A program made the translations under genes and the position numbers. This document shows, piece after piece, positions 1 to 64,000 of a stretch of DNA of 64,000 nucleotides (within the stretch, counting starts at the first letter, position 1; the number at the start of each line of letters is the position of its first letter). The stretch is taken from positions 17,535 to 81,534 of the forward strand of contig DAIOFM010000005.1 of the NCBI GenBank assembly GCA_036745755.1, given 5' to 3'. Below the pieces are notes generated by a model, which was not told where the DNA came from, ran no database searches, and worked only from the letters and a program-made list of their open reading frames with translations. Source of the stretch: Spirochaetota bacterium (GTDB taxonomy: Bacteria > Spirochaetota > UBA4802 > UBA5550).

Positions 1-633
1 TGCTATCCAGCTGGAAACCCTCTCTTCGCCATAGGTCTCTTTCATGATATTGAGAATAATATCAAGAGGTATGTCCTGGAATTCCCCGTGGTAGGAAAGA
101 TATTCCATGAATTTATTATTATCAGAATTGAATTCGTGCATTATTGAATCATCATGTCCGTTAAAGTTGAGCGGTTTGACCCTGAAATGCCTGCATAGAT
201 CAGCATTAAATGCAGGTGTGGCCTTGACCCATTTTCCTTCAAGCCATAATTCGCTGTAACCATGGGGCGCTATAATATTGGAGCCAAGGTATTCAGTAAA
301 CTGTTTTGTCGCAATATGATTTTTTACAGTGGCAAATCCTATTCGTGACGGGATCCCCGCAACACGCGCAGCAGCGCATAATAGTCCCGCTTTCTGAATA
401 CAGAATCCTTTTCCCGATTTGATTACACCGCTGGAGCGGTAATGTTCAGGCCTGTAAAAAGGGATGTAAGGGTCATACCTGATTCCGTCTCTTATGTGAT
501 AATATAATAATACAGCCTTTTCCACGTCGGTGATTTCTTTTCCTTCCAGAATGCTTTCTGTGTAGGAAATAACTTCGGTGCTGTCGCTGTCAATAATGGT
601 TCCCGGTAAAAGATATTGCTCCTGTGAAGTCAT
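1..633 (-). CDS. Transglutaminase-like (Cys-His) family protein, 3' end runs off the window
   Basis: Not in the ORF track. Manual translation from ATG at 633 (GGAGG RBS upstream) is open to base 1: MTSQEQYLLPG...IRDGIRYDPY...KGFCIQKAGLL...APHGYSELWLEGKWVKATPAFN. Confidence 0.8.
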   Translation of the reverse strand, partial: MTSQEQYLLPGTIIDSDSTEVISYTESILEGKEITDVEKAVLLYYHIRDGIRYDPYIPFYRPEHYRSSGVIKSGKGFCIQKAGLLCAAARVAGIPSRIGFATVKNHIATKQFTEYLGSNIIAPHGYSELWLEGKWVKATPAFNADLCRHFRVKPLNFNGHDDSIMHEFNSDNNKFMEYLSYHGEFQDIPLDIILNIMKETYGEERVSSWIA

Positions 634-795
634 GTCTGCCTCCTGAAATTAAACTTTTATCTTAATTACGGTTAAGTCAATTAAAATCGTTTTTTTATTT
701 ACATAAAGATTGTCATTTTAACATCATAAATAAATGATATTCAGGTATAAAGGGTTCATGATCGGGAATTAAATGGATTGAACTTCTGGTGAAAA

Positions 796-1482
796 ATGGA
801 TAAGAAAAAAATATTAAGTTCAAGGAATTTGCAGAGGGTCTATCTGATAGACAATCAGCCACTGTACAGGATGGGATTTATCCAGACCGTGAGCAGGAGC
901 GGCCTTTTTGACGTATGTCTTGAGTCGGAAAGTTACATTTTTGACAGTGAGGAATTCGCCTGGATTGATCCGGATATTATTGTTATGGATCTGATATATG
1001 ACGGCAGAAGCCCTTTTGATTTTATAGTATGGGTACATGATAATTTCCCCTCTGTACCGATACTTGTTCTTTCCATGCTGGATGAAAAAATATATGCTGA
1101 AAGGGCCCTTAAAGCCGGTGCTACCGGTTATCTGATGAAAAATACCGATGGAAGCGGTGTGCTTACAGCGCTTAAAACTGTTGCTAAACATGAACTTTCG
1201 CTGAGCAGCAGTATTTCGTCACAAATAGTGAGTAAGTATGTAAGCGGAACCGAGAAAATTGAGCTTGAACCTACATCCGTTCTTTCAGACCGGGAGATTG
1301 AGATATTTTTTTATATAGGAGGGGGAAAGACCTCTCGTGAAATATCCCGTATTCTCAATATCAGTATAAAAACTGTTGATAACCATAAAACATCAATCCG
1401 CGAAAAACTTTCACTGAGGAATCATATTGAACTCTCACAGAAAGCCGTACTCTGGCGTGAAAGTTCAGGAGAGAGGAGATGA
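796..1482 (+). CDS. NarL/FixJ-family response regulator (receiver + LuxR HTH), no adjacent kinase
   Basis: Receiver (YLIDNQ, VMDL, VLSM, GYLMK) plus C-terminal LSDREIEIF...SREISRILNISIKTVDNHKTSIREKL. Confidence 0.9.
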   Translation: MDKKKILSSRNLQRVYLIDNQPLYRMGFIQTVSRSGLFDVCLESESYIFDSEEFAWIDPDIIVMDLIYDGRSPFDFIVWVHDNFPSVPILVLSMLDEKIYAERALKAGATGYLMKNTDGSGVLTALKTVAKHELSLSSSISSQIVSKYVSGTEKIELEPTSVLSDREIEIFFYIGGGKTSREISRILNISIKTVDNHKTSIREKLSLRNHIELSQKAVLWRESSGERR

Positions 1483-2132
1483 GTATTTTTAAGAATATAA
1501 TTTTTGATCTGGACGGTACTCTTACAGATCCCGGGGTGGGGATAACACGTTCAGTCAGTTACGCTCTGAATAAATTCGGGATATCGGAAAAAACGGAAAA
1601 CCTGTATAAGTTTATAGGCCCCCCGCTCCGTGATTCATTTACAAAATATTACGGTTTCAGCAGAGAAAAAGCTGAAGAGGCTGTGTTGTATTACAGGGAA
1701 TATTTTTCAGAAACCGGAATATTTGAGAATGAAGTTTATCCCGGTATACCCGCACTTCTCTCTGAGTTAAAAAAATCAGGCAGGAATATATACCTTGCTA
1801 CAACAAAACCGATAATTTACGCTGAAAAAATACTTCATCATTTTGATCTTCACCGCTACTTCACCTCAACCGCAGGAAGCAATCTTGACGGCAGCAACGG
1901 GGAGAAGAGTGTCCTCATCGCCGGATTAATAAAAGGATACGGTATAACTGAGTTTACCCGTGCTGTAATGGTGGGCGACAGAAAATATGATATAGAGGGC
2001 GCCAGGGCAAACGGTATCGCCTCTGTAGGGGTGGCTTATGGCTATGCCGGGGAGGGGGAACTGGAGGAATCTATGCCCGATTATATCGCCGAAACAGTAA
2101 CGGATCTGAAAAAATTTTTATTAAACTCATAG
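1479..2132 (+). CDS. HAD-superfamily hydrolase (phosphoglycolate phosphatase/5'-nucleotidase-like)
   Basis: Motif I FDLDGTLTD, ATTK, motif IV MVGDRKYDI; ATGA overlap with the upstream gene. Confidence 0.9.
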   Translation: MSIFKNIIFDLDGTLTDPGVGITRSVSYALNKFGISEKTENLYKFIGPPLRDSFTKYYGFSREKAEEAVLYYREYFSETGIFENEVYPGIPALLSELKKSGRNIYLATTKPIIYAEKILHHFDLHRYFTSTAGSNLDGSNGEKSVLIAGLIKGYGITEFTRAVMVGDRKYDIEGARANGIASVGVAYGYAGEGELEESMPDYIAETVTDLKKFLLNS

Positions 2133-2288
2133 TCCCCGCTTCCGGCAAACAGTTTAGTATTTTGAAGCCAGTTGGCACGATTTTGCGGTAATAATCCTAA
2201 AAAAATCTTATGTCTCATGAAAAAGTACTTATCAAATTCCTGTTTTTACCGAATATGATAGTATAAAGGTATACAGGAGAGGTTTCAG

Positions 2289-2720
2289 ATGTTTGACGGA
2301 AGCGGAATGATGAGTACCAATTATATACTTGAAAAGTCACTGGATGTTGAATCCCTGAGGCGTAAAGTTATATCAGATAATGTCGCCAATGTGGATGTTC
2401 CTCATTTTAAACGAAGTGAAGTGAATTTTGAGAGCGAATTAAAAAGGGCTCTCAATCAGAACAAGGCCACAAATGAAAACCGTCTCCCCGCGATAATGAC
2501 AGAAGAAAAACATATTCCCTTTTTTATTGAACGGGATATAAAATCCGTATCACCAAGGATAAACGTGGATTATACAACATCCATGAGGAATGACGGCAAT
2601 AATGTTGATATTGAAAAAGAGATGGTTGACGCATCAAAGAACATGATGAGGTACAATGCCCTCATAAGTGCGCTTAACCACAATTATAAAATGATAAAAA
2701 TCGTTACCAGGGCAGTATAA
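2289..2720 (+). CDS. flgB: Flagellar basal-body rod protein FlgB
   Basis: RRKVISDNVANVDVPHFKR, RNDGNNVDIEKEM; first gene of the flgB-flgC-fliE run; GGAGAGG RBS. Confidence 0.95.
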   Translation: MFDGSGMMSTNYILEKSLDVESLRRKVISDNVANVDVPHFKRSEVNFESELKRALNQNKATNENRLPAIMTEEKHIPFFIERDIKSVSPRINVDYTTSMRNDGNNVDIEKEMVDASKNMMRYNALISALNHNYKMIKIVTRAV

Positions 2721-2739
2721 CAGGCTAAGGGAGTAGAAA

Positions 2740-3207
2740 ATGGGAATGTTTGACAGTTTTAATATTTCATCAACCGGCCTTACGGCTCAGAGGCTGAGGA
2801 TGGATGTGATAAGTGATAATATCGCAAACGCCACAACAACAAGGACTCCTGAAGGTGATGGCCCGTATGTTCGAAAAAGGGCTATATTCGCGCCTGTAAA
2901 CATAAGGCCCAAGTACAAGTCTCCTCTTGTACCGGATCGTATTGACAGCGGAATCGGCAGGGGGGTTCGCGTGGTTAAAATAGAGAAGGATTCCAGCCCT
3001 TTGCGGCTTGTGTATGATCCTTCCCATCCTGACGCAATTCAGACAGGGCCGGAAAAGGGTTACGTAAGGATGCCAAATGTAAATGTTGTAACAGAGATGA
3101 CAGATCTTATATCCGCTTCCAGGTCTTATGAAGCGAATGTAATGCTTGTAAATAACGCCAAGTCGATGTTTTCAAAGGCGCTTGAAATCGGCAGGACCGG
3201 CGCATAA
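2740..3207 (+). CDS. flgC: Flagellar basal-body rod protein FlgC
   Basis: GLTAQRLRMDVISDNIANATTTRT, YDPSHPDA, GYVRMPNVNVVTEMTDLISASRSYEAN. Confidence 0.97.
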   Translation: MGMFDSFNISSTGLTAQRLRMDVISDNIANATTTRTPEGDGPYVRKRAIFAPVNIRPKYKSPLVPDRIDSGIGRGVRVVKIEKDSSPLRLVYDPSHPDAIQTGPEKGYVRMPNVNVVTEMTDLISASRSYEANVMLVNNAKSMFSKALEIGRTGA

Positions 3208-3221
3208 CAGGGAGGTAAAAC

Positions 3222-3365
3222 ATGTTCAGGGAAAGAACCATAAGAGATGAAATTAAAATCACGCATGACCTTTCAGGAAAGGTTAATGTGAAAAAGAGTG
3301 AAAAAATCGCGAGATTTGATGATGAATATTTCATGGATCTCAGAGTCGAAATGAAATACGCATAA
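3222..3365 (+). CDS. Small hypothetical protein (47 aa) between flgC and fliE
   Basis: Manual: GGGAGGT RBS then ATG at 3222; MFRERTIRDEIKITHDLSGKVNVKKSEKIARFDDEYFMDLRVEMKYA, TAA at 3363-3365; fills the flgC-fliE gap almost exactly. Confidence 0.65.
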   Translation: MFRERTIRDEIKITHDLSGKVNVKKSEKIARFDDEYFMDLRVEMKYA

Positions 3366-3390
3366 CAGACAGATATAAAGGAGTGTTAAA

Positions 3391-3717
3391 ATGATAAACA
3401 GTACAGCCGTAAACGGTAATCTGGTAAGAATGTTTACAACAGATCCGCTTCACTATAGTGGTGAAGCACCCCGTAGAAGATCTTCAGATGATGTATCAGG
3501 TTCATTCGCGGATATGCTTAACAGCGCTGTGACGAAGACCAATGATCTTCAGGTAGACTCTGAAGCACTCATGAAAAAAATGGTAACAGAGCCTGAGTCT
3601 GTTGATATACACCAGGTGATGATTGCGTCACAGAAAGCTGAACTCGCACTGGGTCTGACAAAAGCAGTGAGAGATGGCGCGCTTAATGCTTACAGAGAGC
3701 TCATGAATCTCAGATAA
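3391..3717 (+). CDS. fliE: Flagellar hook-basal body protein FliE
   Basis: SFADML...VDIHQVMIASQKAELAL...VRDGALNAYRELMNLR; position after flgC; AAGGAG RBS. Confidence 0.93.
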   Translation: MINSTAVNGNLVRMFTTDPLHYSGEAPRRRSSDDVSGSFADMLNSAVTKTNDLQVDSEALMKKMVTEPESVDIHQVMIASQKAELALGLTKAVRDGALNAYRELMNLR

Positions 3718-3724
3718 CGTGAAA

Positions 3725-3758
3725 AATCGGGTGTAAATGCTTCATTTTGCACCCGATT
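3725..3758 (+). terminator. Intercistronic stem-loop between fliE and fliF
   Basis: AATCGGGTG (3725-3733) / CACCCGATT (3750-3758) with inner AAATG/CATTT; no clear U-tract. Confidence 0.5.
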
Positions 3759-3791
3759 CTGACATTTAAAGGGAGTTTTTCAGGAAATTAA

Positions 3792-3819
3792 TTGACATTT
3801 TTTGTTATTGTTTTATAAA
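3792..3819 (+). promoter_or_regulatory. Putative sigma70 promoter for fliF
   Basis: TTGACA (3792-3797), 16 nt, TATAAA (3814-3819), about 50 nt before the fliF ATG. Confidence 0.5.
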
Positions 3820-3871
3820 AGTATTATGTCGCATTAGTCGAATGATAAACCCCCTGTTCCGGAGGCGTTAA

Positions 3872-5572
3872 ATGGGTGATCTTATAAAAAGAATATTTGA
3901 TCAGGTAAAAGAGATCTATGGCAAGCTTGACCGCACTAAAAGGATAATTGTCGGTGTCGTTCTTGTGTTGGTGCTTGTCTCTTTCGGCGTACTCTTTACC
4001 GTGTCGAGTAATGAGCCCAATGTGATGCTTTTTGCTGAACTTTCTTCCGATGATTTCGGCTCGATAACCAAAAAACTTGATGAAATGGGCTACAGGTATG
4101 AAACATCCGGGTCCACATCTGTTTTTGTCAAGCCGAAAGACAGGGCTCTTATTGTAACTAAACTTGCCCAGGAAAACATGCTCCCCAAGGGGGTTCCCGG
4201 ATTCAAACTTTTTGATATTTCAAACTGGACGCAGACGGACAAGGAACTTGATGTAAAATTTATGCGCGCCCTTCGCGGTGAGATTCAGAGGCATATAGAA
4301 TCACTGCAGAATATCAATAAAGCTGATGTTGAAATAGCGATGTCGGAGGAGAGCCTTTATTCCGACAAAAACACACCTTATACAGCAGCTGTTACTGTAC
4401 ATCTTGCTCCCGGATACGATAAACTTTCAACAAAAGAGATTAAAGGTATAGTCTACCTTGTTTCACGGGCTGTCGGCCCCAGGCTTAAGCCTGAAAATGT
4501 TACTGTAACTGACAATTCCGGTAAAATAATATCCGATTTTGACGATGATTTTGAAAACGAGAAAAAAGAATATACCATAATCGAATTCAGACGAAAAATA
4601 GAGGAACAGGCCAGGGTAAGGCTTCTGAAAGAGATTCGTGAAGGCCTGCAGAGAATCTACTCCTCCGACAGGATACAGATTGTCCGCCTGAATATGGATT
4701 TTAACTGGGATAAAATCTCGGAAGAACAGACCGAACATACTCCTGTTACAATGATTCCCGATGATCCAAGGACTCCTTATTCTGAAAGAAAGGTAAAGGA
4801 TTCTCTTATCGTATCAGAAAAGACTACAAAAGAAAATTTCAAGGGGCACGGCTGGAATCCTGAGGGCCCTGCCGGTACTGAAGGCAATACGCCTCCCGGG
4901 TATAAGGCAAGTGATGACCAGTTTGCACAGTATGACAAACAGGAAGATATTAAAAATCATGCTATAAATAAAACTGTGCGGAATATTGCACGTGATCCTT
5001 ATGATATAACGAGAGTAACAGTGGCAATTGCGATTGACGGGCAGCAGGATCTTCCCAGGTTCCCTGACGGTGAATACGACCTTGATCCTGCAAAAAAACC
5101 GGTTCAGATCGCCCTTAAAGAGGATGAGCTAAAGAAAGCAGAGAATATAGTTAAAAAAGCGATTAATTTTGATGATGCCAGGGGTGATCAGGTCGCAGTT
5201 GAGAACATAATGTTTGACAGGACTGCTTACTGGAATTCAATAAGGGAAGAATACAGGAGAAAAGAGCAGATAAAAATGCTCCTCCTGGCGTCACTTATAG
5301 GTGTCGTGGCCCTTTTTGTCGGATTTATACTTTTCAGGGCCATACAGAAAGAACTGGAGAGAAGGAGAAGGGCAAGGGAAGAGGCGCTTGCACTGGAACA
5401 GCAGCGTATGCGTGAAGCCGCTCTCAAGGCTGCAGAAGAAGAGGGTATTGATGTGGAACTCTCACTGGAAGAGCGTGCAAGGCTTGAACTTCAGCAGAGC
5501 GCCCTGCAGCTTGCCAAGGAGCGTCCGGATGATGTGGCCCAGCTTCTCAGAACATGGCTTGCTGAAGAATAG
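3872..5572 (+). CDS. fliF: Flagellar M-ring protein FliF
   Basis: N-terminal TM, LPKGVPGFKLFDISNWTQTD, RALRGEI, TAAVTVHL, second TM near the C-terminus, AQLLRTWLAEE end. Confidence 0.95.
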   Translation: MGDLIKRIFDQVKEIYGKLDRTKRIIVGVVLVLVLVSFGVLFTVSSNEPNVMLFAELSSDDFGSITKKLDEMGYRYETSGSTSVFVKPKDRALIVTKLAQENMLPKGVPGFKLFDISNWTQTDKELDVKFMRALRGEIQRHIESLQNINKADVEIAMSEESLYSDKNTPYTAAVTVHLAPGYDKLSTKEIKGIVYLVSRAVGPRLKPENVTVTDNSGKIISDFDDDFENEKKEYTIIEFRRKIEEQARVRLLKEIREGLQRIYSSDRIQIVRLNMDFNWDKISEEQTEHTPVTMIPDDPRTPYSERKVKDSLIVSEKTTKENFKGHGWNPEGPAGTEGNTPPGYKASDDQFAQYDKQEDIKNHAINKTVRNIARDPYDITRVTVAIAIDGQQDLPRFPDGEYDLDPAKKPVQIALKEDELKKAENIVKKAINFDDARGDQVAVENIMFDRTAYWNSIREEYRRKEQIKMLLLASLIGVVALFVGFILFRAIQKELERRRRAREEALALEQQRMREAALKAAEEEGIDVELSLEERARLELQQSALQLAKERPDDVAQLLRTWLAEE

Positions 5573-5580
5573 TTTTTAAT

Positions 5581-5609
5581 TTGACAATTGTTGAAAAACT
5601 GTCGATAAT
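5581..5609 (+). promoter_or_regulatory. Putative sigma70 promoter for fliG
   Basis: TTGACA (5581-5586), 17 nt, GATAAT (5604-5609). Confidence 0.55.
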
Positions 5610-5678
5610 ATTATTGTAAATATTTATGCCGATACTATCGGCTAAACTTTTCTGTTATCAGGATTGCGGGGTTAATTA

Positions 5679-6695
5679 ATGCATCAGTCGAAAAAATCCC
5701 AGTTAACGGGGAGGCAGAAAGCTGCCATATTTCTTGTTTCTCTCGGGTCTGATGTCTCGTCAGAGATTTTCAAACATCTCCGTGAAGATGAAATAGAACA
5801 GCTTACTTTTGAAATAGCCCGACTTGACAAGATTGAACCTGACGATAAAGACAGGGTTCTTCAGGAGTTTCAGGAAATGATGATGGCCCAGGAGTTTATC
5901 TCTCAGGGCGGTATCGATTATGCCCGGGATGTTCTTGAACGGGCACTGGGTACGCAGAAAGCTATTGATATTGTAAACCGTCTGACTTCATCGTTGCAGG
6001 TCAGGCCTTTCGATTTTATCAGGCGTACAGACCCGAGTCATCTTCTTAACTTTATACAGGGGGAACACCCCCAGACTATTGCCCTTATTCTCGCTTATCT
6101 TGATCCCCAGAAAGCGGCTATGATACTTGCTGAACTTCCTCATAATGTTCAGGCAGACGTTGCCAGAAGAATTGCGGAGATGAAGAGAACTTCTCCTGAT
6201 GTACTTCGCGAGGTAGAACGGGTACTTGAAAGAAAACTTTCAACTCTGGCAAGTGAGGATTTTACCCAGGCGGGAGGTATCGATACGGTTGTTGAAGTTC
6301 TCAATAACGTTGACCGTGGTACTGAGAAGATTATTATTGAGGCCCTTGAGGAAGAGGACCCTGAACTTGCTGAAGAGATTAAGAAGAGAATGTTCGTATT
6401 TGAAGACATCGTTCTGCTTGATGACAGGTCTATTCAGAAGGTTCTGCGGGAGGTTGATACCCAGGAGCTGGCAAAGGCACTGAAAGGGGTTGACGCTGAG
6501 GTGCAGGAGAAAATATTCAGAAATATGTCTAAACGGGCCGCACAGCTGCTTCGTGAGGATATGGATTTTATGGGCCCTATAAGGCTGCGTGATGTTGAGG
6601 AATCGCAGCAGAAAATTGTTAACATAATAAGAAAACTTGAAGACGCCGGCGATATAGTAGTCGCGAGAGCGGGTGAGGAGGAACTCGTTGTCTAA
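5679..6695 (+). CDS. fliG: Flagellar motor switch protein FliG
   Basis: LTGRQKAAIFLVSLG, EHPQTIALIL, MFVFEDI, LAKALKG, DVEESQQKIV. Confidence 0.97.
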   Translation: MHQSKKSQLTGRQKAAIFLVSLGSDVSSEIFKHLREDEIEQLTFEIARLDKIEPDDKDRVLQEFQEMMMAQEFISQGGIDYARDVLERALGTQKAIDIVNRLTSSLQVRPFDFIRRTDPSHLLNFIQGEHPQTIALILAYLDPQKAAMILAELPHNVQADVARRIAEMKRTSPDVLREVERVLERKLSTLASEDFTQAGGIDTVVEVLNNVDRGTEKIIIEALEEEDPELAEEIKKRMFVFEDIVLLDDRSIQKVLREVDTQELAKALKGVDAEVQEKIFRNMSKRAAQLLREDMDFMGPIRLRDVEESQQKIVNIIRKLEDAGDIVVARAGEEELVV

Positions 6696-7614
6696 ACTTG
6701 TATTTAAACCGGGTGAAGTACATCATGCAACTGTTGTTAAACAGGTGGATCTCCCTGCCAAGTACCAGAAAAACCTCATAGATGCAGAAGAATATCATGA
6801 ATTTGAGATGGATGAGGACGGGAATCCCATAGATGTTTACCAGGGCCCTTCAATTGAGGAGATGGAGGCCGAGCTTGAGCGTTATCGCCGTGAAACAGAG
6901 GAAGAAGTCAGGCAGATGCTTGAGCAGGCGAGAGCAAGGGCTGCAAAGATTGAGGAAGAGGGCAAGTCTGCGGCATTCACCGAACTTGAAAAAGTAAGAG
7001 AACAGATCAAAATAGAAAAAGAGAGACATAGATCAGAAGCTGAGCGTGAAATAGAAAAAAGCAAATTTGAAGCCGAAAAGATAATACTTGAAGCAGAAAA
7101 AAAAGTTTCAGAAATTGAACATGACGCATATATGAAAGGGCATGAGGCCGGTCGTGAAGAGGGTTATAAAGAGGGCCAGGCAGAGGTCATGAGGCTTATT
7201 GACCGACTCGGGACTATTGTATCAACAGCAGTGGATATACGGGATGATATAATCAAATCTTCAGAGAAACTTATGACTGAAATGATTCTAATGATTGCCC
7301 GTAAAGTAATCAAGGATGAGATAGTTGAACGACGTGAAGTTGTAATAAATAATATCAAGGAATCTATAAAACGTGTTAAAGACCGTGACAGGATCGACAT
7401 AAGGGTCAATTTTGCCGACCTTGATATGACAACAGCGCATAAAGATGAACTTATTAAGATGATGGAATCACTTAAGAAGGTTAATATATATGAAGATTCC
7501 AGAGTTGAAAGAGGCGGATGTATAATTGAAACTGACGTTGGTGCCATTGATGCAAGGATATCGACTCAGCTTGATGCGATAGAAGAGGCGATAAGAAACA
7601 CAAGTACTCTCTAA
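6688..7614 (+). CDS. fliH: Flagellar export protein FliH
   Basis: Likely TTG start at 6688 after GAGGAGG (ORF track starts at 6673); AxxxGxxxG repeats (AYMKGHEAGREEGYKEG), GGCIIETDVGAIDARI. Confidence 0.92.
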   Translation: MSKLVFKPGEVHHATVVKQVDLPAKYQKNLIDAEEYHEFEMDEDGNPIDVYQGPSIEEMEAELERYRRETEEEVRQMLEQARARAAKIEEEGKSAAFTELEKVREQIKIEKERHRSEAEREIEKSKFEAEKIILEAEKKVSEIEHDAYMKGHEAGREEGYKEGQAEVMRLIDRLGTIVSTAVDIRDDIIKSSEKLMTEMILMIARKVIKDEIVERREVVINNIKESIKRVKDRDRIDIRVNFADLDMTTAHKDELIKMMESLKKVNIYEDSRVERGGCIIETDVGAIDARISTQLDAIEEAIRNTSTL

Positions 7615-7617
7615 TAG

Positions 7618-7644
7618 AAATACCGGATCAATGATCCGGTATTT
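7618..7644. repeat. Perfect 13-bp inverted repeat between fliH and fliI
   Basis: AAATACCGGATCA-A-TGATCCGGTATTT. Confidence 0.85.
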
Positions 7645-7669
7645 TAAATAATGTTCAGGAGACATAATA

Positions 7670-9073
7670 TTGATAAACATCCTTCCACATGAAAAAGTAG
7701 ATATACTCTCCAAGTATAAGGAGATCATCGATGAAGTTGAGGTCATTAAATTCACCGGGCATGTGGAGCGTATTATAGGTCTTACAATAGAGTCTGTAGG
7801 GCCTGCCGTAAAGTACGGTGATTTATGTAAAATAAAAACCGGCGAGAGCCAGTACCTGTATACTGAAGTTGTCGGTTTTAACAGGAACAGGGTTATACTG
7901 ATGCCCATAGGTGATATGAAGGGTGTCGTACCTGGAGCTGAAGTTTACGCGGTCGGTACCTCTCTGATGGTACCTGTTGGAAAGGAACTTCTTGGCAGGG
8001 TAATTTCAGGAATCGGCAAGCCCCTTGACGGCAAAGGCGAGATATATGCCCGTAACAGGTATCCCGTTGAAGGGAGGGAGATGAATCCGCTTAACCGGAC
8101 TATTATCACTGAGCCGCTTTCTGTGGGTATCCGTGCCATTGACGGTCTTATAACTGTTGGAAGAGGGCAGAGAATTGGTATCTTCTCCGGTTCAGGTGTA
8201 GGAAAATCGACACTCCTCGGTATGATAGCGAGATATACAGATGCTGACGTAAACGTAATTGCGTTAATCGGTGAAAGGGGGAGAGAGGTTAAGGATTTTG
8301 TTGAAAAAGAACTGGGTACCGAGGGAGCGAAACGTTCAATTGTTGTTGCCGCCACTTCTGATCAGCCCCCAATGCTGAGACTCCGAGGAGCCTTTCTTGC
8401 CCATGCTATAGCTGAATATTTCAGGGATCAGGGAATGGCTGTAAACCTCCTTTTTGATTCCATAACAAGGTTTGCCATGGCACAACGTGAAGTTGGACTT
8501 GCAGCAGGTGAACCCTCGGCCACAAGGGGGTATCCCCCTTCAGTTTTTTCCATGATGCCGAGACTTCTTGAAAGGGCCGGTACAAGCAACACCGGCGGGA
8601 GTATTACCGGGTTCTATACGGTTCTTGTGGAAGGAGACGACATGAATGAACCGATAGCCGACGCGGCACGAGGTATACTTGACGGGCATATCGTCCTTGA
8701 CCGTAAACTGGCTAATAAGGGCCATTACCCTGCCGTGAATGTTCTGGCTTCAGTGTCCAGGTGTATGAAAGATGTTGTTGATGACAGCCATCTTGACGCT
8801 TCATATAAATTCCGTGAACTTCTGGCCGCTTACACTGACGCGGAAGACCTTATCAATCTCGGAGGATATGTCCGTGGAGCTAATCCCGTCGTAGACAGGG
8901 CAATAAGCATGATGGGCAGCATGAACGAATTTCTTAAACAGGGAATTTATGAAAAGGACACCTTCCCATCCATAAAGGAGAAGATGGTATCAATGATTTA
9001 TCCTGAAGAGAAAAAAACCAGGCAGCCGGCGGTTCAGGGCGGAGCACCAGCATTTGCCCAGGTGGTAAGGTAA
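7670..9073 (+). CDS. fliI: Flagellar export ATPase FliI
   Basis: GIFSGSGVGKSTLLGMI, ALIGERGREV, DSITRFAMAQREVGL, GHYPAVNVLASVSR; between fliH and fliJ. Confidence 0.96.
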   Translation: MINILPHEKVDILSKYKEIIDEVEVIKFTGHVERIIGLTIESVGPAVKYGDLCKIKTGESQYLYTEVVGFNRNRVILMPIGDMKGVVPGAEVYAVGTSLMVPVGKELLGRVISGIGKPLDGKGEIYARNRYPVEGREMNPLNRTIITEPLSVGIRAIDGLITVGRGQRIGIFSGSGVGKSTLLGMIARYTDADVNVIALIGERGREVKDFVEKELGTEGAKRSIVVAATSDQPPMLRLRGAFLAHAIAEYFRDQGMAVNLLFDSITRFAMAQREVGLAAGEPSATRGYPPSVFSMMPRLLERAGTSNTGGSITGFYTVLVEGDDMNEPIADAARGILDGHIVLDRKLANKGHYPAVNVLASVSRCMKDVVDDSHLDASYKFRELLAAYTDAEDLINLGGYVRGANPVVDRAISMMGSMNEFLKQGIYEKDTFPSIKEKMVSMIYPEEKKTRQPAVQGGAPAFAQVVR

Positions 9074-9081
9074 TCTGATTT

Positions 9082-9531
9082 ATGAAAAAGTTTCAATTCA
9101 GGCTTCAGAGGCTTCTTGATTTAAGGGAGGCTAAAGAAAATGAGATTAAAAATGAACTTATGAAAGTCCTTTCTCTTCAAAATAAAGAACGTGTTCTGCA
9201 GGAGGAGCTGCGCACAAGGATAAATCATTACGAGGCCTCTTATGGCGAGATGATTAAAAAAGGGGGGTTTGACGCGGATAAGGCTATGTCTGTGTTACGT
9301 TTCGCTGATGTTTCACGAAGAGCTATTGATGAGGCGGAAAAGAGAATTGAAAAACTCGAGCCTGAGGCTAACAGAATCAGGGAAAAACTTGTTATTGCCT
9401 CCCGTGATAAAAAGGTTGTTGAAAAACTGAAAGAGCGGAAACTGGAAGAATATAATTATGAAGTTAACAGGGAAGTTTCAAAAGAAAATGATGATATGAA
9501 CCAGAAGATTCATCATAAGAAGCTGATGTGA
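9082..9531 (+). CDS. fliJ: Flagellar export protein FliJ
   Basis: MKKFQFRLQRLLDLRE N-terminus, coiled coil, KVVEKLKERK; follows fliI. Confidence 0.92.
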   Translation: MKKFQFRLQRLLDLREAKENEIKNELMKVLSLQNKERVLQEELRTRINHYEASYGEMIKKGGFDADKAMSVLRFADVSRRAIDEAEKRIEKLEPEANRIREKLVIASRDKKVVEKLKERKLEEYNYEVNREVSKENDDMNQKIHHKKLM

Positions 9532-9542
9532 GGTCATTTTTT

Positions 9543-10133
9543 ATGATAGATGAAATGTATAATGTGATGGCGCGTATTAATGAAATACGGAACAGGTTCG
9601 GCCTTAGTAAAAAAAAGGAAGTTGAAATACCGTCAGAAAATAAAGTTTCAGGTCAGTCTTTTCAGCAGATGACTGATAACGCAATTAGTACAATGAAAGG
9701 TGAACTTAATATAGATAACGATGCGGAGCTCACACAAAAGGAGATAAACAGAATAGCTGATTATTATGCATCTAAAAAGAATATACCCGCGGGTCTTGTC
9801 CGTTCAATAATAAAGGCTGAATCGAATTATAATGTAGATGCCCTATCGCCTAAAGGAGCTATGGGTCTTATGCAGCTTATGCCTGAAACAGCTATGGGGA
9901 TGGGAATAGAGAATCCCTTTAATCCCGAACAGAATATTAAGGGGGGAGTAACTCTTCTTAAAGGTCTGCTGGATGATTATCACGGTGATTATAAACTGGC
10001 TCTTGCAGCGTATAATGCCGGAAAAGGTAATGTTGAACGTGCGGGAGGGGTCCCGGACTTCAGGGAAACTAAAGACTATGTGAAGAAGGTCATAGATTTT
10101 TATGTTTCCGATGAAGGAAAAATCAGTAAATAA
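9543..10133 (+). CDS. Lytic transglycosylase (SLT domain)
   Basis: IIKAESNYN (catalytic Glu), SPKGAMGLMQLMP, ALAAYNAG, ETKDYV; likely ATG at 9543 (ORF track GTG 9528). Confidence 0.92.
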   Translation: MIDEMYNVMARINEIRNRFGLSKKKEVEIPSENKVSGQSFQQMTDNAISTMKGELNIDNDAELTQKEINRIADYYASKKNIPAGLVRSIIKAESNYNVDALSPKGAMGLMQLMPETAMGMGIENPFNPEQNIKGGVTLLKGLLDDYHGDYKLALAAYNAGKGNVERAGGVPDFRETKDYVKKVIDFYVSDEGKISK

Positions 10134-10152
10134 AATTATGGAGTGAATATCA

Positions 10153-10746
10153 ATGGCTGTATCAGAAAAGTCCAAGATTATTTATCTTTTAATATTAATT
10201 GTATTTCTTGCCGGTCTGGGGATTTTCTGGCTCGATTATATTGATCTTGTTAATATATCAAAACATATAAGAGTTTTTAAAAGTGAACCGGCACTGGTTG
10301 TTGATGCTTCAGGGGATGAGCCTTCCTTAATTGAAAAAGAGGAGTTTGAAAAGGAAAAGGACAAAATCCTTGAACGTATTGAGGAACTGGACAAAAGGGA
10401 AGCACTGATTGCAGAACGTGAAAAGCAACTTGAATCTGAAAAAGATGAAATTGAACAGAAAAAGAAGGGACTTGAGCTTGAAAAGAAAAAACTTGAAGAT
10501 GAGAGGAAAAAGGATTCAGGTTACAGGAAAAATGTGCAGGTCCTTGCAAATAAAATGGCTAATATGCCTCCTGAAGAATCTGTAAAGATAATGGTCAACT
10601 GGGAAGATCCTTTGATTATTGATGTTTTAAGACAGATGGATGCTGATTCCGCTGCTGCGGGCAGGATGAGTATTACATCCTACCTGATAACACTTTTTCC
10701 CAAGGAGAAAGCAAGCAGAATAATGTATCTGATGACACAGCTTTAA
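10153..10746 (+). CDS. flbB: Periplasmic-flagellar collar protein FlbB-like
   Basis: N-terminal TM (FWLDYID), long charged coiled coil, C-terminal MPPEESVKIM...SITSYLITL...ASRIM; sits downstream of fliJ as in spirochete fla operons. Confidence 0.75.
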   Translation: MAVSEKSKIIYLLILIVFLAGLGIFWLDYIDLVNISKHIRVFKSEPALVVDASGDEPSLIEKEEFEKEKDKILERIEELDKREALIAEREKQLESEKDEIEQKKKGLELEKKKLEDERKKDSGYRKNVQVLANKMANMPPEESVKIMVNWEDPLIIDVLRQMDADSAAAGRMSITSYLITLFPKEKASRIMYLMTQL

Positions 10747-11342
10747 TTTTTAGACTGTTTACCTGATGAAAAATCATCTATAAGTGAAAGCAGTTCCTTG
10801 CGCCCGGCATTTGTTTTGGATGATGTTATAAATATAGAATCTGCGTTGATATTCAGAGTTTTACTTATATTGCTGATACTTTTTGAAAGTTCATTTTTTG
10901 ATAATTTGTCGCATTTTGTCAGTGTGATGGCTACGGGAATTTCGTTTTCAACAAGCAAATTAATTAAATCCTGTTCATAATCGCCGGGTGTTCTCCTGGC
11001 GTCAACAAGTAGAAAGGCCAGCCTGAGATTATCTCTTGAGGTTATGTAACTTTTTATCATTGGCGCAAATTGTTTTTTTATACTTTTTGGGAGTTTAGCG
11101 TAGCCGATCCCCGGAAGATCTGCAAAAGAGGTATTGTCATTAACAATAAAAAAATTAATTGTCTGGGTTACTCCGGGTCTGGAGCCTGTTTTAACAAGGT
11201 TTTTTTGACTCAAAAGCATGTTAAGGAGAGATGATTTTCCCACATTTGATCTGCCGAAAAAAGCAAATTCCGGATAGGCGTATTCAGGAAATTGTGAATT
11301 TTTAACGCAGCTTTTTAAAAAATATGCTTTTTTTATATTCAT
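10743..11342 (-). CDS. engB: Ribosome biogenesis GTPase YihA/YsxC
   Basis: GRSNVGKSSLLN, PGVTQTINFF, DLPGIGYAK, DARR, TKCDKL. Confidence 0.95.
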   Translation of the reverse strand: MNIKKAYFLKSCVKNSQFPEYAYPEFAFFGRSNVGKSSLLNMLLSQKNLVKTGSRPGVTQTINFFIVNDNTSFADLPGIGYAKLPKSIKKQFAPMIKSYITSRDNLRLAFLLVDARRTPGDYEQDLINLLVENEIPVAITLTKCDKLSKNELSKSISNISKTLNINADSIFITSSKTNAGRKELLSLIDDFSSGKQSKN

Positions 11343-11776
11343 GAAATATTCTTCTCCATAAGAATGGCGTCATCATCATTGTAATAATTTTTACGGGTAC
11401 CTGCTATCATGAAACCGTTTTTCAGATAAAAGTCTATCGCGTCAGTATTTTTTTTTCTTACCTCGATAAGTATTTTTGAAATATCATTTTTGAATTCATT
11501 AGAAATAAGACTGTTCAGCAGAATAGAACCTATTCCTTGTCTTCTGAAATTATTACTGACTGCAATGCTGTTAAGCTGTAATTCCCCTGCTACATACCAT
11601 GCAACGGCATATCCGGCAATAATATCTGAAACAATAGCAACAATAAACCGTGAGAAATTTCTTCCAAGTTCCTCAGTGAACTGGTTTAATGTCCAGGAAT
11701 TAATGCTTTCATGTTCAATTGTATAAATCTTTTCTAAATCGCTGAATTCAGCATTTCTAATGCAGATCTGTTCCAT
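11339..11776 (-). CDS. rimI: Ribosomal-protein-alanine N-acetyltransferase RimI-like
   Basis: IAVSNNFRRQGIGS, IEVRKKNTDAIDFYLKNGF...RKNYY...DAILM. Confidence 0.8.
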   Translation of the reverse strand: MEQICIRNAEFSDLEKIYTIEHESINSWTLNQFTEELGRNFSRFIVAIVSDIIAGYAVAWYVAGELQLNSIAVSNNFRRQGIGSILLNSLISNEFKNDISKILIEVRKKNTDAIDFYLKNGFMIAGTRKNYYNDDDAILMEKNIS

Positions 11777-11810
11777 GTTTTTTTCTAAAAAAGGGGGTCG
11801 GTTTTATCAA

Positions 11811-12302
11811 CTATTTTAAATAAAAATCAAGAAAGCATACATCGAAGGGTATATGGGGAAACTTTTTTATCGATACCTCATTGAAACCATAATCGATATA
11901 CCAGTTTTTCAGTATTTGGTTTTTATTCATTATACCAATTGAAATTTTATCACTACCAGCTGCTGACGCATATTTTACAGCAAAGTCCAGGATAGATTTA
12001 CCGTAACCATTATGCCTTTTTTCAGGAACTATGCAGAGACGTTCAAGATAGGAGCTGCGGGCTTTCTGAGCAAATTCGATGGCAAAGAATCCGCATGGGA
12101 TGTCATTTTCTATGACACCGAAGCATTGAGCTTTCTGCATAAGATCTTCAAGTTTTTCGATTGAAATAAACGCAGGGTTGGACGGAGAGTTTATTTCATT
12201 GAGGCCGAAATGATCAGCTACTGTTTTAAAAGAAAGTCTTATTATATTATGATAAGTTTTAAGCTGAATTGTATCTTTAATTTTATGGATCAAAGGAGTC
12301 AT
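11811..12302 (-). CDS. GNAT family N-acetyltransferase
   Basis: LERLCIVPEKRHNGYGKSIL, LKNWYIDYGF. Confidence 0.85.
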   Translation of the reverse strand: MTPLIHKIKDTIQLKTYHNIIRLSFKTVADHFGLNEINSPSNPAFISIEKLEDLMQKAQCFGVIENDIPCGFFAIEFAQKARSSYLERLCIVPEKRHNGYGKSILDFAVKYASAAGSDKISIGIMNKNQILKNWYIDYGFNEVSIKKFPHIPFDVCFLDFYLK

Positions 12303-12309
12303 TACATCG

Positions 12310-12675
12310 TTAGTTCGTCAGGTTTTCAATGCAATCTAGAAGTTCCTTGTGGGTAAAAGGTTTTTTAAGAGTTGCATCTGCTCCAAGATATTTAGCTGTA
12401 TTAAGGTAACTTTCAGAATCTATTCTTCCACCGCCTGAGATGGCAATGAGAATAATGTTCGGCATGGCTTTTTTAGCTTCGATAATAATTTCAATTCCGT
12501 CTTTATCAGGCATAATAATATCGGTTATCAAGATGTCGGGTTTGAATTCATCAACTTTTTTCATGAGATCAAGACAGCTGTCGATCGCCATGACCTGATA
12601 ATTATTCATTTCAAGAATTTCTTTAAGACTTTCGCGAATTACTATATCATCTTCAACAATTACGATTTTATTCAT
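12310..12675 (-). CDS. Single-domain response regulator (receiver)
   Basis: VIVEDD, ITDIIMPDKDG, ISGGG, LKKPF. Confidence 0.9.
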   Translation of the reverse strand: MNKIVIVEDDIVIRESLKEILEMNNYQVMAIDSCLDLMKKVDEFKPDILITDIIMPDKDGIEIIIEAKKAMPNIILIAISGGGRIDSESYLNTAKYLGADATLKKPFTHKELLDCIENLTN

Positions 12676-12904
12676 TATTTTATTTACCGGAAAATATTTA
12701 ATATAAATAGAATACTTCTTTTTTTTACAGTGTCAAGTAACTTATCTCCGGCACGAAAGACTCTTGCCTGTAATTATATGAAATGAACTATTGATCCAAA
12801 ATAAAAATTTTTCATTTTCAAGTCCATATTTTTTTTATATTTTAATTATTGATAAATTTTAGTTGATTTTTTAATAGCTGAAGAAATAATGCGACATAAC
12901 ATAG

Positions 12905-13399
12905 GTGTTTATGAACAGAATTATATTGATAATGACAATATGTTTTTCCCTTGTTACAGCAGGGGGATTGGTATTTGCCGGGGATTCAGCAGAAGAAACA
13001 AATCTAAAAAAAATTGCTGATGATATGAAATTCGGTAATGCAATGGAATTTTATAAACTCGAAAAATACAATCGTGCCTTGAATGAATTTTATGAGTATA
13101 TAGAAATATATTATGATGGTATTCATAGAAATGAAGCGTTTAGAAAAATTGCTGAAATACACATTAAAAATTTTAATTATAAGAAGGCAATAGAAGCTTA
13201 TAATCATCTTTATCAGGAATTTAGCGGAACAGATGAGGGACTTGATGCCTATTTTCAAACTGCAGTCTGTTATAAAAAAATGGGTTTTGATAATAAGGCT
13301 GAAGAAATTTTTAAATATATTATTGAAAATCATCGGGGTACGACAGCTGCTTACAATTCAGAAATACAGATTGAATTATTAAAAATGGAAAATGAGTAA
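12905..13399 (+). CDS. Exported TPR protein (BamD/CpoB-like repeats)
   Basis: Signal peptide then TPR-like helices (ALNEFYEYIEIY, AIEAYNHLYQEF, AYFQTAVCYKKMG). Confidence 0.7.
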   Translation: MFMNRIILIMTICFSLVTAGGLVFAGDSAEETNLKKIADDMKFGNAMEFYKLEKYNRALNEFYEYIEIYYDGIHRNEAFRKIAEIHIKNFNYKKAIEAYNHLYQEFSGTDEGLDAYFQTAVCYKKMGFDNKAEEIFKYIIENHRGTTAAYNSEIQIELLKMENE

Positions 13400-13595
13400 A
13401 ATATATTGACAAAAAACCAACCTGAATTAAATATGCCCTTCTAATTTCAGTTGTTTATTATTTTTTATTTCTTATATTTTTATCACTATTATCCAGCATA
13501 AGAGCGTAAATATATCAATCCGCATCAAAACTGGCTGAATAGTTAATTACTTCTAAAATTAATTGAACATTGATAAATTAAAGTGTGAGGTATAT

Positions 13596-15671
13596 ATGCC
13601 ATTACAGAAAATACGAAATATCGGTATAGCTGCGCATATCGACGCAGGCAAAACAACAACAACAGAGAGACTTCTGTTTTTTACCGGTGTTAACAGAAAA
13701 ATGGGCGAGGTCCATGACGGTGCTGCAACAATGGACTTTATGAAACAGGAACAGGAGAGAGGAATAACAATTGCCTCTGCTGCAATATCATGTATCTGGA
13801 AGGATTATGGAATAAACATTATTGATACTCCAGGGCACGTGGATTTTACTGTTGAAGTAGAACGTTCACTCAGAGTTATAGATGGGATGGTGGCGCTTTT
13901 CTGTGCCGTTTCAGGAGTCGAGCCGCAGAGTGAAACTGTATGGAATCAGGCTGACAGGTATAAAGTCCCGAGGATAGCCTTTGTTAACAAAATGGACAGG
14001 GTCGGTGCAGATTTCAGTGAGGTAATCGGTCAGATGGACAAGTATCTCGATGCTAATCCTGTACCATTTCATGTCCCCATGGGTGCCGAGGAGTTATTTG
14101 TGGGATCAATAGACGTTATTGAAAATAAAGCTTATATTTTCGAAGAATTTGAAAGAAAAGAGATCCCGGTACCTGAAGAGTATAAAGATCAAGTTTACGA
14201 AGCAAGGCAGACTGTAATTGAAAAGTTAGCTGATTATAATGAGGAGATAATGGACCTCTTTATCGAGGGAAAGGATATTGAAAACGATCTGCTTAAAAAG
14301 GCTGCGAGGGAAGCAACAATAAAAATGATGATTACCCCGGTTTTCTGCGGCTCTTCTTACAAAAATAAAGGCGTGCGTCTTCTTCTTGATGCGATAATTG
14401 ATTATCTTCCTTCGCCAATCGATATAGGAGCCGTTGTAGGTACCGATATTGACACTCCTGAAAAAACACACGCAAGGCATCCTTCAAAGAAAGATCCATT
14501 CGCGGCTCTTGCGTTTAAACTTATACACGATCCATATGTTGGCCAGCAGACCTTTATAAGAATATATTCCGGTGAGCTGAAAACCGGTATGCAGGTATAT
14601 AACTCAACCAAAGATAAAGAAGAGAGAATAGGAAGGATCCTCAGAATTCATGCTAATGAAAGGGAGGAGGTTGATGTAGCCGGCCCCGGTGATATCGTTG
14701 CGTTAATCGGAATGAAGTACACTAAAACAGGTGATACTATTTGCGATCCGTCACAGCCGCTTTATCTTGAATCGATTTTTATTCCACCTTCAGTAATCGA
14801 GTTGAAAATTACTCCTCCTACAAAGAAAGAGGAGGAAAAACTAGGTATTGCGCTTAGAAAGCTCTCAATGGAAGATCCTTCATTCCACGTTAGGTTTGAC
14901 GATGAAACTAATGAGACAATCATTTCAGGAATGGGAGAGCTTCATCTTGAAATTATTGTAGACAGGCTTAAACATGAATTTGGTGTAGAGGCGCAGGTTA
15001 GTGAACCTTCGGTTGCGTTTAGAGAAACCATCACGGCGGAACATGAAATAAATTACAAACATTCAAAACAGACTGGTGGTAAAGGGCAGTATGCTCATGT
15101 TGTTATGAGAATTGAGCCTAATGACGGAAACGGTTTTGAGTTTGTGGATCATATTAAGGGCGGGGCTATTCCTACTGAATATATCCCCTCTGTGCAGAAA
15201 GGTATTGAATCTGTAATGGAAGAGGGTGTAATTGCAGGTTTCCCGGTTGTTGATGTTAAAGCTGTTTTAATAGACGGTTCATACCATGAAGTTGATTCAT
15301 CAGATATGGCGTTCAGGCTTTGCGCTTCTGTTGCTTTTAAGCAGGCATTTATGAAATGTAATCCTATTCTGCTTGAGCCTGTTATGAAAATTGAAGTAAA
15401 TACACCTGATGATTATATTGGTGACGTAATAGGTGATATCAACAGAAGAAGAGGAAAAATCGAATCAATGAGAAGATATCGAAAAGGTTCTCAGAAACTT
15501 AACGGTTTTGTGCCTCTTATGGAAATGTTCGGTTATGCGACTCAGTTAAGAAATATAACAAGTGGAAGGGCCAATTACTCAATGGAATTCCATAAATATA
15601 TATCTCTTCCAAAAGATGTACAGGAAAAAGTACTGAAAAAAATTGAGGAAAAGAAGAAAGAGAATAAATAG
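13596..15671 (+). CDS. fusA: Elongation factor G (stand-alone copy)
   Basis: [29 protein letters not shown], domain [12 protein letters not shown]; likely ATG at 13596 after GAGG (ORF track TTG 13563); not flanked by rpsL/rpsG/tuf. Confidence 0.95.
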
Positions 15672-15701
15672 GCAATCTTTCAAAAAGATTATTCCCCCTT
15701 G

Positions 15702-15739
15702 TGGCCCGCACATAATTGATGATGCGGGCCATATTTTTA
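15702..15739 (+). terminator. Intrinsic terminator after fusA
   Basis: TGGCCCGCA / TGCGGGCCA 9-bp stem followed by TATTTTTA; lies between convergent genes. Confidence 0.75.
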
Positions 15740-16210
15740 TTATTTGAGGAGGGAGTCTATATCTTTTGTCCAGTATTTACCGCTTGCATTCTCTTCGTGA
15801 AAATAAATAAGGAATTTATGAATTCTCTTACATAGCTCCGGAGTTATATGGTGCTCAATTTTACAGGCCTCGGCTTCGGCCTTTTCTTTTGGAAGTTTTA
15901 ACACATTTGAAAAAAAATCGGCAAGACAGATATGTCTGCTTAAAACCCGTTCAGAGACTATGCTTCCTGTTTTGGTAAGTTCAATATAACCGTATTTTTC
16001 ATACTCTATCAGCCCCAGTTCTTTAAGCTTATTAAGTGCTGATGTAACACTTGGCATTTTGATTTTTAGTTCAGCAGCAATATCCCTGACCCTGACAACA
16101 CGATTGTTTTGGGAAAGAACAGCTATGGTTTCGATATAATCTTCCATATGGGGGGAGAGTTCTGTATCACCATAAAGCTCATCAATATCTATTGAATAAA
16201 TATCTAACAT
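15740..16210 (-). CDS. DtxR/MntR family metal-dependent transcriptional regulator
   Basis: MEDYIETI, VRVRDIAAELKIKMPSVT, YEKYGYIELT, RHICL, EACKIEHHI. Confidence 0.92.
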   Translation of the reverse strand: MLDIYSIDIDELYGDTELSPHMEDYIETIAVLSQNNRVVRVRDIAAELKIKMPSVTSALNKLKELGLIEYEKYGYIELTKTGSIVSERVLSRHICLADFFSNVLKLPKEKAEAEACKIEHHITPELCKRIHKFLIYFHEENASGKYWTKDIDSLLK

Positions 16211-16330
16211 TTATAAATTGCCGTTTTGTGAAGAATGAAATACTAAAATAGTATAGCTGATTAACAGGAGGTGTCAATTAAAAAAGATTTAAAATCCTTA
16301 TTGCAATAGAAATGCCTATAGTCATTTAAT

Positions 16331-17230
16331 TTAGTGTTCAAGTCTGAAATATCGTTTTTCTAGATGGTCGAGATCTTTTTTTACTATATTTTTTAGCGGA
16401 GAGTCTGCAAAATGTTTCTGACCTGAATCTGCTTTTTTCAGAAATGAACGGTAGAATTTTCTGGACATTTCATTGTCTTTCAGTATAGGGTCTCTTTCAT
16501 AAATTCTGGCAATCAGGTAATAGGCGTCATCTATAGTCTCGGAATTTTTATAATATCTTACTATTTTAAGTGCGGATTCAAGAGCCTGGTATCCCTTTCT
16601 GTTTTTAAGATATAGCTTGCCGGTTATCAGTATCGAATCGTCAGCAAGTTCATTTTCAGGAAATGTTGATGAAACTTTCTGATAAGTTTCTATAGCTGTA
16701 ACAATCTCTCCTTTTAGTCTTAATGCTTCTCCTTTGTAAAAAAGTGATGCCGGATATTCACCGGATTTTTCGTTTACAGCATCAAATTGTTTTATTGCGT
16801 TTTCATAGTCATATTTACGAATATAAATTTTACCAGTGTACATTCTCGCGCTATCAATAAACCTGCTTGAAGGATGATTTTTTATAATATCGTTAAACCT
16901 CGACAATGAGTGATCATACATCCTGCTTTCGAAAAGCTGAATGCCGGTTTTTAGAAGGATTTCATCTTTGCCGGACAGAGCGGTATTTTTTATTTCTTTC
17001 TCGTCATTCTGTTCGTTTTTATCTGGTTCAGTTTTATTGATCTCTTTTTGTTCGGAAGAAGGTACCTCTTCATTAGCTGTATCATTTTTTTTCAATTCAC
17101 CATTTTTTACTGCTGATTCGGTGTTAGATTCATTCAGGATACTGTTAATCATCTCTTCTGTTTTATGGAAATCTTTGGCATAAGAGTCAATAAACGAAAA
17201 TAATAGTATGATTAAAAATAGTCTTTTCAC
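16331..17230 (-). CDS. Exported TPR protein
   Basis: Signal peptide, charged linker, several TPRs (ARMYTGKIY, ASLFYKGEAL, DAYYLIARIY). Confidence 0.75.
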   Translation of the reverse strand: MKRLFLIILLFSFIDSYAKDFHKTEEMINSILNESNTESAVKNGELKKNDTANEEVPSSEQKEINKTEPDKNEQNDEKEIKNTALSGKDEILLKTGIQLFESRMYDHSLSRFNDIIKNHPSSRFIDSARMYTGKIYIRKYDYENAIKQFDAVNEKSGEYPASLFYKGEALRLKGEIVTAIETYQKVSSTFPENELADDSILITGKLYLKNRKGYQALESALKIVRYYKNSETIDDAYYLIARIYERDPILKDNEMSRKFYRSFLKKADSGQKHFADSPLKNIVKKDLDHLEKRYFRLEH

Positions 17231-17892
17231 TGGCTTATTATACCCGAATCCTTATTGTATATTTCAGGTTTGACTGTTTTATCTTTTTCAAGAATTCTCA
17301 CCGGTGACTTATCCTTTTCAGATTCAATTATTTTATTCTGATTTTCATTTTCGGTGTTCCTGTTTATTATAATGTCACCTTTATTCTCATCAGTCAAATT
17401 CTTTTCAAGTGGACGTACAGACTTCTCATTGTCAGTTTTGGTTCTGTTGAGGTCTTCGTCAATTGGGGTTTCAGATTTATACGGTTTTGTCATTATATCC
17501 GGTTCAGAAACCCTGTTATCTGAGTCTATAGGGGCCTTATCATATTGAGGTTTTAATTGTTCCCTTACCGGAAATTCTGCCTTCTCAAAGTTATTTATAT
17601 CTGATTCTTTAATAATTTCATTTTCAAGCATTTCAGAAAAGTCAGCGGATTCCTTTTCCCGGTTAAGGTCGATTTTAAAGGTATCGTTAACAAATTCGGC
17701 AAATGGGGCACTTCGTATTTTGGCAGATTTTTTACCCATATTAATTCCGATAATTATTCCTATAATGCACATGACAAAAATCGTGAAGAAAAACCCTCTT
17801 CGTATGTTCTGAATAGTCTGAAGACTTAATGAATCAATAAATCTGTTCAAAGCTATTATGAAAGATGAGATTGCCTGGACTATAGGGTTCAT
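17227..17892 (-). CDS. Hypothetical single-TM protein with long hydrophilic tail
   Basis: One hydrophobic segment (FFFTIFVMCIIGIIIGI) then a low-complexity D/E/K/N region; 4-nt overlap with the next gene. Confidence 0.6.
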   Translation of the reverse strand: MNPIVQAISSFIIALNRFIDSLSLQTIQNIRRGFFFTIFVMCIIGIIIGINMGKKSAKIRSAPFAEFVNDTFKIDLNREKESADFSEMLENEIIKESDINNFEKAEFPVREQLKPQYDKAPIDSDNRVSEPDIMTKPYKSETPIDEDLNRTKTDNEKSVRPLEKNLTDENKGDIIINRNTENENQNKIIESEKDKSPVRILEKDKTVKPEIYNKDSGIISQ

Positions 17893-17896
17893 TTAA

Positions 17897-18730
17897 TCAC
17901 CTGTCTATAATAAATATAACTCTGCATTTTTTTAAAAAATTAAGGTTAGTACTGTGGCTGTATATTCTTTTAATATCTTCGTCAGAAATTATGGGATTAC
18001 CATTGAGAGATTTAAGCGCAATTGAGTAAAAAGGGTGTTTGCCTGCTTTTTTATGCTTCCTGGCATCTCTATCGTTAAATACATATGAAACCGGCAGGTA
18101 TTTGACAGCACATTTACCGTAGATATTATTTTTACTGTATACAGCAAGACCTGTTTCACTTAAAACAGAAGGAAGAAGCATGGGCTTAATATTAAGGCCC
18201 CTTGTATCAATTATAAGTGATGTGTATTTTGTTGATATTTGAATATCATCTCTCAGGGGGAAATCATCTTCAGGAAATGTTATGCCCAATGTGTTAATAA
18301 TGTAACCGATATTCATTTGAAGTTCGCATGATGTTGCAAGATAGCCGGCCGGTTTTTCTCTGAATCTGGAGAATTCATGCAGATGGCGGGTAATGTTTTG
18401 TCTCACTTCCGGGGAGCTTAATATAAGATCATTCAGATTCGTTTTTGTATCAATTTTTAAATCTTTAATCGCAAGAACTGCATAATGAACGGCTTTATCT
18501 TTAGCCCTTGCGTAAGAAATATTCCTTGCTGATGAAATTGATATTCTGTTTCCCGTTTCATAGTCAACAGGGTTACCTTGGTCATCTATGTGATGTGTAT
18601 ATTTTCCATTTGAAACTATTTTTCCATTAATCCAGTCAAGCTGTCCCAGGCTGTTGCCGGAATTGACGGCATAAGAAGCTGAATAGATTATTAAAGCGGC
18701 CAGAGTGATTTTTAGTTTCATAATTTTCAT
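17897..18730 (-). CDS. Exported hypothetical protein, LPP20-family-like C-terminal domain
   Basis: Signal peptide; SLIIDTRGL..PMLLPSV....G..VY resembles the C-terminus of LPP20-type proteins (recalled, not searched). Confidence 0.5.
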   Translation of the reverse strand: MKIMKLKITLAALIIYSASYAVNSGNSLGQLDWINGKIVSNGKYTHHIDDQGNPVDYETGNRISISSARNISYARAKDKAVHYAVLAIKDLKIDTKTNLNDLILSSPEVRQNITRHLHEFSRFREKPAGYLATSCELQMNIGYIINTLGITFPEDDFPLRDDIQISTKYTSLIIDTRGLNIKPMLLPSVLSETGLAVYSKNNIYGKCAVKYLPVSYVFNDRDARKHKKAGKHPFYSIALKSLNGNPIISDEDIKRIYSHSTNLNFLKKCRVIFIIDR

Positions 18731-18743
18731 TTCATTATATATT

Positions 18744-20444
18744 TTAACTTATATGCAGCCTGTCAATAAAGGATTTCAGTTTTAAAGAAGAAATTTTTAT
18801 TTCATTATATAAAATTTCTTTAATCCGATTATCATCCATTGAATGACGTGAAATATAAAAATCAGTTTTTCTCATTAATGGTTTTAAGAGTGAATTAATA
18901 TCATTATCGTCAAGGATCATGTCAATACCGGAATATTTTTCTTCATCGGTTGAATCAGATTCAGTAATTGTTATTATATCATTTAATTTTGATTTTACAT
19001 CATTAATTTTTTGTAATAAAGAATTTATATTTTCAGTTTTAAATTTACTGAAAATATTATTAATAATTGATGATGGGGGAACAGATTTTGCCGGGAACTT
19101 AAGATCTTGAGCATATCTTTCTTCTGTATTGGCAATTCTTGCCCCTCCTGAATTTGAATTAATGACGGTTACTTTTATTTTTGCGGAAGAATCTTCAAAC
19201 CATGATTTATAGAGATCAAAGACGAAGTCAGATATTACCTTGCCGTTATTATCGAATTTTATTACGTATTTTATTTTTCTTTTTCTTATAACATTCTGAT
19301 TGATAGTATCAAGATTTTTAAACCTGTTGATCTGCGGCAGCCAGTCATCATTATGATAAGTTCCGCTGCAATGGATTTCTCTTCCGGAGTAGGCAAGATC
19401 CTGGCCAAACAGTATTATGCGGTCGCATCCCATGTTAAGAAGGAGATCAAAGGCGCTTGTGGCGACTGAGCCTCCTGACTGTATATCACCGGGAGATTTT
19501 ATATAATTTTCAACCCAATCCATGACAGGTGTTGTTTCACGTATCGTTTTACCTGAAGAGTCCTGATAGTATTTAGATGTTGTACTGATAATTTTTCTTC
19601 CCTGATAATAGTTAAGCACGGAAGGACAGCTGACTATATCTGAAACAAGGACTGATTCAGAGAAAGAAACTCCTGTAAAATGTTTAAAACTGTACTTCTG
19701 GGCATCCAGGGTCATTACGAAATGAGGTTCAATCCCGGATTTTGATAATACTTTAAAAGCTGTATCTACACAAACAATAACAGCCGAGTTTTTCAGGTTT
19801 CTAAGATATTCAATATCTTTCTTAAGCGAGGGACCTGCTGAAACGATAATCCCCGGGTATCCCTTAAAACAGTCGAAAAAAGCAGAAACGCCAGGAACTT
19901 TACCCAGCCATTTCATATTAAGAAAAATATTTTTTACCCATTTTTTTTCAAATTCAAAACGGGTCAGAAGGTCACTGACACGTGAAGAAATGAATAATTT
20001 CATATCAGATATAATATTATCATAAAATTGCGGATTAAGCTGATAGGAGGGGCGGTGTATATAGTGTGCGATTCCTTTGAATTCTGTAAGTTTAATTGAT
20101 TCAAAAAAAGGGATAAGATCCTGCTCGGAATGGATACTGGGAATTCCATTAAGAGAGGAGGGATTGTGCTTCTGGCATAAAACTGTGACCTCAGGATCTT
20201 TTTCAAGTGCGATTATTTTAATATCCGGATATTTAACTTTTAATGCAGCTATATGATATCCGAGCGCTATACCTGACACGATAATTACGGAACATTTACC
20301 GGAGTTAAAGGCTTCTACATTTCTTTCTGCTTCTTTTATAGGATTATAAGCTGAATGAAGTTTTATGTCTCTATCGGAACCACTTTTACGTCCAATAATG
20401 GTTTTAGAACCCTCTCTTGTTTCAGAAACAACATAGTCAATCAT
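18744..20444 (-). CDS. Motility-associated factor (Maf/DUF115) flagellin glycosyltransferase-like
   Basis: KLHSAYNPIKEA, IIVSAGPSL, VCVDTA, PHFVMTLD, GGSVATSAF, ILFGQDLAY. Confidence 0.85.
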   Translation of the reverse strand: MIDYVVSETREGSKTIIGRKSGSDRDIKLHSAYNPIKEAERNVEAFNSGKCSVIIVSGIALGYHIAALKVKYPDIKIIALEKDPEVTVLCQKHNPSSLNGIPSIHSEQDLIPFFESIKLTEFKGIAHYIHRPSYQLNPQFYDNIISDMKLFISSRVSDLLTRFEFEKKWVKNIFLNMKWLGKVPGVSAFFDCFKGYPGIIVSAGPSLKKDIEYLRNLKNSAVIVCVDTAFKVLSKSGIEPHFVMTLDAQKYSFKHFTGVSFSESVLVSDIVSCPSVLNYYQGRKIISTTSKYYQDSSGKTIRETTPVMDWVENYIKSPGDIQSGGSVATSAFDLLLNMGCDRIILFGQDLAYSGREIHCSGTYHNDDWLPQINRFKNLDTINQNVIRKRKIKYVIKFDNNGKVISDFVFDLYKSWFEDSSAKIKVTVINSNSGGARIANTEERYAQDLKFPAKSVPPSSIINNIFSKFKTENINSLLQKINDVKSKLNDIITITESDSTDEEKYSGIDMILDDNDINSLLKPLMRKTDFYISRHSMDDNRIKEILYNEIKISSLKLKSFIDRLHIS

Positions 20445-20449
20445 AAGAA

Positions 20450-21940
20450 TCAGCCTGTTGTTGTAATCTGGTTTGAATAGCCTGTTTTAAGCTTTTCATG
20501 AAATTCTTTCAGGTCATCCATGGAACTTATATTAAGCCACTCAAGAATATCGGTTTCTATGTAATAATAACTGTATTTGTTCTTTTCAACACCGCAAAGC
20601 ATGTTCGCGAGATATACAGAAAAAGTAAGTTCCCTGAATTCGTTGTCAACATTCAGGGGGGAATGATGATGCTCAATGGCAAGCTTCAGATTGGGAGGGA
20701 AATTCCATTTATCAGCAATTAATCCGCCAAGTTCAGCATGGCTTATGCCAACTGAAATTTCTTCAAGTATAGAAGAGGATCTTAGCTGTTTATTCCGTGT
20801 AATCTCAGATATCGTGTTTATAATTTTGTCATCAGCAGACATTAGAATAATTTTACCGATATCATGAAGCAGCCCGGCTATAAAAGCTGAATCAGCAAGA
20901 GGGCCGAGTTGTTTGGATTTGGCGATGATTGTTGAATAATAAGCAACACGTATGCAGTGTTCCCATATAACTTCAAATTTTTTATATTTATTCTGCAATA
21001 TCGTTTTGGCTGCGCTTGCGGTAAGAATAAGATTAAGATTTTTGAGGCCTATTATTTTTACCGCGTCTTTTATAGTCGAAATCCTTTTACCGGGAACGAA
21101 ACCGGCTGAGTTGGAAAGTTTAATAACATCAGCAGTAAGTGAGGGATCAAGGCTGATTTTTGAAGATATAGCATCTATTGTCGAATCTTTACGGCTGCAA
21201 AGATTTTGAAGTTCTATTATGTTTTCAGGAAAAGTCGGTAAGGTTTCAACGTCATCAAGGACTTTATTTTTTACAGAAGAGATAATGCTCTCCTCTTTAA
21301 GCTGTTTTGGTATTTTTATTGTTACTGAAACACCTTTATCATCAGGTTCAATTGCAAGGTTGTCAACTCCTATGCCGGAGTTTTTAAGGAGAAATACCAT
21401 CAGGGCCAGCCCTAATCCTGCTCCTTCTGTTGAATCATAAATATCATTATAGGCTTCTGCGAGATTTTGATATTGTTTTGACTGCTCAAGACGTTTAGTA
21501 ATTCTGTTATACTCTTCCTCTATAATTGCTACATTGTTAAAAACAGTTATTTTAAGAAAATTTTCAAATTGTTTAAAGTTGACCTGAATATGATAATTAT
21601 CCTGGGAAGTAATTTCATCCTCTATTTCGTCAAGTCTGTACAGGTAGTCATCCTTGAAATTCTCCATAATTACAGCATACTGCTCTGTGTTATTAAGATC
21701 AACACCGAGTTTTTTAAAATAGAGCCGTTTCAGGTTTGCCTTAAATGCGTTGAAAATTATTTCACGTATAATTGTAATAAGTGTTTCAAGCAGGAAAATA
21801 TTACCCTGAGTTGAGAGAATTTTTACAAGAATAGCATTTATAAGCAGTAGTGATTTTTCATCAACGAATTTTAAAGAGAATCCAACATTTTCACCTTTTA
21901 TGATTCTCTCTGAATATTTTTTTCCTTCTGTAAATAACAT
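20450..21940 (-). CDS. HDOD domain protein with degenerate N-terminal HATPase-like domain
   Basis: LPTFP, DPSLTADVIKLSNS, IIGLKNL, AGLLHDIGK, HAELGGLIADKWNFP; N-terminal GAGLGL. Confidence 0.88.
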   Translation of the reverse strand: MLFTEGKKYSERIIKGENVGFSLKFVDEKSLLLINAILVKILSTQGNIFLLETLITIIREIIFNAFKANLKRLYFKKLGVDLNNTEQYAVIMENFKDDYLYRLDEIEDEITSQDNYHIQVNFKQFENFLKITVFNNVAIIEEEYNRITKRLEQSKQYQNLAEAYNDIYDSTEGAGLGLALMVFLLKNSGIGVDNLAIEPDDKGVSVTIKIPKQLKEESIISSVKNKVLDDVETLPTFPENIIELQNLCSRKDSTIDAISSKISLDPSLTADVIKLSNSAGFVPGKRISTIKDAVKIIGLKNLNLILTASAAKTILQNKYKKFEVIWEHCIRVAYYSTIIAKSKQLGPLADSAFIAGLLHDIGKIILMSADDKIINTISEITRNKQLRSSSILEEISVGISHAELGGLIADKWNFPPNLKLAIEHHHSPLNVDNEFRELTFSVYLANMLCGVEKNKYSYYYIETDILEWLNISSMDDLKEFHEKLKTGYSNQITTTG

Positions 21941-22030
21941 GATACCTTCTACTGATAAACCTTTTTATTTTATTATCGGTTTATAAATACAAAAATAATA
22001 TGAGTTTAGAAAGTAATAAGCCAATAAAAT

Positions 22031-23938
22031 CTAATTTATCGGAAAAATAATTTTTATGTTTTCTCTTTCAAATGAACTTATAAGTTTTTTAAATTCATTA
22101 TTAAAATCAGGTAATAATAAAAAACGGCATTCGTCAATTATAAAATAACTGCTTATCTTTTTACATGCCTGTATATTAGCTGAAGATGAATTATTTAATG
22201 TAATGTTTTTAATATCGATATTGAGCCTTGTAACCTGTTTTAGCAGAATATCTGCATCATCTTGTTTTTTAATATCCAGATATATTTCAGGCACATCGTT
22301 AAGTTCAATTTCAATTGAGGATTTATCTGAATAAAATGTTAGATTATTGCAGTGACTCATTGCGGGGATTTTAAAATATAATGTGCATAATACGATGGAT
22401 AAAATTATCTGAATTCCTCTAAAATTCATGTTTCTCATTGAAGGTAGCAGCGGCATTAAAGATAATGAAAGCAGTAGTAATGGAATAAGGTAATTATCAA
22501 ATATATAAAAATTAAAATTCAATTCTGAAAAGAAAGTAACAGCACCTGTAAGAGTTTTATAACAAAAAGAAGTTATACTTCCGGTAATACCGGTTAATAT
22601 ATTAAAAGTTGATGCTACTGAAAAAGACAATAACGCTGAATATATAAAAATTGCGGCGAGAGGAATAATTACGATGTTGCTGATAATTGAAATGGTGTTA
22701 ATCTGATTCAGGTTAAACATTATAATCGGAACAGTGAAAATTTGTGCTGAAGCTGTCAGGGAAACAGATTTTTTTATAAATGACGGCAAACCGTTCATTG
22801 ATTTCAGATATAAATCGTAAAATAGAACAATTCCCAGTGTCGCACCGAAACTTAACTGAAATCCCAGACTGAATATTTCATGGGGAGCATATAAATTAAT
22901 CACTGTAGCAGTCAGCATCAAGGTATTTAATGCATTTGATTTTCTGTGAAACAATATCTGAATATAAAAGAGTCCATACATGAGTGATGCCCTTATAAGC
23001 GAAACAGGCATATCTGTTAAAAAGAGATAGAAGGCGACTACACAAAGAGAAATAAACATTACAATACGTCGTTTAAGATTGAAGATCAAAAGGAAAAGCG
23101 GGATAGCTGCCGCAATTCCTACATGAAGTCCTGATGCTGAAAGGATGTGTAGAACACCTGCATCTCTGAAGCAGGAAGTTATCACTTTGCTGATTGAACT
23201 TCTGTTGCCGGTGAATAAAGCTGTAATTATACCGGCTGTTTCTTTATCAAAGATTCGGTTTATTCTGTTTTTTAAGGAGGCTTTTACTCTTTCCCGGAAA
23301 CCTTTTTTACCTTTTAAAATAACAGTTATATCGTTATCACTGACTGAAGATAGAAAATATATGCCTTTCTGATAATAGTTCAGGAATTTTGAATCATCAG
23401 AATTCCTGTTTAAGCGTGATATTTTTTTGTGAATAAAAATCGTATCGCCGGCATATAGATCTGTAAAACCTTGATAGTATAATGCGATCTTAAAAGGGGA
23501 GTTGGGGTATTCATCTGTCGGCTCAACGGTCAACCTGGAAAAATTTCTTTTGATATCGACATCGCAAACGACAGCTGAAAAATCAGCTATTGAATCCGGT
23601 AGAGAATCAGTTGCTGTTATTTTAGTTATATGTAATAGAATCAGTGAGAATGTAAAAACTGATGTGCCTAGAATCAATGATAAAGTTTTTAAATTGAGGC
23701 CTGATTCATTTATAAAAAAATGAATGTATCTTTTAATACATATAATCAAAAGAGCCAATGTGAGAACAGATATTATAATACCCGAATAAAATACGGTTTG
23801 AGAAGGAAAAATATGATTATAAGAAAATAGCGTTGAAGAGGCCGTAAGACCGAATAAAGAGACAGAGGGTACAGTTATTTTATCCAGTATTTTTTTATAT
23901 TCGTCCAACTCTGAATATAAACCCCATACTGCATCCAA
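22031..23938 (-). CDS. comEC: ComEC/Rec2 competence membrane protein (no clear MBL domain)
   Basis: GVLHILSASGLHVG, VSLIRASLM, LGFQLSFGAT; many TM segments. True start uncertain (overlaps the upstream gene). Confidence 0.85.
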   Translation of the reverse strand: MDAVWGLYSELDEYKKILDKITVPSVSLFGLTASSTLFSYNHIFPSQTVFYSGIIISVLTLALLIICIKRYIHFFINESGLNLKTLSLILGTSVFTFSLILLHITKITATDSLPDSIADFSAVVCDVDIKRNFSRLTVEPTDEYPNSPFKIALYYQGFTDLYAGDTIFIHKKISRLNRNSDDSKFLNYYQKGIYFLSSVSDNDITVILKGKKGFRERVKASLKNRINRIFDKETAGIITALFTGNRSSISKVITSCFRDAGVLHILSASGLHVGIAAAIPLFLLIFNLKRRIVMFISLCVVAFYLFLTDMPVSLIRASLMYGLFYIQILFHRKSNALNTLMLTATVINLYAPHEIFSLGFQLSFGATLGIVLFYDLYLKSMNGLPSFIKKSVSLTASAQIFTVPIIMFNLNQINTISIISNIVIIPLAAIFIYSALLSFSVASTFNILTGITGSITSFCYKTLTGAVTFFSELNFNFYIFDNYLIPLLLLSLSLMPLLPSMRNMNFRGIQIILSIVLCTLYFKIPAMSHCNNLTFYSDKSSIEIELNDVPEIYLDIKKQDDADILLKQVTRLNIDIKNITLNNSSSANIQACKKISSYFIIDECRFLLLPDFNNEFKKLISSFERENIKIIFPIN

Positions 23939-24482
23939 AAGAACTGAATTCAGTATCTTCGCCTACAGCAAAAGTGCCGTATTTAGCGAATATGTTTATG
24001 AAAAATTTTGTCTGGTTTGTTGTTCTGAACATAGCGCTGAGCGGAAAATATAAACCTGCGCTGCCATTATGTTCACTGCTTGAAGGAGGTGTCTCCATAT
24101 ATAAGCCCAATCCTCCACCAAGTGAAAAAATATCTCCAAATCTATAATAATAGATTCCTGCCAGAATAAACTCAAGACATGTAAGTGTTGTATCATATGA
24201 ACTGTAAGAGTATTTAGCCTGGAAATCTCCGCACATATTATGTGCTAATATTTTCAGGTCAATGCCTCCGGTATATGAATTACCCGATACATTCTCAGTT
24301 TTTGTTTCATTGTCAATCCAGTCTCTGTATTTAGCGGTGTTCTGTGAATATGAAATTACAGGTCCTATATATGTATAGTTAAGAGATGACTCTTCACGTA
24401 TTTCCTGTGTGAATGCATCAGGAGTAAGTGAAAATATCATAAAGCATAAAAGAAAAAAGAAAGAATTTATCTTAACGTACAA
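23895..24482 (-). CDS. Predicted outer-membrane beta-barrel protein
   Basis: Signal peptide, alternating beta strands rich in G/Y/F, terminal GFIFRVGRI. Confidence 0.6.
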   Translation of the reverse strand: MYVKINSFFFLLCFMIFSLTPDAFTQEIREESSLNYTYIGPVISYSQNTAKYRDWIDNETKTENVSGNSYTGGIDLKILAHNMCGDFQAKYSYSSYDTTLTCLEFILAGIYYYRFGDIFSLGGGLGLYMETPPSSSEHNGSAGLYFPLSAMFRTTNQTKFFINIFAKYGTFAVGEDTEFSSFGCSMGFIFRVGRI

Positions 24483-24496
24483 TAGGTACCTCTGTT

Positions 24497-25108
24497 TTAT
24501 TTAATATTCAAAGGATTTTTAACCACCTGAGCATTAGAAGGAACATTAAAATCAAATATACTGGGAATTACTGCCGCAGAAGTGCTGATATTGGACAGTG
24601 AGAAATTATATGTTCCGCCATTTTTTGATTTTAAGATTGCTTTTCTAAGAAAAAAAGTTGAGTCAACCATGAGTATTATTTCAGAGAACGATCTATCATT
24701 ATTTTTCAGTTTTATCGTATAACCACCGGGCCCCTGGGCTGTAACTATTGCGAAATAACCTGAAGTAAGTGCAGCAATTCCGCCTGAACCGCCCCTGGCA
24801 AGATCCTGTACTCCGCAGATATTACTTCCGGAGGAATAAATCCATAAACTTTTACCGTTGGATACAATCGTCTTGCCAGCGGGAGAGCTGAATTTGACAT
24901 ATATTTTCCCCGGGCTTAAATATTTAAAAGCTCCTGTATATGTCTCTCCGCCGGAACGAGACCATGATATTATTCCGGTAAGTTTCCCTGAACTGTTCAT
25001 TCTCGCTCTGAATTTTGCAAGGGCTTCATCACCTGTTAAAGCAAAAGCGGAATGGGCCGCATTAAGGATAAATAAAACAGTTATTGTTAAAAGTGATAAT
25101 TTTTTCAT
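24497..25108 (-). CDS. LolA-family periplasmic lipoprotein carrier
   Basis: Signal peptide; KYLSPGKIYVKF...KTIVSNGKSLWIY; terminal FDFNVPSNAQVV. Confidence 0.8.
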   Translation of the reverse strand: MKKLSLLTITVLFILNAAHSAFALTGDEALAKFRARMNSSGKLTGIISWSRSGGETYTGAFKYLSPGKIYVKFSSPAGKTIVSNGKSLWIYSSGSNICGVQDLARGGSGGIAALTSGYFAIVTAQGPGGYTIKLKNNDRSFSEIILMVDSTFFLRKAILKSKNGGTYNFSLSNISTSAAVIPSIFDFNVPSNAQVVKNPLNIK

Positions 25109-25270
25109 AATTTGTGAATTCCTGTATGTAAAACGACTGCTAAAGCCTTAGTTGAAAAATTTTTTGATAAAATACTTTCTATAGGGTTATTTTTCAACAA
25201 TAATATATTGATATACTTTTTTTTGATGGTATGATTTATGGAATAAATCTCTTACCTAATACAGCTGAAC

Positions 25271-25996
25271 ATGGATGGGGCGATTGGTTATATGAAAAAA
25301 TTTTTAGTTATCGTTATTCTTTTTACAGGGTTGATGCTGGTATCTGTAGCCTATAGCGGCAGGGTTTACAGATTTTATATAAAATTTTATTATAATATAT
25401 TTTACAGTGAGGATGAAATAGTCAAAAAAGGGTGGGAGTTGTATGACGGTGGGCGTTACAATGAACTTCATGATTTTATTGAACCTATACTGGAAGTATA
25501 TGTCTGGAATAATGATATTAAAAAGATAGCAGGCCTTAATTTTATTAAACTTGGTGAACCTCTCAAGGGTGCTGATCTTTACGCGTCATCTTTTGAAAAT
25601 GGTAATGGAGAAAGCGGTGAACTGATTAAAGTATTGAGGATACTATTCCGCAATGGGGACTATGGTGAAATAGTCTATTTCTACGACAGGAATATTTTGA
25701 GAAATAATGTGAATGTAGCATTTTATTATGGAGCTTCACTGTATTATCAGGGGAGGAGCGGAGAATCTCTGGAGAGCCTTGCATATGCCCGTGAAAATGG
25801 TTTTATCGGTGAGGAGATAGATTATTATACAGGGCTTGCATATGAGAAGGAGGGAAGGCTTAAAGAAGCGGCATATATGCTGCAGAAAGCTTATAATTCA
25901 AACAGGTATAATAAGGATATTAAGAGTGCACTTATCAGGGTTTACAGGCAGAAAGGTGATTTTGAAATGGCGGAAATGGTTATTAGAAAAAAATAA
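25271..25996 (+). CDS. Membrane-anchored TPR protein
   Basis: N-terminal TM; AFYYGASLYYQG, YYTGLAYEKEG, ALIRVYRQKG. Confidence 0.75.
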   Translation: MDGAIGYMKKFLVIVILFTGLMLVSVAYSGRVYRFYIKFYYNIFYSEDEIVKKGWELYDGGRYNELHDFIEPILEVYVWNNDIKKIAGLNFIKLGEPLKGADLYASSFENGNGESGELIKVLRILFRNGDYGEIVYFYDRNILRNNVNVAFYYGASLYYQGRSGESLESLAYARENGFIGEEIDYYTGLAYEKEGRLKEAAYMLQKAYNSNRYNKDIKSALIRVYRQKGDFEMAEMVIRKK

Positions 25997-27043
25997 TCAT
26001 GATTTTTCTGATAATTCAGTTCTAAGAGAATTAATGATTTTAACAGATATCTCTTCAATATTACCGCCTGTTATTTCAGATTCTGCTGTAATCAGTTTAT
26101 TGTCCTTTAAGGATATACCTCTGATCCAGGCTGTATTTTTATCATCATTAAAACCGATTATTATAAGATATTCAAACGACCCTCGATCAAAGTCAAGTGC
26201 CCTGTTTGTAAAATTTTCGATGGTCTTTTCAAAATTAAAGGCATATTTATTATATATATCTCTCTGTTGAATCAAATCCCTGTAATATTGTGCACCTGAC
26301 CATGTCCCATGTAGAAGCTCAACCTCTGATCTGTCAGCAATAATTTTATAGCTGGCATTTTGAGTGTGGACAGTGTATAATGACATTATACTGTTTTCAT
26401 CAAGGTGTGTGTATATTTCATTTCCCTGTACAGAGGAAAGTTTATATCCGTTTTTCATAAAGTTATAATAAAGAATATTAAGATCTTCACCTTCAATATT
26501 CGTTATTATGCTAACCTTGCTGTTATTCACGATAGTGCCTGCTTTATAAAGCATTGAATCAGAGGCGATGTTTTTTATTTTAAAAGTTATTCTGTCAACC
26601 AGACGGAAAATTTCTGTTTCAAGCCGTCCTTCCTCTGTGAAACTGAAAACTTTCGTTGTATTGGTTTTATGCACCTTGATGGTGAGCCTTATTCTGTTTC
26701 CCGAAAGAGGTGTAAAGTTTCCGAAAACGAAGTAATCAGCCCTTATATATGATGAAAGATCTATAAGGTCATTATCTTCAATTTCCTTTCCGGTATATTT
26801 ACTCTCCTTGCTGTTTAAAATAGGAATCTTGCCCGGTTTTAATGAACTGACATTATGTTTGTTTTTTAATGCACTCGCGAATGAATTCGGGAGTACTTTC
26901 TGCAGATAGTCCATGCTGCTGCTTTCAGATTTATTTGTAAAATAACCGAATGCAACTGTTTCAGCAGAAACAGCAGAATGACACATAAAAATAATTATTA
27001 ATGTGGCAGATAGTGATTTCAGGATATTTACAGTTGATTTCAT
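25997..27043 (-). CDS. Exported two-domain protein (TolB-N/CsgG-like domain + domain paralogous to the neighbouring lipoprotein)
   Basis: Signal peptide; VAFGYFTN...ADYFVFGNF...IRLTIKV pattern; C-terminal half aligns by eye with 27040..27609. Confidence 0.55.
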   Translation of the reverse strand: MKSTVNILKSLSATLIIIFMCHSAVSAETVAFGYFTNKSESSSMDYLQKVLPNSFASALKNKHNVSSLKPGKIPILNSKESKYTGKEIEDNDLIDLSSYIRADYFVFGNFTPLSGNRIRLTIKVHKTNTTKVFSFTEEGRLETEIFRLVDRITFKIKNIASDSMLYKAGTIVNNSKVSIITNIEGEDLNILYYNFMKNGYKLSSVQGNEIYTHLDENSIMSLYTVHTQNASYKIIADRSEVELLHGTWSGAQYYRDLIQQRDIYNKYAFNFEKTIENFTNRALDFDRGSFEYLIIIGFNDDKNTAWIRGISLKDNKLITAESEITGGNIEEISVKIINSLRTELSEKS

Positions 27044-27609
27044 TTTCCTGTTATATTGTTGGCAAAGTGAGAAATAATAGTTTCAATATTATCATTATAT
27101 CCTGTAGGATAATTCTCAACGAAATCAATCTCAAATGTTCTGAGATTTACAACTCTTGCCCAGCTGACTTTTTCCCATTCATTCAGTTCAATAATGAGCA
27201 TATAATCAACATCCCACTCATTCCTGATCTGCTTGAGAAATTCTGCTTTATTCAACTCGAAATTATAAATATGAAGTTTGTAAATATTATCGTAGGTCTT
27301 TTCAACGGTTGAAACATTCTGCTCATCAAGATTATAGGAAAGTTTTTTAAGGTCTGAGATATCATAAACATCTTTCATTGTGTATAAATCAGATGCATTA
27401 AAAGCCTTAACCCTGAAGCCCTTATTGAGGAACGATACAAGTACAACGTTTTTAAGGGTGTTAGGGTAATCTATTATAACTGCTATTTTTGCATTTGACG
27501 GGATTCTGTTGGCTTTATATACAAGGCCCTTTTTGGATGTACATGATGCTATATAAAGCACTATTAATGTCACAATTAAAAATTTTATTAAATGTTTTTT
27601 TGAAGACAT
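27040..27609 (-). CDS. Lipoprotein, hypothetical
   Basis: Basic N-terminus, hydrophobic core and lipobox-like IASC. Confidence 0.65.
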   Translation of the reverse strand: MSSKKHLIKFLIVTLIVLYIASCTSKKGLVYKANRIPSNAKIAVIIDYPNTLKNVVLVSFLNKGFRVKAFNASDLYTMKDVYDISDLKKLSYNLDEQNVSTVEKTYDNIYKLHIYNFELNKAEFLKQIRNEWDVDYMLIIELNEWEKVSWARVVNLRTFEIDFVENYPTGYNDNIETIISHFANNITGK

Positions 27610-27709
27610 CTTAAAACCTCATCTGAATGTTTATTATTGAGTATACAAAGTATATCATATAAGTCAATATTAATATAGATCGGCAGGATAAATAATATTT
27701 TTTATAATT

Positions 27710-27735
27710 AAAAGAGCCCCTTTAAAAGAGGCTCT
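27710..27735 (-). terminator. Intrinsic terminator downstream of the 27748..28419 gene
   Basis: AGAGCC / GGCTCT stem followed by a T-rich tract on the minus strand. Confidence 0.55.
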
Positions 27736-27747
27736 AATCTAAAGGAG

Positions 27748-28419
27748 CTATTTCTGTGTGTTTTTCTGTTCTTCGCCTGCAGTTGCATTTTCTGAATTCT
27801 CTGTTTTTGTCCCGCTCTGTTTTGCCATATATTCCTTGAAACCGTCTTTATTGATGGCATGCTCTGCAAGGAGTTCAGCTACATATTTATTTGTTTCCTG
27901 TCTTGATTTCTGTTTGAAAACTTCCTGTTTTATGTATCTGGTGGCCTCTTCAGCTGTTCTGCCCGCGAACCTCGATCTGTTTTTGCTGTATATCATTTCA
28001 ATTTCTTCATCAGTTATTTTGATTTTATCCTTGAGCTTCTTTGACAGAAAATATTGTGCTGCTGTCTGGATTTTTACCATTTCGAGAAGAGTTTCAAGCT
28101 CCTCCTGATCCAGAGATTTGTCGTCCATTGCTTTTTCATATAAAACTTTCTGTGCAATAAGGTGTTCAAGAAAATTCGCCTTATTAAGAAACGGGTGATT
28201 GGCATATGCCGGGTTTTCAGCAAGTTTGTCAATTTCCTCTTTGGAATCGATATTTGTAAGCATTTTGCTCTGAACGTAATAGAATTTATTTAGTTCTTCT
28301 ACAGTTATTTTATCGCCATCAATTGTAGCAGCTGCATCTCCGAGCATGTTTTTGCATGATAAAAAAGATGTAATAATTACTGCCATTAGAGATAGAACAA
28401 CAACAGTTTTTTTGTTCAT
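27748..28419 (-). CDS. Lipoprotein with SurA/PrsA N-terminal chaperone-like domain
   Basis: Lipobox FLSC; ATIDGDKITVEEL...LEHLIAQKVLYEKA...ITDEEI; directly downstream of mfd; no rotamase motif seen. Confidence 0.65.
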   Translation of the reverse strand: MNKKTVVVLSLMAVIITSFLSCKNMLGDAAATIDGDKITVEELNKFYYVQSKMLTNIDSKEEIDKLAENPAYANHPFLNKANFLEHLIAQKVLYEKAMDDKSLDQEELETLLEMVKIQTAAQYFLSKKLKDKIKITDEEIEMIYSKNRSRFAGRTAEEATRYIKQEVFKQKSRQETNKYVAELLAEHAINKDGFKEYMAKQSGTKTENSENATAGEEQKNTQK

Positions 28420-28480
28420 AGATTTACCTTTTCTGATTATACTGTTTAAAATTTTGGGGAAATTATCCTGTATATAAATA

Positions 28481-31400
28481 TCAATTGGTGATCAGAAATT
28501 GTTGCAACCATTTTTTAAGTTCCGGTAATTTTTTTTCAATTGTTCTTCCTGAAGGCTTGAAAACGAGGTTTTCAGGATCCTTGGCTGTTATTGAGAACCT
28601 TTTGTCCTTTGATATAGATTCAAGGAGCTTATCCGCCTGAATTATACAGTTTGAAGTTATTCGTATATTTATTTGCCTGTTGTCTTCAAGTATTTCGTCG
28701 ATTCCGAGATATGAGGCTATTGCCCTTATTCTTTCCAGTTCAATAAGAATAGTAACTTCCCCAGGAGGGGGGCCGAACCTGTCAATCATCTCTTTTTCGA
28801 GCAGATCGACTTCTTCGGTTGTTTCACATGATTCAAATCTTTTGTAAAACTCGATTTTCTGTTTATCGTCGCTGATATATGATTCAGGGATATAAATATT
28901 TGTTTTAATAAATACTGACGTCCTGAAATAGTTTTTAACATCCTCTCCTTTCAGAAGCTTAATCTCGTCTTCAAGCATCTGGCAGTAAAGATCAAAGCCG
29001 ACATCCATAATATTACCCGACTGTTCATGTCCGATTATATTACCGGCACCCCTTATTTCAAGATCCTTCATTGCGATTTTAAATCCGCTGCCGAGGTCTG
29101 AGTATTCTGAAATAACCTGCAGCCGTTTTTGTGCGTCTTCAGTTAATGCTGTATGACGCGGGTAAAAAAGGTAAGCATAGGCCTGACGGTTCGACCGGCC
29201 GACTCTTCCCTTTAACTGGTATAACTGGGACAGCCCGAAGGTGTCCGACCTGTTAATAATTATCGTGTTGACATTGGGCATGTCAAGGCCTGATTCAATT
29301 ATTGTCGTACTTATCAGAACATCATACTTTCTGTTCATGAAATCTATCATTATATCCTCAAGGTCATGTTCATTCATCTGGCCGTGAGCTATACAGAAAC
29401 TGGCTTCGGGCACGAGTTTTCGAAGCATAATCATCTGGGTCTCTATTGTCTGAACCCTGTTGTGAACATAAAAGACCTGGCCGCTTCTGTTGATTTCTGA
29501 TAGTATCGCTTCACGAAGAATATCAGCATTGTCCTCCAGAACGTAAGTCTCTATTGAATGTCTGCTTTCAGGTGGTGTGGCAATTATGGAAAGATCCCGG
29601 ATGCCGGCCATGGAGATATGAAGAGTCCTTGGTATCGGTGTGGCCGATAAGGTGAGCACATCAACCGTTGTACGGAATTTTTTCAACTGTTCTTTATGCC
29701 TGACACCGAAGCGTTGTTCCTCGTCGATAATCAGAAGGCCGAGGTTTTTGATATTAGTATCACCGGAAAGAAGGGCGTGAGTTCCTATAACAATGTCAAT
29801 CTTAGCATCCGTCAGTTTCTGCCTGATCTTTATTATTTCACCCTTTGTCCTGAACCTGGAAACCATATCTATGGAGATAGGATATCCGTTAAACCTTTTT
29901 TTAAAAGTTTCAAAATGCTGCATTGCAAGTATTGTGGTGGGGACCAGTATGGCTACCTGTTTCCCTGCCATTACAGATTTAAATGAAGCCCGGATTGCCA
30001 CTTCTGTTTTTCCGAAACCGACGTCCCCGCAGACAAGCCTGTCCATAGGCTTATCGCTCTCCATATCGTCTTTTACATCCTCTATTGCCGTCAGCTGGTC
30101 CGGGGTTTCTTCGAATTCAAATAGCGACTCAAACTCCTCCTGCCATTGAGTGTCAGGCGGGAACCTGAATCCCTTAAGTGCGCTCCTGTGTGAATATATT
30201 TTTATAAGTTCCTTTGCTATTTCTTCAACAGATTCCCTGACTTTTTCACGAATTCTGTTCCAGGCAGATTTTCGCCCGAGGGAGTCGATCCGCGGTTTTT
30301 TCCCCTCAATACCTATATATTTCTGCACCAGGGAAATCTGATCCAGTGAGACATACAGTTTGTCATCACCATCATACTGAATATGTATAAAATCCCGTTC
30401 AACTCCACCGGCGGACATCCGTTCTATGCTTTTAAAAATACCTATGCCGTGGTTAATATGCACTACGTAATCGCCGGGTTTAAGTTCAAGAAAGGATTCA
30501 ATCGGCCTTGAGCCTTTCTTCTTAAACTGCTTCCTTTTCCTGTAGCTTTTACCGAAGATATCATGGTCGGAAAGTATCAATGTTTTTGTTTCCCTGAGCT
30601 CCACACCCCTGCTCAGCGGACAGAGTATTATATTAAATGGCTGGTCCGGATTGTATTCGTCAAAATTTTCATCAGGCTTAAATTCACTGAAAAGATCAAA
30701 GATCCTCCTTGCCTGGCCATCAAATGAGGTTGTTATTATTATACGCCATCCTTCAGAAATTCTCCAGGCTATGTCCTCCCTGACATTTTTTATCCTCCCC
30801 TGGAAACTTTGAAGGCTTTTCATGTTAAGTGAATACGCACCGGCAGTTGCTGTAAGGCTCTGGAGTTTAATACCCTTTTCAAAACCTTTATCAAGGGCCT
30901 GCATATCTATCAGCCTGTCAGGTGCCGGTGCATAGAAGGATTTATATTTACGGTTATATATATCGCTGTAGTTTTTTTCAGTTTTTGACGCCTTCGAGGT
31001 CAGTTCAGGCCATTCTAGCAGAATTATGCCTGAGTCTTCAGAAAAGTATTCAAGCAGTGAAACACTATTCATTATTTCATGGAAATAGTCCTCAATACCC
31101 GGAATTTTTTCAGGATCTTCATCACCTTTAAGCCATCCTGATATTTCATCAGGAACTTCAGGTGAATCACTGAACTTTTTTCTCAGTAAATCACAGAGTT
31201 CCCTTTTTTCTTTGTTAAACAGTATCAGCTCTCTTCTCGGGTATATTGTGATAAATCCGATGTCATCTCCTGAATATGAAACCTGTGTGTCCGCGTCAAA
31301 TTCCCTGATTGAGTCGAGTGTATCACCAAAAAAATCGAGGCGTACAGGGTTTTCCCCTGTGGGTAGATAGATGTCAATAATACTTCCTTTTACCGAAAAC

Positions 31401-31915
31401 TGCCCGTAGGCATCAACTTTTGCCTCCCTTGTATATCCGTACTGGACAAGTGTACCTATAATATCATCAAAAGGATACTCATCGTTTACCGAAAGGGTAA
31501 GGCCTTTTTTCAGAAAAAAATCTTTTGCAGGAATTTTCCTTGTTAAAGAATCAACTGTTGTTATAACAATGGCCGGTTCTTCTGATATTATCCTGTAAAG
31601 TGCTGTTATCCTTTCCCTTTCGGTCTGCTCTATGGGAGTCATGAATTCATATGGTATTGTTTCCCATGGAGGGAAACGGAACAGATACTGTTCATTGATA
31701 AAACATGTAAGATCGTTATAAAGCTCATTAAGCTGTTCTATGTTTTCAGATATTACGAGCAGACGGTCAATTCCGGATTTGAAGATTGCGGAAAGAATCA
31801 TGGGAAATGAGGAACGCGATATCCCCTCCACGCTGAAAGAAGTTTGCTCTTTTATGTTTATACTCCTGAATTCATCAGAAGAGACTATATCTGAAATTAC
31901 CTGTTTAAGGATCAT
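28481..31915 (-). CDS. mfd: Transcription-repair coupling factor Mfd
   Basis: UvrB-like N-terminus, CarD/TRCF RID ([12 protein letters not shown]), [39 protein letters not shown]. Confidence 0.97.
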
Positions 31916-32090
31916 ATCAACCTGCGGTAAGAATTTAAATAAATAAGATGGAAATTTAAAATGTAATTTATTTTTTACAATGAATCAGTTATAACCTCTT
32001 TTTTTCAAGGAAAATATGAAAAGGCTTAAAAGCCTTAAAAAAATCTTGCTCTGGGAGTATATTCTATTTTAATAAATCAGGATTGAAATT

Positions 32091-32831
32091 ATGAAGAACT
32101 TTATTCTCGCTATATGTTTAACTTTTCTGTCGGATTCTGTAAATAATGCAGATGCTGAATTCTCGGATTTTATGAAGGGTTATTCGGCTCTGAAGAGTTT
32201 AACAGGAAGCATTACCCAGTATATATACAATGGCCCGTCTGTTGAAAAATTTTCAGGAGAATATTCGGCTGTTGCAGGAGGCTGGTTCAGAATTGATTAT
32301 CTCTCTCCTGAAAGGCAGATTGTAGTCCGTAATTCAAAGGGGCTTTACTGGTATTATCCCGGCAAAGAGCTTGTTTTCGTCGGATACGGCGGTATTGACA
32401 AAAACAATAATATAACCTGTCTCCCGGGCATTTCATTATCCGGCAGCTTCAGAGATGTAAAAATATTTTACGAAGGAATAAGGTTCTACGGATTTTTAAA
32501 ATATGCCCATGTATATTCATTCTGTTCAGGGGCGGAGGGGGGGACTGTCCGTATATGGTTTGATCCCGGAAGAAAGTATATTGTCAGGAAATATATAACA
32601 GATAGTTCCGGCATGGAGATGATGAAAGAAGTTTATCATGAATACTTTTTTCAGGAGGGAGTTCCTGTCCCGACCGTTATTGAACTCTTCGCACGGTCTG
32701 ATAACGGAATTGTTCATACCTTAACCGAGTATAAGGATCTTGTTATTAATGCACCAATTAATAGAAGAACATTTGAATTTAATGTTAAAAAAAATATGAC
32801 TCTCCGCAGGCTGAATGAAATTCAAGATTAG
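32091..32831 (+). CDS. LolA-like periplasmic protein
   Basis: Signal peptide; WFRIDYLSPERQIVVRNSKGLYWYYP; terminal FEFNVKKN. Confidence 0.65.
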   Translation: MKNFILAICLTFLSDSVNNADAEFSDFMKGYSALKSLTGSITQYIYNGPSVEKFSGEYSAVAGGWFRIDYLSPERQIVVRNSKGLYWYYPGKELVFVGYGGIDKNNNITCLPGISLSGSFRDVKIFYEGIRFYGFLKYAHVYSFCSGAEGGTVRIWFDPGRKYIVRKYITDSSGMEMMKEVYHEYFFQEGVPVPTVIELFARSDNGIVHTLTEYKDLVINAPINRRTFEFNVKKNMTLRRLNEIQD

Positions 32832-34215
32832 ATTTATCCATATTGCTATTTTGATTATTCTAACCATCACTGCTATGCCTGTTTTCCCGGCGTCTGTTGA
32901 AATAAAAGGGAAAAGGGCGGATGTTGATCTTTCGGATTTAATTTCAGTGCCGGACAGAGTTTTAACTGAAACAGAGATAAAGAAGTTGTGTGTCAGAATT
33001 ACTGAAAAATATCACAATCTCGGGTATTCCGCATTCTATATAAGGGAAGTGAAGATTAAAAAAAACGGTGATATCGAACTTTCTTTATGTGACCCGGTGG
33101 TGGAGCGGGTGCTCATTAAAGGGGAGGGCGTTTTTGACAGTACGGCCTCTGTTATGATTTACCGCGAAGGTGCTGTGTTTAATGAATTTATTCTTAAGGG
33201 AAATATTGGTTTTTTTAAAAAACAATACTCTGTTAAAAAGGTCAGAGCCGATCTGAACAGAACAGAAAATGGAGACGTTGAAATTGTTGTAAATGTTACA
33301 GGGAATTCTTTAAGCGGTCAAATAACAGCCGCATCGGAACCTGTTTATGGAGGTTCCGCGCGGGTGGAACTCGCACATAAATCCCGAACTTCCGGAATCA
33401 CGGGGTTCATGGAATATGCGGATGGCCCTGGTGATGCCGGATATAAAAATGGGGGGTTCAAATTTTCATATAGACCTGAAGGTGTGAAATATTCCCTGTC
33501 GGCCTCAATGGATTTTATTGACAGCGATGAATACCTTGATGATAAAGGGGATTCCACTTATTCTGCTGTCCGTGGTGAAGGGGAGGCCGGGATAACGGCG
33601 GATTATAAAGCATGGAGCTTTACGGGCGCAGTTGTTTCATCCTATGCAGAATATGATGATTATCCCCTGACAGGGGGAGGGGCATCCTTGACCGGTATTT
33701 CATTAAAACTGATGTACGATGATAAAAAATACAGGGTTGATCCTCTTGATGCCGCACAGGCAGTGATATCCTGCAGGTCTGGCTGGAATAATATTGAAAG
33801 CAAACAGGCTTTAAAATTGAATATGACCGGGAATATATCGTTTCCCCTTGTGGGTATATTCTCTGTCGGTGGCGGAGTATTTTCAACATACACAAACGAA
33901 GATATGCGTATATTCCATAGTTATATATATGACAGGGAGTTTCCCTGTAGAAATGAAGACTTTTCAACTTCGCCCTGGAGGGTTGTACCAAGATTCGGTA
34001 TAAAGGCCGGCATTTATGACCGGCTGTTTTATATCTCACCTGAATATATTTCATGTCTTTATGATAATGACGGGAAAACCGGGTATCTCCAGGCGGCAGG
34101 TATCAGAATTTTATTGATAACTGAAAATTTCAGGTCAATGGCCTTATATACAATTGGGATAGGGGAAAAAATTTCAGATGGTGTTATTATGGTTTCAGCA
34201 GGCGCTTCTTTTTAG
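32815..34215 (+). CDS. Omp85/TamA-like outer-membrane protein (POTRA-like domains + beta-barrel)
   Basis: Signal peptide; ITEKYHNLGY (POTRA-like), G..FNE..L; C-terminal amphipathic strands ending in Phe (SAGASF). Confidence 0.55.
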   Translation: MKFKIRFIHIAILIILTITAMPVFPASVEIKGKRADVDLSDLISVPDRVLTETEIKKLCVRITEKYHNLGYSAFYIREVKIKKNGDIELSLCDPVVERVLIKGEGVFDSTASVMIYREGAVFNEFILKGNIGFFKKQYSVKKVRADLNRTENGDVEIVVNVTGNSLSGQITAASEPVYGGSARVELAHKSRTSGITGFMEYADGPGDAGYKNGGFKFSYRPEGVKYSLSASMDFIDSDEYLDDKGDSTYSAVRGEGEAGITADYKAWSFTGAVVSSYAEYDDYPLTGGGASLTGISLKLMYDDKKYRVDPLDAAQAVISCRSGWNNIESKQALKLNMTGNISFPLVGIFSVGGGVFSTYTNEDMRIFHSYIYDREFPCRNEDFSTSPWRVVPRFGIKAGIYDRLFYISPEYISCLYDNDGKTGYLQAAGIRILLITENFRSMALYTIGIGEKISDGVIMVSAGASF

Positions 34216-35066
34216 AAGTTGTTTTTATTAATTGTATATTCGTAGAGTTTTCTGTTTTTGGCAAGTATGTCATCCACTTCGGAAATAGTGTTACCTATGG
34301 AGGTCCGTGCATCAATAAATGCCTGTTTCTGGTGTTTGGCTATTCCCTGAATTTCATCCGGGTTTTTACCGTTTACAAAATCATCAACAGCGGATACATG
34401 TTTTTTTATATTGTTGTAGACTCTTTTGATATTGGCCGACATCTCGTAGAAAAAAATAAATTTCATTATTTTTTCTTTTTTAAGTCCTCCCATTGAGTCT
34501 ATTATATTTTTCCCCTCTGTGTCTACTTTTGCCTGGTAATAGGTTATTGACCTTGGGTAGTTTACAAGTTCCCTGTAATAACTTTCTAGTTTATCAAGCT
34601 GTTGAATGCAGTCTATCTCTATATGTCGGGAAAGATCGTCAAGAGCTGTTGACTCAACTTTATTCTCTCTTGTAAATACGTCAGAGAGATCAATGTTCAT
34701 CATTATTGCAGCAAGGCGTTCCCTGTGAACTTCTGAATCGGAAATGACGCTTTCAATGAAAACATCAGGTTCAAAAAAGATTTTTTCAGATTCAGTTTCA
34801 AAATCACGCTTTTCTTTTAATTCATTCTGAACGTTCTGGTTCTGCTCAATGTCTCTAAGTACCATGATCTTTCTCTGATACTGCAGCATCTCGCTGCTGT
34901 GGATTCTTTCAAGTTTAATAATTTCGACTTTACGTGTGTCACGGTTGTATTTTAAGCCGAACATATTACCTATGGGGTCTATATAACGATTGTTTAAATC
35001 ATATACTGATATTTTCGACGTATCAATTTCAGAAACGTCTGCTATTCTTATAATTCTTTTTTTCAT
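34212..35066 (-). CDS. Conserved hypothetical cytoplasmic protein
   Basis: 284-aa ORF; N-terminal SVYDLNNRYID..GNMFGLKYNR segment recalls a Leptospira-type hypothetical family (not verified). Confidence 0.6.
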   Translation of the reverse strand: MKKRIIRIADVSEIDTSKISVYDLNNRYIDPIGNMFGLKYNRDTRKVEIIKLERIHSSEMLQYQRKIMVLRDIEQNQNVQNELKEKRDFETESEKIFFEPDVFIESVISDSEVHRERLAAIMMNIDLSDVFTRENKVESTALDDLSRHIEIDCIQQLDKLESYYRELVNYPRSITYYQAKVDTEGKNIIDSMGGLKKEKIMKFIFFYEMSANIKRVYNNIKKHVSAVDDFVNGKNPDEIQGIAKHQKQAFIDARTSIGNTISEVDDILAKNRKLYEYTINKNNF

Positions 35067-35455
35067 TTTAAGATGGTGCTGAAGTCGTAATTTAATAAAG
35101 GAGCGTCAAATTCAACAGCTATATAGTTTTCTCCCTTTGAGGCATACGAGGAAAACTTTTGTGCAATTTCACTCGGATTGTTTCTTAACAGGCCGGTTCT
35201 GACAATCCTGCCGTTTAATGTTAATTTTTCTTTATTTAACTGAAATTTCATGATTATAGGGAGCCCGGGGGAGACCTTTGAATTGCTTATCAGGAAAATA
35301 CCGCCACAACTGATATCTATAATCAGACCTTTACCTTTTTCTGAGATATGAGTTTCCGGATCAATTTCATCTGGATTACCTTCAAAAAATTCAAAGCTGG
35401 ATTTTATTGAACATGAAAATCGTTTGTATTTTCTTTTATCATTATTTTGCGTCAT
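35063..35455 (-). CDS. PilZ domain c-di-GMP-binding protein
   Basis: RxxxR (RKYKR) and DxSxxG (DISCGG) motifs both intact. Confidence 0.85.
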   Translation of the reverse strand: MTQNNDKRKYKRFSCSIKSSFEFFEGNPDEIDPETHISEKGKGLIIDISCGGIFLISNSKVSPGLPIIMKFQLNKEKLTLNGRIVRTGLLRNNPSEIAQKFSSYASKGENYIAVEFDAPLLNYDFSTILK

Positions 35456-35628
35456 GTTAATCCCCGGATTAATTAAGAATATATTGCGTTTATATTTAAG
35501 CTATAATACTGCGTTAAGTATATTTTAATGTCAAGACTTGTTTGTATAAATATAATTATTACCTTAAAGATAATCAATTACCGGAAGTTAAATGTATACC
35601 TAATTATCAATTTTGTAACAGTTTTTGT

Positions 35629-35661
35629 ATAAGTATTCAGTAATTTTTACTGAATACTTAT
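35629..35661. repeat. Perfect 15-bp AT-rich inverted repeat
   Basis: ATAAGTATTCAGTAA-TTT-TTACTGAATACTTAT. Confidence 0.85.
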
Positions 35662-35755
35662 TTTAGTATAAAAATTAAAAATTATATGCTCCCGCCGCTT
35701 TCGGCGACGGCGGTAAGAAAATATTTTATCTGAAATAAGTTAAAGAATAAACACT
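35647..35755. repeat. Dispersed intergenic element, copy A
   Basis: About 75% identical by manual alignment to 49391..49500, same orientation; GC hairpin core CCGCCGCTTTCGGCGACGGCGG. Confidence 0.75.
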
Positions 35756-35881
35756 GATAAGTATTATAAAGTAGAAAATTTAACATAATTGTTATTTAAT
35801 AATACGTATGTTCATGATTTCAGCAATAATTTTAGTTTACAGTATCTGGATGAAAACTAAAATGGTGACATAATTTTATAA

Positions 35882-37534
<1,653 letters not shown>

Positions 37535-37593
37535 AAGACCGCCTTTTGAAATATAATTGACATGTGATGTAAAAGAGTTATTCTGATTTAAAT

Positions 37594-38880
37594 ATGGAAA
37601 TAAGTCAGAATAACAGAATCGGATCGCTGGAAAGGCAGGTTGAAAACCTGTCAAAACTGGTTGAAATAAATGGCATAATCAATTCAACGCTGAACATTAA
37701 CCGTCTCCTTTCCATTATAATGGAAATGATTAAGGATATTATGAAAACTGAAGCCAGTTCTCTTCTTCTTTTTGATGAAGAGAGTAAGGAACTGGTTTTT
37801 AAAGTAGCACTTGGTGAAGCTGGCGACGAATTAATGGAAAAATACCGTGTTAAACTGGGGCAGGGTATAGCCGGCTGGGTCGCCTTAAATCGCAGGGATA
37901 TCATTGCGAATGATGTTTACAGTGATTCCCGATTTGATTCGATGTATGATAAAAGTACCGGTTTTCTGACAAGAGCTATTCTATGTGCTCCTCTCCTTTT
38001 TAAAGGGAAGCTGCTGGGAGTCATACAGGCCATAAATCCTGTTGATCGCGATAAGTTTGATGATAGTGACATGTCTCTTTTCAGGATTTTTTCCAATCAG
38101 GCTGCTCTTGCGGTACAGAACGCGATATTCTTTCAGAAAGCGATTGAAGAGGAAAGGCTGCTGAGTGAAATTAATGCCGCAAAAGCCATTCATAACAAAC
38201 TTGCTCCCCTTATAGAAATTAAAGACAGATTTATTACCGCAGCAGCGAAATCTTTTACTGCCCGCGAAGTCGGAGGCGGTTTTCATAATTTCAGGGAAAT
38301 TGATGAAGGAATGTTTTTACTCACGCTGGGCAACCTGGACAATAAAGGAATACCGGGTGCTATGGGAGCATCAACTCTGTCAGGCTTAATGAAAGCTATG
38401 ATTGAAATAAAGGGTTATGATCCGGAAGAGATTATCAGGATGGTAAACCGGTTCTGTGATGATGATATGAAATGCAATGACGGTATTTCTCTCTTCATAG
38501 CACGAATTGACGCGAAGAAAAGAAAAATGAAATTTGTTAATTCGGGAGACTGTTTTCCGCTTCTGATAAGAAATAAAAAAGTCTATTATCTGAGATTTGC
38601 TGAAAGAACCGGAGGTTACCTGGGTGAAAACGGGTTTTCAGCATCAAATATAAACTTTAAGCTGAATGAGGGGGATCGTTTTATCGTTTTCTCAGCAGGT
38701 ATTACGGAACTGAAAAATCGCGATGGAAAACAGCTTGGCCTTCAGGGGATAATACGATTTCTTGAAGAAAATGAAGATGAACCGTGCGATATGATCGAAT
38801 CAGTAATTAAGTATGCTGATGATTATACCGGTGGTACTGAAAGAAGAAAAGATTTAACTATAGTCTCATTTATGGTATAG
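37594..38880 (+). CDS. GAF + PP2C/SpoIIE-like domain protein, phosphatase motifs degenerate
   Basis: GAF (GQGIAGWVA, LCAPL, GVIQAIN); PP2C motifs read GGGFHN, GNLDNKG, FSAGITE, KDLTIV. Confidence 0.85.
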   Translation: MEISQNNRIGSLERQVENLSKLVEINGIINSTLNINRLLSIIMEMIKDIMKTEASSLLLFDEESKELVFKVALGEAGDELMEKYRVKLGQGIAGWVALNRRDIIANDVYSDSRFDSMYDKSTGFLTRAILCAPLLFKGKLLGVIQAINPVDRDKFDDSDMSLFRIFSNQAALAVQNAIFFQKAIEEERLLSEINAAKAIHNKLAPLIEIKDRFITAAAKSFTAREVGGGFHNFREIDEGMFLLTLGNLDNKGIPGAMGASTLSGLMKAMIEIKGYDPEEIIRMVNRFCDDDMKCNDGISLFIARIDAKKRKMKFVNSGDCFPLLIRNKKVYYLRFAERTGGYLGENGFSASNINFKLNEGDRFIVFSAGITELKNRDGKQLGLQGIIRFLEENEDEPCDMIESVIKYADDYTGGTERRKDLTIVSFMV

Positions 38881-38892
38881 GGAAAGGTTATC

Positions 38893-39108
38893 ATGAGTGA
38901 ATTTGTATCAGTTATCTTCTGTAGACGATGCGGTTCAAGATATGTTGAAATTAATGAATGGGCTCAAGGCTCGGCTATGGTCAGATGCAGAACCTGTGGT
39001 AACAGGACAGAGATGAAAGGTTTTACGCTGGGAAGGTGCAGCGTTTCCAGAAAGGAACTGGAGATTGCAAGGAATACCTCTGCCAAAATAAATGATTTTG
39101 AAAAATAG
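38893..39108 (+). CDS. Small Zn-ribbon protein
   Basis: CRRC...CRTC pair; GGAAAGG RBS; 12 nt after the upstream stop. Confidence 0.65.
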   Translation: MSEFVSVIFCRRCGSRYVEINEWAQGSAMVRCRTCGNRTEMKGFTLGRCSVSRKELEIARNTSAKINDFEK

Positions 39109-39141
39109 ACAGCGTTTTACATAATTTCCTGTATTGAGTCT

Positions 39142-39963
39142 CTATCTTTTTCTTCTGAAAATTTTCCTGAACATTACTGAAATAACGAAGAGCACAAGCC
39201 TTAAAAGTCTGAGATATCTCCATGGTTTTGTTATAATCCTGTAAAACCAGTCCAGACCGTTCTGCATAAAGTAATCAGGGGCTTTCCTGATATCACCGGA
39301 TATAGTGTCCATGCTCCCGCCGACACTTATAAATACAGCATTCTTAAATTCATGTTTAATACTGTTTATCCATCTGTCCTCTTTCGGGAATCCGAGACCT
39401 ACGAATATTATGTTTGCTTCAGATTTTCTTATTGCTTCTATGACAGATTTTTCCCTTTCCTGATTAAAATATCCGCCATGACGTCCGACAATCCTTATTT
39501 GCGGAAAAGATTTTTTTATGTTAAAAAATACCCTTTCAGCAATTTCAGGTTTTCCACCAACAAAGAATATACTGTATTCCTTTATTTCAGCAAGACGTAC
39601 TACCTCCATCATAAAGCTGAGTACACCTATTCTTTCAATAATGGGTGTTTTAAGCATTCTTGCAGCCCACTGGATACCTGCACCTGAAGCAAGATGCATA
39701 TCAGCCCTGTCAGATATAAGCCTCAGGTCACTGTTGGATTTTATTTTTGCGAGTTTATATGGATTCAGGGTAATGACGTGATGTACGCCCTTATCCTCGA
39801 TCATCTTTAATACTTTAAATACAGCCTGTTGCCTGGTAAGATTGTCTATACCTATATCAAGAATATTTACAATACCTGCATCTTCAACAGATATCTGGTT
39901 GTATTCAAGAATAAGATCACGGTCTTCTTTATACGAATTATAAAAATGGGAATCCTCAGACAT
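39142..39963 (-). CDS. WecB/TagA/CpsF family glycosyltransferase
   Basis: TLNP, FFVGGKP, GRHGGYF, FVGLGFPKEDRWI, VGGSMD, GLDWFYR. Confidence 0.92.
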   Translation of the reverse strand: MSEDSHFYNSYKEDRDLILEYNQISVEDAGIVNILDIGIDNLTRQQAVFKVLKMIEDKGVHHVITLNPYKLAKIKSNSDLRLISDRADMHLASGAGIQWAARMLKTPIIERIGVLSFMMEVVRLAEIKEYSIFFVGGKPEIAERVFFNIKKSFPQIRIVGRHGGYFNQEREKSVIEAIRKSEANIIFVGLGFPKEDRWINSIKHEFKNAVFISVGGSMDTISGDIRKAPDYFMQNGLDWFYRIITKPWRYLRLLRLVLFVISVMFRKIFRRKR

Positions 39964-39977
39964 GGAACTCCTCCTGA

Positions 39978-41243
39978 TTAGTATTCTCTTTTCATAGCGC
40001 AGAATTCACCACACATTGAGCATTGATCATCTTCACGTGAAGGGATTTTTTCCCTGTATTTTTCAGCTTTTTCCCTGTCCATTGCATTACTATACATCTC
40101 TTTCCAGTCACGCTCTTTTCTCGCGATCGACATCCGGTCATCCCAGTTGCGTGCCCTGGTGCCAAGTTTAACTATGTCTGCAGCATGGGCTGCAATCCTG
40201 GAAGCTATAACTCCCTCTTTGACATCGTCAGCATCCGGAAGCCTCAGGTGCTCGGCAGGAGTAACGTAACAGAGAAAATCAGCTCCTGCTGAGGCCGCAA
40301 TTGCCCCTCCTATTGCGCCTGTAATATGGTCATATCCGGGGGCAACGTCTGTAACCAGGGGCCCGAGAACATAATAAGGCGCTTCGTCACATAGCCTTTT
40401 TTCTAGTCTTATATTATCTGCAATCATGTCAAGCGGCATATGCCCCGGACCTTCAATAATTACCTGAACATTTTTTTCTCTTGCCCGTTTTGCCAGTTCT
40501 CCGAGAAGAATCATCTCATGTATCTGGCCTCTGTCATTTGCGTCATGTACTGCTCCGGGCCTGAGACCGTCCCCCAGACTTATTGTTACATTATACTCAG
40601 CAAGTATATCAAGTATGTCGTCATAATATTCATAAAGAGGATTCTCTTTATTATTGAATTTAATCCATTCCGCGAGAATTGAACCGCCCCTGCTAGTTAT
40701 CCCAATTATACGTTCCTGTGAGTGAAGAGAGGCCACTGAGGATTTTGTGACGCCCGAGTGGATCGTCATGAAGTCTACTCCCTCTTCAGCCTGATCCTTT
40801 ATAATTTGAAGAAAATCATCTATAGTCATTTCGACCATTGATTTTTTTTGGGCGACCATACGGACAGCGGCTTCATAAATCGGAACTGTCCCCAGGGGCA
40901 GGGGAGAGTGCTCAAGTATTTTTTTTCTGAAAAATGAAAGGTCTCCCCCTGTACTTAAATCCATTATTGCATTTGCACCGTTATCAACAGCTGCTTTAAG
41001 TTTATTCAACTCCTCATCAAGGCTGAAGAGATCGGGGGATGTACCAATGTTGGCATTAATTTTTGTGCTGAGTCCCTTGCCGACACCCACGGGAGTTATA
41101 TTTCTTCTCAGATTTCTGAGAATGGTTATTTTGCCTTCGGCAAAGTCCTTGAGCACTGTTGAAACGGGGAGAGATTCGGCAGAGGCTACTGTCTTAACGT
41201 CTTCCGATATAATACCATTTTTTGCCTGCGAATATATGTTCAT
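39978..41243 (-). CDS. thiC: Phosphomethylpyrimidine synthase ThiC (short form)
   Basis: KINANIGTS, MDLSTGG, GTVPIY, SRGGS, SLGDGLRPG, EGPGHMP, APGYDHIT, CYVTPAEHL, CSMCGEFC. Confidence 0.93.
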   Translation of the reverse strand: MNIYSQAKNGIISEDVKTVASAESLPVSTVLKDFAEGKITILRNLRRNITPVGVGKGLSTKINANIGTSPDLFSLDEELNKLKAAVDNGANAIMDLSTGGDLSFFRKKILEHSPLPLGTVPIYEAAVRMVAQKKSMVEMTIDDFLQIIKDQAEEGVDFMTIHSGVTKSSVASLHSQERIIGITSRGGSILAEWIKFNNKENPLYEYYDDILDILAEYNVTISLGDGLRPGAVHDANDRGQIHEMILLGELAKRAREKNVQVIIEGPGHMPLDMIADNIRLEKRLCDEAPYYVLGPLVTDVAPGYDHITGAIGGAIAASAGADFLCYVTPAEHLRLPDADDVKEGVIASRIAAHAADIVKLGTRARNWDDRMSIARKERDWKEMYSNAMDREKAEKYREKIPSREDDQCSMCGEFCAMKREY

Positions 41244-41492
41244 ACTATTATTAATTATCCTGATTTGATTAAATTGATTGCTGCCAAAGTGCTGAGGTGT
41301 TTTAGTAATGCATGTTCCGGCAGTATCTTGGGAATATAAAATTGCATGTTAATCAGTGTCAATAATAATTCTTGAATATATCTATTCTTTTTTGGCGTTC
41401 TTTTTTTTAAACTTCTGGTATTTTAATTGAATATATTTAATATCGTTATTATTTAGTATTCACAATTAATCAAAATTCTTAAAGGATAATAT

Positions 41493-42266
41493 ATGGACAG
41501 GCTTAAAAGGCTTCAGGAGTGGAGTATATATGAATACGGGAAAAGGTTTTTTATAGAGCCTGAATCGCGTCATGATATTGTAATGAGTAAAATCCGAGAT
41601 GTCGTTACAACGTATAAACCGAAAGTGATAGTTAAGGCCGGTCTGGGTAGCGGTACTATTCTAATTGATTTAATCAACGAGCTGTCAGATGTAACACTCG
41701 TAGTTGTAGAACCGTCGTTAAAAATAATAGAGCAATTCATTGAAGCAAACAGTGATAATGAAAAGGTTAAGGATGTCGGTTTTATAAACGGCGATTTCAG
41801 AAATTTTCCAGTAGATTATTATGCTTCTGACCTGATTATATCGATTGATAATCTCGATATACAGGAGACAGCTCCGGTTATTGATGAATTTCGCAGGGCG
41901 CTTCAGTTTGACGGTTATCTTCTTTTTGCAGGTGTTGTGCTTGAGGATGATGACATTGATGGTGTTTACGACGATTTTATGAGGGGGATATTCCCTCTTC
42001 ATAATGACTATTACATCAAGGATGATCTTAAGACTTTTCTGAACCTCAAGGATTTTTCATTTATTAAGGGCAAGGGGGAATCTTTTGAGTATAATATAGA
42101 TGAAATTGTTAAACATATTAAGGAGCTGTACGGGGACACTGAATTTGATCCAGCATCATTCATTGAGGAAAACCATGCGGCTTTTTCTGAGCTTTATCAA
42201 ATGTCAGAAAAGAAAATATTTATACCGTATTTTACCGGTCTTTTTATGAGAAGGAAAATAAACTAG
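41493..42266 (+). CDS. Class I SAM-dependent methyltransferase-like protein
   Basis: Degenerate motif I (VIVKAGLGSG), VVVEPS, FINGDF, DLII, EFRRALQFDG. Confidence 0.6.
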   Translation: MDRLKRLQEWSIYEYGKRFFIEPESRHDIVMSKIRDVVTTYKPKVIVKAGLGSGTILIDLINELSDVTLVVVEPSLKIIEQFIEANSDNEKVKDVGFINGDFRNFPVDYYASDLIISIDNLDIQETAPVIDEFRRALQFDGYLLFAGVVLEDDDIDGVYDDFMRGIFPLHNDYYIKDDLKTFLNLKDFSFIKGKGESFEYNIDEIVKHIKELYGDTEFDPASFIEENHAAFSELYQMSEKKIFIPYFTGLFMRRKIN

Positions 42267-42269
42267 AAT

Positions 42270-43040
42270 TTGCACATGAAGAAATTTAATACTACAGTAA
42301 TGCTGACAATTTTACTCCTGTTATCACCGGTAGTGAAAGCGCAGGAGAGCGGAACTGTTGAAATCACCGCACAGAGTATACTTGCCCGAGTAGACAGAAT
42401 AATGCAGTATCCTGAGGGAGAACTCAGGGGAAGAATGAAGCATATATTTCCCGACGGGAATTCATTTACCGTAGATTTCAGAGGAAATATTACCAGGCAG
42501 GATTTTCTTTTTCATTTCAGCAGCACGTCACGAGGAGAAAGCCTTAAAGTCCTTTATAATATGGGAGGTGAGGACATCTGGGTATATAACATCCATGCTC
42601 TTAAACTTTTCCATAAGATGGGAATAGATAAATACGATCTTCTCGCATCAACCAATTTTTCATTTATCGATATGTCAAATGCTGATTTTCAGAGTAATTA
42701 TAATGCAAGGATAACCGGACGTACTGTAATTAAAGGTGTCGACTGCTACAGACTCTATCTTGAACCTCTATTTCCGGAAAGCATGTACGGGGCACTTACC
42801 ATGTATGTGTCAGTTGAAAAGTATCATCCGCTGAGAATAGATTTTCATGACAGGGACAAGGTTATATTCAAATTCATGACACTTGCAAAAGTTATGGAGA
42901 AAGGAAACAAAAGCGTTCCCCTTAGATATGATATGCTGAATATAAAAGACGGGACAATTACCATACTTAGTTTTCTCAGGTTTGAGGAAAGCGTAAAGTA
43001 CAGGAATGAGATATTCAGGCCTGAAAAATTAGGTGAGTAA
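42270..43040 (+). CDS. Outer-membrane lipoprotein-sorting (LolA-like, DUF1329/TP0789-type) protein
   Basis: Signal peptide; AQSILARVD, EDIWVY, LASTNFSFIDM, LRIDFHDRD, terminal IFRPEKL; ATG alternative at 42276. Confidence 0.7.
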   Translation: MHMKKFNTTVMLTILLLLSPVVKAQESGTVEITAQSILARVDRIMQYPEGELRGRMKHIFPDGNSFTVDFRGNITRQDFLFHFSSTSRGESLKVLYNMGGEDIWVYNIHALKLFHKMGIDKYDLLASTNFSFIDMSNADFQSNYNARITGRTVIKGVDCYRLYLEPLFPESMYGALTMYVSVEKYHPLRIDFHDRDKVIFKFMTLAKVMEKGNKSVPLRYDMLNIKDGTITILSFLRFEESVKYRNEIFRPEKLGE

Positions 43041-43761
43041 ATTGCCGCAGTTTTTTATTGATAAAGAAAACATTTCTAATGGAGTAGTGCGAATTACCGG
43101 CAGTGACAGTTACCATTTAAGCAGGGTAAGGAGAGTGAAGCCGGGTAGTACTATTCTTCTCAGGGATGAGGAGGGGATGGGGTATTCCGCCAGGGTAACT
43201 GAAGTCACTTCTGATGAAATAAAAGCTGAGATAACAGACGAATTCAGCCGGGGCAGCACAATCCCGGATATCAGTCTTTATATGGCTCTCCTGAAAGGTG
43301 GGAATTTTGAATTTGTCATACAGAAGGCTGTAGAAATAGGAGTTAACAGGATGATACCCGTTGTTACCGAAAGAACAGTCCCTGATCCTGAAAAAATGTC
43401 CGGCAAGAAGATCGACAGGTGGAATAAAATTTCAGATGAAGCCTGCAAACAGTGTCTAAGAAGCACACCTGTTTTAATTGAACCTCCTTTGCGGTTTAAA
43501 GAGGTCCTTGGTGAGGATGTGACTGAGCCCCGGCTTATATGCCATCCCGGAGCGGATCTTCAGCTTAAACAGGCCCTTAAGGATTTCACTTCAAGGCAGT
43601 CTGTTTCAGTTCTTGTGGGGCCTGAGGGGGGATTCAGTGCAGGGGAGATTACTGAAGCGCGCAATGCCGGATGGTCAGCGGTAAATCTCGGTGTAAACCA
43701 TCTTCGTGCGGAGACAGCCGCTTTAATTATACCTGCAGTAATAATATATGAATGGAGTTAA
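43033..43761 (+). CDS. rsmE: 16S rRNA m3U1498 methyltransferase RsmE
   Basis: HLSRVRRV, FVIQKAVEIGV, EACKQC, VLVGPEGGFS, LRAETAA. Confidence 0.95.
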   Translation: MSKLPQFFIDKENISNGVVRITGSDSYHLSRVRRVKPGSTILLRDEEGMGYSARVTEVTSDEIKAEITDEFSRGSTIPDISLYMALLKGGNFEFVIQKAVEIGVNRMIPVVTERTVPDPEKMSGKKIDRWNKISDEACKQCLRSTPVLIEPPLRFKEVLGEDVTEPRLICHPGADLQLKQALKDFTSRQSVSVLVGPEGGFSAGEITEARNAGWSAVNLGVNHLRAETAALIIPAVIIYEWS

Positions 43762-43845
43762 TCTCACCTTTATCCCTGGTTTTCTCCGAAGTACATGTTA
43801 ACCGGTGTTTCTGATACACTTGAATAATAAAGCCGGCAGTATATA

Positions 43846-44079
43846 ATGAATGTTGAAACACTTATAAAAAAGCGTGATGAACTCCGTAAAGAATGGAAAG
43901 AAATACGTAACAGTCGTTTCATTTATAAAGGGAAATTAAGCAGTTCCGCAAGTCATGGTAAAAGTATAAAACGTGACAGAAAATATATTGAACTTAAAAA
44001 GAGACAGGCGCATCTGTCAAAAATGATTAAACATATAGAAAGAGATATAATCAGGAGAATAAATGGGAAAAGGGTCTAA
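43846..44079 (+). CDS. Small, very basic hypothetical protein
   Basis: 77-aa K/R-rich helical ORF overlapping the next gene; no SD, and a TATAAT overlaps its ATG. Confidence 0.5.
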   Translation: MNVETLIKKRDELRKEWKEIRNSRFIYKGKLSSSASHGKSIKRDRKYIELKKRQAHLSKMIKHIERDIIRRINGKRV

Positions 44080-45352
44080 AAAAAGAATCAGGAAGCATCT
44101 TGCTTACGCGGATGAGTCAGGAAATGTTTATGATTATTACGGTCTTGAAGGCGCTTTCAGATCCGGATACAGGTTTGTACCGGTGGATGAAAGTGAATTA
44201 ATTCCTCTCCCGTACGGCAGTTACCTGTTCACTCTTCCTGAACGCTATCCCGTCACTTATGATGGCAGTGATTTTACTGTTGTAAAAGAATCCCCGGAAG
44301 GGACTGATATAAATGCAGTATCGTCATTTCTCGCTTCAGGTTATCTAAGAACCTATCTGCCCGCATTCAGAAAAAAAAGTAAAGAGTCAGTAATACTTCC
44401 TCTCTGGGCATACGCCGGGGTAGTTATTGATAAAAACCGATTTTATGTTCCTGCGATGAGAATTGATGAAGACCCGAGATCTGATCCGGCTATACATGAA
44501 AATCATTCGGAATTTAACCAGGCCAAAAAAATAGTAAAGTCTGAATATCCTGAAAATCGTCTTATAAACCAGCTTGAAATATGTTCAACCGAATATAACT
44601 GTCTGTGCGCGAGAAATTTTTTTCTCAGCAGATATGAATGTCCTGTGCCCAGCAGCCCGGCCTGTAATGCAGACTGCCTTGGCTGCTTTTCATACCAGGA
44701 TGAATCATCCGGATTCTGCCAGTCGCAATTCAGGCTGAATTTTTCTCCTACCCCTGAAGAGATTTCAGAAATAATAATACATCATTTTCAGAAAGTGGAA
44801 AACGGAGTGGCAAGCTTCGGTCAGGGATGCGAAGGGGAGCCTCTTCTCAGGGGGAAAGATCTCGCAAAATCCATTGCACTTGTAAGAGAAAAAACGTCTT
44901 GTGGAACAATCAATGTTAATACAAATGGTTCCCGTACAGACACAGTTTCCGATATGATTGATGCAGGGCTTGATTCAATTCGTGTAAGCCTTAACTCTCC
45001 TACTGAAAAATATTATAATTCCTACCACAGGCCTGTTAATTATAAGTTCGCTGATGTACTCAGAACAATTGACCTTGCCCTGAACAGGGGAATATTTGTT
45101 TCAATCAATCTGTTTTTCACTCCCGGATTTACAGATTCTGTAAGTGAAGTCGAGAGTCTTTACAGTTTTCTTGAAAAGTTTCCTGTGAATATGATACAGA
45201 CCAGGAATATGAATATAGATCCGGATTATTTTTTTGACAGAATTAATTTTCAGGATGAAGATGCCATAGGAATTAGAAACCTGATTGACGAAATCAGGCA
45301 AAAGTACCCCTCTGTAAGACTCGGTTATTATAATCCGCCTATAAAAAAGTAG
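44063..45352 (+). CDS. Radical SAM protein of unknown function
   Basis: CNADCLGC (CxxxCxxC), FGQGCEGEPL, NVNTNGS, DSIRVSLNS. Confidence 0.9.
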   Translation: MGKGSKKRIRKHLAYADESGNVYDYYGLEGAFRSGYRFVPVDESELIPLPYGSYLFTLPERYPVTYDGSDFTVVKESPEGTDINAVSSFLASGYLRTYLPAFRKKSKESVILPLWAYAGVVIDKNRFYVPAMRIDEDPRSDPAIHENHSEFNQAKKIVKSEYPENRLINQLEICSTEYNCLCARNFFLSRYECPVPSSPACNADCLGCFSYQDESSGFCQSQFRLNFSPTPEEISEIIIHHFQKVENGVASFGQGCEGEPLLRGKDLAKSIALVREKTSCGTINVNTNGSRTDTVSDMIDAGLDSIRVSLNSPTEKYYNSYHRPVNYKFADVLRTIDLALNRGIFVSINLFFTPGFTDSVSEVESLYSFLEKFPVNMIQTRNMNIDPDYFFDRINFQDEDAIGIRNLIDEIRQKYPSVRLGYYNPPIKK

Positions 45353-45363
45353 ATGGAGGACAT

Positions 45364-45771
45364 ATGTCTGATTATATCAATGATCCAGTATGTTACGCGA
45401 AAGAGGTTGTTGCGAAAGATCCGATGGCATTATTCCTGGGGGTCGAGACAGAAGAGGTCACAGCAGGTTATGCGCGCTGTTCAATTACGATAAAACCGGA
45501 ATTTCTGAATGCTGTGGAAAGGGCTCATGGAGCCATAATTTATGCAGTTCTGGATCAGGCTCTTGCTGTCGCTGCAAACTCGACCGGAAATGTCGCCGTT
45601 TCATTGAGTGTAAGTATTAACTATATATCTTCAGCAATTGATGGTGAAAAAATTTTCGCTGAGGCAATTCCAGTCAACACAGGCAAAAAGGTGAGTTTCT
45701 GGAAACTTGAAGTCCGGGGAACAGAAGATAAAATTATAGCCACGGGGAATGGGGTTGCCTACCATAAATAG
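45364..45771 (+). CDS. PaaI family hotdog-fold thioesterase
   Basis: LNAVERAHGAIIYAVLDQ, SVSINYI, GKKVSFW. Confidence 0.88.
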   Translation: MSDYINDPVCYAKEVVAKDPMALFLGVETEEVTAGYARCSITIKPEFLNAVERAHGAIIYAVLDQALAVAANSTGNVAVSLSVSINYISSAIDGEKIFAEAIPVNTGKKVSFWKLEVRGTEDKIIATGNGVAYHK

Positions 45772-45774
45772 AAA

Positions 45775-46092
45775 ATGAGATTCAGAATAAGTCTTGATGA
45801 CAGGATTATAGTTAAATGGATGATAAAATATTACTGCCGGAAAAAACATGGCGGTAATGAATTATGCGATGAATGTTCTGAATTACTTAATTATGCTCTG
45901 ATGAGAATTGAACAATGTCCTTATGGTAAAGACAAACCTGTATGTTCAAAATGCAGGATACACTGTTATAAACCTGAAAAAAGAGATAATATCAAAGGTG
46001 TAATGAAATTCTCAGGATCCGCGATTCTTTTAAGAAAACCAATAACCGGATTAAAATATTTGCTGAAAAAGAAATTTTATAATATAGAATAG
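45775..46092 (+). CDS. YgbA / nitrous-oxide-stimulated promoter family Cys-rich protein
   Basis: MIKYYCRKKH, LCDECSELLNYA..R...CPYG..KPVCSKC.IHCY, VMKFSG. Confidence 0.85.
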   Translation: MRFRISLDDRIIVKWMIKYYCRKKHGGNELCDECSELLNYALMRIEQCPYGKDKPVCSKCRIHCYKPEKRDNIKGVMKFSGSAILLRKPITGLKYLLKKKFYNIE

Positions 46093-46099
46093 ATAAATG

Positions 46100-46131
46100 A
46101 AAAAATCCCCTTTAGAGAAAGGGGATTTTTT
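46100..46131. terminator. Bidirectional intrinsic terminator
   Basis: AAAAAATCCCCTTT-AGAG-AAAGGGGATTTTTT between convergent genes. Confidence 0.85.
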
Positions 46132-46148
46132 ATTGTAGTAATGGTATT

Positions 46149-46724
46149 TTACTGTTCTCTTACAAGTTTGTTGTCTTCGAAAATACCGTCAACTCTGGAG
46201 GTGTCGGGCCATGTAATTGTGCCTTTTCCGTTAAGTTTCCCTTCTTTCCATTGTCCTTCGTACTTAACGCCTTCCGCCCAGGTATAAGTTCCGGTACCAT
46301 CCATTTTACCGTCTTTCCATTCACCGGTATATGAGTCTCCATTTTTCCATTTATACTCGCCGGTTCCATTACGTTGATTGTCTTTATAATCACCATTAAA
46401 GACATCGCCATTATTGTAAGTATAAACGCCTTTTCCGCTTCTCTGGTTGTTTTCAAAGGTGCCGTCATATTTAGCGCCGTTCGGCCATAGCATTACGCCT
46501 TTCCCATCAACTTTGCTCTCTTTGAAATCACCGCTATATTCTGCACCCTGAGGGAATTTTACTTTTCCGGTTCCGTTAAGACAGTCGCCTTCAGTACATG
46601 AGACTCCTGCTCCATATGCCTTAACAACAGGTGTATCCTCTTCTTTTTGTGCCGATTCGCATGAAACAAGTGCAAAAACTGCCGCAATTGTTATGGGAGC
46701 AAGTATTAAATTTTTCAATTTCAT
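46149..46724 (-). CDS. MORN-repeat lipoprotein
   Basis: Lipobox LVSC; repeated Y.G.F/W.....G.G...W.NG units; ATG at 46724 after GGAGG. Confidence 0.9.
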   Translation of the reverse strand: MKLKNLILAPITIAAVFALVSCESAQKEEDTPVVKAYGAGVSCTEGDCLNGTGKVKFPQGAEYSGDFKESKVDGKGVMLWPNGAKYDGTFENNQRSGKGVYTYNNGDVFNGDYKDNQRNGTGEYKWKNGDSYTGEWKDGKMDGTGTYTWAEGVKYEGQWKEGKLNGKGTITWPDTSRVDGIFEDNKLVREQ

Positions 46725-46792
46725 CAATAACCTCCTGTTTACAGGCTTCCGGCCTGCCGGTAGATGAATTTAATAATCCGTATAATAAATAT

Positions 46793-46821
46793 TTCCGGCA
46801 GAAAATAAGTATCTGCCGGAA
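46793..46821 (-). terminator. Stem-loop downstream of the OmpL47-type gene
   Basis: TTCCGGCAGA / TCTGCCGGAA 10-bp stem. Confidence 0.6.
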
Positions 46822-46831
46822 TAATAGTAGA

Positions 46832-48004
46832 TTATTCTGTTATAAGCTTGATGTTTGTATCAGCAGGTATAATATCAACAAATACATCAAGAACTGCTGT
46901 TTTGCTTATGTTTCCAACACCATCTTTTGCAATTGCTTCAATTTTATGCTGCCCGTTAGTGTTAAACATGATTTCACCGGTATAAAGGATAAAATCACTC
47001 TTGTTGTCTATTCTGTAATAAATTGATTTAACACCGGATTCAGTATCAGCTGCAGTTATTGTATACTTGTACTCTTTTGATGCGACCAGAGTATTTTCTT
47101 TTTTAAAGAATTCCTTGTCAGCCTTAATCTCAGCAACTGGAGCTGTTTTATCAACAGCAATTTTTACATCTTCCATGCTCTCAGCAAGGAGGTTGCCGTT
47201 TTCATCAAGAACTTTGGTAGTATATTTTTTTGTGAGGTTTCCGACTTTATCTTCAGCAGCTACATCAATTTTAACAGGCTCAAGTGAATTAATCATGAAA
47301 GGCTTTACATATTCTTTATGTTCTTCACCTGCTGCTGCATAAGATATGCCGGCTACACCTGAAATATTATCTTTAGCTGCGATAGTATATTCATAGCTGA
47401 ATTTATCTGAAGCGTAAATTGTTTCGCCTGTTTTAGCGAAAGGAGCTTTTACTATAACAGCAACTTCAGGAGCTGTTGTATCAACTATTACATTGATGCT
47501 TTTCTGCATCTCTTTGTTCCCCATTTTGTCAACACTGTAATAGTAAAGAACATGCCCGCCTTCCTCGTTAAGAGTAAATGGCTCGGTGTATTTCTGTTCA
47601 GCGTTTTCGTCCACTTTGTAGAACTTTGTGTCGGGCATAATATTGTCAACTTCGAAGAGTTCAAAACGAACTTTATCATTTACATAGGTATTATAACCGT
47701 CAGAAAATGATCTTGGTTTGCCTTTAAGTATCTGAACTTCCTCTTTTTCAAACACTTTTTCAGCATGCTCAGTAGCTGTGTCTTCAGTTGTAAGATGATC
47801 TGAAGTTGCCTCTTCTGTAGCTTCTGTTGTCTCTTCAGTTGCATCAGTAGTTTCTTCTGCTTCTATATCTGTACCAGTGTCAGTTCCATTTTCGATTCCA
47901 GTATCTGTTCCTGTATCTGTCCCTGCATCCTGAGAGATTGCAGCGCTGGTGATAAGAAGAAATGCTGTAAGTATAAATAGCATTAATATAGAAAACTTTT
48001 TCAT
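46832..48004 (-). CDS. OmpL47-type exported protein (Ig-like repeats) with acidic Thr-rich N-terminal linker
   Basis: Signal peptide; three units ending in D..GN (YSVDKMGN, AEDKVGN, AKDGVGN); DTG/TEE repeats. Confidence 0.75.
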   Translation of the reverse strand: MKKFSILMLFILTAFLLITSAAISQDAGTDTGTDTGIENGTDTGTDIEAEETTDATEETTEATEEATSDHLTTEDTATEHAEKVFEKEEVQILKGKPRSFSDGYNTYVNDKVRFELFEVDNIMPDTKFYKVDENAEQKYTEPFTLNEEGGHVLYYYSVDKMGNKEMQKSINVIVDTTAPEVAVIVKAPFAKTGETIYASDKFSYEYTIAAKDNISGVAGISYAAAGEEHKEYVKPFMINSLEPVKIDVAAEDKVGNLTKKYTTKVLDENGNLLAESMEDVKIAVDKTAPVAEIKADKEFFKKENTLVASKEYKYTITAADTESGVKSIYYRIDNKSDFILYTGEIMFNTNGQHKIEAIAKDGVGNISKTAVLDVFVDIIPADTNIKLITE

Positions 48005-48278
48005 TTAAAAAACCTCCAGTTTTTTTTTGCGATTTGATATGACAGAAATTCTTCGATTGTCTTATTCGAATATCTCCGAGTCTGTATTATTTATAATATT
48101 ATATTAATTTAATCAATAAAAATAAATTAATATAATCAAAAATAAATTCAATTATTAACTTTAAATACGAATAAATTTCGGCAATTTTAAACTAAAAATA
48201 TATATTTTAAACCATTAAGTCTTAATTCAATTAAGAACAGCTATTTTATAATTCAGAATAAAGCATGAAAGGATGAAT

Positions 48279-49340
48279 TTATTCTTTGATATTGTAAAAA
48301 AAGCCGAAAAGGGCTGATTTTTCACCTGTAACTGTTGAATTCAATCCGGCACCGGACCATGTTTCAAATTTTACTTCATCACGGTGCTTTTCCCCTTTAT
48401 CGTCAGTAACAATAAGATAAAATTTAGTTTCTGTACTGATGTTTCTGAAACTGTCCGGGTTTTTTTTCAGATTTTCCTCTTTTGTTTTAAAAGAGAGATT
48501 TTTATCACTGCCTTTGAATTCAAGAGGGGGTGCTTTTACCCATTTCATCATCCTGTATTTATATCTTGTCATATAGACCGGTACGTCCCTGTATTTTGTT
48601 TCCCTGTATGTCTCGTTTTTTGTTTCATAAACCGGTCTGTTTTCGTATATATCCTTAAAATATCCGTTACCCAGGTCTTTAACTCCCACCTTGACTTTTT
48701 TTTCACCTACCTTTACCTGAACCTGGCGTGTTTTTGTTTCATAGCCGTCAGGTACTTTGTCATAATGATGGACAGCCCTGTATTGACCGAGTTTGACAGC
48801 TCCAGCAGGCAGTGACCAGTCTTCCTCTGTTACCAGTTTATATTCATCAAAAGATATTCTGGCTGTATAATCAAATCCTGTAACTTTTACCGGTATTTCT
48901 GATGTGATCATGGAAAGCCCGAACATTACCAGAACAGCTAAAAATAAACCGGCGACAGTATAAAGTATTTTTTTTCCGGTTCCTGATTTTGCGGCTGTTT
49001 CCGGTACAGCAGGAGTATCAGGGAGCTCCGTACTGTCAAAACGAATTTCCCTTTCCTTCAGTGAAACATCCCCTCCTGCCTGATCTCTTTTATTGCCGCA
49101 GCTGACGCAGAACTGATCAAAAGCATTGTTCTGGGTTGAACAATAGGAACATTTCCAGTCAGCTCCTGCCTCAGCTTCCTTCAGCAGGAGTTCATCAGTC
49201 ACTTCTTCTGCATCTTCAGGAAGATAGAATTTGACGTCATCAGGACGGGGGGAACCGCACGAACCGCAATATGAATCAGGTCCCCTGTTCCCTCTCCTTC
49301 CACATACACCGCAGTCCCATTTTCCCTCTCTAATAGCCAT
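48279..49340 (-). CDS. Membrane protein with two N-terminal RanBP2-type zinc fingers
   Basis: WDCGVC...CGSC and WKCSYC...CVSC, then one TM and a C-terminal extracytoplasmic domain; GGAG RBS. Confidence 0.8.
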   Translation of the reverse strand: MAIREGKWDCGVCGRRGNRGPDSYCGSCGSPRPDDVKFYLPEDAEEVTDELLLKEAEAGADWKCSYCSTQNNAFDQFCVSCGNKRDQAGGDVSLKEREIRFDSTELPDTPAVPETAAKSGTGKKILYTVAGLFLAVLVMFGLSMITSEIPVKVTGFDYTARISFDEYKLVTEEDWSLPAGAVKLGQYRAVHHYDKVPDGYETKTRQVQVKVGEKKVKVGVKDLGNGYFKDIYENRPVYETKNETYRETKYRDVPVYMTRYKYRMMKWVKAPPLEFKGSDKNLSFKTKEENLKKNPDSFRNISTETKFYLIVTDDKGEKHRDEVKFETWSGAGLNSTVTGEKSALFGFFYNIKE

Positions 49341-49390
49341 GGTTATTCTCCTTATGGGGTAATAAAATTTCTAAATTTAATCAGTTATAA

Positions 49391-49500
49391 TTCCTGAATA
49401 TATATTTTAGTGTAAAAAGTAAAATTATATACTGCCATCGCCCTCGGCGGTGAAGGTAATAGGGCATTTTTTACCTGAAATAAATTAAGGAATAAATATT
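49391..49500. repeat. Dispersed intergenic element, copy B
   Basis: Homologous to 35647..35755; core CCATCGCCCTCGGCGGTGAAGG. Confidence 0.75.
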
Positions 49501-49615
49501 AAAATTCAATATATTTAATAACTTTTAAAGGCAAATAAAAAGTTTTTCAACAATAATAACTTGATTTTTTATTTTCCGTTTAACAATAAAAAATAAAAAT
49601 TATACGGATGTAATT

Positions 49616-50518
49616 ATGAAACCGCGAAAAGGTCTTAAGCTTAAAGAACGTTATTTTTCAATAGAAACCCCTCCTGAACTGAACAACATTACCCTTTTCA
49701 GGTATGCCGGTACCTTTTTCGGGCTGTGGAATATTGACGGCTGTTTTATTCTTGTTGATAATATTTTTATAGACAGCGGCAATCCCAATTACAGCAGAAA
49801 GGACATGCTTGAATATGTCAGGACACTGGATAAAAACAGGGACTGGATTATTCTTAATACCCATATGCATGAGGATCATGTAGGAGGGAACAGGCTTATT
49901 CAGAATGAACTTGGCGCTGAAATATATTCTCCGGAGTCTGTTGAGGATTTCTCATTTGTATCCCTTATGATGGATTTATTCTGGGGCAGGCCTGAAATGT
50001 TCACGTATAAGATGCTAGATCGTAATGTTTTTACAACTGATATGGGGAGAACGATTGAAGTTATTCCCGCTCCGGGGCATTCCCCGAATCATACGGTATA
50101 CCGCATAATGCCGGATAATATAATCTATTCCGGTGACGCGATTCCCGTCCCTTCCAGGAAGAGGTATGTAACTCTTGGGGAAAATTATATGTCTGAACTT
50201 GACAGTCTGAAAAAACTGCTCCCTTATGCTGAAAAAGGTACCCGCTTTATATCCGCTCATCATGGGATAGTTAAAGACAGTGTAAAGCTGATAAAAGAAA
50301 GGATATCAGGTATGACTGATGTTGTTTCAGGGGTGGAGGAGCTTGTAAGCAGGGGGATAACTGATAAAGCCGAAATAGGTATGGAGGTTTTCGGTAAACA
50401 GGATCTGCTTTACCGGAAGCTCGGGAATCAGATCCGGTGCAGGGAGGACTGGGCTATTGAGTCGATCCTTGAGGGTCTTGGTTGCGGCCTGGAGATACAG
50501 GCAGAAAAGTGTAATTAA
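49616..50518 (+). CDS. Metallo-beta-lactamase-fold hydrolase
   Basis: IDSG, THMHEDH (HxHxDH), PGHSPNH, SGDA, AHH. Confidence 0.9.
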   Translation: MKPRKGLKLKERYFSIETPPELNNITLFRYAGTFFGLWNIDGCFILVDNIFIDSGNPNYSRKDMLEYVRTLDKNRDWIILNTHMHEDHVGGNRLIQNELGAEIYSPESVEDFSFVSLMMDLFWGRPEMFTYKMLDRNVFTTDMGRTIEVIPAPGHSPNHTVYRIMPDNIIYSGDAIPVPSRKRYVTLGENYMSELDSLKKLLPYAEKGTRFISAHHGIVKDSVKLIKERISGMTDVVSGVEELVSRGITDKAEIGMEVFGKQDLLYRKLGNQIRCREDWAIESILEGLGCGLEIQAEKCN

Positions 50519-50560
50519 AATGTTGACAGTTGCATGGCAGCGTTTAATTTATAGTTTAAT

Positions 50561-50962
50561 ATGATAAACAGTGATTTTGCTATAGCAGTTCATTCAATGC
50601 TCCTCCTTGCCGCTCACGGGGACAGACTTCTCTCCAGCTCAAAGCTTTCTGATATGATGAATGTTCATGCTGTGAGAGTGAGGAAAGTTCTCTCTTTATT
50701 GAAGGAGGAGGGGTTTATTGCCTCTAAAGAAGGTGTGCATGGCGGCTTCTCTCTTGCCTGCGAACCGGGAGAGGTGACCCTGCGTTCCCTTTATGAGCTC
50801 ACTCAGCGGGATATACTTAAACCGAAATGCCACGACTGCAGCTGCTGCGATATAGGTTCTAATATTGAAAAAATTCTGGATGATATATTGATTGAAGCGG
50901 ATGGGAGAGTCCAGGAATATCTTCAGGATTTTACTCTAAAAAAAATCCTCGATTTAATTTAA
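50561..50962 (+). CDS. Rrf2 family transcriptional regulator
   Basis: FAIAVHSM, VRVRKVLSLL...GFIASKEG..GGF.L, VTL..LY; Cys cluster CHDCSCC. Confidence 0.9.
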   Translation: MINSDFAIAVHSMLLLAAHGDRLLSSSKLSDMMNVHAVRVRKVLSLLKEEGFIASKEGVHGGFSLACEPGEVTLRSLYELTQRDILKPKCHDCSCCDIGSNIEKILDDILIEADGRVQEYLQDFTLKKILDLI

Positions 50963-51001
50963 CCTGAAAAATATTGACATTAAATATGTTTATTATAAAA
51001 A

Positions 51002-51017
51002 TGTACCATGTGGTCAG
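51002..51017. promoter_or_regulatory. Candidate TetR (NemR-like) operator
   Basis: Imperfect palindrome TGTACC-ATGT-GGTCAG immediately before the TetR start codon. Confidence 0.35.
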
Positions 51018-51023
51018 TATAAA

Positions 51024-51626
51024 ATGAGAAAAGGGACAGAAACAAAGGAAAGAATTATAGAGAAGGCCTTAACTCTATTTCACGAGAAAGGTTATAATCT
51101 CACAAGTATGAATGATATTGTTGAAGAAACCGGCGTAAAAAAGGGAAACCTCTATTTTCATTATAAATCAAAAGAGGAACTTGCAATCAGGGTTCTTAAA
51201 GAGGCCCTGAGGGGGTACGACAGGTTTATTTCATCCAACATGAAAGGGGCAACTCCTTTAATGAAACTAATTTCAATGATACAGGGGATCGTGGCTTTTC
51301 ATGTTGAAAGGGGCAATGGGCGAGGATGCATTTTCGGAAACATGGCTCTGGAATCTAAAGGTGAGAATCCTGCTTTAGCTGAATATATCAAATCAGTATT
51401 TACTTCATGGGAGAAAAATATAAGCGAGCTGATAGGGAGCAGTATTGAACTTGGCGAGATTTCAGGAATTGATTCGCCTGAACGTTATGCAAGGATAATT
51501 TTAGCACAGCTGGAGGGTGCAGTTATGCTGTCAAAAGTATATTCAGAATTTGAACCGCTCAGAGAGAGCGCTGAAATAATTATAGAAGGATTAAAAAGTA
51601 AAATGCGGAGAGTCGATGTATGCTGA
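51024..51626 (+). CDS. TetR/AcrR family regulator (NemR-like C-terminus)
   Basis: HTH KGYNLTSMNDIVEETGVKKGNLYFHYKSKEEL; GCIFGN. Confidence 0.92.
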   Translation: MRKGTETKERIIEKALTLFHEKGYNLTSMNDIVEETGVKKGNLYFHYKSKEELAIRVLKEALRGYDRFISSNMKGATPLMKLISMIQGIVAFHVERGNGRGCIFGNMALESKGENPALAEYIKSVFTSWEKNISELIGSSIELGEISGIDSPERYARIILAQLEGAVMLSKVYSEFEPLRESAEIIIEGLKSKMRRVDVC

Positions 51627-52738
51627 CTAAAGAGGAGATCAGGGTAAAAGCTCTTGAAATAGGATTTGCTGACGCCGGAGTTGCCGGTGTAGAACCTTTC
51701 ACCTCCCAGCTTGATTATATAGCGGTGGATGACAGGTATAAATGGACTGAGAAACTGGGCTTTAATCTTAAAAACGGTATTGAGCCACTTAATATTCTTG
51801 ATAACGGCAAGAGTCTGATTGTGCTTCTTTACTCATATTTTAATAATTCAATACCTCCCTCTCTTGAGAAGCATTACGGACGCTGTTATCTCAATGATGA
51901 CAGGGTGACAAAGGACGGACTTGCTGTGATGGTAAAAGGATTCCGTGGTTTTCTCAGGGACAACGGTATAAATACAAAGCTCGGTGTCTCAATGCCTGAA
52001 AAACTTTCCGCCATGAGGGCCGGGGTCGGTACATCCGGCAAGAACACATTGCTTTTCGCTTCGAAAAGTGCCATGAAAAGTTCTTTTATTTTCCCGATAG
52101 TAATAGTTACTGACGCTGAACTTGAACCGGACACACCCTCTGTCAGCAACGGATGTCCTGACTGGTGCAGAAACGCGTGTGTAGCAGCGTGCCCGACAAA
52201 GGCTCTGTTCGGAAATGGTAAAATTGATCCCTCAAAATGCATCTCATATCTGACATACTTCGGGAAGGGGGTTACGCCCCGTGAACTCAGGGAGCCCATG
52301 GGACTTTATATATACGGCTGTGACAGGTGTCAGAATGTTTGCCCGAGAAACGTTAACAAGATCACATCAGAAAAAGATGAAAATCCGAAGTTTGTTAAAA
52401 TGGAGGAGGATTTTGCGCCTGAAAAGATCCTTCTAATGGATCAGGAGTATTTTGAAAAAAGAATCCAGCCGTTTATGTTCTATATGTCATATAAAAGCGT
52501 ATGGCGGTGGAGGATGAATGCGGCAAGGGCCATGGGAAACAGCGGGAACAGAGAGTATATCCGGTACCTGAAACAGGCCTATGGTGAAAATGATGATGAC
52601 AGGGTAAAGATCATGATTGCCTGGGCTCTTGGAAAACTCGGTGGAGACGAATCAGGCACGGCACTTAAAGATTATCTTAAAAGTGCTGAAGGGGATTTGA
52701 AAACTGAAATTGAGATATCACTTTCTGAGATGAAATAA
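51620..52738 (+). CDS. Epoxyqueuosine reductase QueG-like Fe-S protein with C-terminal HEAT-like helices
   Basis: IGFADAGV, AMRAGVG..GKNTL, CPDWCRNACVAACP, CISYLT, GCDRCQNVCP. Confidence 0.75.
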   Translation: MLTKEEIRVKALEIGFADAGVAGVEPFTSQLDYIAVDDRYKWTEKLGFNLKNGIEPLNILDNGKSLIVLLYSYFNNSIPPSLEKHYGRCYLNDDRVTKDGLAVMVKGFRGFLRDNGINTKLGVSMPEKLSAMRAGVGTSGKNTLLFASKSAMKSSFIFPIVIVTDAELEPDTPSVSNGCPDWCRNACVAACPTKALFGNGKIDPSKCISYLTYFGKGVTPRELREPMGLYIYGCDRCQNVCPRNVNKITSEKDENPKFVKMEEDFAPEKILLMDQEYFEKRIQPFMFYMSYKSVWRWRMNAARAMGNSGNREYIRYLKQAYGENDDDRVKIMIAWALGKLGGDESGTALKDYLKSAEGDLKTEIEISLSEMK

Positions 52739-52741
52739 CAA

Positions 52742-53278
52742 TCAGTCTGTTTTTTTGTTTTCTTCAAATATCACCGGCTGATCAGATTTAATTGTAATAA
52801 CAAAGTAGACAGGCAGTTTTTCGAAAGTGGTAAAACGGATTCTGTATCTGGAAGTGCCAAGCAGAGAAAGGGGAGCATTCTTCATAGTGCAAATTTTTAC
52901 AGGGGAATAAATTGCCCAGTCATTGTTAAAATTTCTCCCCAGAGGGGCATATTTTACATTATTTTTTAAAGATTTATGACTGAGAATGATCTCTTTCTCT
53001 ATGATAAAGTATGTTTTTTTAGGGATTTTCTGTACTGGAAAGCTTTTCTGAAGATAAACAGATTCAATTTCTATTGATATACATTCAGTCTTCTGTTTTA
53101 ATGAAAAAAATACCTGGTAGGTGGTATTCCTGTCGATACGTTCATCAGATTTCTCACTGTTTTCTGTTGAATTTCCAAAAGTGTAAACCTGCGTTTCCGG
53201 GGTCTCTCTTTTACCGGCTGTACAGCCTGTGATGAGCAGCAGGGATATTATCAGGTGGATTTTTACAAAGTTTTTCAA
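52742..53278 (-). CDS. Hypothetical lipoprotein
   Basis: Lipobox ITGC; 178-aa ORF. Confidence 0.6.
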   Translation of the reverse strand: MKNFVKIHLIISLLLITGCTAGKRETPETQVYTFGNSTENSEKSDERIDRNTTYQVFFSLKQKTECISIEIESVYLQKSFPVQKIPKKTYFIIEKEIILSHKSLKNNVKYAPLGRNFNNDWAIYSPVKICTMKNAPLSLLGTSRYRIRFTTFEKLPVYFVITIKSDQPVIFEENKKTD

Positions 53279-53596
53279 TAAAATATGTCCTGACTGTATA
53301 TTATTATAGATAATTCAGATATATTAACTTATTCTGGAACGATATTAATTAATAAAAAACAATAATAAGCAACAAATTAAATTTTGTATAATGATTATTA
53401 ATGTTATTTTCGGTTCAATTTTTTGTTACAGGTTTAAAAATCTTCTTGCTTAAAGTCATGTAATTATTTTTTAGTAACAGATGATTTGACTGGGTTTAGT
53501 CTGAACAAATCCCGGATATTGTGCAGTATGTTTCCGGAATTCCTGCTCTTCCGATTAAATATACTTTTTCTTTAAAATAAATAAAAGTGGAATTAT

Positions 53597-56335
53597 ATGT
53601 TTCTTAAATCAATGGACATGTTCGGTTTTAAATCTTTTGCGGATAAAACGCATATTGAATTTGAGCCGGGTATAACAGCAATAGTAGGCCCCAACGGCTG
53701 TGGAAAATCTAATGTAGTTGACGCTGTAAAGTGGGTACTGGGTGAAAAGCAGGCCAAAAATATCCGCGGGCAGACAATGGAGGATATTATATTCTCCGGA
53801 ACAGATCAGAGAAAGGCGCTTTCTCTTGCTGAAGTCTCTCTCTCAATAGACAATACAAACCGCATACTCGATTTTGATTCAGAAATGGTCACTGTAAGCA
53901 GGAGAATTTTCCGTGACGGCGAATCAGAGTATCTCATAAATAAATCACCTGTAAGACTTAAAGACATAGATAAGCTTTTTATGGATACCGGTATAGGTAA
54001 ATCAGCTTATTCCGTTCTTGAGCAGGGTAAGATGGACCTTATACTTTCAACTAAAGCCGAAGACAGAAGGTATCTCTTCGAAGAAGCTGCCGGTATATCC
54101 CGTTACAAGATGCAGAAAAAGGAATCTCTTAAAAAACTTCAGGACACAGGGGAAAACCTTAACAGAATTAATGATATACTGAAAGAGATTGAAAGAGAAA
54201 AGGATCTTAAATCGAAACAGGCTGATAAGACAAAAGAATTTTTGAATCTTAAAGGTAAACTGTCCGAACTTGACATCAAGCTTAACCTGATTAAATTCCG
54301 CGAACTGGTTAAAAAATCCGATAAAAACCGGACTGACATTGAAAAGCTGAAAAGTGAACGTGAGCAGCTTGCAGGCAAAGTATCAAAAACGTCTGCTGAA
54401 AATGAAAAGGACGAAAAGAGAAAAAATGATCTTCAATACCAGCTTTTTGAAATCGAAAAGAAACTGGGTGATTACAAGGTAAGAAGAGAAACAATAGATC
54501 TTGCAACTGATAAAAACAGGCGCCTTGTTGAAGAGAATGCGGCCCGTAAAAATTCGGTAATTAAGAAAATTGAAGAGAGAAAGGAGAGCCTGGAACGCCT
54601 TGTTGAAGAGAAGAAAAAGAGTGAAAATACAGCAATTGAACTTAAAGATAAAATAATAGAGGATAAAAAGAAGCTTTCGGAGTTTTTTGAAAACCGGAAG
54701 CGAAAAATAGACTCAATACATAATTCCCGGGACAGGATTGAAGAGAACAACCGGAAGATAAAGGACAACGAGTTATCCCTTAAAAAGCTCAGGGAAGCAC
54801 TTGAAGTTGTTATTAAAAAACTCGTTGATGCCATTGAAAAGAGGAAAATTGAACTGGAAAATTCTGAAAATGAAAGGCAGGAAGTTAAAGCCCTGATTGA
54901 AACAGAATTAAACCAGATTGAAATGGATTTCAACAATGCTCTTGACGAACTGAAAATTAAGTCATTTGACAGGGCATGGATGTTTATTGAAAAGATAAGA
55001 ATCGATGTTCTAAGGGAACATATATATAAATTTGAAAGTTACGAAGATGGTTTCCGGTCAATACTTTTTGATAAAACAGGTATTCACGCGGAAAAAGAGA
55101 GTCTTGATAAACGTATTCGTGAACTTGTGCTTTCCATAGACGAAATGAGAGCCGATAACGGTATGCTTGATGAATTTATTCAGAACGAACAGCGTGAACT
55201 GGAAAACATTAATTCAATGATAACGCGGATAGAACGCGATATCGCAAAATATGAGAATGACAGCAACTGGATTGAAAAACAGGTAACTTCATTAACTCAC
55301 CAGATTGATGATATAAAGAAACAGATAGACAATTTTAATGAGGATATGCTCAGAACTGATAAGATTATAAAAGATCTTCAGATGGAGATACGCGAGTCTG
55401 AGGATAAGCTTGTTCAGTTTAACGAGAAGAGTGAAGCTCTCAGGAAGAGTGTAAATGAACTTGTAGAACGCAGAAGTGAAATAGAAAACAATATAGCCAG
55501 AAGAAAGACTGATTCCCGTAAGGATGAAGAGGAACTTGAGAGGATACACGAAAGACTTGCGGCTCTTGAACGTACCGGTGTTGAAATATCCTTTAAAAGG
55601 GACGGGATACAGGACTATCTCTGGACTGAATATGAGAAAAAGGTCACTGAACTCGGCGAAGTTAAAGTTAATGAATCAATGACTGGTGAATTACAGGCTG
55701 AAATTCAGGATATAAAGAAAAAAATTCAGGATCTCGGCCCGATAAACAATCTTGCTATTCAGGAATTCAGAGATCTGAAAAAGAGATTTGAATACTATCT
55801 TGACCAGAAGACAGATATTGAAAAGGCACGTGAAGATATTATTTCCGTAATTGAAGACATAAATAAGACCTCTGTTGAAATGTTCATGAGTACTTTCAAT
55901 GAAATTCAGAAGAATTTTGCAGAAATGTTTAAACGTTTATTTGAGGGAGGGGAGGCTTTTCTTGAGCTTTCTGAAGAGGAGAATGTCCTTGAAAGCGGTA
56001 TTGATATAATGGTAAGGCCTCCAGGGAAAAAGTTTAAAAATATCAACCTCCTTTCAGGAGGGGAGAGGGCACTTACAGCTATTGCGTTGCTTTTTGCCAC
56101 ATACATGGTCAAACCGTCACCATTCTGTTTCCTTGATGAAATTGACGCTCCTCTTGATGAACAGAATATTGGCAGGTTTGTAAAAATGCTCCGGGAATTC
56201 TCTAAAAGTACCCAGTTTATCATAGTTACTCATAATAAGAAAACTATGCATATCAGTGAGTCAATATACGGGGTAACAATGGAGGAGCCGGGTGCCTCAA
56301 AGATTATATCCGTAAAGATGGACAGGCCTGAATAA
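53597..56335 (+). CDS. smc: SMC-family chromosome segregation ATPase (short, 912 aa)
   Basis: GFKSF, Walker A GPNGCGKSN, Q-loop EQG, LGPINNLA, signature LSGGE, Walker B LDEIDAPLD, VTHNK, YGVTMEE.G.S. Confidence 0.93.
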   Translation: MFLKSMDMFGFKSFADKTHIEFEPGITAIVGPNGCGKSNVVDAVKWVLGEKQAKNIRGQTMEDIIFSGTDQRKALSLAEVSLSIDNTNRILDFDSEMVTVSRRIFRDGESEYLINKSPVRLKDIDKLFMDTGIGKSAYSVLEQGKMDLILSTKAEDRRYLFEEAAGISRYKMQKKESLKKLQDTGENLNRINDILKEIEREKDLKSKQADKTKEFLNLKGKLSELDIKLNLIKFRELVKKSDKNRTDIEKLKSEREQLAGKVSKTSAENEKDEKRKNDLQYQLFEIEKKLGDYKVRRETIDLATDKNRRLVEENAARKNSVIKKIEERKESLERLVEEKKKSENTAIELKDKIIEDKKKLSEFFENRKRKIDSIHNSRDRIEENNRKIKDNELSLKKLREALEVVIKKLVDAIEKRKIELENSENERQEVKALIETELNQIEMDFNNALDELKIKSFDRAWMFIEKIRIDVLREHIYKFESYEDGFRSILFDKTGIHAEKESLDKRIRELVLSIDEMRADNGMLDEFIQNEQRELENINSMITRIERDIAKYENDSNWIEKQVTSLTHQIDDIKKQIDNFNEDMLRTDKIIKDLQMEIRESEDKLVQFNEKSEALRKSVNELVERRSEIENNIARRKTDSRKDEEELERIHERLAALERTGVEISFKRDGIQDYLWTEYEKKVTELGEVKVNESMTGELQAEIQDIKKKIQDLGPINNLAIQEFRDLKKRFEYYLDQKTDIEKAREDIISVIEDINKTSVEMFMSTFNEIQKNFAEMFKRLFEGGEAFLELSEEENVLESGIDIMVRPPGKKFKNINLLSGGERALTAIALLFATYMVKPSPFCFLDEIDAPLDEQNIGRFVKMLREFSKSTQFIIVTHNKKTMHISESIYGVTMEEPGASKIISVKMDRPE

Positions 56336-56441
56336 ACTCTTTCTATGTGCTTATTTTATTGACAAATTACCTGTTCAAATGTAACTTTGATACAGGAGTG
56401 TTGTAAACAAAGATATATATAGACACAAAGGAAGGTGTAAA

Positions 56442-56999
56442 ATGAAAATAACAGCTGATGGTATTCTGGGTTCCGCCCAGAAAATTAACAATAAACGCAA
56501 AGTAGATGAAGGGAACAGTAAAGATAACAGAAAAGATATAAAAACTGATTCCCTTGCTCTCGGTAAGGCGATAAATTCTCGGATCGAGTCTATTGAAAGG
56601 GAAATTAAAGATATACAGACCTCTCTGACAAAAAACCAGATAATTCGTGAAGGTATTGACAACATCCTGAAAAACAGCTCACCGGAAAATATTAATCAGG
56701 CACTTGAAGTTTCATCTTTTGAAGGGAGAAAGATCCTTAAGGAATTTCTTGGTAATGATATGACCCCTTCCGCGCTTGAAACTAAGAAGAGTGAAATAAC
56801 TAAGCTGATTAATAATGACATCAATAATCTTACAAAGGTACAGGTTGAAGTTGACAATATTATAGCTTCAAATCTTACGGGCAACAGGAAAGTCGAAAAT
56901 CTGATGTCAAATATGAATGATATTTTCAGGAATACTCCATCGAATCTTGAAACAATATCAAAGCTTGATGCAGACAAAGTAATGAAACTTGTCAGGTGA
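56442..56999 (+). CDS. Small flagellin-like hypothetical protein
   Basis: SFEGRKIL resembles flagellin F(N)GxKLL; NNLTKVQVEVDNIIAS and terminal DKVMKLVR resemble the flagellin C-terminal helices. Confidence 0.45.
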   Translation: MKITADGILGSAQKINNKRKVDEGNSKDNRKDIKTDSLALGKAINSRIESIEREIKDIQTSLTKNQIIREGIDNILKNSSPENINQALEVSSFEGRKILKEFLGNDMTPSALETKKSEITKLINNDINNLTKVQVEVDNIIASNLTGNRKVENLMSNMNDIFRNTPSNLETISKLDADKVMKLVR

Positions 57000-57064
57000 T
57001 TTATTGCCTGACAAAGGCTTTTAAAAAAAATAAATACATTTTTTGTGCGGGCCCTTCATCTCTT

Positions 57065-58093
57065 ATGATTAAATCTGTTAAAATTTTTAAAATAATCCTG
57101 TTTTTCATTCTGCTCGCTTTATTTACTTCCCTGAATGCTGATGAAGCAGTAAAATCTGATAATAGCACAATTAAACAAGATGTCGAATTTCAAAGTATAG
57201 ATCTTGAGGAGATAAAAAGGAGTATTAAGCCAGGAGCAGATTCTTCAGGTAAAGAAAAGGATAATCGTTCTGCTGAAACAGTGAAGAAAAAGGCATCGGA
57301 TAAGTCCCTGAAAAAGGCCGATGCAGGAAATGTAAAAAAAGACAAAGCTGAATCAGGGAAAATTAAGAAACCGGGAAAGACGGATGAAGCAAAACCTGCC
57401 GGAAAATCCCTGGATAGAAAAAATATACCGGGGAAAGGAAAGAGCGATATACTCACTGATGAAACCGGAAAAGAAACCGTTAAGCCCGGAAAATCAACAG
57501 GCATTAAGAAGGTTGGCCCGCCTGATGATGTTGATGGAACATTAAGGGCGGATACCCTGTATATCAATCCGACTTACAGTTCTTCTTATAAAAATCGGCT
57601 CTATATAATGAACTATTCAGAGATTGCGAAGTGGGGAAAACTTAATAATTTAGTCCCTTATGAAGATTCAGCTCCTTTTATTGACGGGTTGGCATTTTTC
57701 ATGCCGGATTTTTATTCTGAATTCACAGTCGAAAATTATGACAGGGAGCTTATTTATAAGATTGTTATTGATTTTGTAAAATATAAAGGCAGTCAGAAAC
57801 CTATTAATTCTCTTTTGAAGATATGGGGGAGAGATATTTCAGGCAGGATGATTCTCATTGCTGAAATAAATCAGGAAATACTTAAACAGCGAGAATTATT
57901 TGAAGTATTAATTCCTTATGAATTGTCATCTCCCGGAAGATTTGATATTATTATCAGAGAATATTCTGATACTCCCGGTAAATGGGGTATCTGGGATATA
58001 ATTGTTACTGCCAGGAAAATACAGCAGATTGATATTCAGAAACCTGACATTTCAGGGAAAATGAAAAGTGTTGAACAAAAAATTTTTAAATAG
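57065..58093 (+). CDS. Membrane-anchored/exported hypothetical protein with Lys-rich linker
   Basis: Likely ATG at 57065 (ORF track GTG 56996); hydrophobic N-terminus, K/P/G-rich low-complexity segment, globular C-terminal domain. Confidence 0.6.
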   Translation: MIKSVKIFKIILFFILLALFTSLNADEAVKSDNSTIKQDVEFQSIDLEEIKRSIKPGADSSGKEKDNRSAETVKKKASDKSLKKADAGNVKKDKAESGKIKKPGKTDEAKPAGKSLDRKNIPGKGKSDILTDETGKETVKPGKSTGIKKVGPPDDVDGTLRADTLYINPTYSSSYKNRLYIMNYSEIAKWGKLNNLVPYEDSAPFIDGLAFFMPDFYSEFTVENYDRELIYKIVIDFVKYKGSQKPINSLLKIWGRDISGRMILIAEINQEILKQRELFEVLIPYELSSPGRFDIIIREYSDTPGKWGIWDIIVTARKIQQIDIQKPDISGKMKSVEQKIFK

Positions 58094-58223
58094 CAGTATA
58101 AAATATTTTGACAAATACTGACCTGTTTTTTTTGGTATTCAAAACGACCGCCGTTGTCCGGAAATTTCAGGTGGGAAAAGTTTTGGATGATAAATCATCG
58201 AAGAAGAAAGGAAAGGTATTATA

Positions 58224-58532
58224 ATGAGTGACGATTACATAGAAAAAGATTTTGATGATGAAGTTTATGAAGACGACTATTATGAAGAACATTATAATGA
58301 GGAAGAGTTAACCGATCTTGATGAGTTTTCTGATGAAGATGATGATTCGGATGAAGGTGATGAGGAGCGTGGTGAACGCCGCGAAAGAAAAGTTCATATA
58401 AGCTATGCGTGTGAAGATTGTGATTATAGATGGGATGACGTCGTAATAAAAAAACGTGACGAATTTGAGGAAGATTTAGAGACTGATGTAATTTGCCCCA
58501 TGTGCGGTTCGGCGAATATAACCCTTATATGA
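58224..58532 (+). CDS. Highly acidic small protein with C-terminal Zn ribbon
   Basis: 28 of the first 48 residues are D/E; CEDC...CPMC; GGAAAGG RBS; stop overlaps the uvrA ATG (ATGA). Confidence 0.75.
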
Positions 58533-61351
58533 AAGACCGTAAAATAATAATAAAGGGGGCGAGAGAGCACAATCTAAAAAACATTTCGCTGGAACTTCCG
58601 AGGGACCAGCTTCTTGTAATAACCGGGCTTTCAGGGTCCGGTAAATCATCTCTGGCCTTTGACACAATATACGCAGAGGGACAGAGAAGATACGTTGAGT
58701 CACTCTCAGCATATGCGAGGCAGTTTCTCGGTTTAATGGAAAAACCGGATGTAGATTTTATTGATGGCCTTTCACCCGCTATATCTATAGAGCAGAAAAC
58801 AACTCACCGTAACCCCAGATCAACAGTAGGAACTGTAACGGAAATTTATGATTATTTCAGGCTCCTTTATGCGAGGATAGGCGTCCCCTATTGTCATTGC
58901 TGCGGGAAGAAGATCACATCACAGTCCGTGGACCAGATCGTTGAATCACTTATGACTATGAGGAAGGGGACGAAACTTCAGATCCTTGCCCCTCTTGTTC
59001 GTGGTAAAAAGGGTGAACATGCTGATAAAATTGAACATGCCAGTAAAAACGGTTTTGTCAGGCTTCGTGTTGATGGTGAATTTTTCACTGTTGATGACAG
59101 CATCAGCCTTGAGAAAAACAAAAAGCATTCAATTGATATAGTTGTAGACAGACTTGTAGTTAAGGACGGCATAAGGCCGAGACTTACAGATTCTGTTGAG
59201 ACATCGATTGATATGGGGGAGGGGCTTGTATCAGTCATTACTGATGATTCAGAACTTATATATTCCACACAGCTTTCATGTCCTGATTGCGGGATTTCAA
59301 TACCTGAACTCTCCCCCAGGATGTTTTCATTTAACAGCCCGTACGGAGCCTGCCCTGAGTGTGACGGACTCGGCTTTATAATGCAGTTTGACCCGGAAAG
59401 GATAGTTTCAGATCCTTCAAAATCACTGAATGAAGGTGTACTTGAAGTATGGGGGAAAAGCACCAGTTACTGGTATCTTGAAACTGTGCAGGCCCTTGGC
59501 AGGAGCCTTGGCTTTGACCCTGACACTCCATGGAAAGATCTCACGGAAGATATTAAGGACGTTATCCTGTACGGTACCGGCGGCAGTAAGGTTAATTATA
59601 ATATAAAACGAAAAGATTCGGAGTTTAAGTTTTCCAAAAGATTTGAAGGAGTGCTTCCGAATCTTGAACGCAGGTACAGGGAGACAAATTCAGAAGAGAT
59701 GCGTATGTGGATGGAGAAATACATGGCAAACACAAAGTGTCCCGCCTGCGAAGGAATGAGGCTCCGTCCTGAAAGCCGTGCCGTTAAAGTTGCCGGTAAA
59801 AAAATAAGTGAAATTACTTCACTCTCAATATCAGATTCGTTCAGGTTTTTCTCTGAAATAAAACTTACTCCGACTGAGTCTAAAATTTCTGAACAGGTAA
59901 TTAAGGAGATAAAATCAAGGCTTAAATTTCTTAATGATGTGGGAATTGAGTACCTGACACTTGACAGAGCAGCCGGAACTCTCTCGGGAGGGGAGTCACA
60001 GAGAATACGTCTGGCAACACAGATCGGCGCGAGCCTGACCGGCGTGCTGTATGTTCTGGATGAGCCCAGCATAGGGCTGCATCAGAGAGACAACGCGAGG
60101 CTATTAAAGACTCTGAAGCATCTGCGTGATATCGGCAATACAGTGATTGTTGTTGAACATGATGAAGAAACAATTATGGAAGCTGACTATGTTGTAGACC
60201 TGGGACCGGGTGCGGGTGTTAACGGGGGATATATAGTCGCTACCGGAATCCCTGAGGAAATCAAAAAATCTGAAAAATCGATAACCGGAAACTATCTCTC
60301 TGGCAAAAAAACCATACCGGTGCCTGAAACAAGAAGAACAGCTGAATCTTTCATAACATTAAAGGGTGCGAGGGAAAACAATCTTAAAAATCTTGAAGTC
60401 AGATTCCCGCTTGGTGTTTTCACTACTGTTACCGGGGTTTCCGGATCAGGAAAATCATCCCTTGTTATCGAGATTCTCTACAGGGCGTTATCTTCGCTTA
60501 TAATGAAGTCAAAGGAGTATCCCGGAGCATTCAGTGAGATAACCGGCCTTGAGGCAATTGATAAAGTAATAGATATTGACCAGTCACCAATAGGCAGAAC
60601 TCCAAGATCAAATCCGGCTACTTATACAGGCCTTTTTACTCCTATACGGGAGCTTTTCGCCAGACTACCAGAGTCAAAAATGAGAGGCTACAAGCCCGGG
60701 CGTTTTTCATTCAATGTTCATGGCGGCAGGTGTGAATCCTGTGAGGGTGACGGGGTTAAAAAGATTGAAATGCACTTCCTTCCTGACGTTTATATAACCT
60801 GCGATGTGTGTAAAGGTAAAAGATATAATCACGAAACCCTTGAAGTGAGATATAAAGGGAAGAATATATTTGAAGTTCTTGATATGACTGTTGATGAGGC
60901 GGCACCTTTTTTTGAGAATATTCCCTCTGTTAATTCAAAACTGCAGACGCTTCAAAGAGTCGGGCTCGGATATATCAAACTCGGTCAGCCGGCTACTACT
61001 CTCTCGGGCGGTGAAGCGCAGAGAATCAAACTTGCTACTGAACTGTCTAAAAGGGCAACCGGAAAAACTCTTTATATTCTTGATGAACCTACAACCGGGC
61101 TCCATTTCGATGACATAAAGAAGCTTATTGAGGTTCTTAATTCACTGGTCGAAAAGGGAAATACTGTAATTGTCATAGAGCATAATCTTGATGTAATTAA
61201 AACTGCTGACTGGATTATTGATCTGGGGCCTGAAGGTGGCGATGCGGGAGGAAATCTTATAGGTGAGGGTACACCTGAAGAATTAAGTAAAATCCGCGGT
61301 TCCTATACCGGTCAGTTTCTTGCAAAAATTCTGAAGAAGAAAAACAGGTAA
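58529..61351 (+). CDS. uvrA: Excinuclease ABC subunit A
   Basis: [18 protein letters not shown], two LSGGE signatures, Zn fingers, GVSGSGKSS; real start ATG at 58529 (ORF track 58493). Confidence 0.98.
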
Positions 61352-61366
61352 ACCTGGAATATTTAT

Positions 61367-62605
61367 TCAGAAAAACACTCTCTGTAAATATATTATAACT
61401 GTTGATATCATCAATGTGCTGACTGTAACGAGCAGTCCTGGTTTGAGAAATTCAAAAAAAGTAATATGAACATTAAATTTTTTTGCTGATTCTATTACTA
61501 TGAGATTCGCCATGGCACCGAAAATTGTAGCATTCCCGGCAAGTGTAGAAGCTGAAGCAAGGGCAAGCCAGATATAATCATTACCGGTCTGGTTTAAAAC
61601 AGGTATCATAAATATAGTATAAGGCACATTACTGATTACCTGTGAAAGTACAAGGCTTGTGATATGTAATACGCTAAATCCCTGTAAATCCGGCCGTACC
61701 GGCCATATGTTAATCAGGTTCTGTATTATTCCCGTATTCTCAAAACCTTTTACTACAATAAACAGGGTCGAAAAAAAGAGTATCAGTACCCAGTCGATTT
61801 TTGAAATTATAATGGATGGTTTTATTTTTCCAAGAAGGAGCATGAATGCTCCTCCGGTAAGGGCAATAACAGGTATGGAAAGGCCGGTTATTCTTCCTGC
61901 AAAAAACATTATTATAACTGCGATAAAAACCGGAATTGAAAACTTCATTGAATAGAAGTTAAAATTATACTTTGTGCTGTCACATGTGACCTTTTTAGGC
62001 TCCCTGAAATTGCCCCTGTATATGAATTTCACAGAATAATAAATTATAAGCATTGAGATAATTGAAACCGGAAAGAGATGAATCAGAAACCGGCCATATG
62101 AAATACCTGAATTGATACCTATCAGCATGTTTTGAGGGTTTCCGGTAATTGTCATGGCGCTTCCTGCGTTTGAGGAAAGTATCTCGGCAATAAGGTACGG
62201 GACAGGAGGAATCCCTGAATTTCTGCATATAGATATAATTACCGGAGTATACAGTAGTACAACCGCATCATTTACAAGAAAAGCGCTGGATATACCTGTA
62301 GTGAATATAACAATCAGTAAAAGCCTGTTTTCATCACCTGCGAGTTTTATGGTATTGAAAGCTATAAGATCAAATAAACCGTCAAGCTCAAGGGTGATGA
62401 TTATTATCATCATGCCTATAAGCAGTGTTATGGTGTTGAAATCAATTGATGCTATGGCCTCATCAAATGTAAGAACCCCGGCAACTATCATGGCAACAGC
62501 GCCGAAAAATGATGCTGAGGGGCGATCAATATTAACCCCGGGCAGTCTTGTAAAAATGATACCCGTATAGGTTATTATAAAAATGATTATTGCAGTTGTA
62601 TTCAT
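61367..62605 (-). CDS. ArsB/NhaD (SLC13-like) anion permease
   Basis: SAFLVNDAVV, SNAGSAMTITGNPQN, ISNVP, STLAGNATIFGAMANLIV; about 11 TM segments. Confidence 0.9.
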   Translation of the reverse strand: MNTTAIIIFIITYTGIIFTRLPGVNIDRPSASFFGAVAMIVAGVLTFDEAIASIDFNTITLLIGMMIIIITLELDGLFDLIAFNTIKLAGDENRLLLIVIFTTGISSAFLVNDAVVLLYTPVIISICRNSGIPPVPYLIAEILSSNAGSAMTITGNPQNMLIGINSGISYGRFLIHLFPVSIISMLIIYYSVKFIYRGNFREPKKVTCDSTKYNFNFYSMKFSIPVFIAVIIMFFAGRITGLSIPVIALTGGAFMLLLGKIKPSIIISKIDWVLILFFSTLFIVVKGFENTGIIQNLINIWPVRPDLQGFSVLHITSLVLSQVISNVPYTIFMIPVLNQTGNDYIWLALASASTLAGNATIFGAMANLIVIESAKKFNVHITFFEFLKPGLLVTVSTLMISTVIIYLQRVFF

Positions 62606-62646
62606 GATTCTCTATCGCTATTTAATTCACTGAATGTCAATTATTA

Positions 62647-62674
62647 TTGACAGGAGCTGTTATAAAAGTATAAT
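62647..62674 (+). promoter_or_regulatory. Consensus sigma70 promoter for the TPR-NHL gene
   Basis: TTGACA (62647-62652), 16 nt, TATAAT (62669-62674); the -35 is one arm of the palindrome TGTCAAT-TATT-ATTGACA. Confidence 0.6.
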
Positions 62675-62792
62675 TATGTCATATTGAATTTCATCCAAAT
62701 AGATACCCTGTTATTTTTAAATTTATTATATAAATGTCGATAAATAAAAAAGCAGGTCAGGGATTAAATAGATCATCATTTGAAGGAGATGA

Positions 62793-64000
62793 ATGAAACT
62801 GAAAAAGGGATTTCTGATAATCTATATAGCTCTTTTTGTATCCACGCCTCTGCTGTCTGTTTATCCCGCTGATATAAATTTTATAAAATTTGAATCAGCA
62901 AGGGAATATTTTAAAAAGGGGACTGTCTATTTCAATAATATGCAGTACCTTGCAGCAGCGGAATTTTTCAAAAAAGCAATCCAGAATTATCCTGATTATT
63001 ATACTGCCAGGGATTATCTCGCGCGTTCATACAGGCTTGCCGGTTTCAGCTCAAGTGCTGTATCGGAGCTAAATAAAATTCTGGAAATTTATCCTGAGAA
63101 TATTTCAGCCAGGCAGAGACTCGACAGCATCCTTTTCAGAAAGGGGATTACAGAGGCGGGAGAGAATCCTGCTGATTATGTTCTTCATGCTGAGTATGAT
63201 TCATCTGCAATGAAAAGATTCGCATTCCCCGATGCGACTGACATCGCAATTGACCGTGCAAGAAATATTTACGTTACCTCCTTCTCTTCTCCAAGAGTTA
63301 TACGCATAGATCTTAATGGTAATGCTGAAGAGATAATAAGAACCGGATATACAGGCGGAATATACGGAATTGACTGTAATAACGGCAGGATTGCAATCAG
63401 TGATTTTAAGAATGATACTGTTTTTATTTATTCATCTGCGGGTAAAGTCCTGAATAAATTCGGAAGCAAAGGAAGTGGTGAGGGGATGTTTCATGGGCCG
63501 AAAGGTCTCTGTTATGACAAAAACGGGTATCTGTATATTGTTGATGGCGGTAATTACCGCGTTCAAAAATTTGATCCTGACGGGAATTTTAACCTTTCAT
63601 TCGGCAAAAACGGAGAATATGAGGGGGAATTTAAAAATCCTTCTGATATAACCTCTATAAAGGATAGAGTATATGTAACAGACACGGCTCTGAAGAAGGT
63701 TGCTGTTTATGATCTCTTTGGTAACTATATTAAAGATATTTTAATGGATGAGATAACATCACCGCGTGGCATTAGTTCCAGGGGGGATAATCTTGTAATT
63801 TCAGACGAAAATAATGGTATTATAATTTTTAATGTTGAAACAGGTGAAAAAAACATATTCAGGGAATGGGGGGAGCGTAACCTTGTAAAAGCTATGTATT
63901 CTATATTCGACCAGGACGGTTTTTTCTATGTTCTTGATTCAGTACCGAACCGCATTTATTGTTTTTCCCCCGCTGTGAAACAGTATTCGAACCTTGAACT
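62793..64000 (+). CDS. Exported TPR + NHL-repeat (beta-propeller) protein, runs off the window
   Basis: Not in the ORF track. Manual: AAGGAG RBS, MKLKKGFLII..., TPR (AAEFFKKAIQNYPDY), NHL repeats (FHGPKGLCYDKNGYLYIVDGGNYRVQKFD, FKNPSDI...VYVTD). Confidence 0.85.
   Translation, partial: MKLKKGFLIIYIALFVSTPLLSVYPADINFIKFESAREYFKKGTVYFNNMQYLAAAEFFKKAIQNYPDYYTARDYLARSYRLAGFSSSAVSELNKILEIYPENISARQRLDSILFRKGITEAGENPADYVLHAEYDSSAMKRFAFPDATDIAIDRARNIYVTSFSSPRVIRIDLNGNAEEIIRTGYTGGIYGIDCNNGRIAISDFKNDTVFIYSSAGKVLNKFGSKGSGEGMFHGPKGLCYDKNGYLYIVDGGNYRVQKFDPDGNFNLSFGKNGEYEGEFKNPSDITSIKDRVYVTDTALKKVAVYDLFGNYIKDILMDEITSPRGISSRGDNLVISDENNGIIIFNVETGEKNIFREWGERNLVKAMYSIFDQDGFFYVLDSVPNRIYCFSPAVKQYSNLE

Follow-up and report, generated by a model that had tools for sequence, protein, structure and literature searches.

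A putative MITE family of about 120 bp dispersed in the intergenic DNA of uncultured digester spirochetes

Two intergenic stretches, here called copies A and B, which lie in the same orientation in the 64-kb window (the whole stretch of 64,000 nucleotides that was analyzed), are very probably copies of a MITE (non-autonomous class II transposon) that presumably relies on a DDE transposase acting in trans; this assignment is read from the sequences of the copies, their ends and their flanks. They belong to a family of small elements with dozens of dispersed copies across the window species and related uncultured Spirochaetota. The preliminary description of this DNA had offered a non-autonomous mobile element as one of its readings, and the multiple copies, sharp ends, terminal inverted repeats and target-site duplications (TSDs) presented below indeed bear this out. 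The assignment would explain a conserved intergenic motif of about 120 bp in these digester spirochetes and guards against its being miscalled as an sRNA, a terminator or a regulatory site, while a profile with defined ends and TSD length can be used to mask the element, to type strains by their insertion polymorphisms and to search for the transposase.

Copies A and B and their transposon signatures

Copy A is a unit of 119 bp (35638–35756, plus strand; CAGT...ACTG) that scored 96.5 bits (E 4e-28) with the family profile in nhmmer, its limits having been set from the family alignment. The same 9-mer, ATAAGTATT, stands on either side of it as left and right TSD (35629–35637 and 35757–35765; 9/9 identical). 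Copy B, of 120 bp (49382–49501, plus strand; 108.3 bits, E 1e-31), begins with CAGT and ends in ATTA, a right tip mutated from ACTG, and its left and right TSDs, AAATTTAAT (49373–49381) and AAATTCAAT (49502–49510), agree at 8/9 positions. A GC-rich apical hairpin was recognized in both by sequence reading and folding, namely CCCGCCGCTTTCGGCGACGGCGG in copy A (35691–35713, plus strand) and CCATCGCCCTCGGCGGTGAAGG in copy B (49435–49456, plus strand). The preliminary description had thus placed both copies correctly, but had drawn their limits too narrowly, the real units reaching further out.

When the refined units were aligned globally, 90 identities were counted in 121 columns (74.4%), in keeping with the identity of about 75% first reported for two copies on the same strand. 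The alignment score was 57, while the controls, which comprised shuffles and 272 other AT-rich 120-mers from the window, scored -10.7 +/- 6 with a maximum of 17. The pair therefore stands about 11 standard deviations above the AT-rich background, and the early caveat that the likeness might be no better than that of shuffled AT-rich DNA falls away.

As had been described, both copies lie between divergently transcribed genes. Copy A is located between a PilZ-domain gene (35063–35455, minus strand) and pyrG (35897–37534, plus strand), and copy B between the gene of a RanBP-type zinc-ribbon protein (48279–49340, minus strand) and that of an MBL-fold hydrolase (49616–50518, plus strand), after which an Rrf2 regulator gene comes next. 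No ORF of at least 40 amino acids overlaps either copy. Flank motifs of 25 and 28 nt, searched with up to three mismatches, matched in the window solely at A and B, with zero matches expected by chance, and motif and profile searches together disclosed no further copy in the 64 kb. Copy A was identical in seven other contigs of the same species, and the gene-to-gene spacing around copy B was constant across all same-species contigs spanning the site; A and B are thus fixed in the sampled population of the window species, and no within-species polymorphism was seen at either site in these contigs. The species itself was met in several anaerobic-digester metagenomes at 99.9–100% identity, and the closest homologs of its pyrG, labeled Spirochaetota, are at most 88% identical. 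A local peculiarity of copy A is a separate 15-pair hairpin (35629–35661), followed by TTTAGTAT, to which its left TSD and its mutated left end (CAGTAATTTTTACTGAATAC) both contribute; it was flagged as terminator-like by the scanner and is absent from the other copies.

In the family as a whole, the element is about 120 bp long, non-coding, and approximately 75–80% A+T outside its GC-rich center, with the termini CAGT...ACTG. The family end sequence may be given as CAGTAATAATTCC... with an inverted partner, and the consensus ends, CAGTAATAATTCCT and the reverse complement of AGGAATAAATACTG, form imperfect inverted repeats that match at 12/14 positions by eye. Among 29 copies, CAGTA/TACTG and ATTCCT/AGGAAT were paired in 93% of the cells. 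Of the features by which MITEs are recognized, four were clearly present here: terminal inverted repeats, a small size (about 50–800 bp) without coding capacity, many dispersed copies with unrelated flanks, and a TSD of fixed length, in this case 9 bp. Of the 33 full-length copies, 19 have flanking 9-mers that agree at 8/9 positions or more, seven of them perfectly; when the left and right flanks of different copies were paired as a control, only 0.76% reached 8/9. The duplicated 9-mers are all different, 91% A+T, and usually have A as the first base and T as the last. The other 14 full-length copies have no clear TSD, which the age of the copies or recombination between them might explain.

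Duplication of the target by a staggered cut is an established signature of DDE-type transposases, and the variable, AT-rich 9-bp duplications thus point to a staggered cut by such an enzyme. A mobility of a different kind had also been proposed, namely that the unit is a REP/BIME-like element or an IS200/IS605-derived PATE, the hairpin of which is recognized and moved by an HUH/Y1 transposase (RAYT or TnpA). The intergenic location, the multiplicity of copies and the GC-rich hairpin would all suit this origin, but variable 9-bp TSDs flank most copies and terminal inverted repeats are present, and the two together argue against REP/RAYT as well as IS200/IS605; REPs and IS200/IS605 ends are not known to duplicate the target or to carry terminal inverted repeats. 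The unit is also 120 bp rather than 20–40 bp long, and its least conserved part is the hairpin, the opposite of what would be expected if a transposase recognized it. The annotated parts of the window contained neither a tnpA, tnpB or RAYT gene nor any other gene for a transposase, those of the Y1 type included. Thus, neither the properties of a REP/BIME with RAYT (palindromes of 20–40 nt, no TSD, a Y1 gene) nor those of an IS200/IS605-derived PATE (subterminal hairpins without terminal inverted repeats, a fixed tetra- or pentanucleotide target, no TSD) were seen in the element, and the proposed HUH mechanism, contradicted by the duplications and the inverted ends, is assigned an exceedingly low probability.

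In the preferred reading of a MITE, a DDE-type transposase would make a 9-bp staggered cut at an AT-rich intergenic target; the enzyme would come in trans from an autonomous IS whose ends match those of the element, and from that IS the element may have arisen by internal deletion or foldback. The hairpin would then be a property of the element itself, stemming from its palindromic origin and possibly upheld by intrastrand templated correction. Neither the window, nor the 84 loci (~0.75 Mb), nor the plasmid, phage and viral collections yielded a parent IS or a transposase whose ends match, and the Pfam annotations, which covered approximately 1–60 kb of the window, included no transposase. An all-against-all megablast of the loci returned no repeated segment of at least 400 bp with internal ends, and a fuzzy search for solo termini found none next to an ORF; these searches yielded solely mini-derivatives, nested copies and a promoter block at thiC that resembles a terminal inverted repeat, all of which are described below. 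As a lead and not a result, the parent may be sought in the ISM1 group of ISNCY, which we take to have CAGT ends and 8–9-bp duplications. In the other families with 9-bp duplications (the IS903 group of IS5, the IS10 group of IS4, and ISAs1), the tips differ.

Copies of the family and occupancy of the two sites

The preliminary description had itself stated that an absence of further copies, together with a score no better than that of shuffled DNA, would count against its reading; in fact, the nhmmer family profile identified 43 distinct sites in the collected sequence (~0.75 Mb), of which 33 were full length. All 43 are in MAGs of uncultured Spirochaetota or 'Leptospirales' and in anaerobic-digester contigs, and the family loci from outside the window had no overlap with it. 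When an exact two-arm pattern was run against a single genome for each species, its six hits all fell in one MAG ('uncultured Leptospirales bacterium' CAZVFJ01) that alone has seven intact copies and a decayed one, whereas a 27-nt right-end pattern matched 36 metagenome stretches. The full-length copies measure 114–123 bp, and the variants 92–131 bp. The similarity has sharp limits in all copies, with (T)CAGT on the left and ACTG(A) on the right, and the flanks are unrelated.

A few apparent matches elsewhere were discarded. The loose two-arm pattern gave 16 matches in viral contigs, all of which lacked the GC hairpin and were therefore regarded as chance; the left-end pattern gave four, which were chance matches inside coding sequence, and the right-end pattern gave none in the same contigs. 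In the plasmid and phage collections, blastn with the consensus as query retrieved nothing.

No copy was found inside a large ORF. The gene contexts were divergent in 12 cases, tandem-sense in nine, tandem-antisense in four and convergent in two, such that the copies favor AT-rich spacers on the promoter side of genes, with no significant bias in orientation. It is to be noted that a seeming orientation bias of 25 'same' to 7 'opposite' was an artefact that arose because divergent spacers had been counted; the tandem contexts gave 9 to 4.

Occupancy of the two sites appears to vary among relatives. At site A, i.e., the PilZ-pyrG spacer, decayed copies were present in two sister species with pyrG 88% identical to that of the window (locus L067, 44.6 bits; locus L069 of the CAZVFJ MAG, 21.9 bits), and a barely recognizable remnant in locus L071. 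In locus L070 (pyrG 84% identical) there is no copy, but a single ATAAGTTAT beside a conserved GAAAATTTTACAT block, at the position where the window has ATAAGTATT-element-ATAAGTATT. At site B, the spacer of locus L082 is 136 nt long and has no element, as compared to 275 nt in the window, and locus L083 contains a heavily decayed copy. These comparisons of filled and empty sites are between species, the intergenic DNA of which is too diverged for base-exact alignment, and global alignment of a reconstructed empty site A with L070 was ambiguous in such AT-rich, diverged DNA. The left junctions at site A lie 13, 13, 45 and 102 nt from the conserved block, differing by species, a pattern that either one old insertion followed by indels or repeated insertions into a favored spacer could have produced. 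In the sister-species spacers, the profile scored 45 bits, 22 bits or found no match, so that the window copies, at 96.5 and 108 bits, are much the better preserved. The perfect TSD of copy A and the good preservation of both copies favor the interpretation that A and B are fairly recent, lineage-specific insertions, as judged from their sequences; some selection or gene conversion may also be acting on the window copies.

The spacer that houses copy A has further features. Three blocks in it, at 35528–35537, 35774–35786 and 35830–35863 (ATGTCAAGAC, GAAAATTTAACAT and TTTTTAGTTTACA...TAAAATG, respectively), are conserved across species, while the rest of the intergenic DNA is scrambled. The third block forms a sigma-70-like pyrG promoter, TTTACA-16-TAAAAT (35836–35863).

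The hairpin, its rival readings and its derivatives

The whole unit is an imperfect palindrome in which the complementarity of the arms runs inward to a GC stem-loop cap. Each AT-rich arm is an inverted repeat of the other, and the ~120 bp therefore fold as one long hairpin; the preliminary description had been right about the GC hairpin core, but had confined the structure to it. The predicted folds are strong, at -31.5 kcal/mol (z -4.3) for copy A and -34.7 kcal/mol (z -5.1) for copy B. RNAalifold, run on a MAFFT alignment of 29 copies, missed the long hairpin because of gap placement, and the structure of one member was used instead; with this structure, 89% of 1230 cells over 44 pairs (29 copies) were paired, a figure that is biased upward by the use of a single member.

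A pairing of this extent raises the possibility of a multicopy structured ncRNA or of a cis-regulatory RNA or DNA cassette, in which the hairpin would be under selection and the dispersal secondary. Besides the strong folds of A and B, the plus strand folds better than the minus strand on average (-39.0 versus -36.1 kcal/mol) and is the more stable in 23 of 30 copies, both A and B face a downstream gene, and both are better kept than their sister-species counterparts. Compensatory changes, one of which had been claimed for the core, are indeed present in the form of 15 cells with double changes, against 7.3 in shuffles, and none of 500 shuffles reached 15. The covariation is nonetheless modest: double changes were confined to 5 of the 44 pairs, a number not above that in the shuffles, and the double changes are concentrated in one pair of the core, where C-G became U-A in seven copies, the GC core being the most variable as well as the most covarying part of the family. 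The strand asymmetry, for its part, comes from one master sequence behind all copies, so that the copies are not independent observations of it.

Most of the pairing is simply inherited from the palindromic master copy, and intrastrand templated correction of quasi-palindromes can keep such stems paired without selection. There were no Rfam matches at the gathering threshold in the window, and the sub-threshold matches returned for both copies in E-value mode were noise alone (e.g., snoR136, which scored 20.5 bits where the threshold is 43); thus, the prospect that a known Rfam family would account for the copies was not realized. The sense and antisense tandem contexts, 9 and 4, do not differ significantly, and the distance from the element to the downstream start codon ranges from 19 to 372 nt. 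Furthermore, the best sigma-70-like promoter of pyrG, which is conserved in relatives, is downstream of copy A, so that this copy need not be in the pyrG transcript. With copies in both orientations, no Rfam match and pairing mostly inherited from a palindromic master, the idea of an ncRNA or regulatory cassette gave way, and we consider it very unlikely.

It could also be argued that the copies are intrinsic terminators or regulator-binding sites, independently evolved or duplicated, that merely look alike. A T-rich sequence does occur some bases after the GC hairpin, and in a subfamily of five loci (L055, L065, L032, L035 and L057) a perfect extended stem, AAAATTATATA-GC core-TATATAATTTTT, replaces the asymmetric TAATAGAGCA segment, with a T run immediately behind it on both strands, a shape like that of a bidirectional intrinsic terminator. 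The scan, however, flagged neither core as a terminator, the neighbors of both are divergent and leave nothing to terminate, and the likeness spans 50 nt on each side of the hairpin and has exact ends with TSDs, all of which reduces the probability of this explanation to a negligible one.

In the MITE reading, the copies may nevertheless influence their surroundings. Possible effects of A and B on the divergent neighbors include a change in promoter spacing, the formation of a cruciform or hairpin, and RNA structure if the element is read through. A stronger proposition is that some copies, A and B included, have been domesticated, in which case the hairpin between divergent promoters might serve as a cruciform or insulator, as a leader-RNA structure, or as a landing pad for small elements. 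It is suggested by the near-intact state of A and B (TSDs of 9/9 and 8/9, full hairpin) as compared to the decayed sister copies, and by the GC core, which changes in sequence yet keeps its pairing and is swapped for a larger palindrome in some copies; we regard domestication as unlikely.

A variety of derivatives accompany the full-length copies. One copy lacks the GC core and another has a shortened arm, and two minis of 42–43 bp (L050:8734–8776 and L049:2406–2447) keep the tips alone (CAGTAAT...ATTACTG). At L034:8977–9128, L051:100–245 and L061:989–1184 (also in L062), the core has been swapped base-exactly for a second palindromic element of 150–200 nt with the ends GGGGCTGTCCCA...TGGGACAGCCCC; the insert of L051 is the reverse complement of that of L034, and this element was not found outside MITE copies in the collected sequence and is absent from the window. 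A third small element (~230 nt, L061:~4470–4700), with the inverted ends TAGCGGTTTACGA...TCGCAAACCGCTA, sits just inside the left arm of a MITE copy, which shows that several MITE-like families nest into one another. In the CAZVFJ MAG, two copies of the same orientation (L028:7009–7130 and 7244–7364) are placed 113 nt apart, one with a perfect TSD (TGAGATTTT) and the other without. Overall, the deletions, the nesting and the tandem pair are the debris expected from a decaying transposon family.

The block at thiC mentioned above is at 41360–41380 of the window (CAATAATAATTCTTGAATATA), and equals the left terminus of the MITE at 19/21 positions. It is kept in L067, L069, L070 and L071, between thiC and a methyltransferase gene, and on the minus strand it offers a TTGACA hexamer, resembling a -35 element, upstream of thiC. 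The block may derive from a MITE end that was domesticated long ago, or the likeness may be a coincidence. The 5' region of thiC (41244–41492) contains sequence blocks conserved across species, in which Rfam detected no TPP or other riboswitch even at E<=1. In one relative, the same thiC-methyltransferase spacer holds a GC-rich, near-perfect palindrome (GCCCCCGCACCCCCGGAGGGGGCAAGCATTCATTGCCCCCTCCGGGGGTGCGGGGGC; L071:~15800–15870) that bears no relation to this element family.

Comparison with known elements

The preliminary description had called the element undescribed, which probably holds for the family itself; the kind of element is well known, and the clade has already been noted for such elements. 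With the REP/BIME (RAYT) sequences and the IS200/IS605-derived PATEs, it has in common that it is intergenic, repeated, and provided with a GC-rich hairpin, but those are much shorter units, mobilized by HUH enzymes, that have neither TSDs nor terminal inverted repeats.

In architecture, the nearest documented analog is MITEAba12 of Acinetobacter and other Moraxellaceae, whose parent is ISAba12 of the IS5 family. It offers an experimental precedent, being an AT-rich element of 113 bp with 16-bp terminal inverted repeats and 9-bp TSDs that is moved by ISAba12 (PMC6382973). The two resemble each other in their small size, high A+T content and lack of coding capacity, in the short and imperfect inverted repeats at their termini, in the 9-bp TSDs and in being multicopy in some genomes, and both would depend on a transposase supplied in trans, which for the spirochete element we infer. 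They differ in that their sequences are unrelated, and in that the spirochete element, which belongs to an uncultured host, has CAGT termini and folds back on itself over nearly its full length, with a GC-rich hairpin at the apex.

Similar in shape are the Correia elements of Neisseria, ERIC/IRU of enterobacteria and RUP of pneumococcus, which are intergenic imperfect palindromes of ~100–150 bp, present in tens to hundreds of copies, that form long hairpins when transcribed, often lie beside promoters, and can nest or cluster (PMC10969869). The resemblance of the spirochete element to Correia, ERIC and RUP is in shape, their sequences being unrelated. Correia, ERIC and RUP duplicate the dinucleotide TA and not 9 bp, and their effects through promoters, IHF sites, RNase III and RNase E have been shown experimentally.

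Lastly, in a census of 183,232 genomes, Leptospirales stood out as the order richest in MITEs, at a median of 154 per genome, and genomes of Spirochaetes were found to have a low coding density (PMC11602168). The digester-MAG family is of the same element class and comes from the same or a neighboring taxon; it is to be noted, though, that the census covered sequenced genomes of named genera, whereas the present family is from digester MAGs. The family thus adds an uncultured lineage to the picture of MITE-rich, Leptospirales-like genomes, rather than a new kind of biology.

Follow-up and report, generated by a model that had tools for sequence, protein, structure and literature searches.

The window analysed here, a stretch of 64,000 nucleotides from a Spirochaetota genome, carries on its plus strand an open reading frame at 53597..56335 whose translation is a Smc protein of 912 aa. 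The gene and the parts of its product are listed below, with the evidence for each assignment.

53597..56335, plus strand: smc, encoding a hinge-less Smc, stop codon included (open reading frame and translation, TIGR02168, SMC_N)
53597..54097, plus strand: ATPase head, N-terminal half, residues 1-167 (motif scan, match to 5xg3, strands and helices of the model)
53687-53710, plus strand: Walker A GPNGCGKS, residues 31-38 (motif scan)
54098..54955, plus strand: ascending coiled-coil strand, residues 168-453 (AlphaFold2 helices H168-255 and H266-453)
54956..55081, plus strand: apex, residues 454-495 (AlphaFold2 models; no SMC_hinge match)
55052..55096, plus strand: putative hinge vestige, residues 486-500, FRSILFDKTGIHAEK (conservation; hhalign to the canonical hinge)
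55082..55942, plus strand: descending coiled-coil strand, residues 496-782 (AlphaFold2 helices)
55943..56332, plus strand: ATPase head, C-terminal half, residues 783-912 (motif scan, PDB head matches, model)
56051-56065, plus strand: signature LSGGE, residues 819-823 (motif scan)
56123-56140, plus strand: Walker B FCFLDE, residues 843-848 (motif scan)

Identity of the protein and its genomic context

The product of 53597..56335 is orthologous to the Smc of other bacteria, which acts as motor in the Smc-ScpAB condensin. It scores 815.7 bits against the Smc equivalog model TIGR02168 (cut-off 567.35), in an alignment of two stretches that skips profile positions of about 530-748, and the Pfam family SMC_N (PF02463) spans residues 2-901 (E 1.5e-60). 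The set of ABC-type head motifs is complete, with Walker A, Q-loop, signature, Walker B and H-loop all present; Q143, D847 and H879 are invariant across 81 aligned rows. Among PDB sequences, residues 1-220 align with the B. subtilis Smc head 5xg3 (whole-sequence E 2.8e-135). A preliminary description of this DNA had reported a protein of 912 aa with every head motif, which the reading frame, the motif scan and the invariant columns bear out. Two other identities were considered and rejected: with 87.6 bits the best Rad50 model stays far below its cut-off (700) and the CxxC of Rad50/SbcC is absent, and the RecN model TIGR00634, with 40 bits, also falls far short of its own (407.85).

A profile search of the genome, an assembly of 183 contigs that is 82% complete, returned this protein as the sole SMC_N protein of Smc size. 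The genes for ScpA (E 1.7e-30) and ScpB (E 2.9e-48) are both present and adjoin each other on contig C7, away from smc. ParB was not detected in this 82% complete genome and is present in five of five genomes of the same family. Next to smc, an upstream ORF of 178 aa and, just downstream, a small ORF of 185 aa (56442..56999) are syntenic in two of the three relatives compared, both of the same family. The downstream ORFs did not turn up beside smc in the one genome of another family that was compared, and in Leptospira interrogans the 176-aa ORF adjoining smc is unrelated to both the 178-aa and the 185-aa ORF. The evidence did not bear out a partner gene linked to smc, and the idea was given up.

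Absence of hinge and zinc hook

The SMC_hinge domain (PF06470) is not among the 16 Pfam families listed for this Smc at E<=10, nor was it found anywhere in the source genome; five of five canonical Smc, taken as positive controls, contain it, with a span of about 120 residues. A custom hinge HMM, built from 57 canonical Smc and run with filters off, matched none of 149 relatives and none of 34 members of the phylum; this model matches 70 of 78 named proteins, 57 of them being its own training rows. A phmmer comparison of residues 380-560 with PDB sequences yielded no match below E = 1. According to the motif scan, the stretch between residues 291 and 485 is free of glycine, and C35 and C844 are the sole cysteines, in agreement with the earlier claim that a CxxC zinc hook is missing. 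The claim that the glycine motif GX6GX3GG is missing as well holds for the exact motif, but profile-profile alignment points to a 14-residue remnant at 486-499.

Predicted architecture of the arm and its tip

AlphaFold2 models were obtained for a central fragment (pLDDT 90.6) and for the full-length protein (pLDDT 81.4). The fragment is all-alpha, with a helix H381-453. In the full-length model, the helices from 168 to 782 form one antiparallel coiled coil that folds back at 454-456 and bears no additional globular domain; its helix breaks lie at 256-265, 454-456, 466-468, 485-486, 491-495, 637-644, 680-692 and 714-719. The ascending strand comprises about 286 residues, by calculation roughly 42 nm, and its one break (256-265) is of low confidence. 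At the apex, the models place a tip loop (454-456), three helices (457-465, 469-484 and 487-490) and a conserved loop, FDKTG (491-495). The helices of the descending strand (H496-636, H645-679, H683-686, H693-713 and H720-782) are separated by a break at 637-644 and an irregular stretch at 680-719. By prediction, a long intramolecular antiparallel arm is thus present, and the ranges of the VIA-align matches together with the paired breaks of the arm suggest that its residues pair at i+j of about 907.

The preliminary description had read the central 590 aa or so as coiled coil, almost unbroken save near the midpoint, and the predicted helices of 168-782 agree with this; the 52-aa string that it quoted corresponds to residues 444-495. 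One point needs correction: the tip of the hairpin lies at 454-456, and the FDKTG loop interrupts the descending strand some 38 residues below. The further claim that a canonical hinge fold is absent has held: no HMM recovers one, and both models are all-helical in the centre.

Structural comparisons returned antiparallel hairpins and SMC arm segments. A Foldseek search of the model against the PDB found no match at E<=0.001, and the best VIA-align score against 48,161 chains (Z 10.1, with noise at about 13 for helical models) belongs to generic helical hairpins and coiled coils; the rows for the hinge entries 5h69_B, 4rsj_A and 4rsi_B cover just their coiled-coil stubs. A homodimer prediction with two copies of residues 380-560, based on an alignment of 91 rows and run without controls, gave scores (0.35, 0.30 and 0.29) that stay below the mark of 0.42 and speak neither for nor against binding.

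A conserved segment resembling the end of the hinge

The most conserved part of the apex is the window 481-495 (SYEDGFRSILFDKTG), which reaches 4.09 bits in 116 relatives and thereby equals the Walker windows. Across the phylum, at least 90% of rows keep G495 and K500, and E483, D484, R487, D492, K500 and E501, charged or polar residues around the motif, are invariant in 90% or more of 81 rows. On the opposite N-terminal strand, the window 406-420 is conserved as well (3.84 bits). The windows of the terminal hairpin, 436-465, have only 1.76-1.86 bits, the lowest values of the arm in close relatives, and display a mostly plain a/d hydrophobic pattern.

In an hhalign comparison, residues 486-499 fall on 'LEGDVVNPGGSMTG', where the canonical hinge has its last strands (score 40.4, probability 68%, E 4.7e-5), and none of 150 column-shuffled controls scored above 17.0. 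The alignment comprises 14 columns and keeps one of the five canonical glycines, and AlphaFold2 renders the segment as helix and loop, with no strands. Judged from these sequence profiles, segment 486-500 appears to be a remnant of the last beta-strands of the hinge. The dimer interface of the hinge is partly made of the glycine-motif strands (PMC5290277). The apex module therefore is not the wholly new one that had been supposed at the outset, because its most conserved segment resembles interface strands of the hinge.

The survival of some hinge sequence in this motif is what could be expected if a true hinge fold were present, so divergent that the models overlook it. We consider this very improbable: merely about 40 residues separate the end of the helix at 453 from the start of the helix at 496, compared with about 120 for PF06470, both AlphaFold2 models predict, with confidence, helix alone in that stretch, and neither Pfam at E<=10 nor the unfiltered custom HMM yields a match. 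Another explanation takes the break at 485-500 for a place where DNA docks, or a lineage-specific partner by which the apex is closed or regulated, and not for a site of self-association. The ring of invariant charged and polar residues around the motif and the conserved window facing it on the N-terminal strand are compatible with such a site, as is the synteny of the small downstream ORF with smc; in the one genome of another family compared, the downstream ORFs did not turn up beside smc, the neighbour of smc in Leptospira interrogans is unrelated, no partner was found, and the apparent origin of the motif in a hinge interface makes self-association the simpler explanation. A docking site thus seems to us distinctly unlikely.

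Distribution in Spirochaetota

PF06470 was found in none of 151 sampled Spirochaetota genomes (0 of the 131 of high quality; 85 genera), in 145 of which Smc is present and in 140 ScpB; the family of the saprophyte Leptospira biflexa is among those with ScpB. The hinge-less Smc is a lineage-wide variant and not unique to the locus 53597..56335; the preliminary description had allowed for this, and the survey makes the case more strongly than it was put. It had also called spirochaete Smc proteins "known" to be short. Short they are in our data, but no paper saying so was found. None of four named Smc, from Leptospira interrogans, Treponema, Spirochaetaceae and Spirochaetales, has a hinge. Many hinge-less Smc of spirochaetes bear merely the name 'AAA family ATPase' in their sources. 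In one list of relatives, the best 49 rows are proteins of 800-821 aa, all with the names Borrelia or Borreliella where a name is given, and none with PF06470. Longer forms, of 1,070-1,081 aa, occur in four families of the phylum; a degenerate hinge in them was rejected, as SMC_hinge matched none of four at E<=1 and the added length is coiled coil.

An apex-only search with residues 430-540, which is word-based and would miss distant apexes, returned 146 proteins, and all named ones among them belong to Spirochaetota or Leptospirales MAGs or are called simply 'bacterium'. In the Smc tree, the protein groups with the Smc of Leptospiraceae; the union of Spirochaetota Smc in one clade, which bears on a single loss at the base of the phylum, has a support of only 51. 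That the missing hinge is an artefact, a mis-assembly or an internal deletion in a metagenome-assembled genome, might be suspected from the fragmented and incomplete source assembly. This is hardly credible, however, given that the same length and architecture are found in 120 of 120 close relatives listed, which come from several sources, and that the hinge-less form is also seen in phylum members whose genomes are complete on a single contig and in cultured species with names. In the evolution of this Smc a globular hinge of roughly 150 residues has been lost, as in all other Spirochaetota sampled. Literature searches, which covered main texts, found no description of this loss, and the word 'hinge' is absent from the first 300,000 characters of PMC7203096.

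Comparison with known systems

The orthologous head, the long antiparallel coiled coil and the partners ScpA and ScpB are common to this protein and the canonical Smc of B. subtilis, whereas the globular hinge (PF06470) with its GX5GGX3GG motif is gone here and a 14-residue remnant is all that is left. The protein is also shorter, 912 aa compared with about 1,186 aa, and about 250 residues lie between the remnant and the C-terminal head, against an estimate of about 350 in the canonical control L063 (from the motif at 657-664 and an assumed start of the C-terminal head near residue 1010). With Rad50/SbcC and RecN it shares a head and a coiled coil with a non-hinge apex, without the CxxC hook. 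RecN is joined via its coiled-coil tips.

Among spirochaetes, the Smc of Borrelia and Borreliella (bb0045, 'P115 protein') is hinge-less too and of one family with the 912-aa Smc. In genome G115, the Smc has 817 aa; it matches a named Borrelia protein at 99% identity, shares 25-31% identity with the 912-aa Smc and has no SMC_hinge at E<=1; Borrelia and Borreliella rows of 815-821 aa likewise list no PF06470. The apex motif L-[FY]-x3-G-x4-K is recognisable in the aligned Borrelia-type Smc of G115, though degenerate there. Borrelia Smc is about 95 residues shorter and far more divergent than the 912-aa Smc, and ScpB is missing in the Borrelia lineage (searched in G115; for B. burgdorferi, as stated in PMC10406323), in contrast to the source genome. 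Borrelia Smc has been termed 'canonical', in passages that leave the hinge unmentioned. Its gene bb0045 has been studied: the protein forms ParB-dependent foci at oriC and deletion gives a phenotype (PMC9712426).

A monophyletic cluster of 'hinge-less' SMC described from ocean metagenomes (PMC12153180) is alike in head and arm and in the lack of both hinge and CxxC, a likeness of architecture only and by description. That cluster is placed within or near Actinobacteria, and 'spirochaet' has no occurrence in the portion of the paper at hand, in which the authors also argue for an SMC variant and against Rad50/SbcC. Two laboratory constructs are instructive in another way. The B. subtilis hinge can be replaced by the zinc hook of Rad50, giving Smc(Zh) (PMC5344682), and the hinge-less Wadjet ecJET(core), with a disulfide at its elbow, has DNA activity only with its apex held shut (preprint 10.1101/2025.03.17.643644). 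Both are SMC motors without a natural hinge, like the protein described here, but with a defined link where the spirochaete Smc would have a natural, putative substitute. That they work implies that the hinge fold is dispensable as long as the apex stays joined.

How a hinge-less Smc may work

We infer that the apices of the spirochaete Smc dimerise and that the ring is closed. The explanation that we favour, and hold to be probable on the whole, is a hinge-less orthologue of Smc that is still joined at its apex, as a clasp without a channel, and works with ScpA and ScpB. Two Smc would be joined through the retained strand remnant, the terminal hairpin or both, which would give a closed ring without a hinge channel; such a ring could be loaded onto DNA and travel along it in the manner of a condensin, still acting with ScpA and ScpB, and would lack the ssDNA-gating toroid of canonical hinges. 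More tentatively, the hinge of Smc-ScpAB may have been reduced to a 'micro-clasp' of its last strands and a helical hairpin, with the ring shut and no ssDNA channel, a proposal that we regard as possible rather than probable. The weak conservation of the terminal hairpin runs counter to a clasp, as it differs from what is expected of a conserved four-helix interface.

Alternatively, the apex may not dimerise at all, and the complex could be an open clamp held by ATP-dependent head engagement and a bridge of ScpA, perhaps with zipping of the arms. Hinge and hook are indeed both absent, the tip hairpin is poorly conserved with a hydrophobic pattern of the two-stranded kind only, and Hi-C maps of Borrelia lack the inter-arm diagonal of other Smc-carrying bacteria (PMC10406323). 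On the other hand, a free coiled-coil end has no need of a segment, 481-495, that is conserved like the Walker motifs, and the hinge-less Wadjet is inactive once its apex link is reduced, from which its authors conclude that the ring must close (preprint 10.1101/2025.03.17.643644). In B. subtilis, moreover, the module that can be swapped for the hinge is again one that dimerises (PMC5344682). We judge the open clamp unlikely, and return to the apex-joined ring.

The lack of arm juxtaposition in Borrelia has been blamed on the absence of ScpB (PMC10406323). It indicates that a hinge-less Smc may not act as a standard loop extruder, with the reservation that ScpB is also missing there. The missing hinge offers an alternative or additional explanation for the absent inter-arm contacts described in that text.

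Implications

What purpose the SMC hinge serves is a question of long standing, for which spirochaete Smc provides a natural test. Preprint 10.1101/2025.03.17.643644 proposes that the toroid of the hinge gates ssDNA when obstacles are bypassed, that loop extrusion needs no hinge while the ring is closed, and that channel-less SMCs tend towards longer arms. A phylum whose only Smc is hinge-less, with arms mostly shorter than canonical ones and with ScpA and ScpB mostly kept, is a natural test of these proposals, and Spirochaetota include cultivable and genetically tractable genera. Surveys of arm length that align sequences on the hinge, by the method of PMC5344682, would probably omit spirochaete Smc, and the arm-length tables of that paper might include or exclude spirochaete sequences.

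If the micro-clasp and the hinge-gate model are both true, spirochaete condensins would not bypass ssDNA-linked obstacles by the hinge route. If the micro-clasp is true, this loss would not be compensated by longer arms, unlike in other channel-less SMCs; the missing hinge, besides the missing ScpB, would explain why Borrelia lacks arm juxtaposition; and cultivable spirochaetes would represent a natural knock-out of hinge function.

Identity and genomic setting of the protein

The gene encodes a Smc orthologue with intact ATPase motifs that possesses neither a hinge nor the CxxC zinc hook of Rad50, as the preliminary description had claimed for a protein of 912 aa. The open reading frame (53597..56335, forward strand) is uninterrupted, and its product carries Walker A (GPNGCGKS, residues 31-38), Walker B (FCFLDE, 843-848) and the signature motif (LSGGE, 819-823); in an alignment of 81 rows, Q143 and H879 never vary. 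Pfam SMC_N spans residues 2-901 (E 1.5e-60), and SMC_hinge (PF06470) is not among the 16 families reported at E<=10. The only cysteines are C35 and C844, and glycine is entirely lacking between residues 291 and 485; the string quoted in the preliminary description corresponds to residues 444-495. With 815.7 bits the protein clears the 567.35-bit cut-off of TIGR02168, the NCBIfam equivalog for bacterial Smc; profile positions 1-530 and 748-1181 match as two separate stretches, with the intervening profile unmatched. In the PDB comparison, structure 5xg3, the head plus joint of B. subtilis Smc, matches the head (E 2.8e-135), with zero matches to hinge-only entries. The Rad50 and RecN models both remain far under their cut-offs.

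The assembly (4.06 Mb, 183 contigs, 82% complete) contains no SMC_hinge match anywhere and no second Smc-sized SMC_N protein. Its two other strong SMC_N frames measure 368 aa and 571 aa, sizes that fit RecF and RecN. ScpA and ScpB are both encoded, adjoining each other on contig C7. A search of the assembly, complete to 82%, did not find ParB (TIGR00180, PF02195); because all five same-family genomes examined have it, its absence is probably an assembly gap. Nothing in the neighbourhood of smc stands out. Besides one regulator each of the Rrf2 and TetR types, it holds uvrA, a 4Fe-4S/HEAT protein and three ORFs of unknown family. Its genes include:

51620..52738, forward strand: 4Fe-4S plus HEAT-repeat protein, upstream of smc, an ordinary housekeeping gene
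52742..53278, reverse strand: small ORF upstream of smc, no family above cut-off
56442..56999, forward strand: small ORF downstream of smc, no family above cut-off
58493..61351, forward strand: uvrA (952 aa), 2 kb downstream of smc, an ordinary housekeeping gene

The downstream small ORF is weakly LIC10415-like (31 bits vs a cut-off of 180), and both flanking small ORFs are syntenic with smc in two of three relatives examined; these two relatives belong to the same family.

Absence of the hinge across Spirochaetota

The suspicion that the trait might be lineage-wide proved justified: SMC_hinge was found in none of 151 sampled Spirochaetota genomes, which cover 45 families and 85 genera (counts are genomes searched), nor in any of the 131 high-quality ones. 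An artefact is very unlikely. Smc (TIGR02168) was recovered in 145 of the 151 genomes, every time in two stretches and with open frames that span some 915-1,130 aa; for ScpB the number is 140. Smc was unmatched at E<=1e-20 in six genomes that are 85-99% complete (G005, G046, G020, G055, G057 and G136), of which G055 possesses ScpB. PF06470 is missing from the precomputed domain lists of all of the at least 120 close relatives listed (651-975 aa, identity down to 60%), the named entries being Spirochaetota or Leptospirales MAGs.

A missed hinge, a further alternative, is likewise very unlikely. The genome search matched SMC_hinge in 10 of 14 control genomes. At E<=0.001 the domain was present in five of five canonical, hinge-bearing controls and in none of four named spirochaete proteins (Leptospira interrogans, Treponema, Spirochaetaceae, Spirochaetales), and seven diverse Smc of the phylum, from 817 aa up to the long forms of 1,070-1,081 aa, gave no match at E<=1. 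A custom hinge HMM, trained on 57 canonical Smc and run without filters, matched 0/34 phylum members and 0/149 relatives. Among 78 named proteins it matched 70, a figure that includes its 57 training rows; the eight misses were four spirochaetes, a truncated Treponema frame, a 318-aa fragment and two Omnitrophota proteins. The 817-aa Smc of G115 shares 99% identity with a named Borrelia protein, and the best 49 rows of its search (800-821 aa, names only Borrelia or Borreliella) are without PF06470 in their lists, while lower rows of the same table, proteins of 1,160-1,272 aa, have it listed.

Many hinge-less Smc, those of cultured Borrelia and Borreliella included, are named in their sources merely 'AAA family ATPase' or 'hypothetical protein'. 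Among the phylum loci L011-L054 three length classes occur. The shortest, of 817 aa, is that of the Borrelia-like G115, most Smc have about 912-995 aa, and families f20, f33, f39 and f41 have 1,070-1,081 aa; the differences amount to about 50 and 80 residues for each strand of the arm. These classes are reminiscent of the discrete functional arm-length windows described for B. subtilis Smc (PMC5344682).

Predicted anatomy of arm and apex

AlphaFold2 predictions were judged from secondary structure and confidence. Residues 380-560 (91-row alignment) are modelled as entirely helical, with a mean pLDDT of 90.6:

residues 381-453, 457-465 and 469-490: helices
residues 491-495: loop
residues 496-559: helix

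The full-length model (81 rows, pLDDT 81.4) consists of the head and helices from 168 to 782 with no further globular domain, an irregular stretch at 680-719 and a paired low-confidence break:

54362..54391 and 55505..55528: paired arm breaks, residues 256-265 and 637-644, about 90 residues from the head

The paired breaks could be a flexible point of the arm, e.g. an elbow or the distal edge of the joint. Hairpin-match residue ranges and the paired breaks give a strand pairing rule of i+j ~900-910, from which we infer a hairpin tip at 454-456 with balanced strands (168-453 vs 457 to ~745). The loop FDKTG (491-495) would consequently interrupt the descending, C-terminal strand some 38 residues down from the tip, facing 412-416. 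Coiled coils extend 0.1485 nm per residue; the 286 residues of the ascending strand correspond to a calculated length of about 42 nm.

A candidate vestige of the hinge

Among 116 relatives, each <80% identical to the query, window 481-495 (SYEDGFRSILFDKTG) reaches 4.09 bits per column and equals the Walker A/B windows (4.04-4.25), compared with 1.8-3.0 in the arms and 1.76-1.86 in the tip windows (436-465); window 406-420, which faces it on the ascending helix, is elevated as well (3.84 bits). Phylum-wide alignments keep G495 and K500 in at least 90% of their rows, and the pattern hydrophobic-x2-L-[FY]-x3-G-x4-K is common to Leptospira-, Treponema- and long-form sequences. MAFFT aligns this motif to the end of the canonical hinge, e.g. 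Spirochaetaceae 'FLAPGGIITKKR' beneath 'VVNPGGSMTGG'. With hhalign, 29 spirochaete apexes and 57 canonical hinge regions gave just one local alignment, which places 486-499 on 'LEGDVVNPGGSMTG' (14 columns, score 40.4, E 4.7e-5, probability 68%). When the columns of the canonical alignment were shuffled 150 times, no shuffle reached this score (best 17.0, mean 11.6, SD 1.9), and a reversed-alignment control gave 29.5 over a single column. The strands of the hinge glycine motif are described as integral to the dimer interface, and glycine mutations as disrupting dimerisation in vitro (PMC5290277). Given this role and the alignment to the hinge end, short as it is, the conserved segment is suggestive of a vestige of the dimer-interface strands.

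Origin of the loss

In a FastTree phylogeny of 65 Smc, with hinge columns excluded by an 80% fill rule, a single state change suffices to explain the hinge-less rows of the spirochaetes, though the branch concerned has a support of 51 and monophyly of the loss is weakly supported. The Smc studied here clusters first with members of its order and next with Leptospiraceae (support 99).

Two Candidatus Omnitrophota Smc, L058 and L060 (1,102 and 1,113 aa), likewise lack SMC_hinge, both at E<=0.001 in whole proteins and at E<=5 in central regions, and the custom HMM is silent; the place of the hinge is taken by a short insert that contains proline and is apparently not helical. Because they group with a hinge-bearing Smc (support 99), theirs looks like an independent loss.

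How a hinge-less Smc may work

The genome encodes kleisin and kite partners, and the predicted helical apex contains one strongly constrained segment. Two Smc molecules are probably still joined at the apex, and the resulting ring would be closed, without a channel. This reading draws on the conservation of 481-500, its apparent origin from the hinge interface and published experiments: a zinc hook can stand in for the B. subtilis hinge (PMC5344682), and a hinge-less Wadjet core is active only with a cross-linked apex, according to a Gruber-laboratory preprint (10.1101/2025.03.17.643644). Head-only joining is a less likely alternative, and docking of a partner or of DNA at the apex is less likely still.

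For Borrelia, function in vivo of a hinge-less Smc is indicated, as smc there shows ParB-dependent foci at oriC and enrichment at parS, and oriC copy number falls when it is deleted (PMC9712426). Borrelia Hi-C is without an inter-arm diagonal (PMC10406323), which counts against the standard loop-extruder picture; Borrelia is also without ScpB.

Hinge-less SMCs are already in print, from an ocean metagenome cluster near Actinobacteria, in a text whose passages on them leave spirochaetes unmentioned (PMC12153180). Spirochaetes are likewise unmentioned in the preprint 10.1101/2025.03.17.643644, which reports channel-less hinges in Wadjet-II and -III, MukBEF and Acetobacter Smc, with longer arms. 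The Borrelia protein bb0045 has been termed 'a canonical Smc' in a text from which the word 'hinge' is absent (PMC10406323). Full-text literature searches brought up no paper that describes spirochaete Smc as having lost the hinge. The locus is typical for its phylum, and the phylum-wide absence of the hinge, which seems to have gone unremarked so far, is mechanistically informative.
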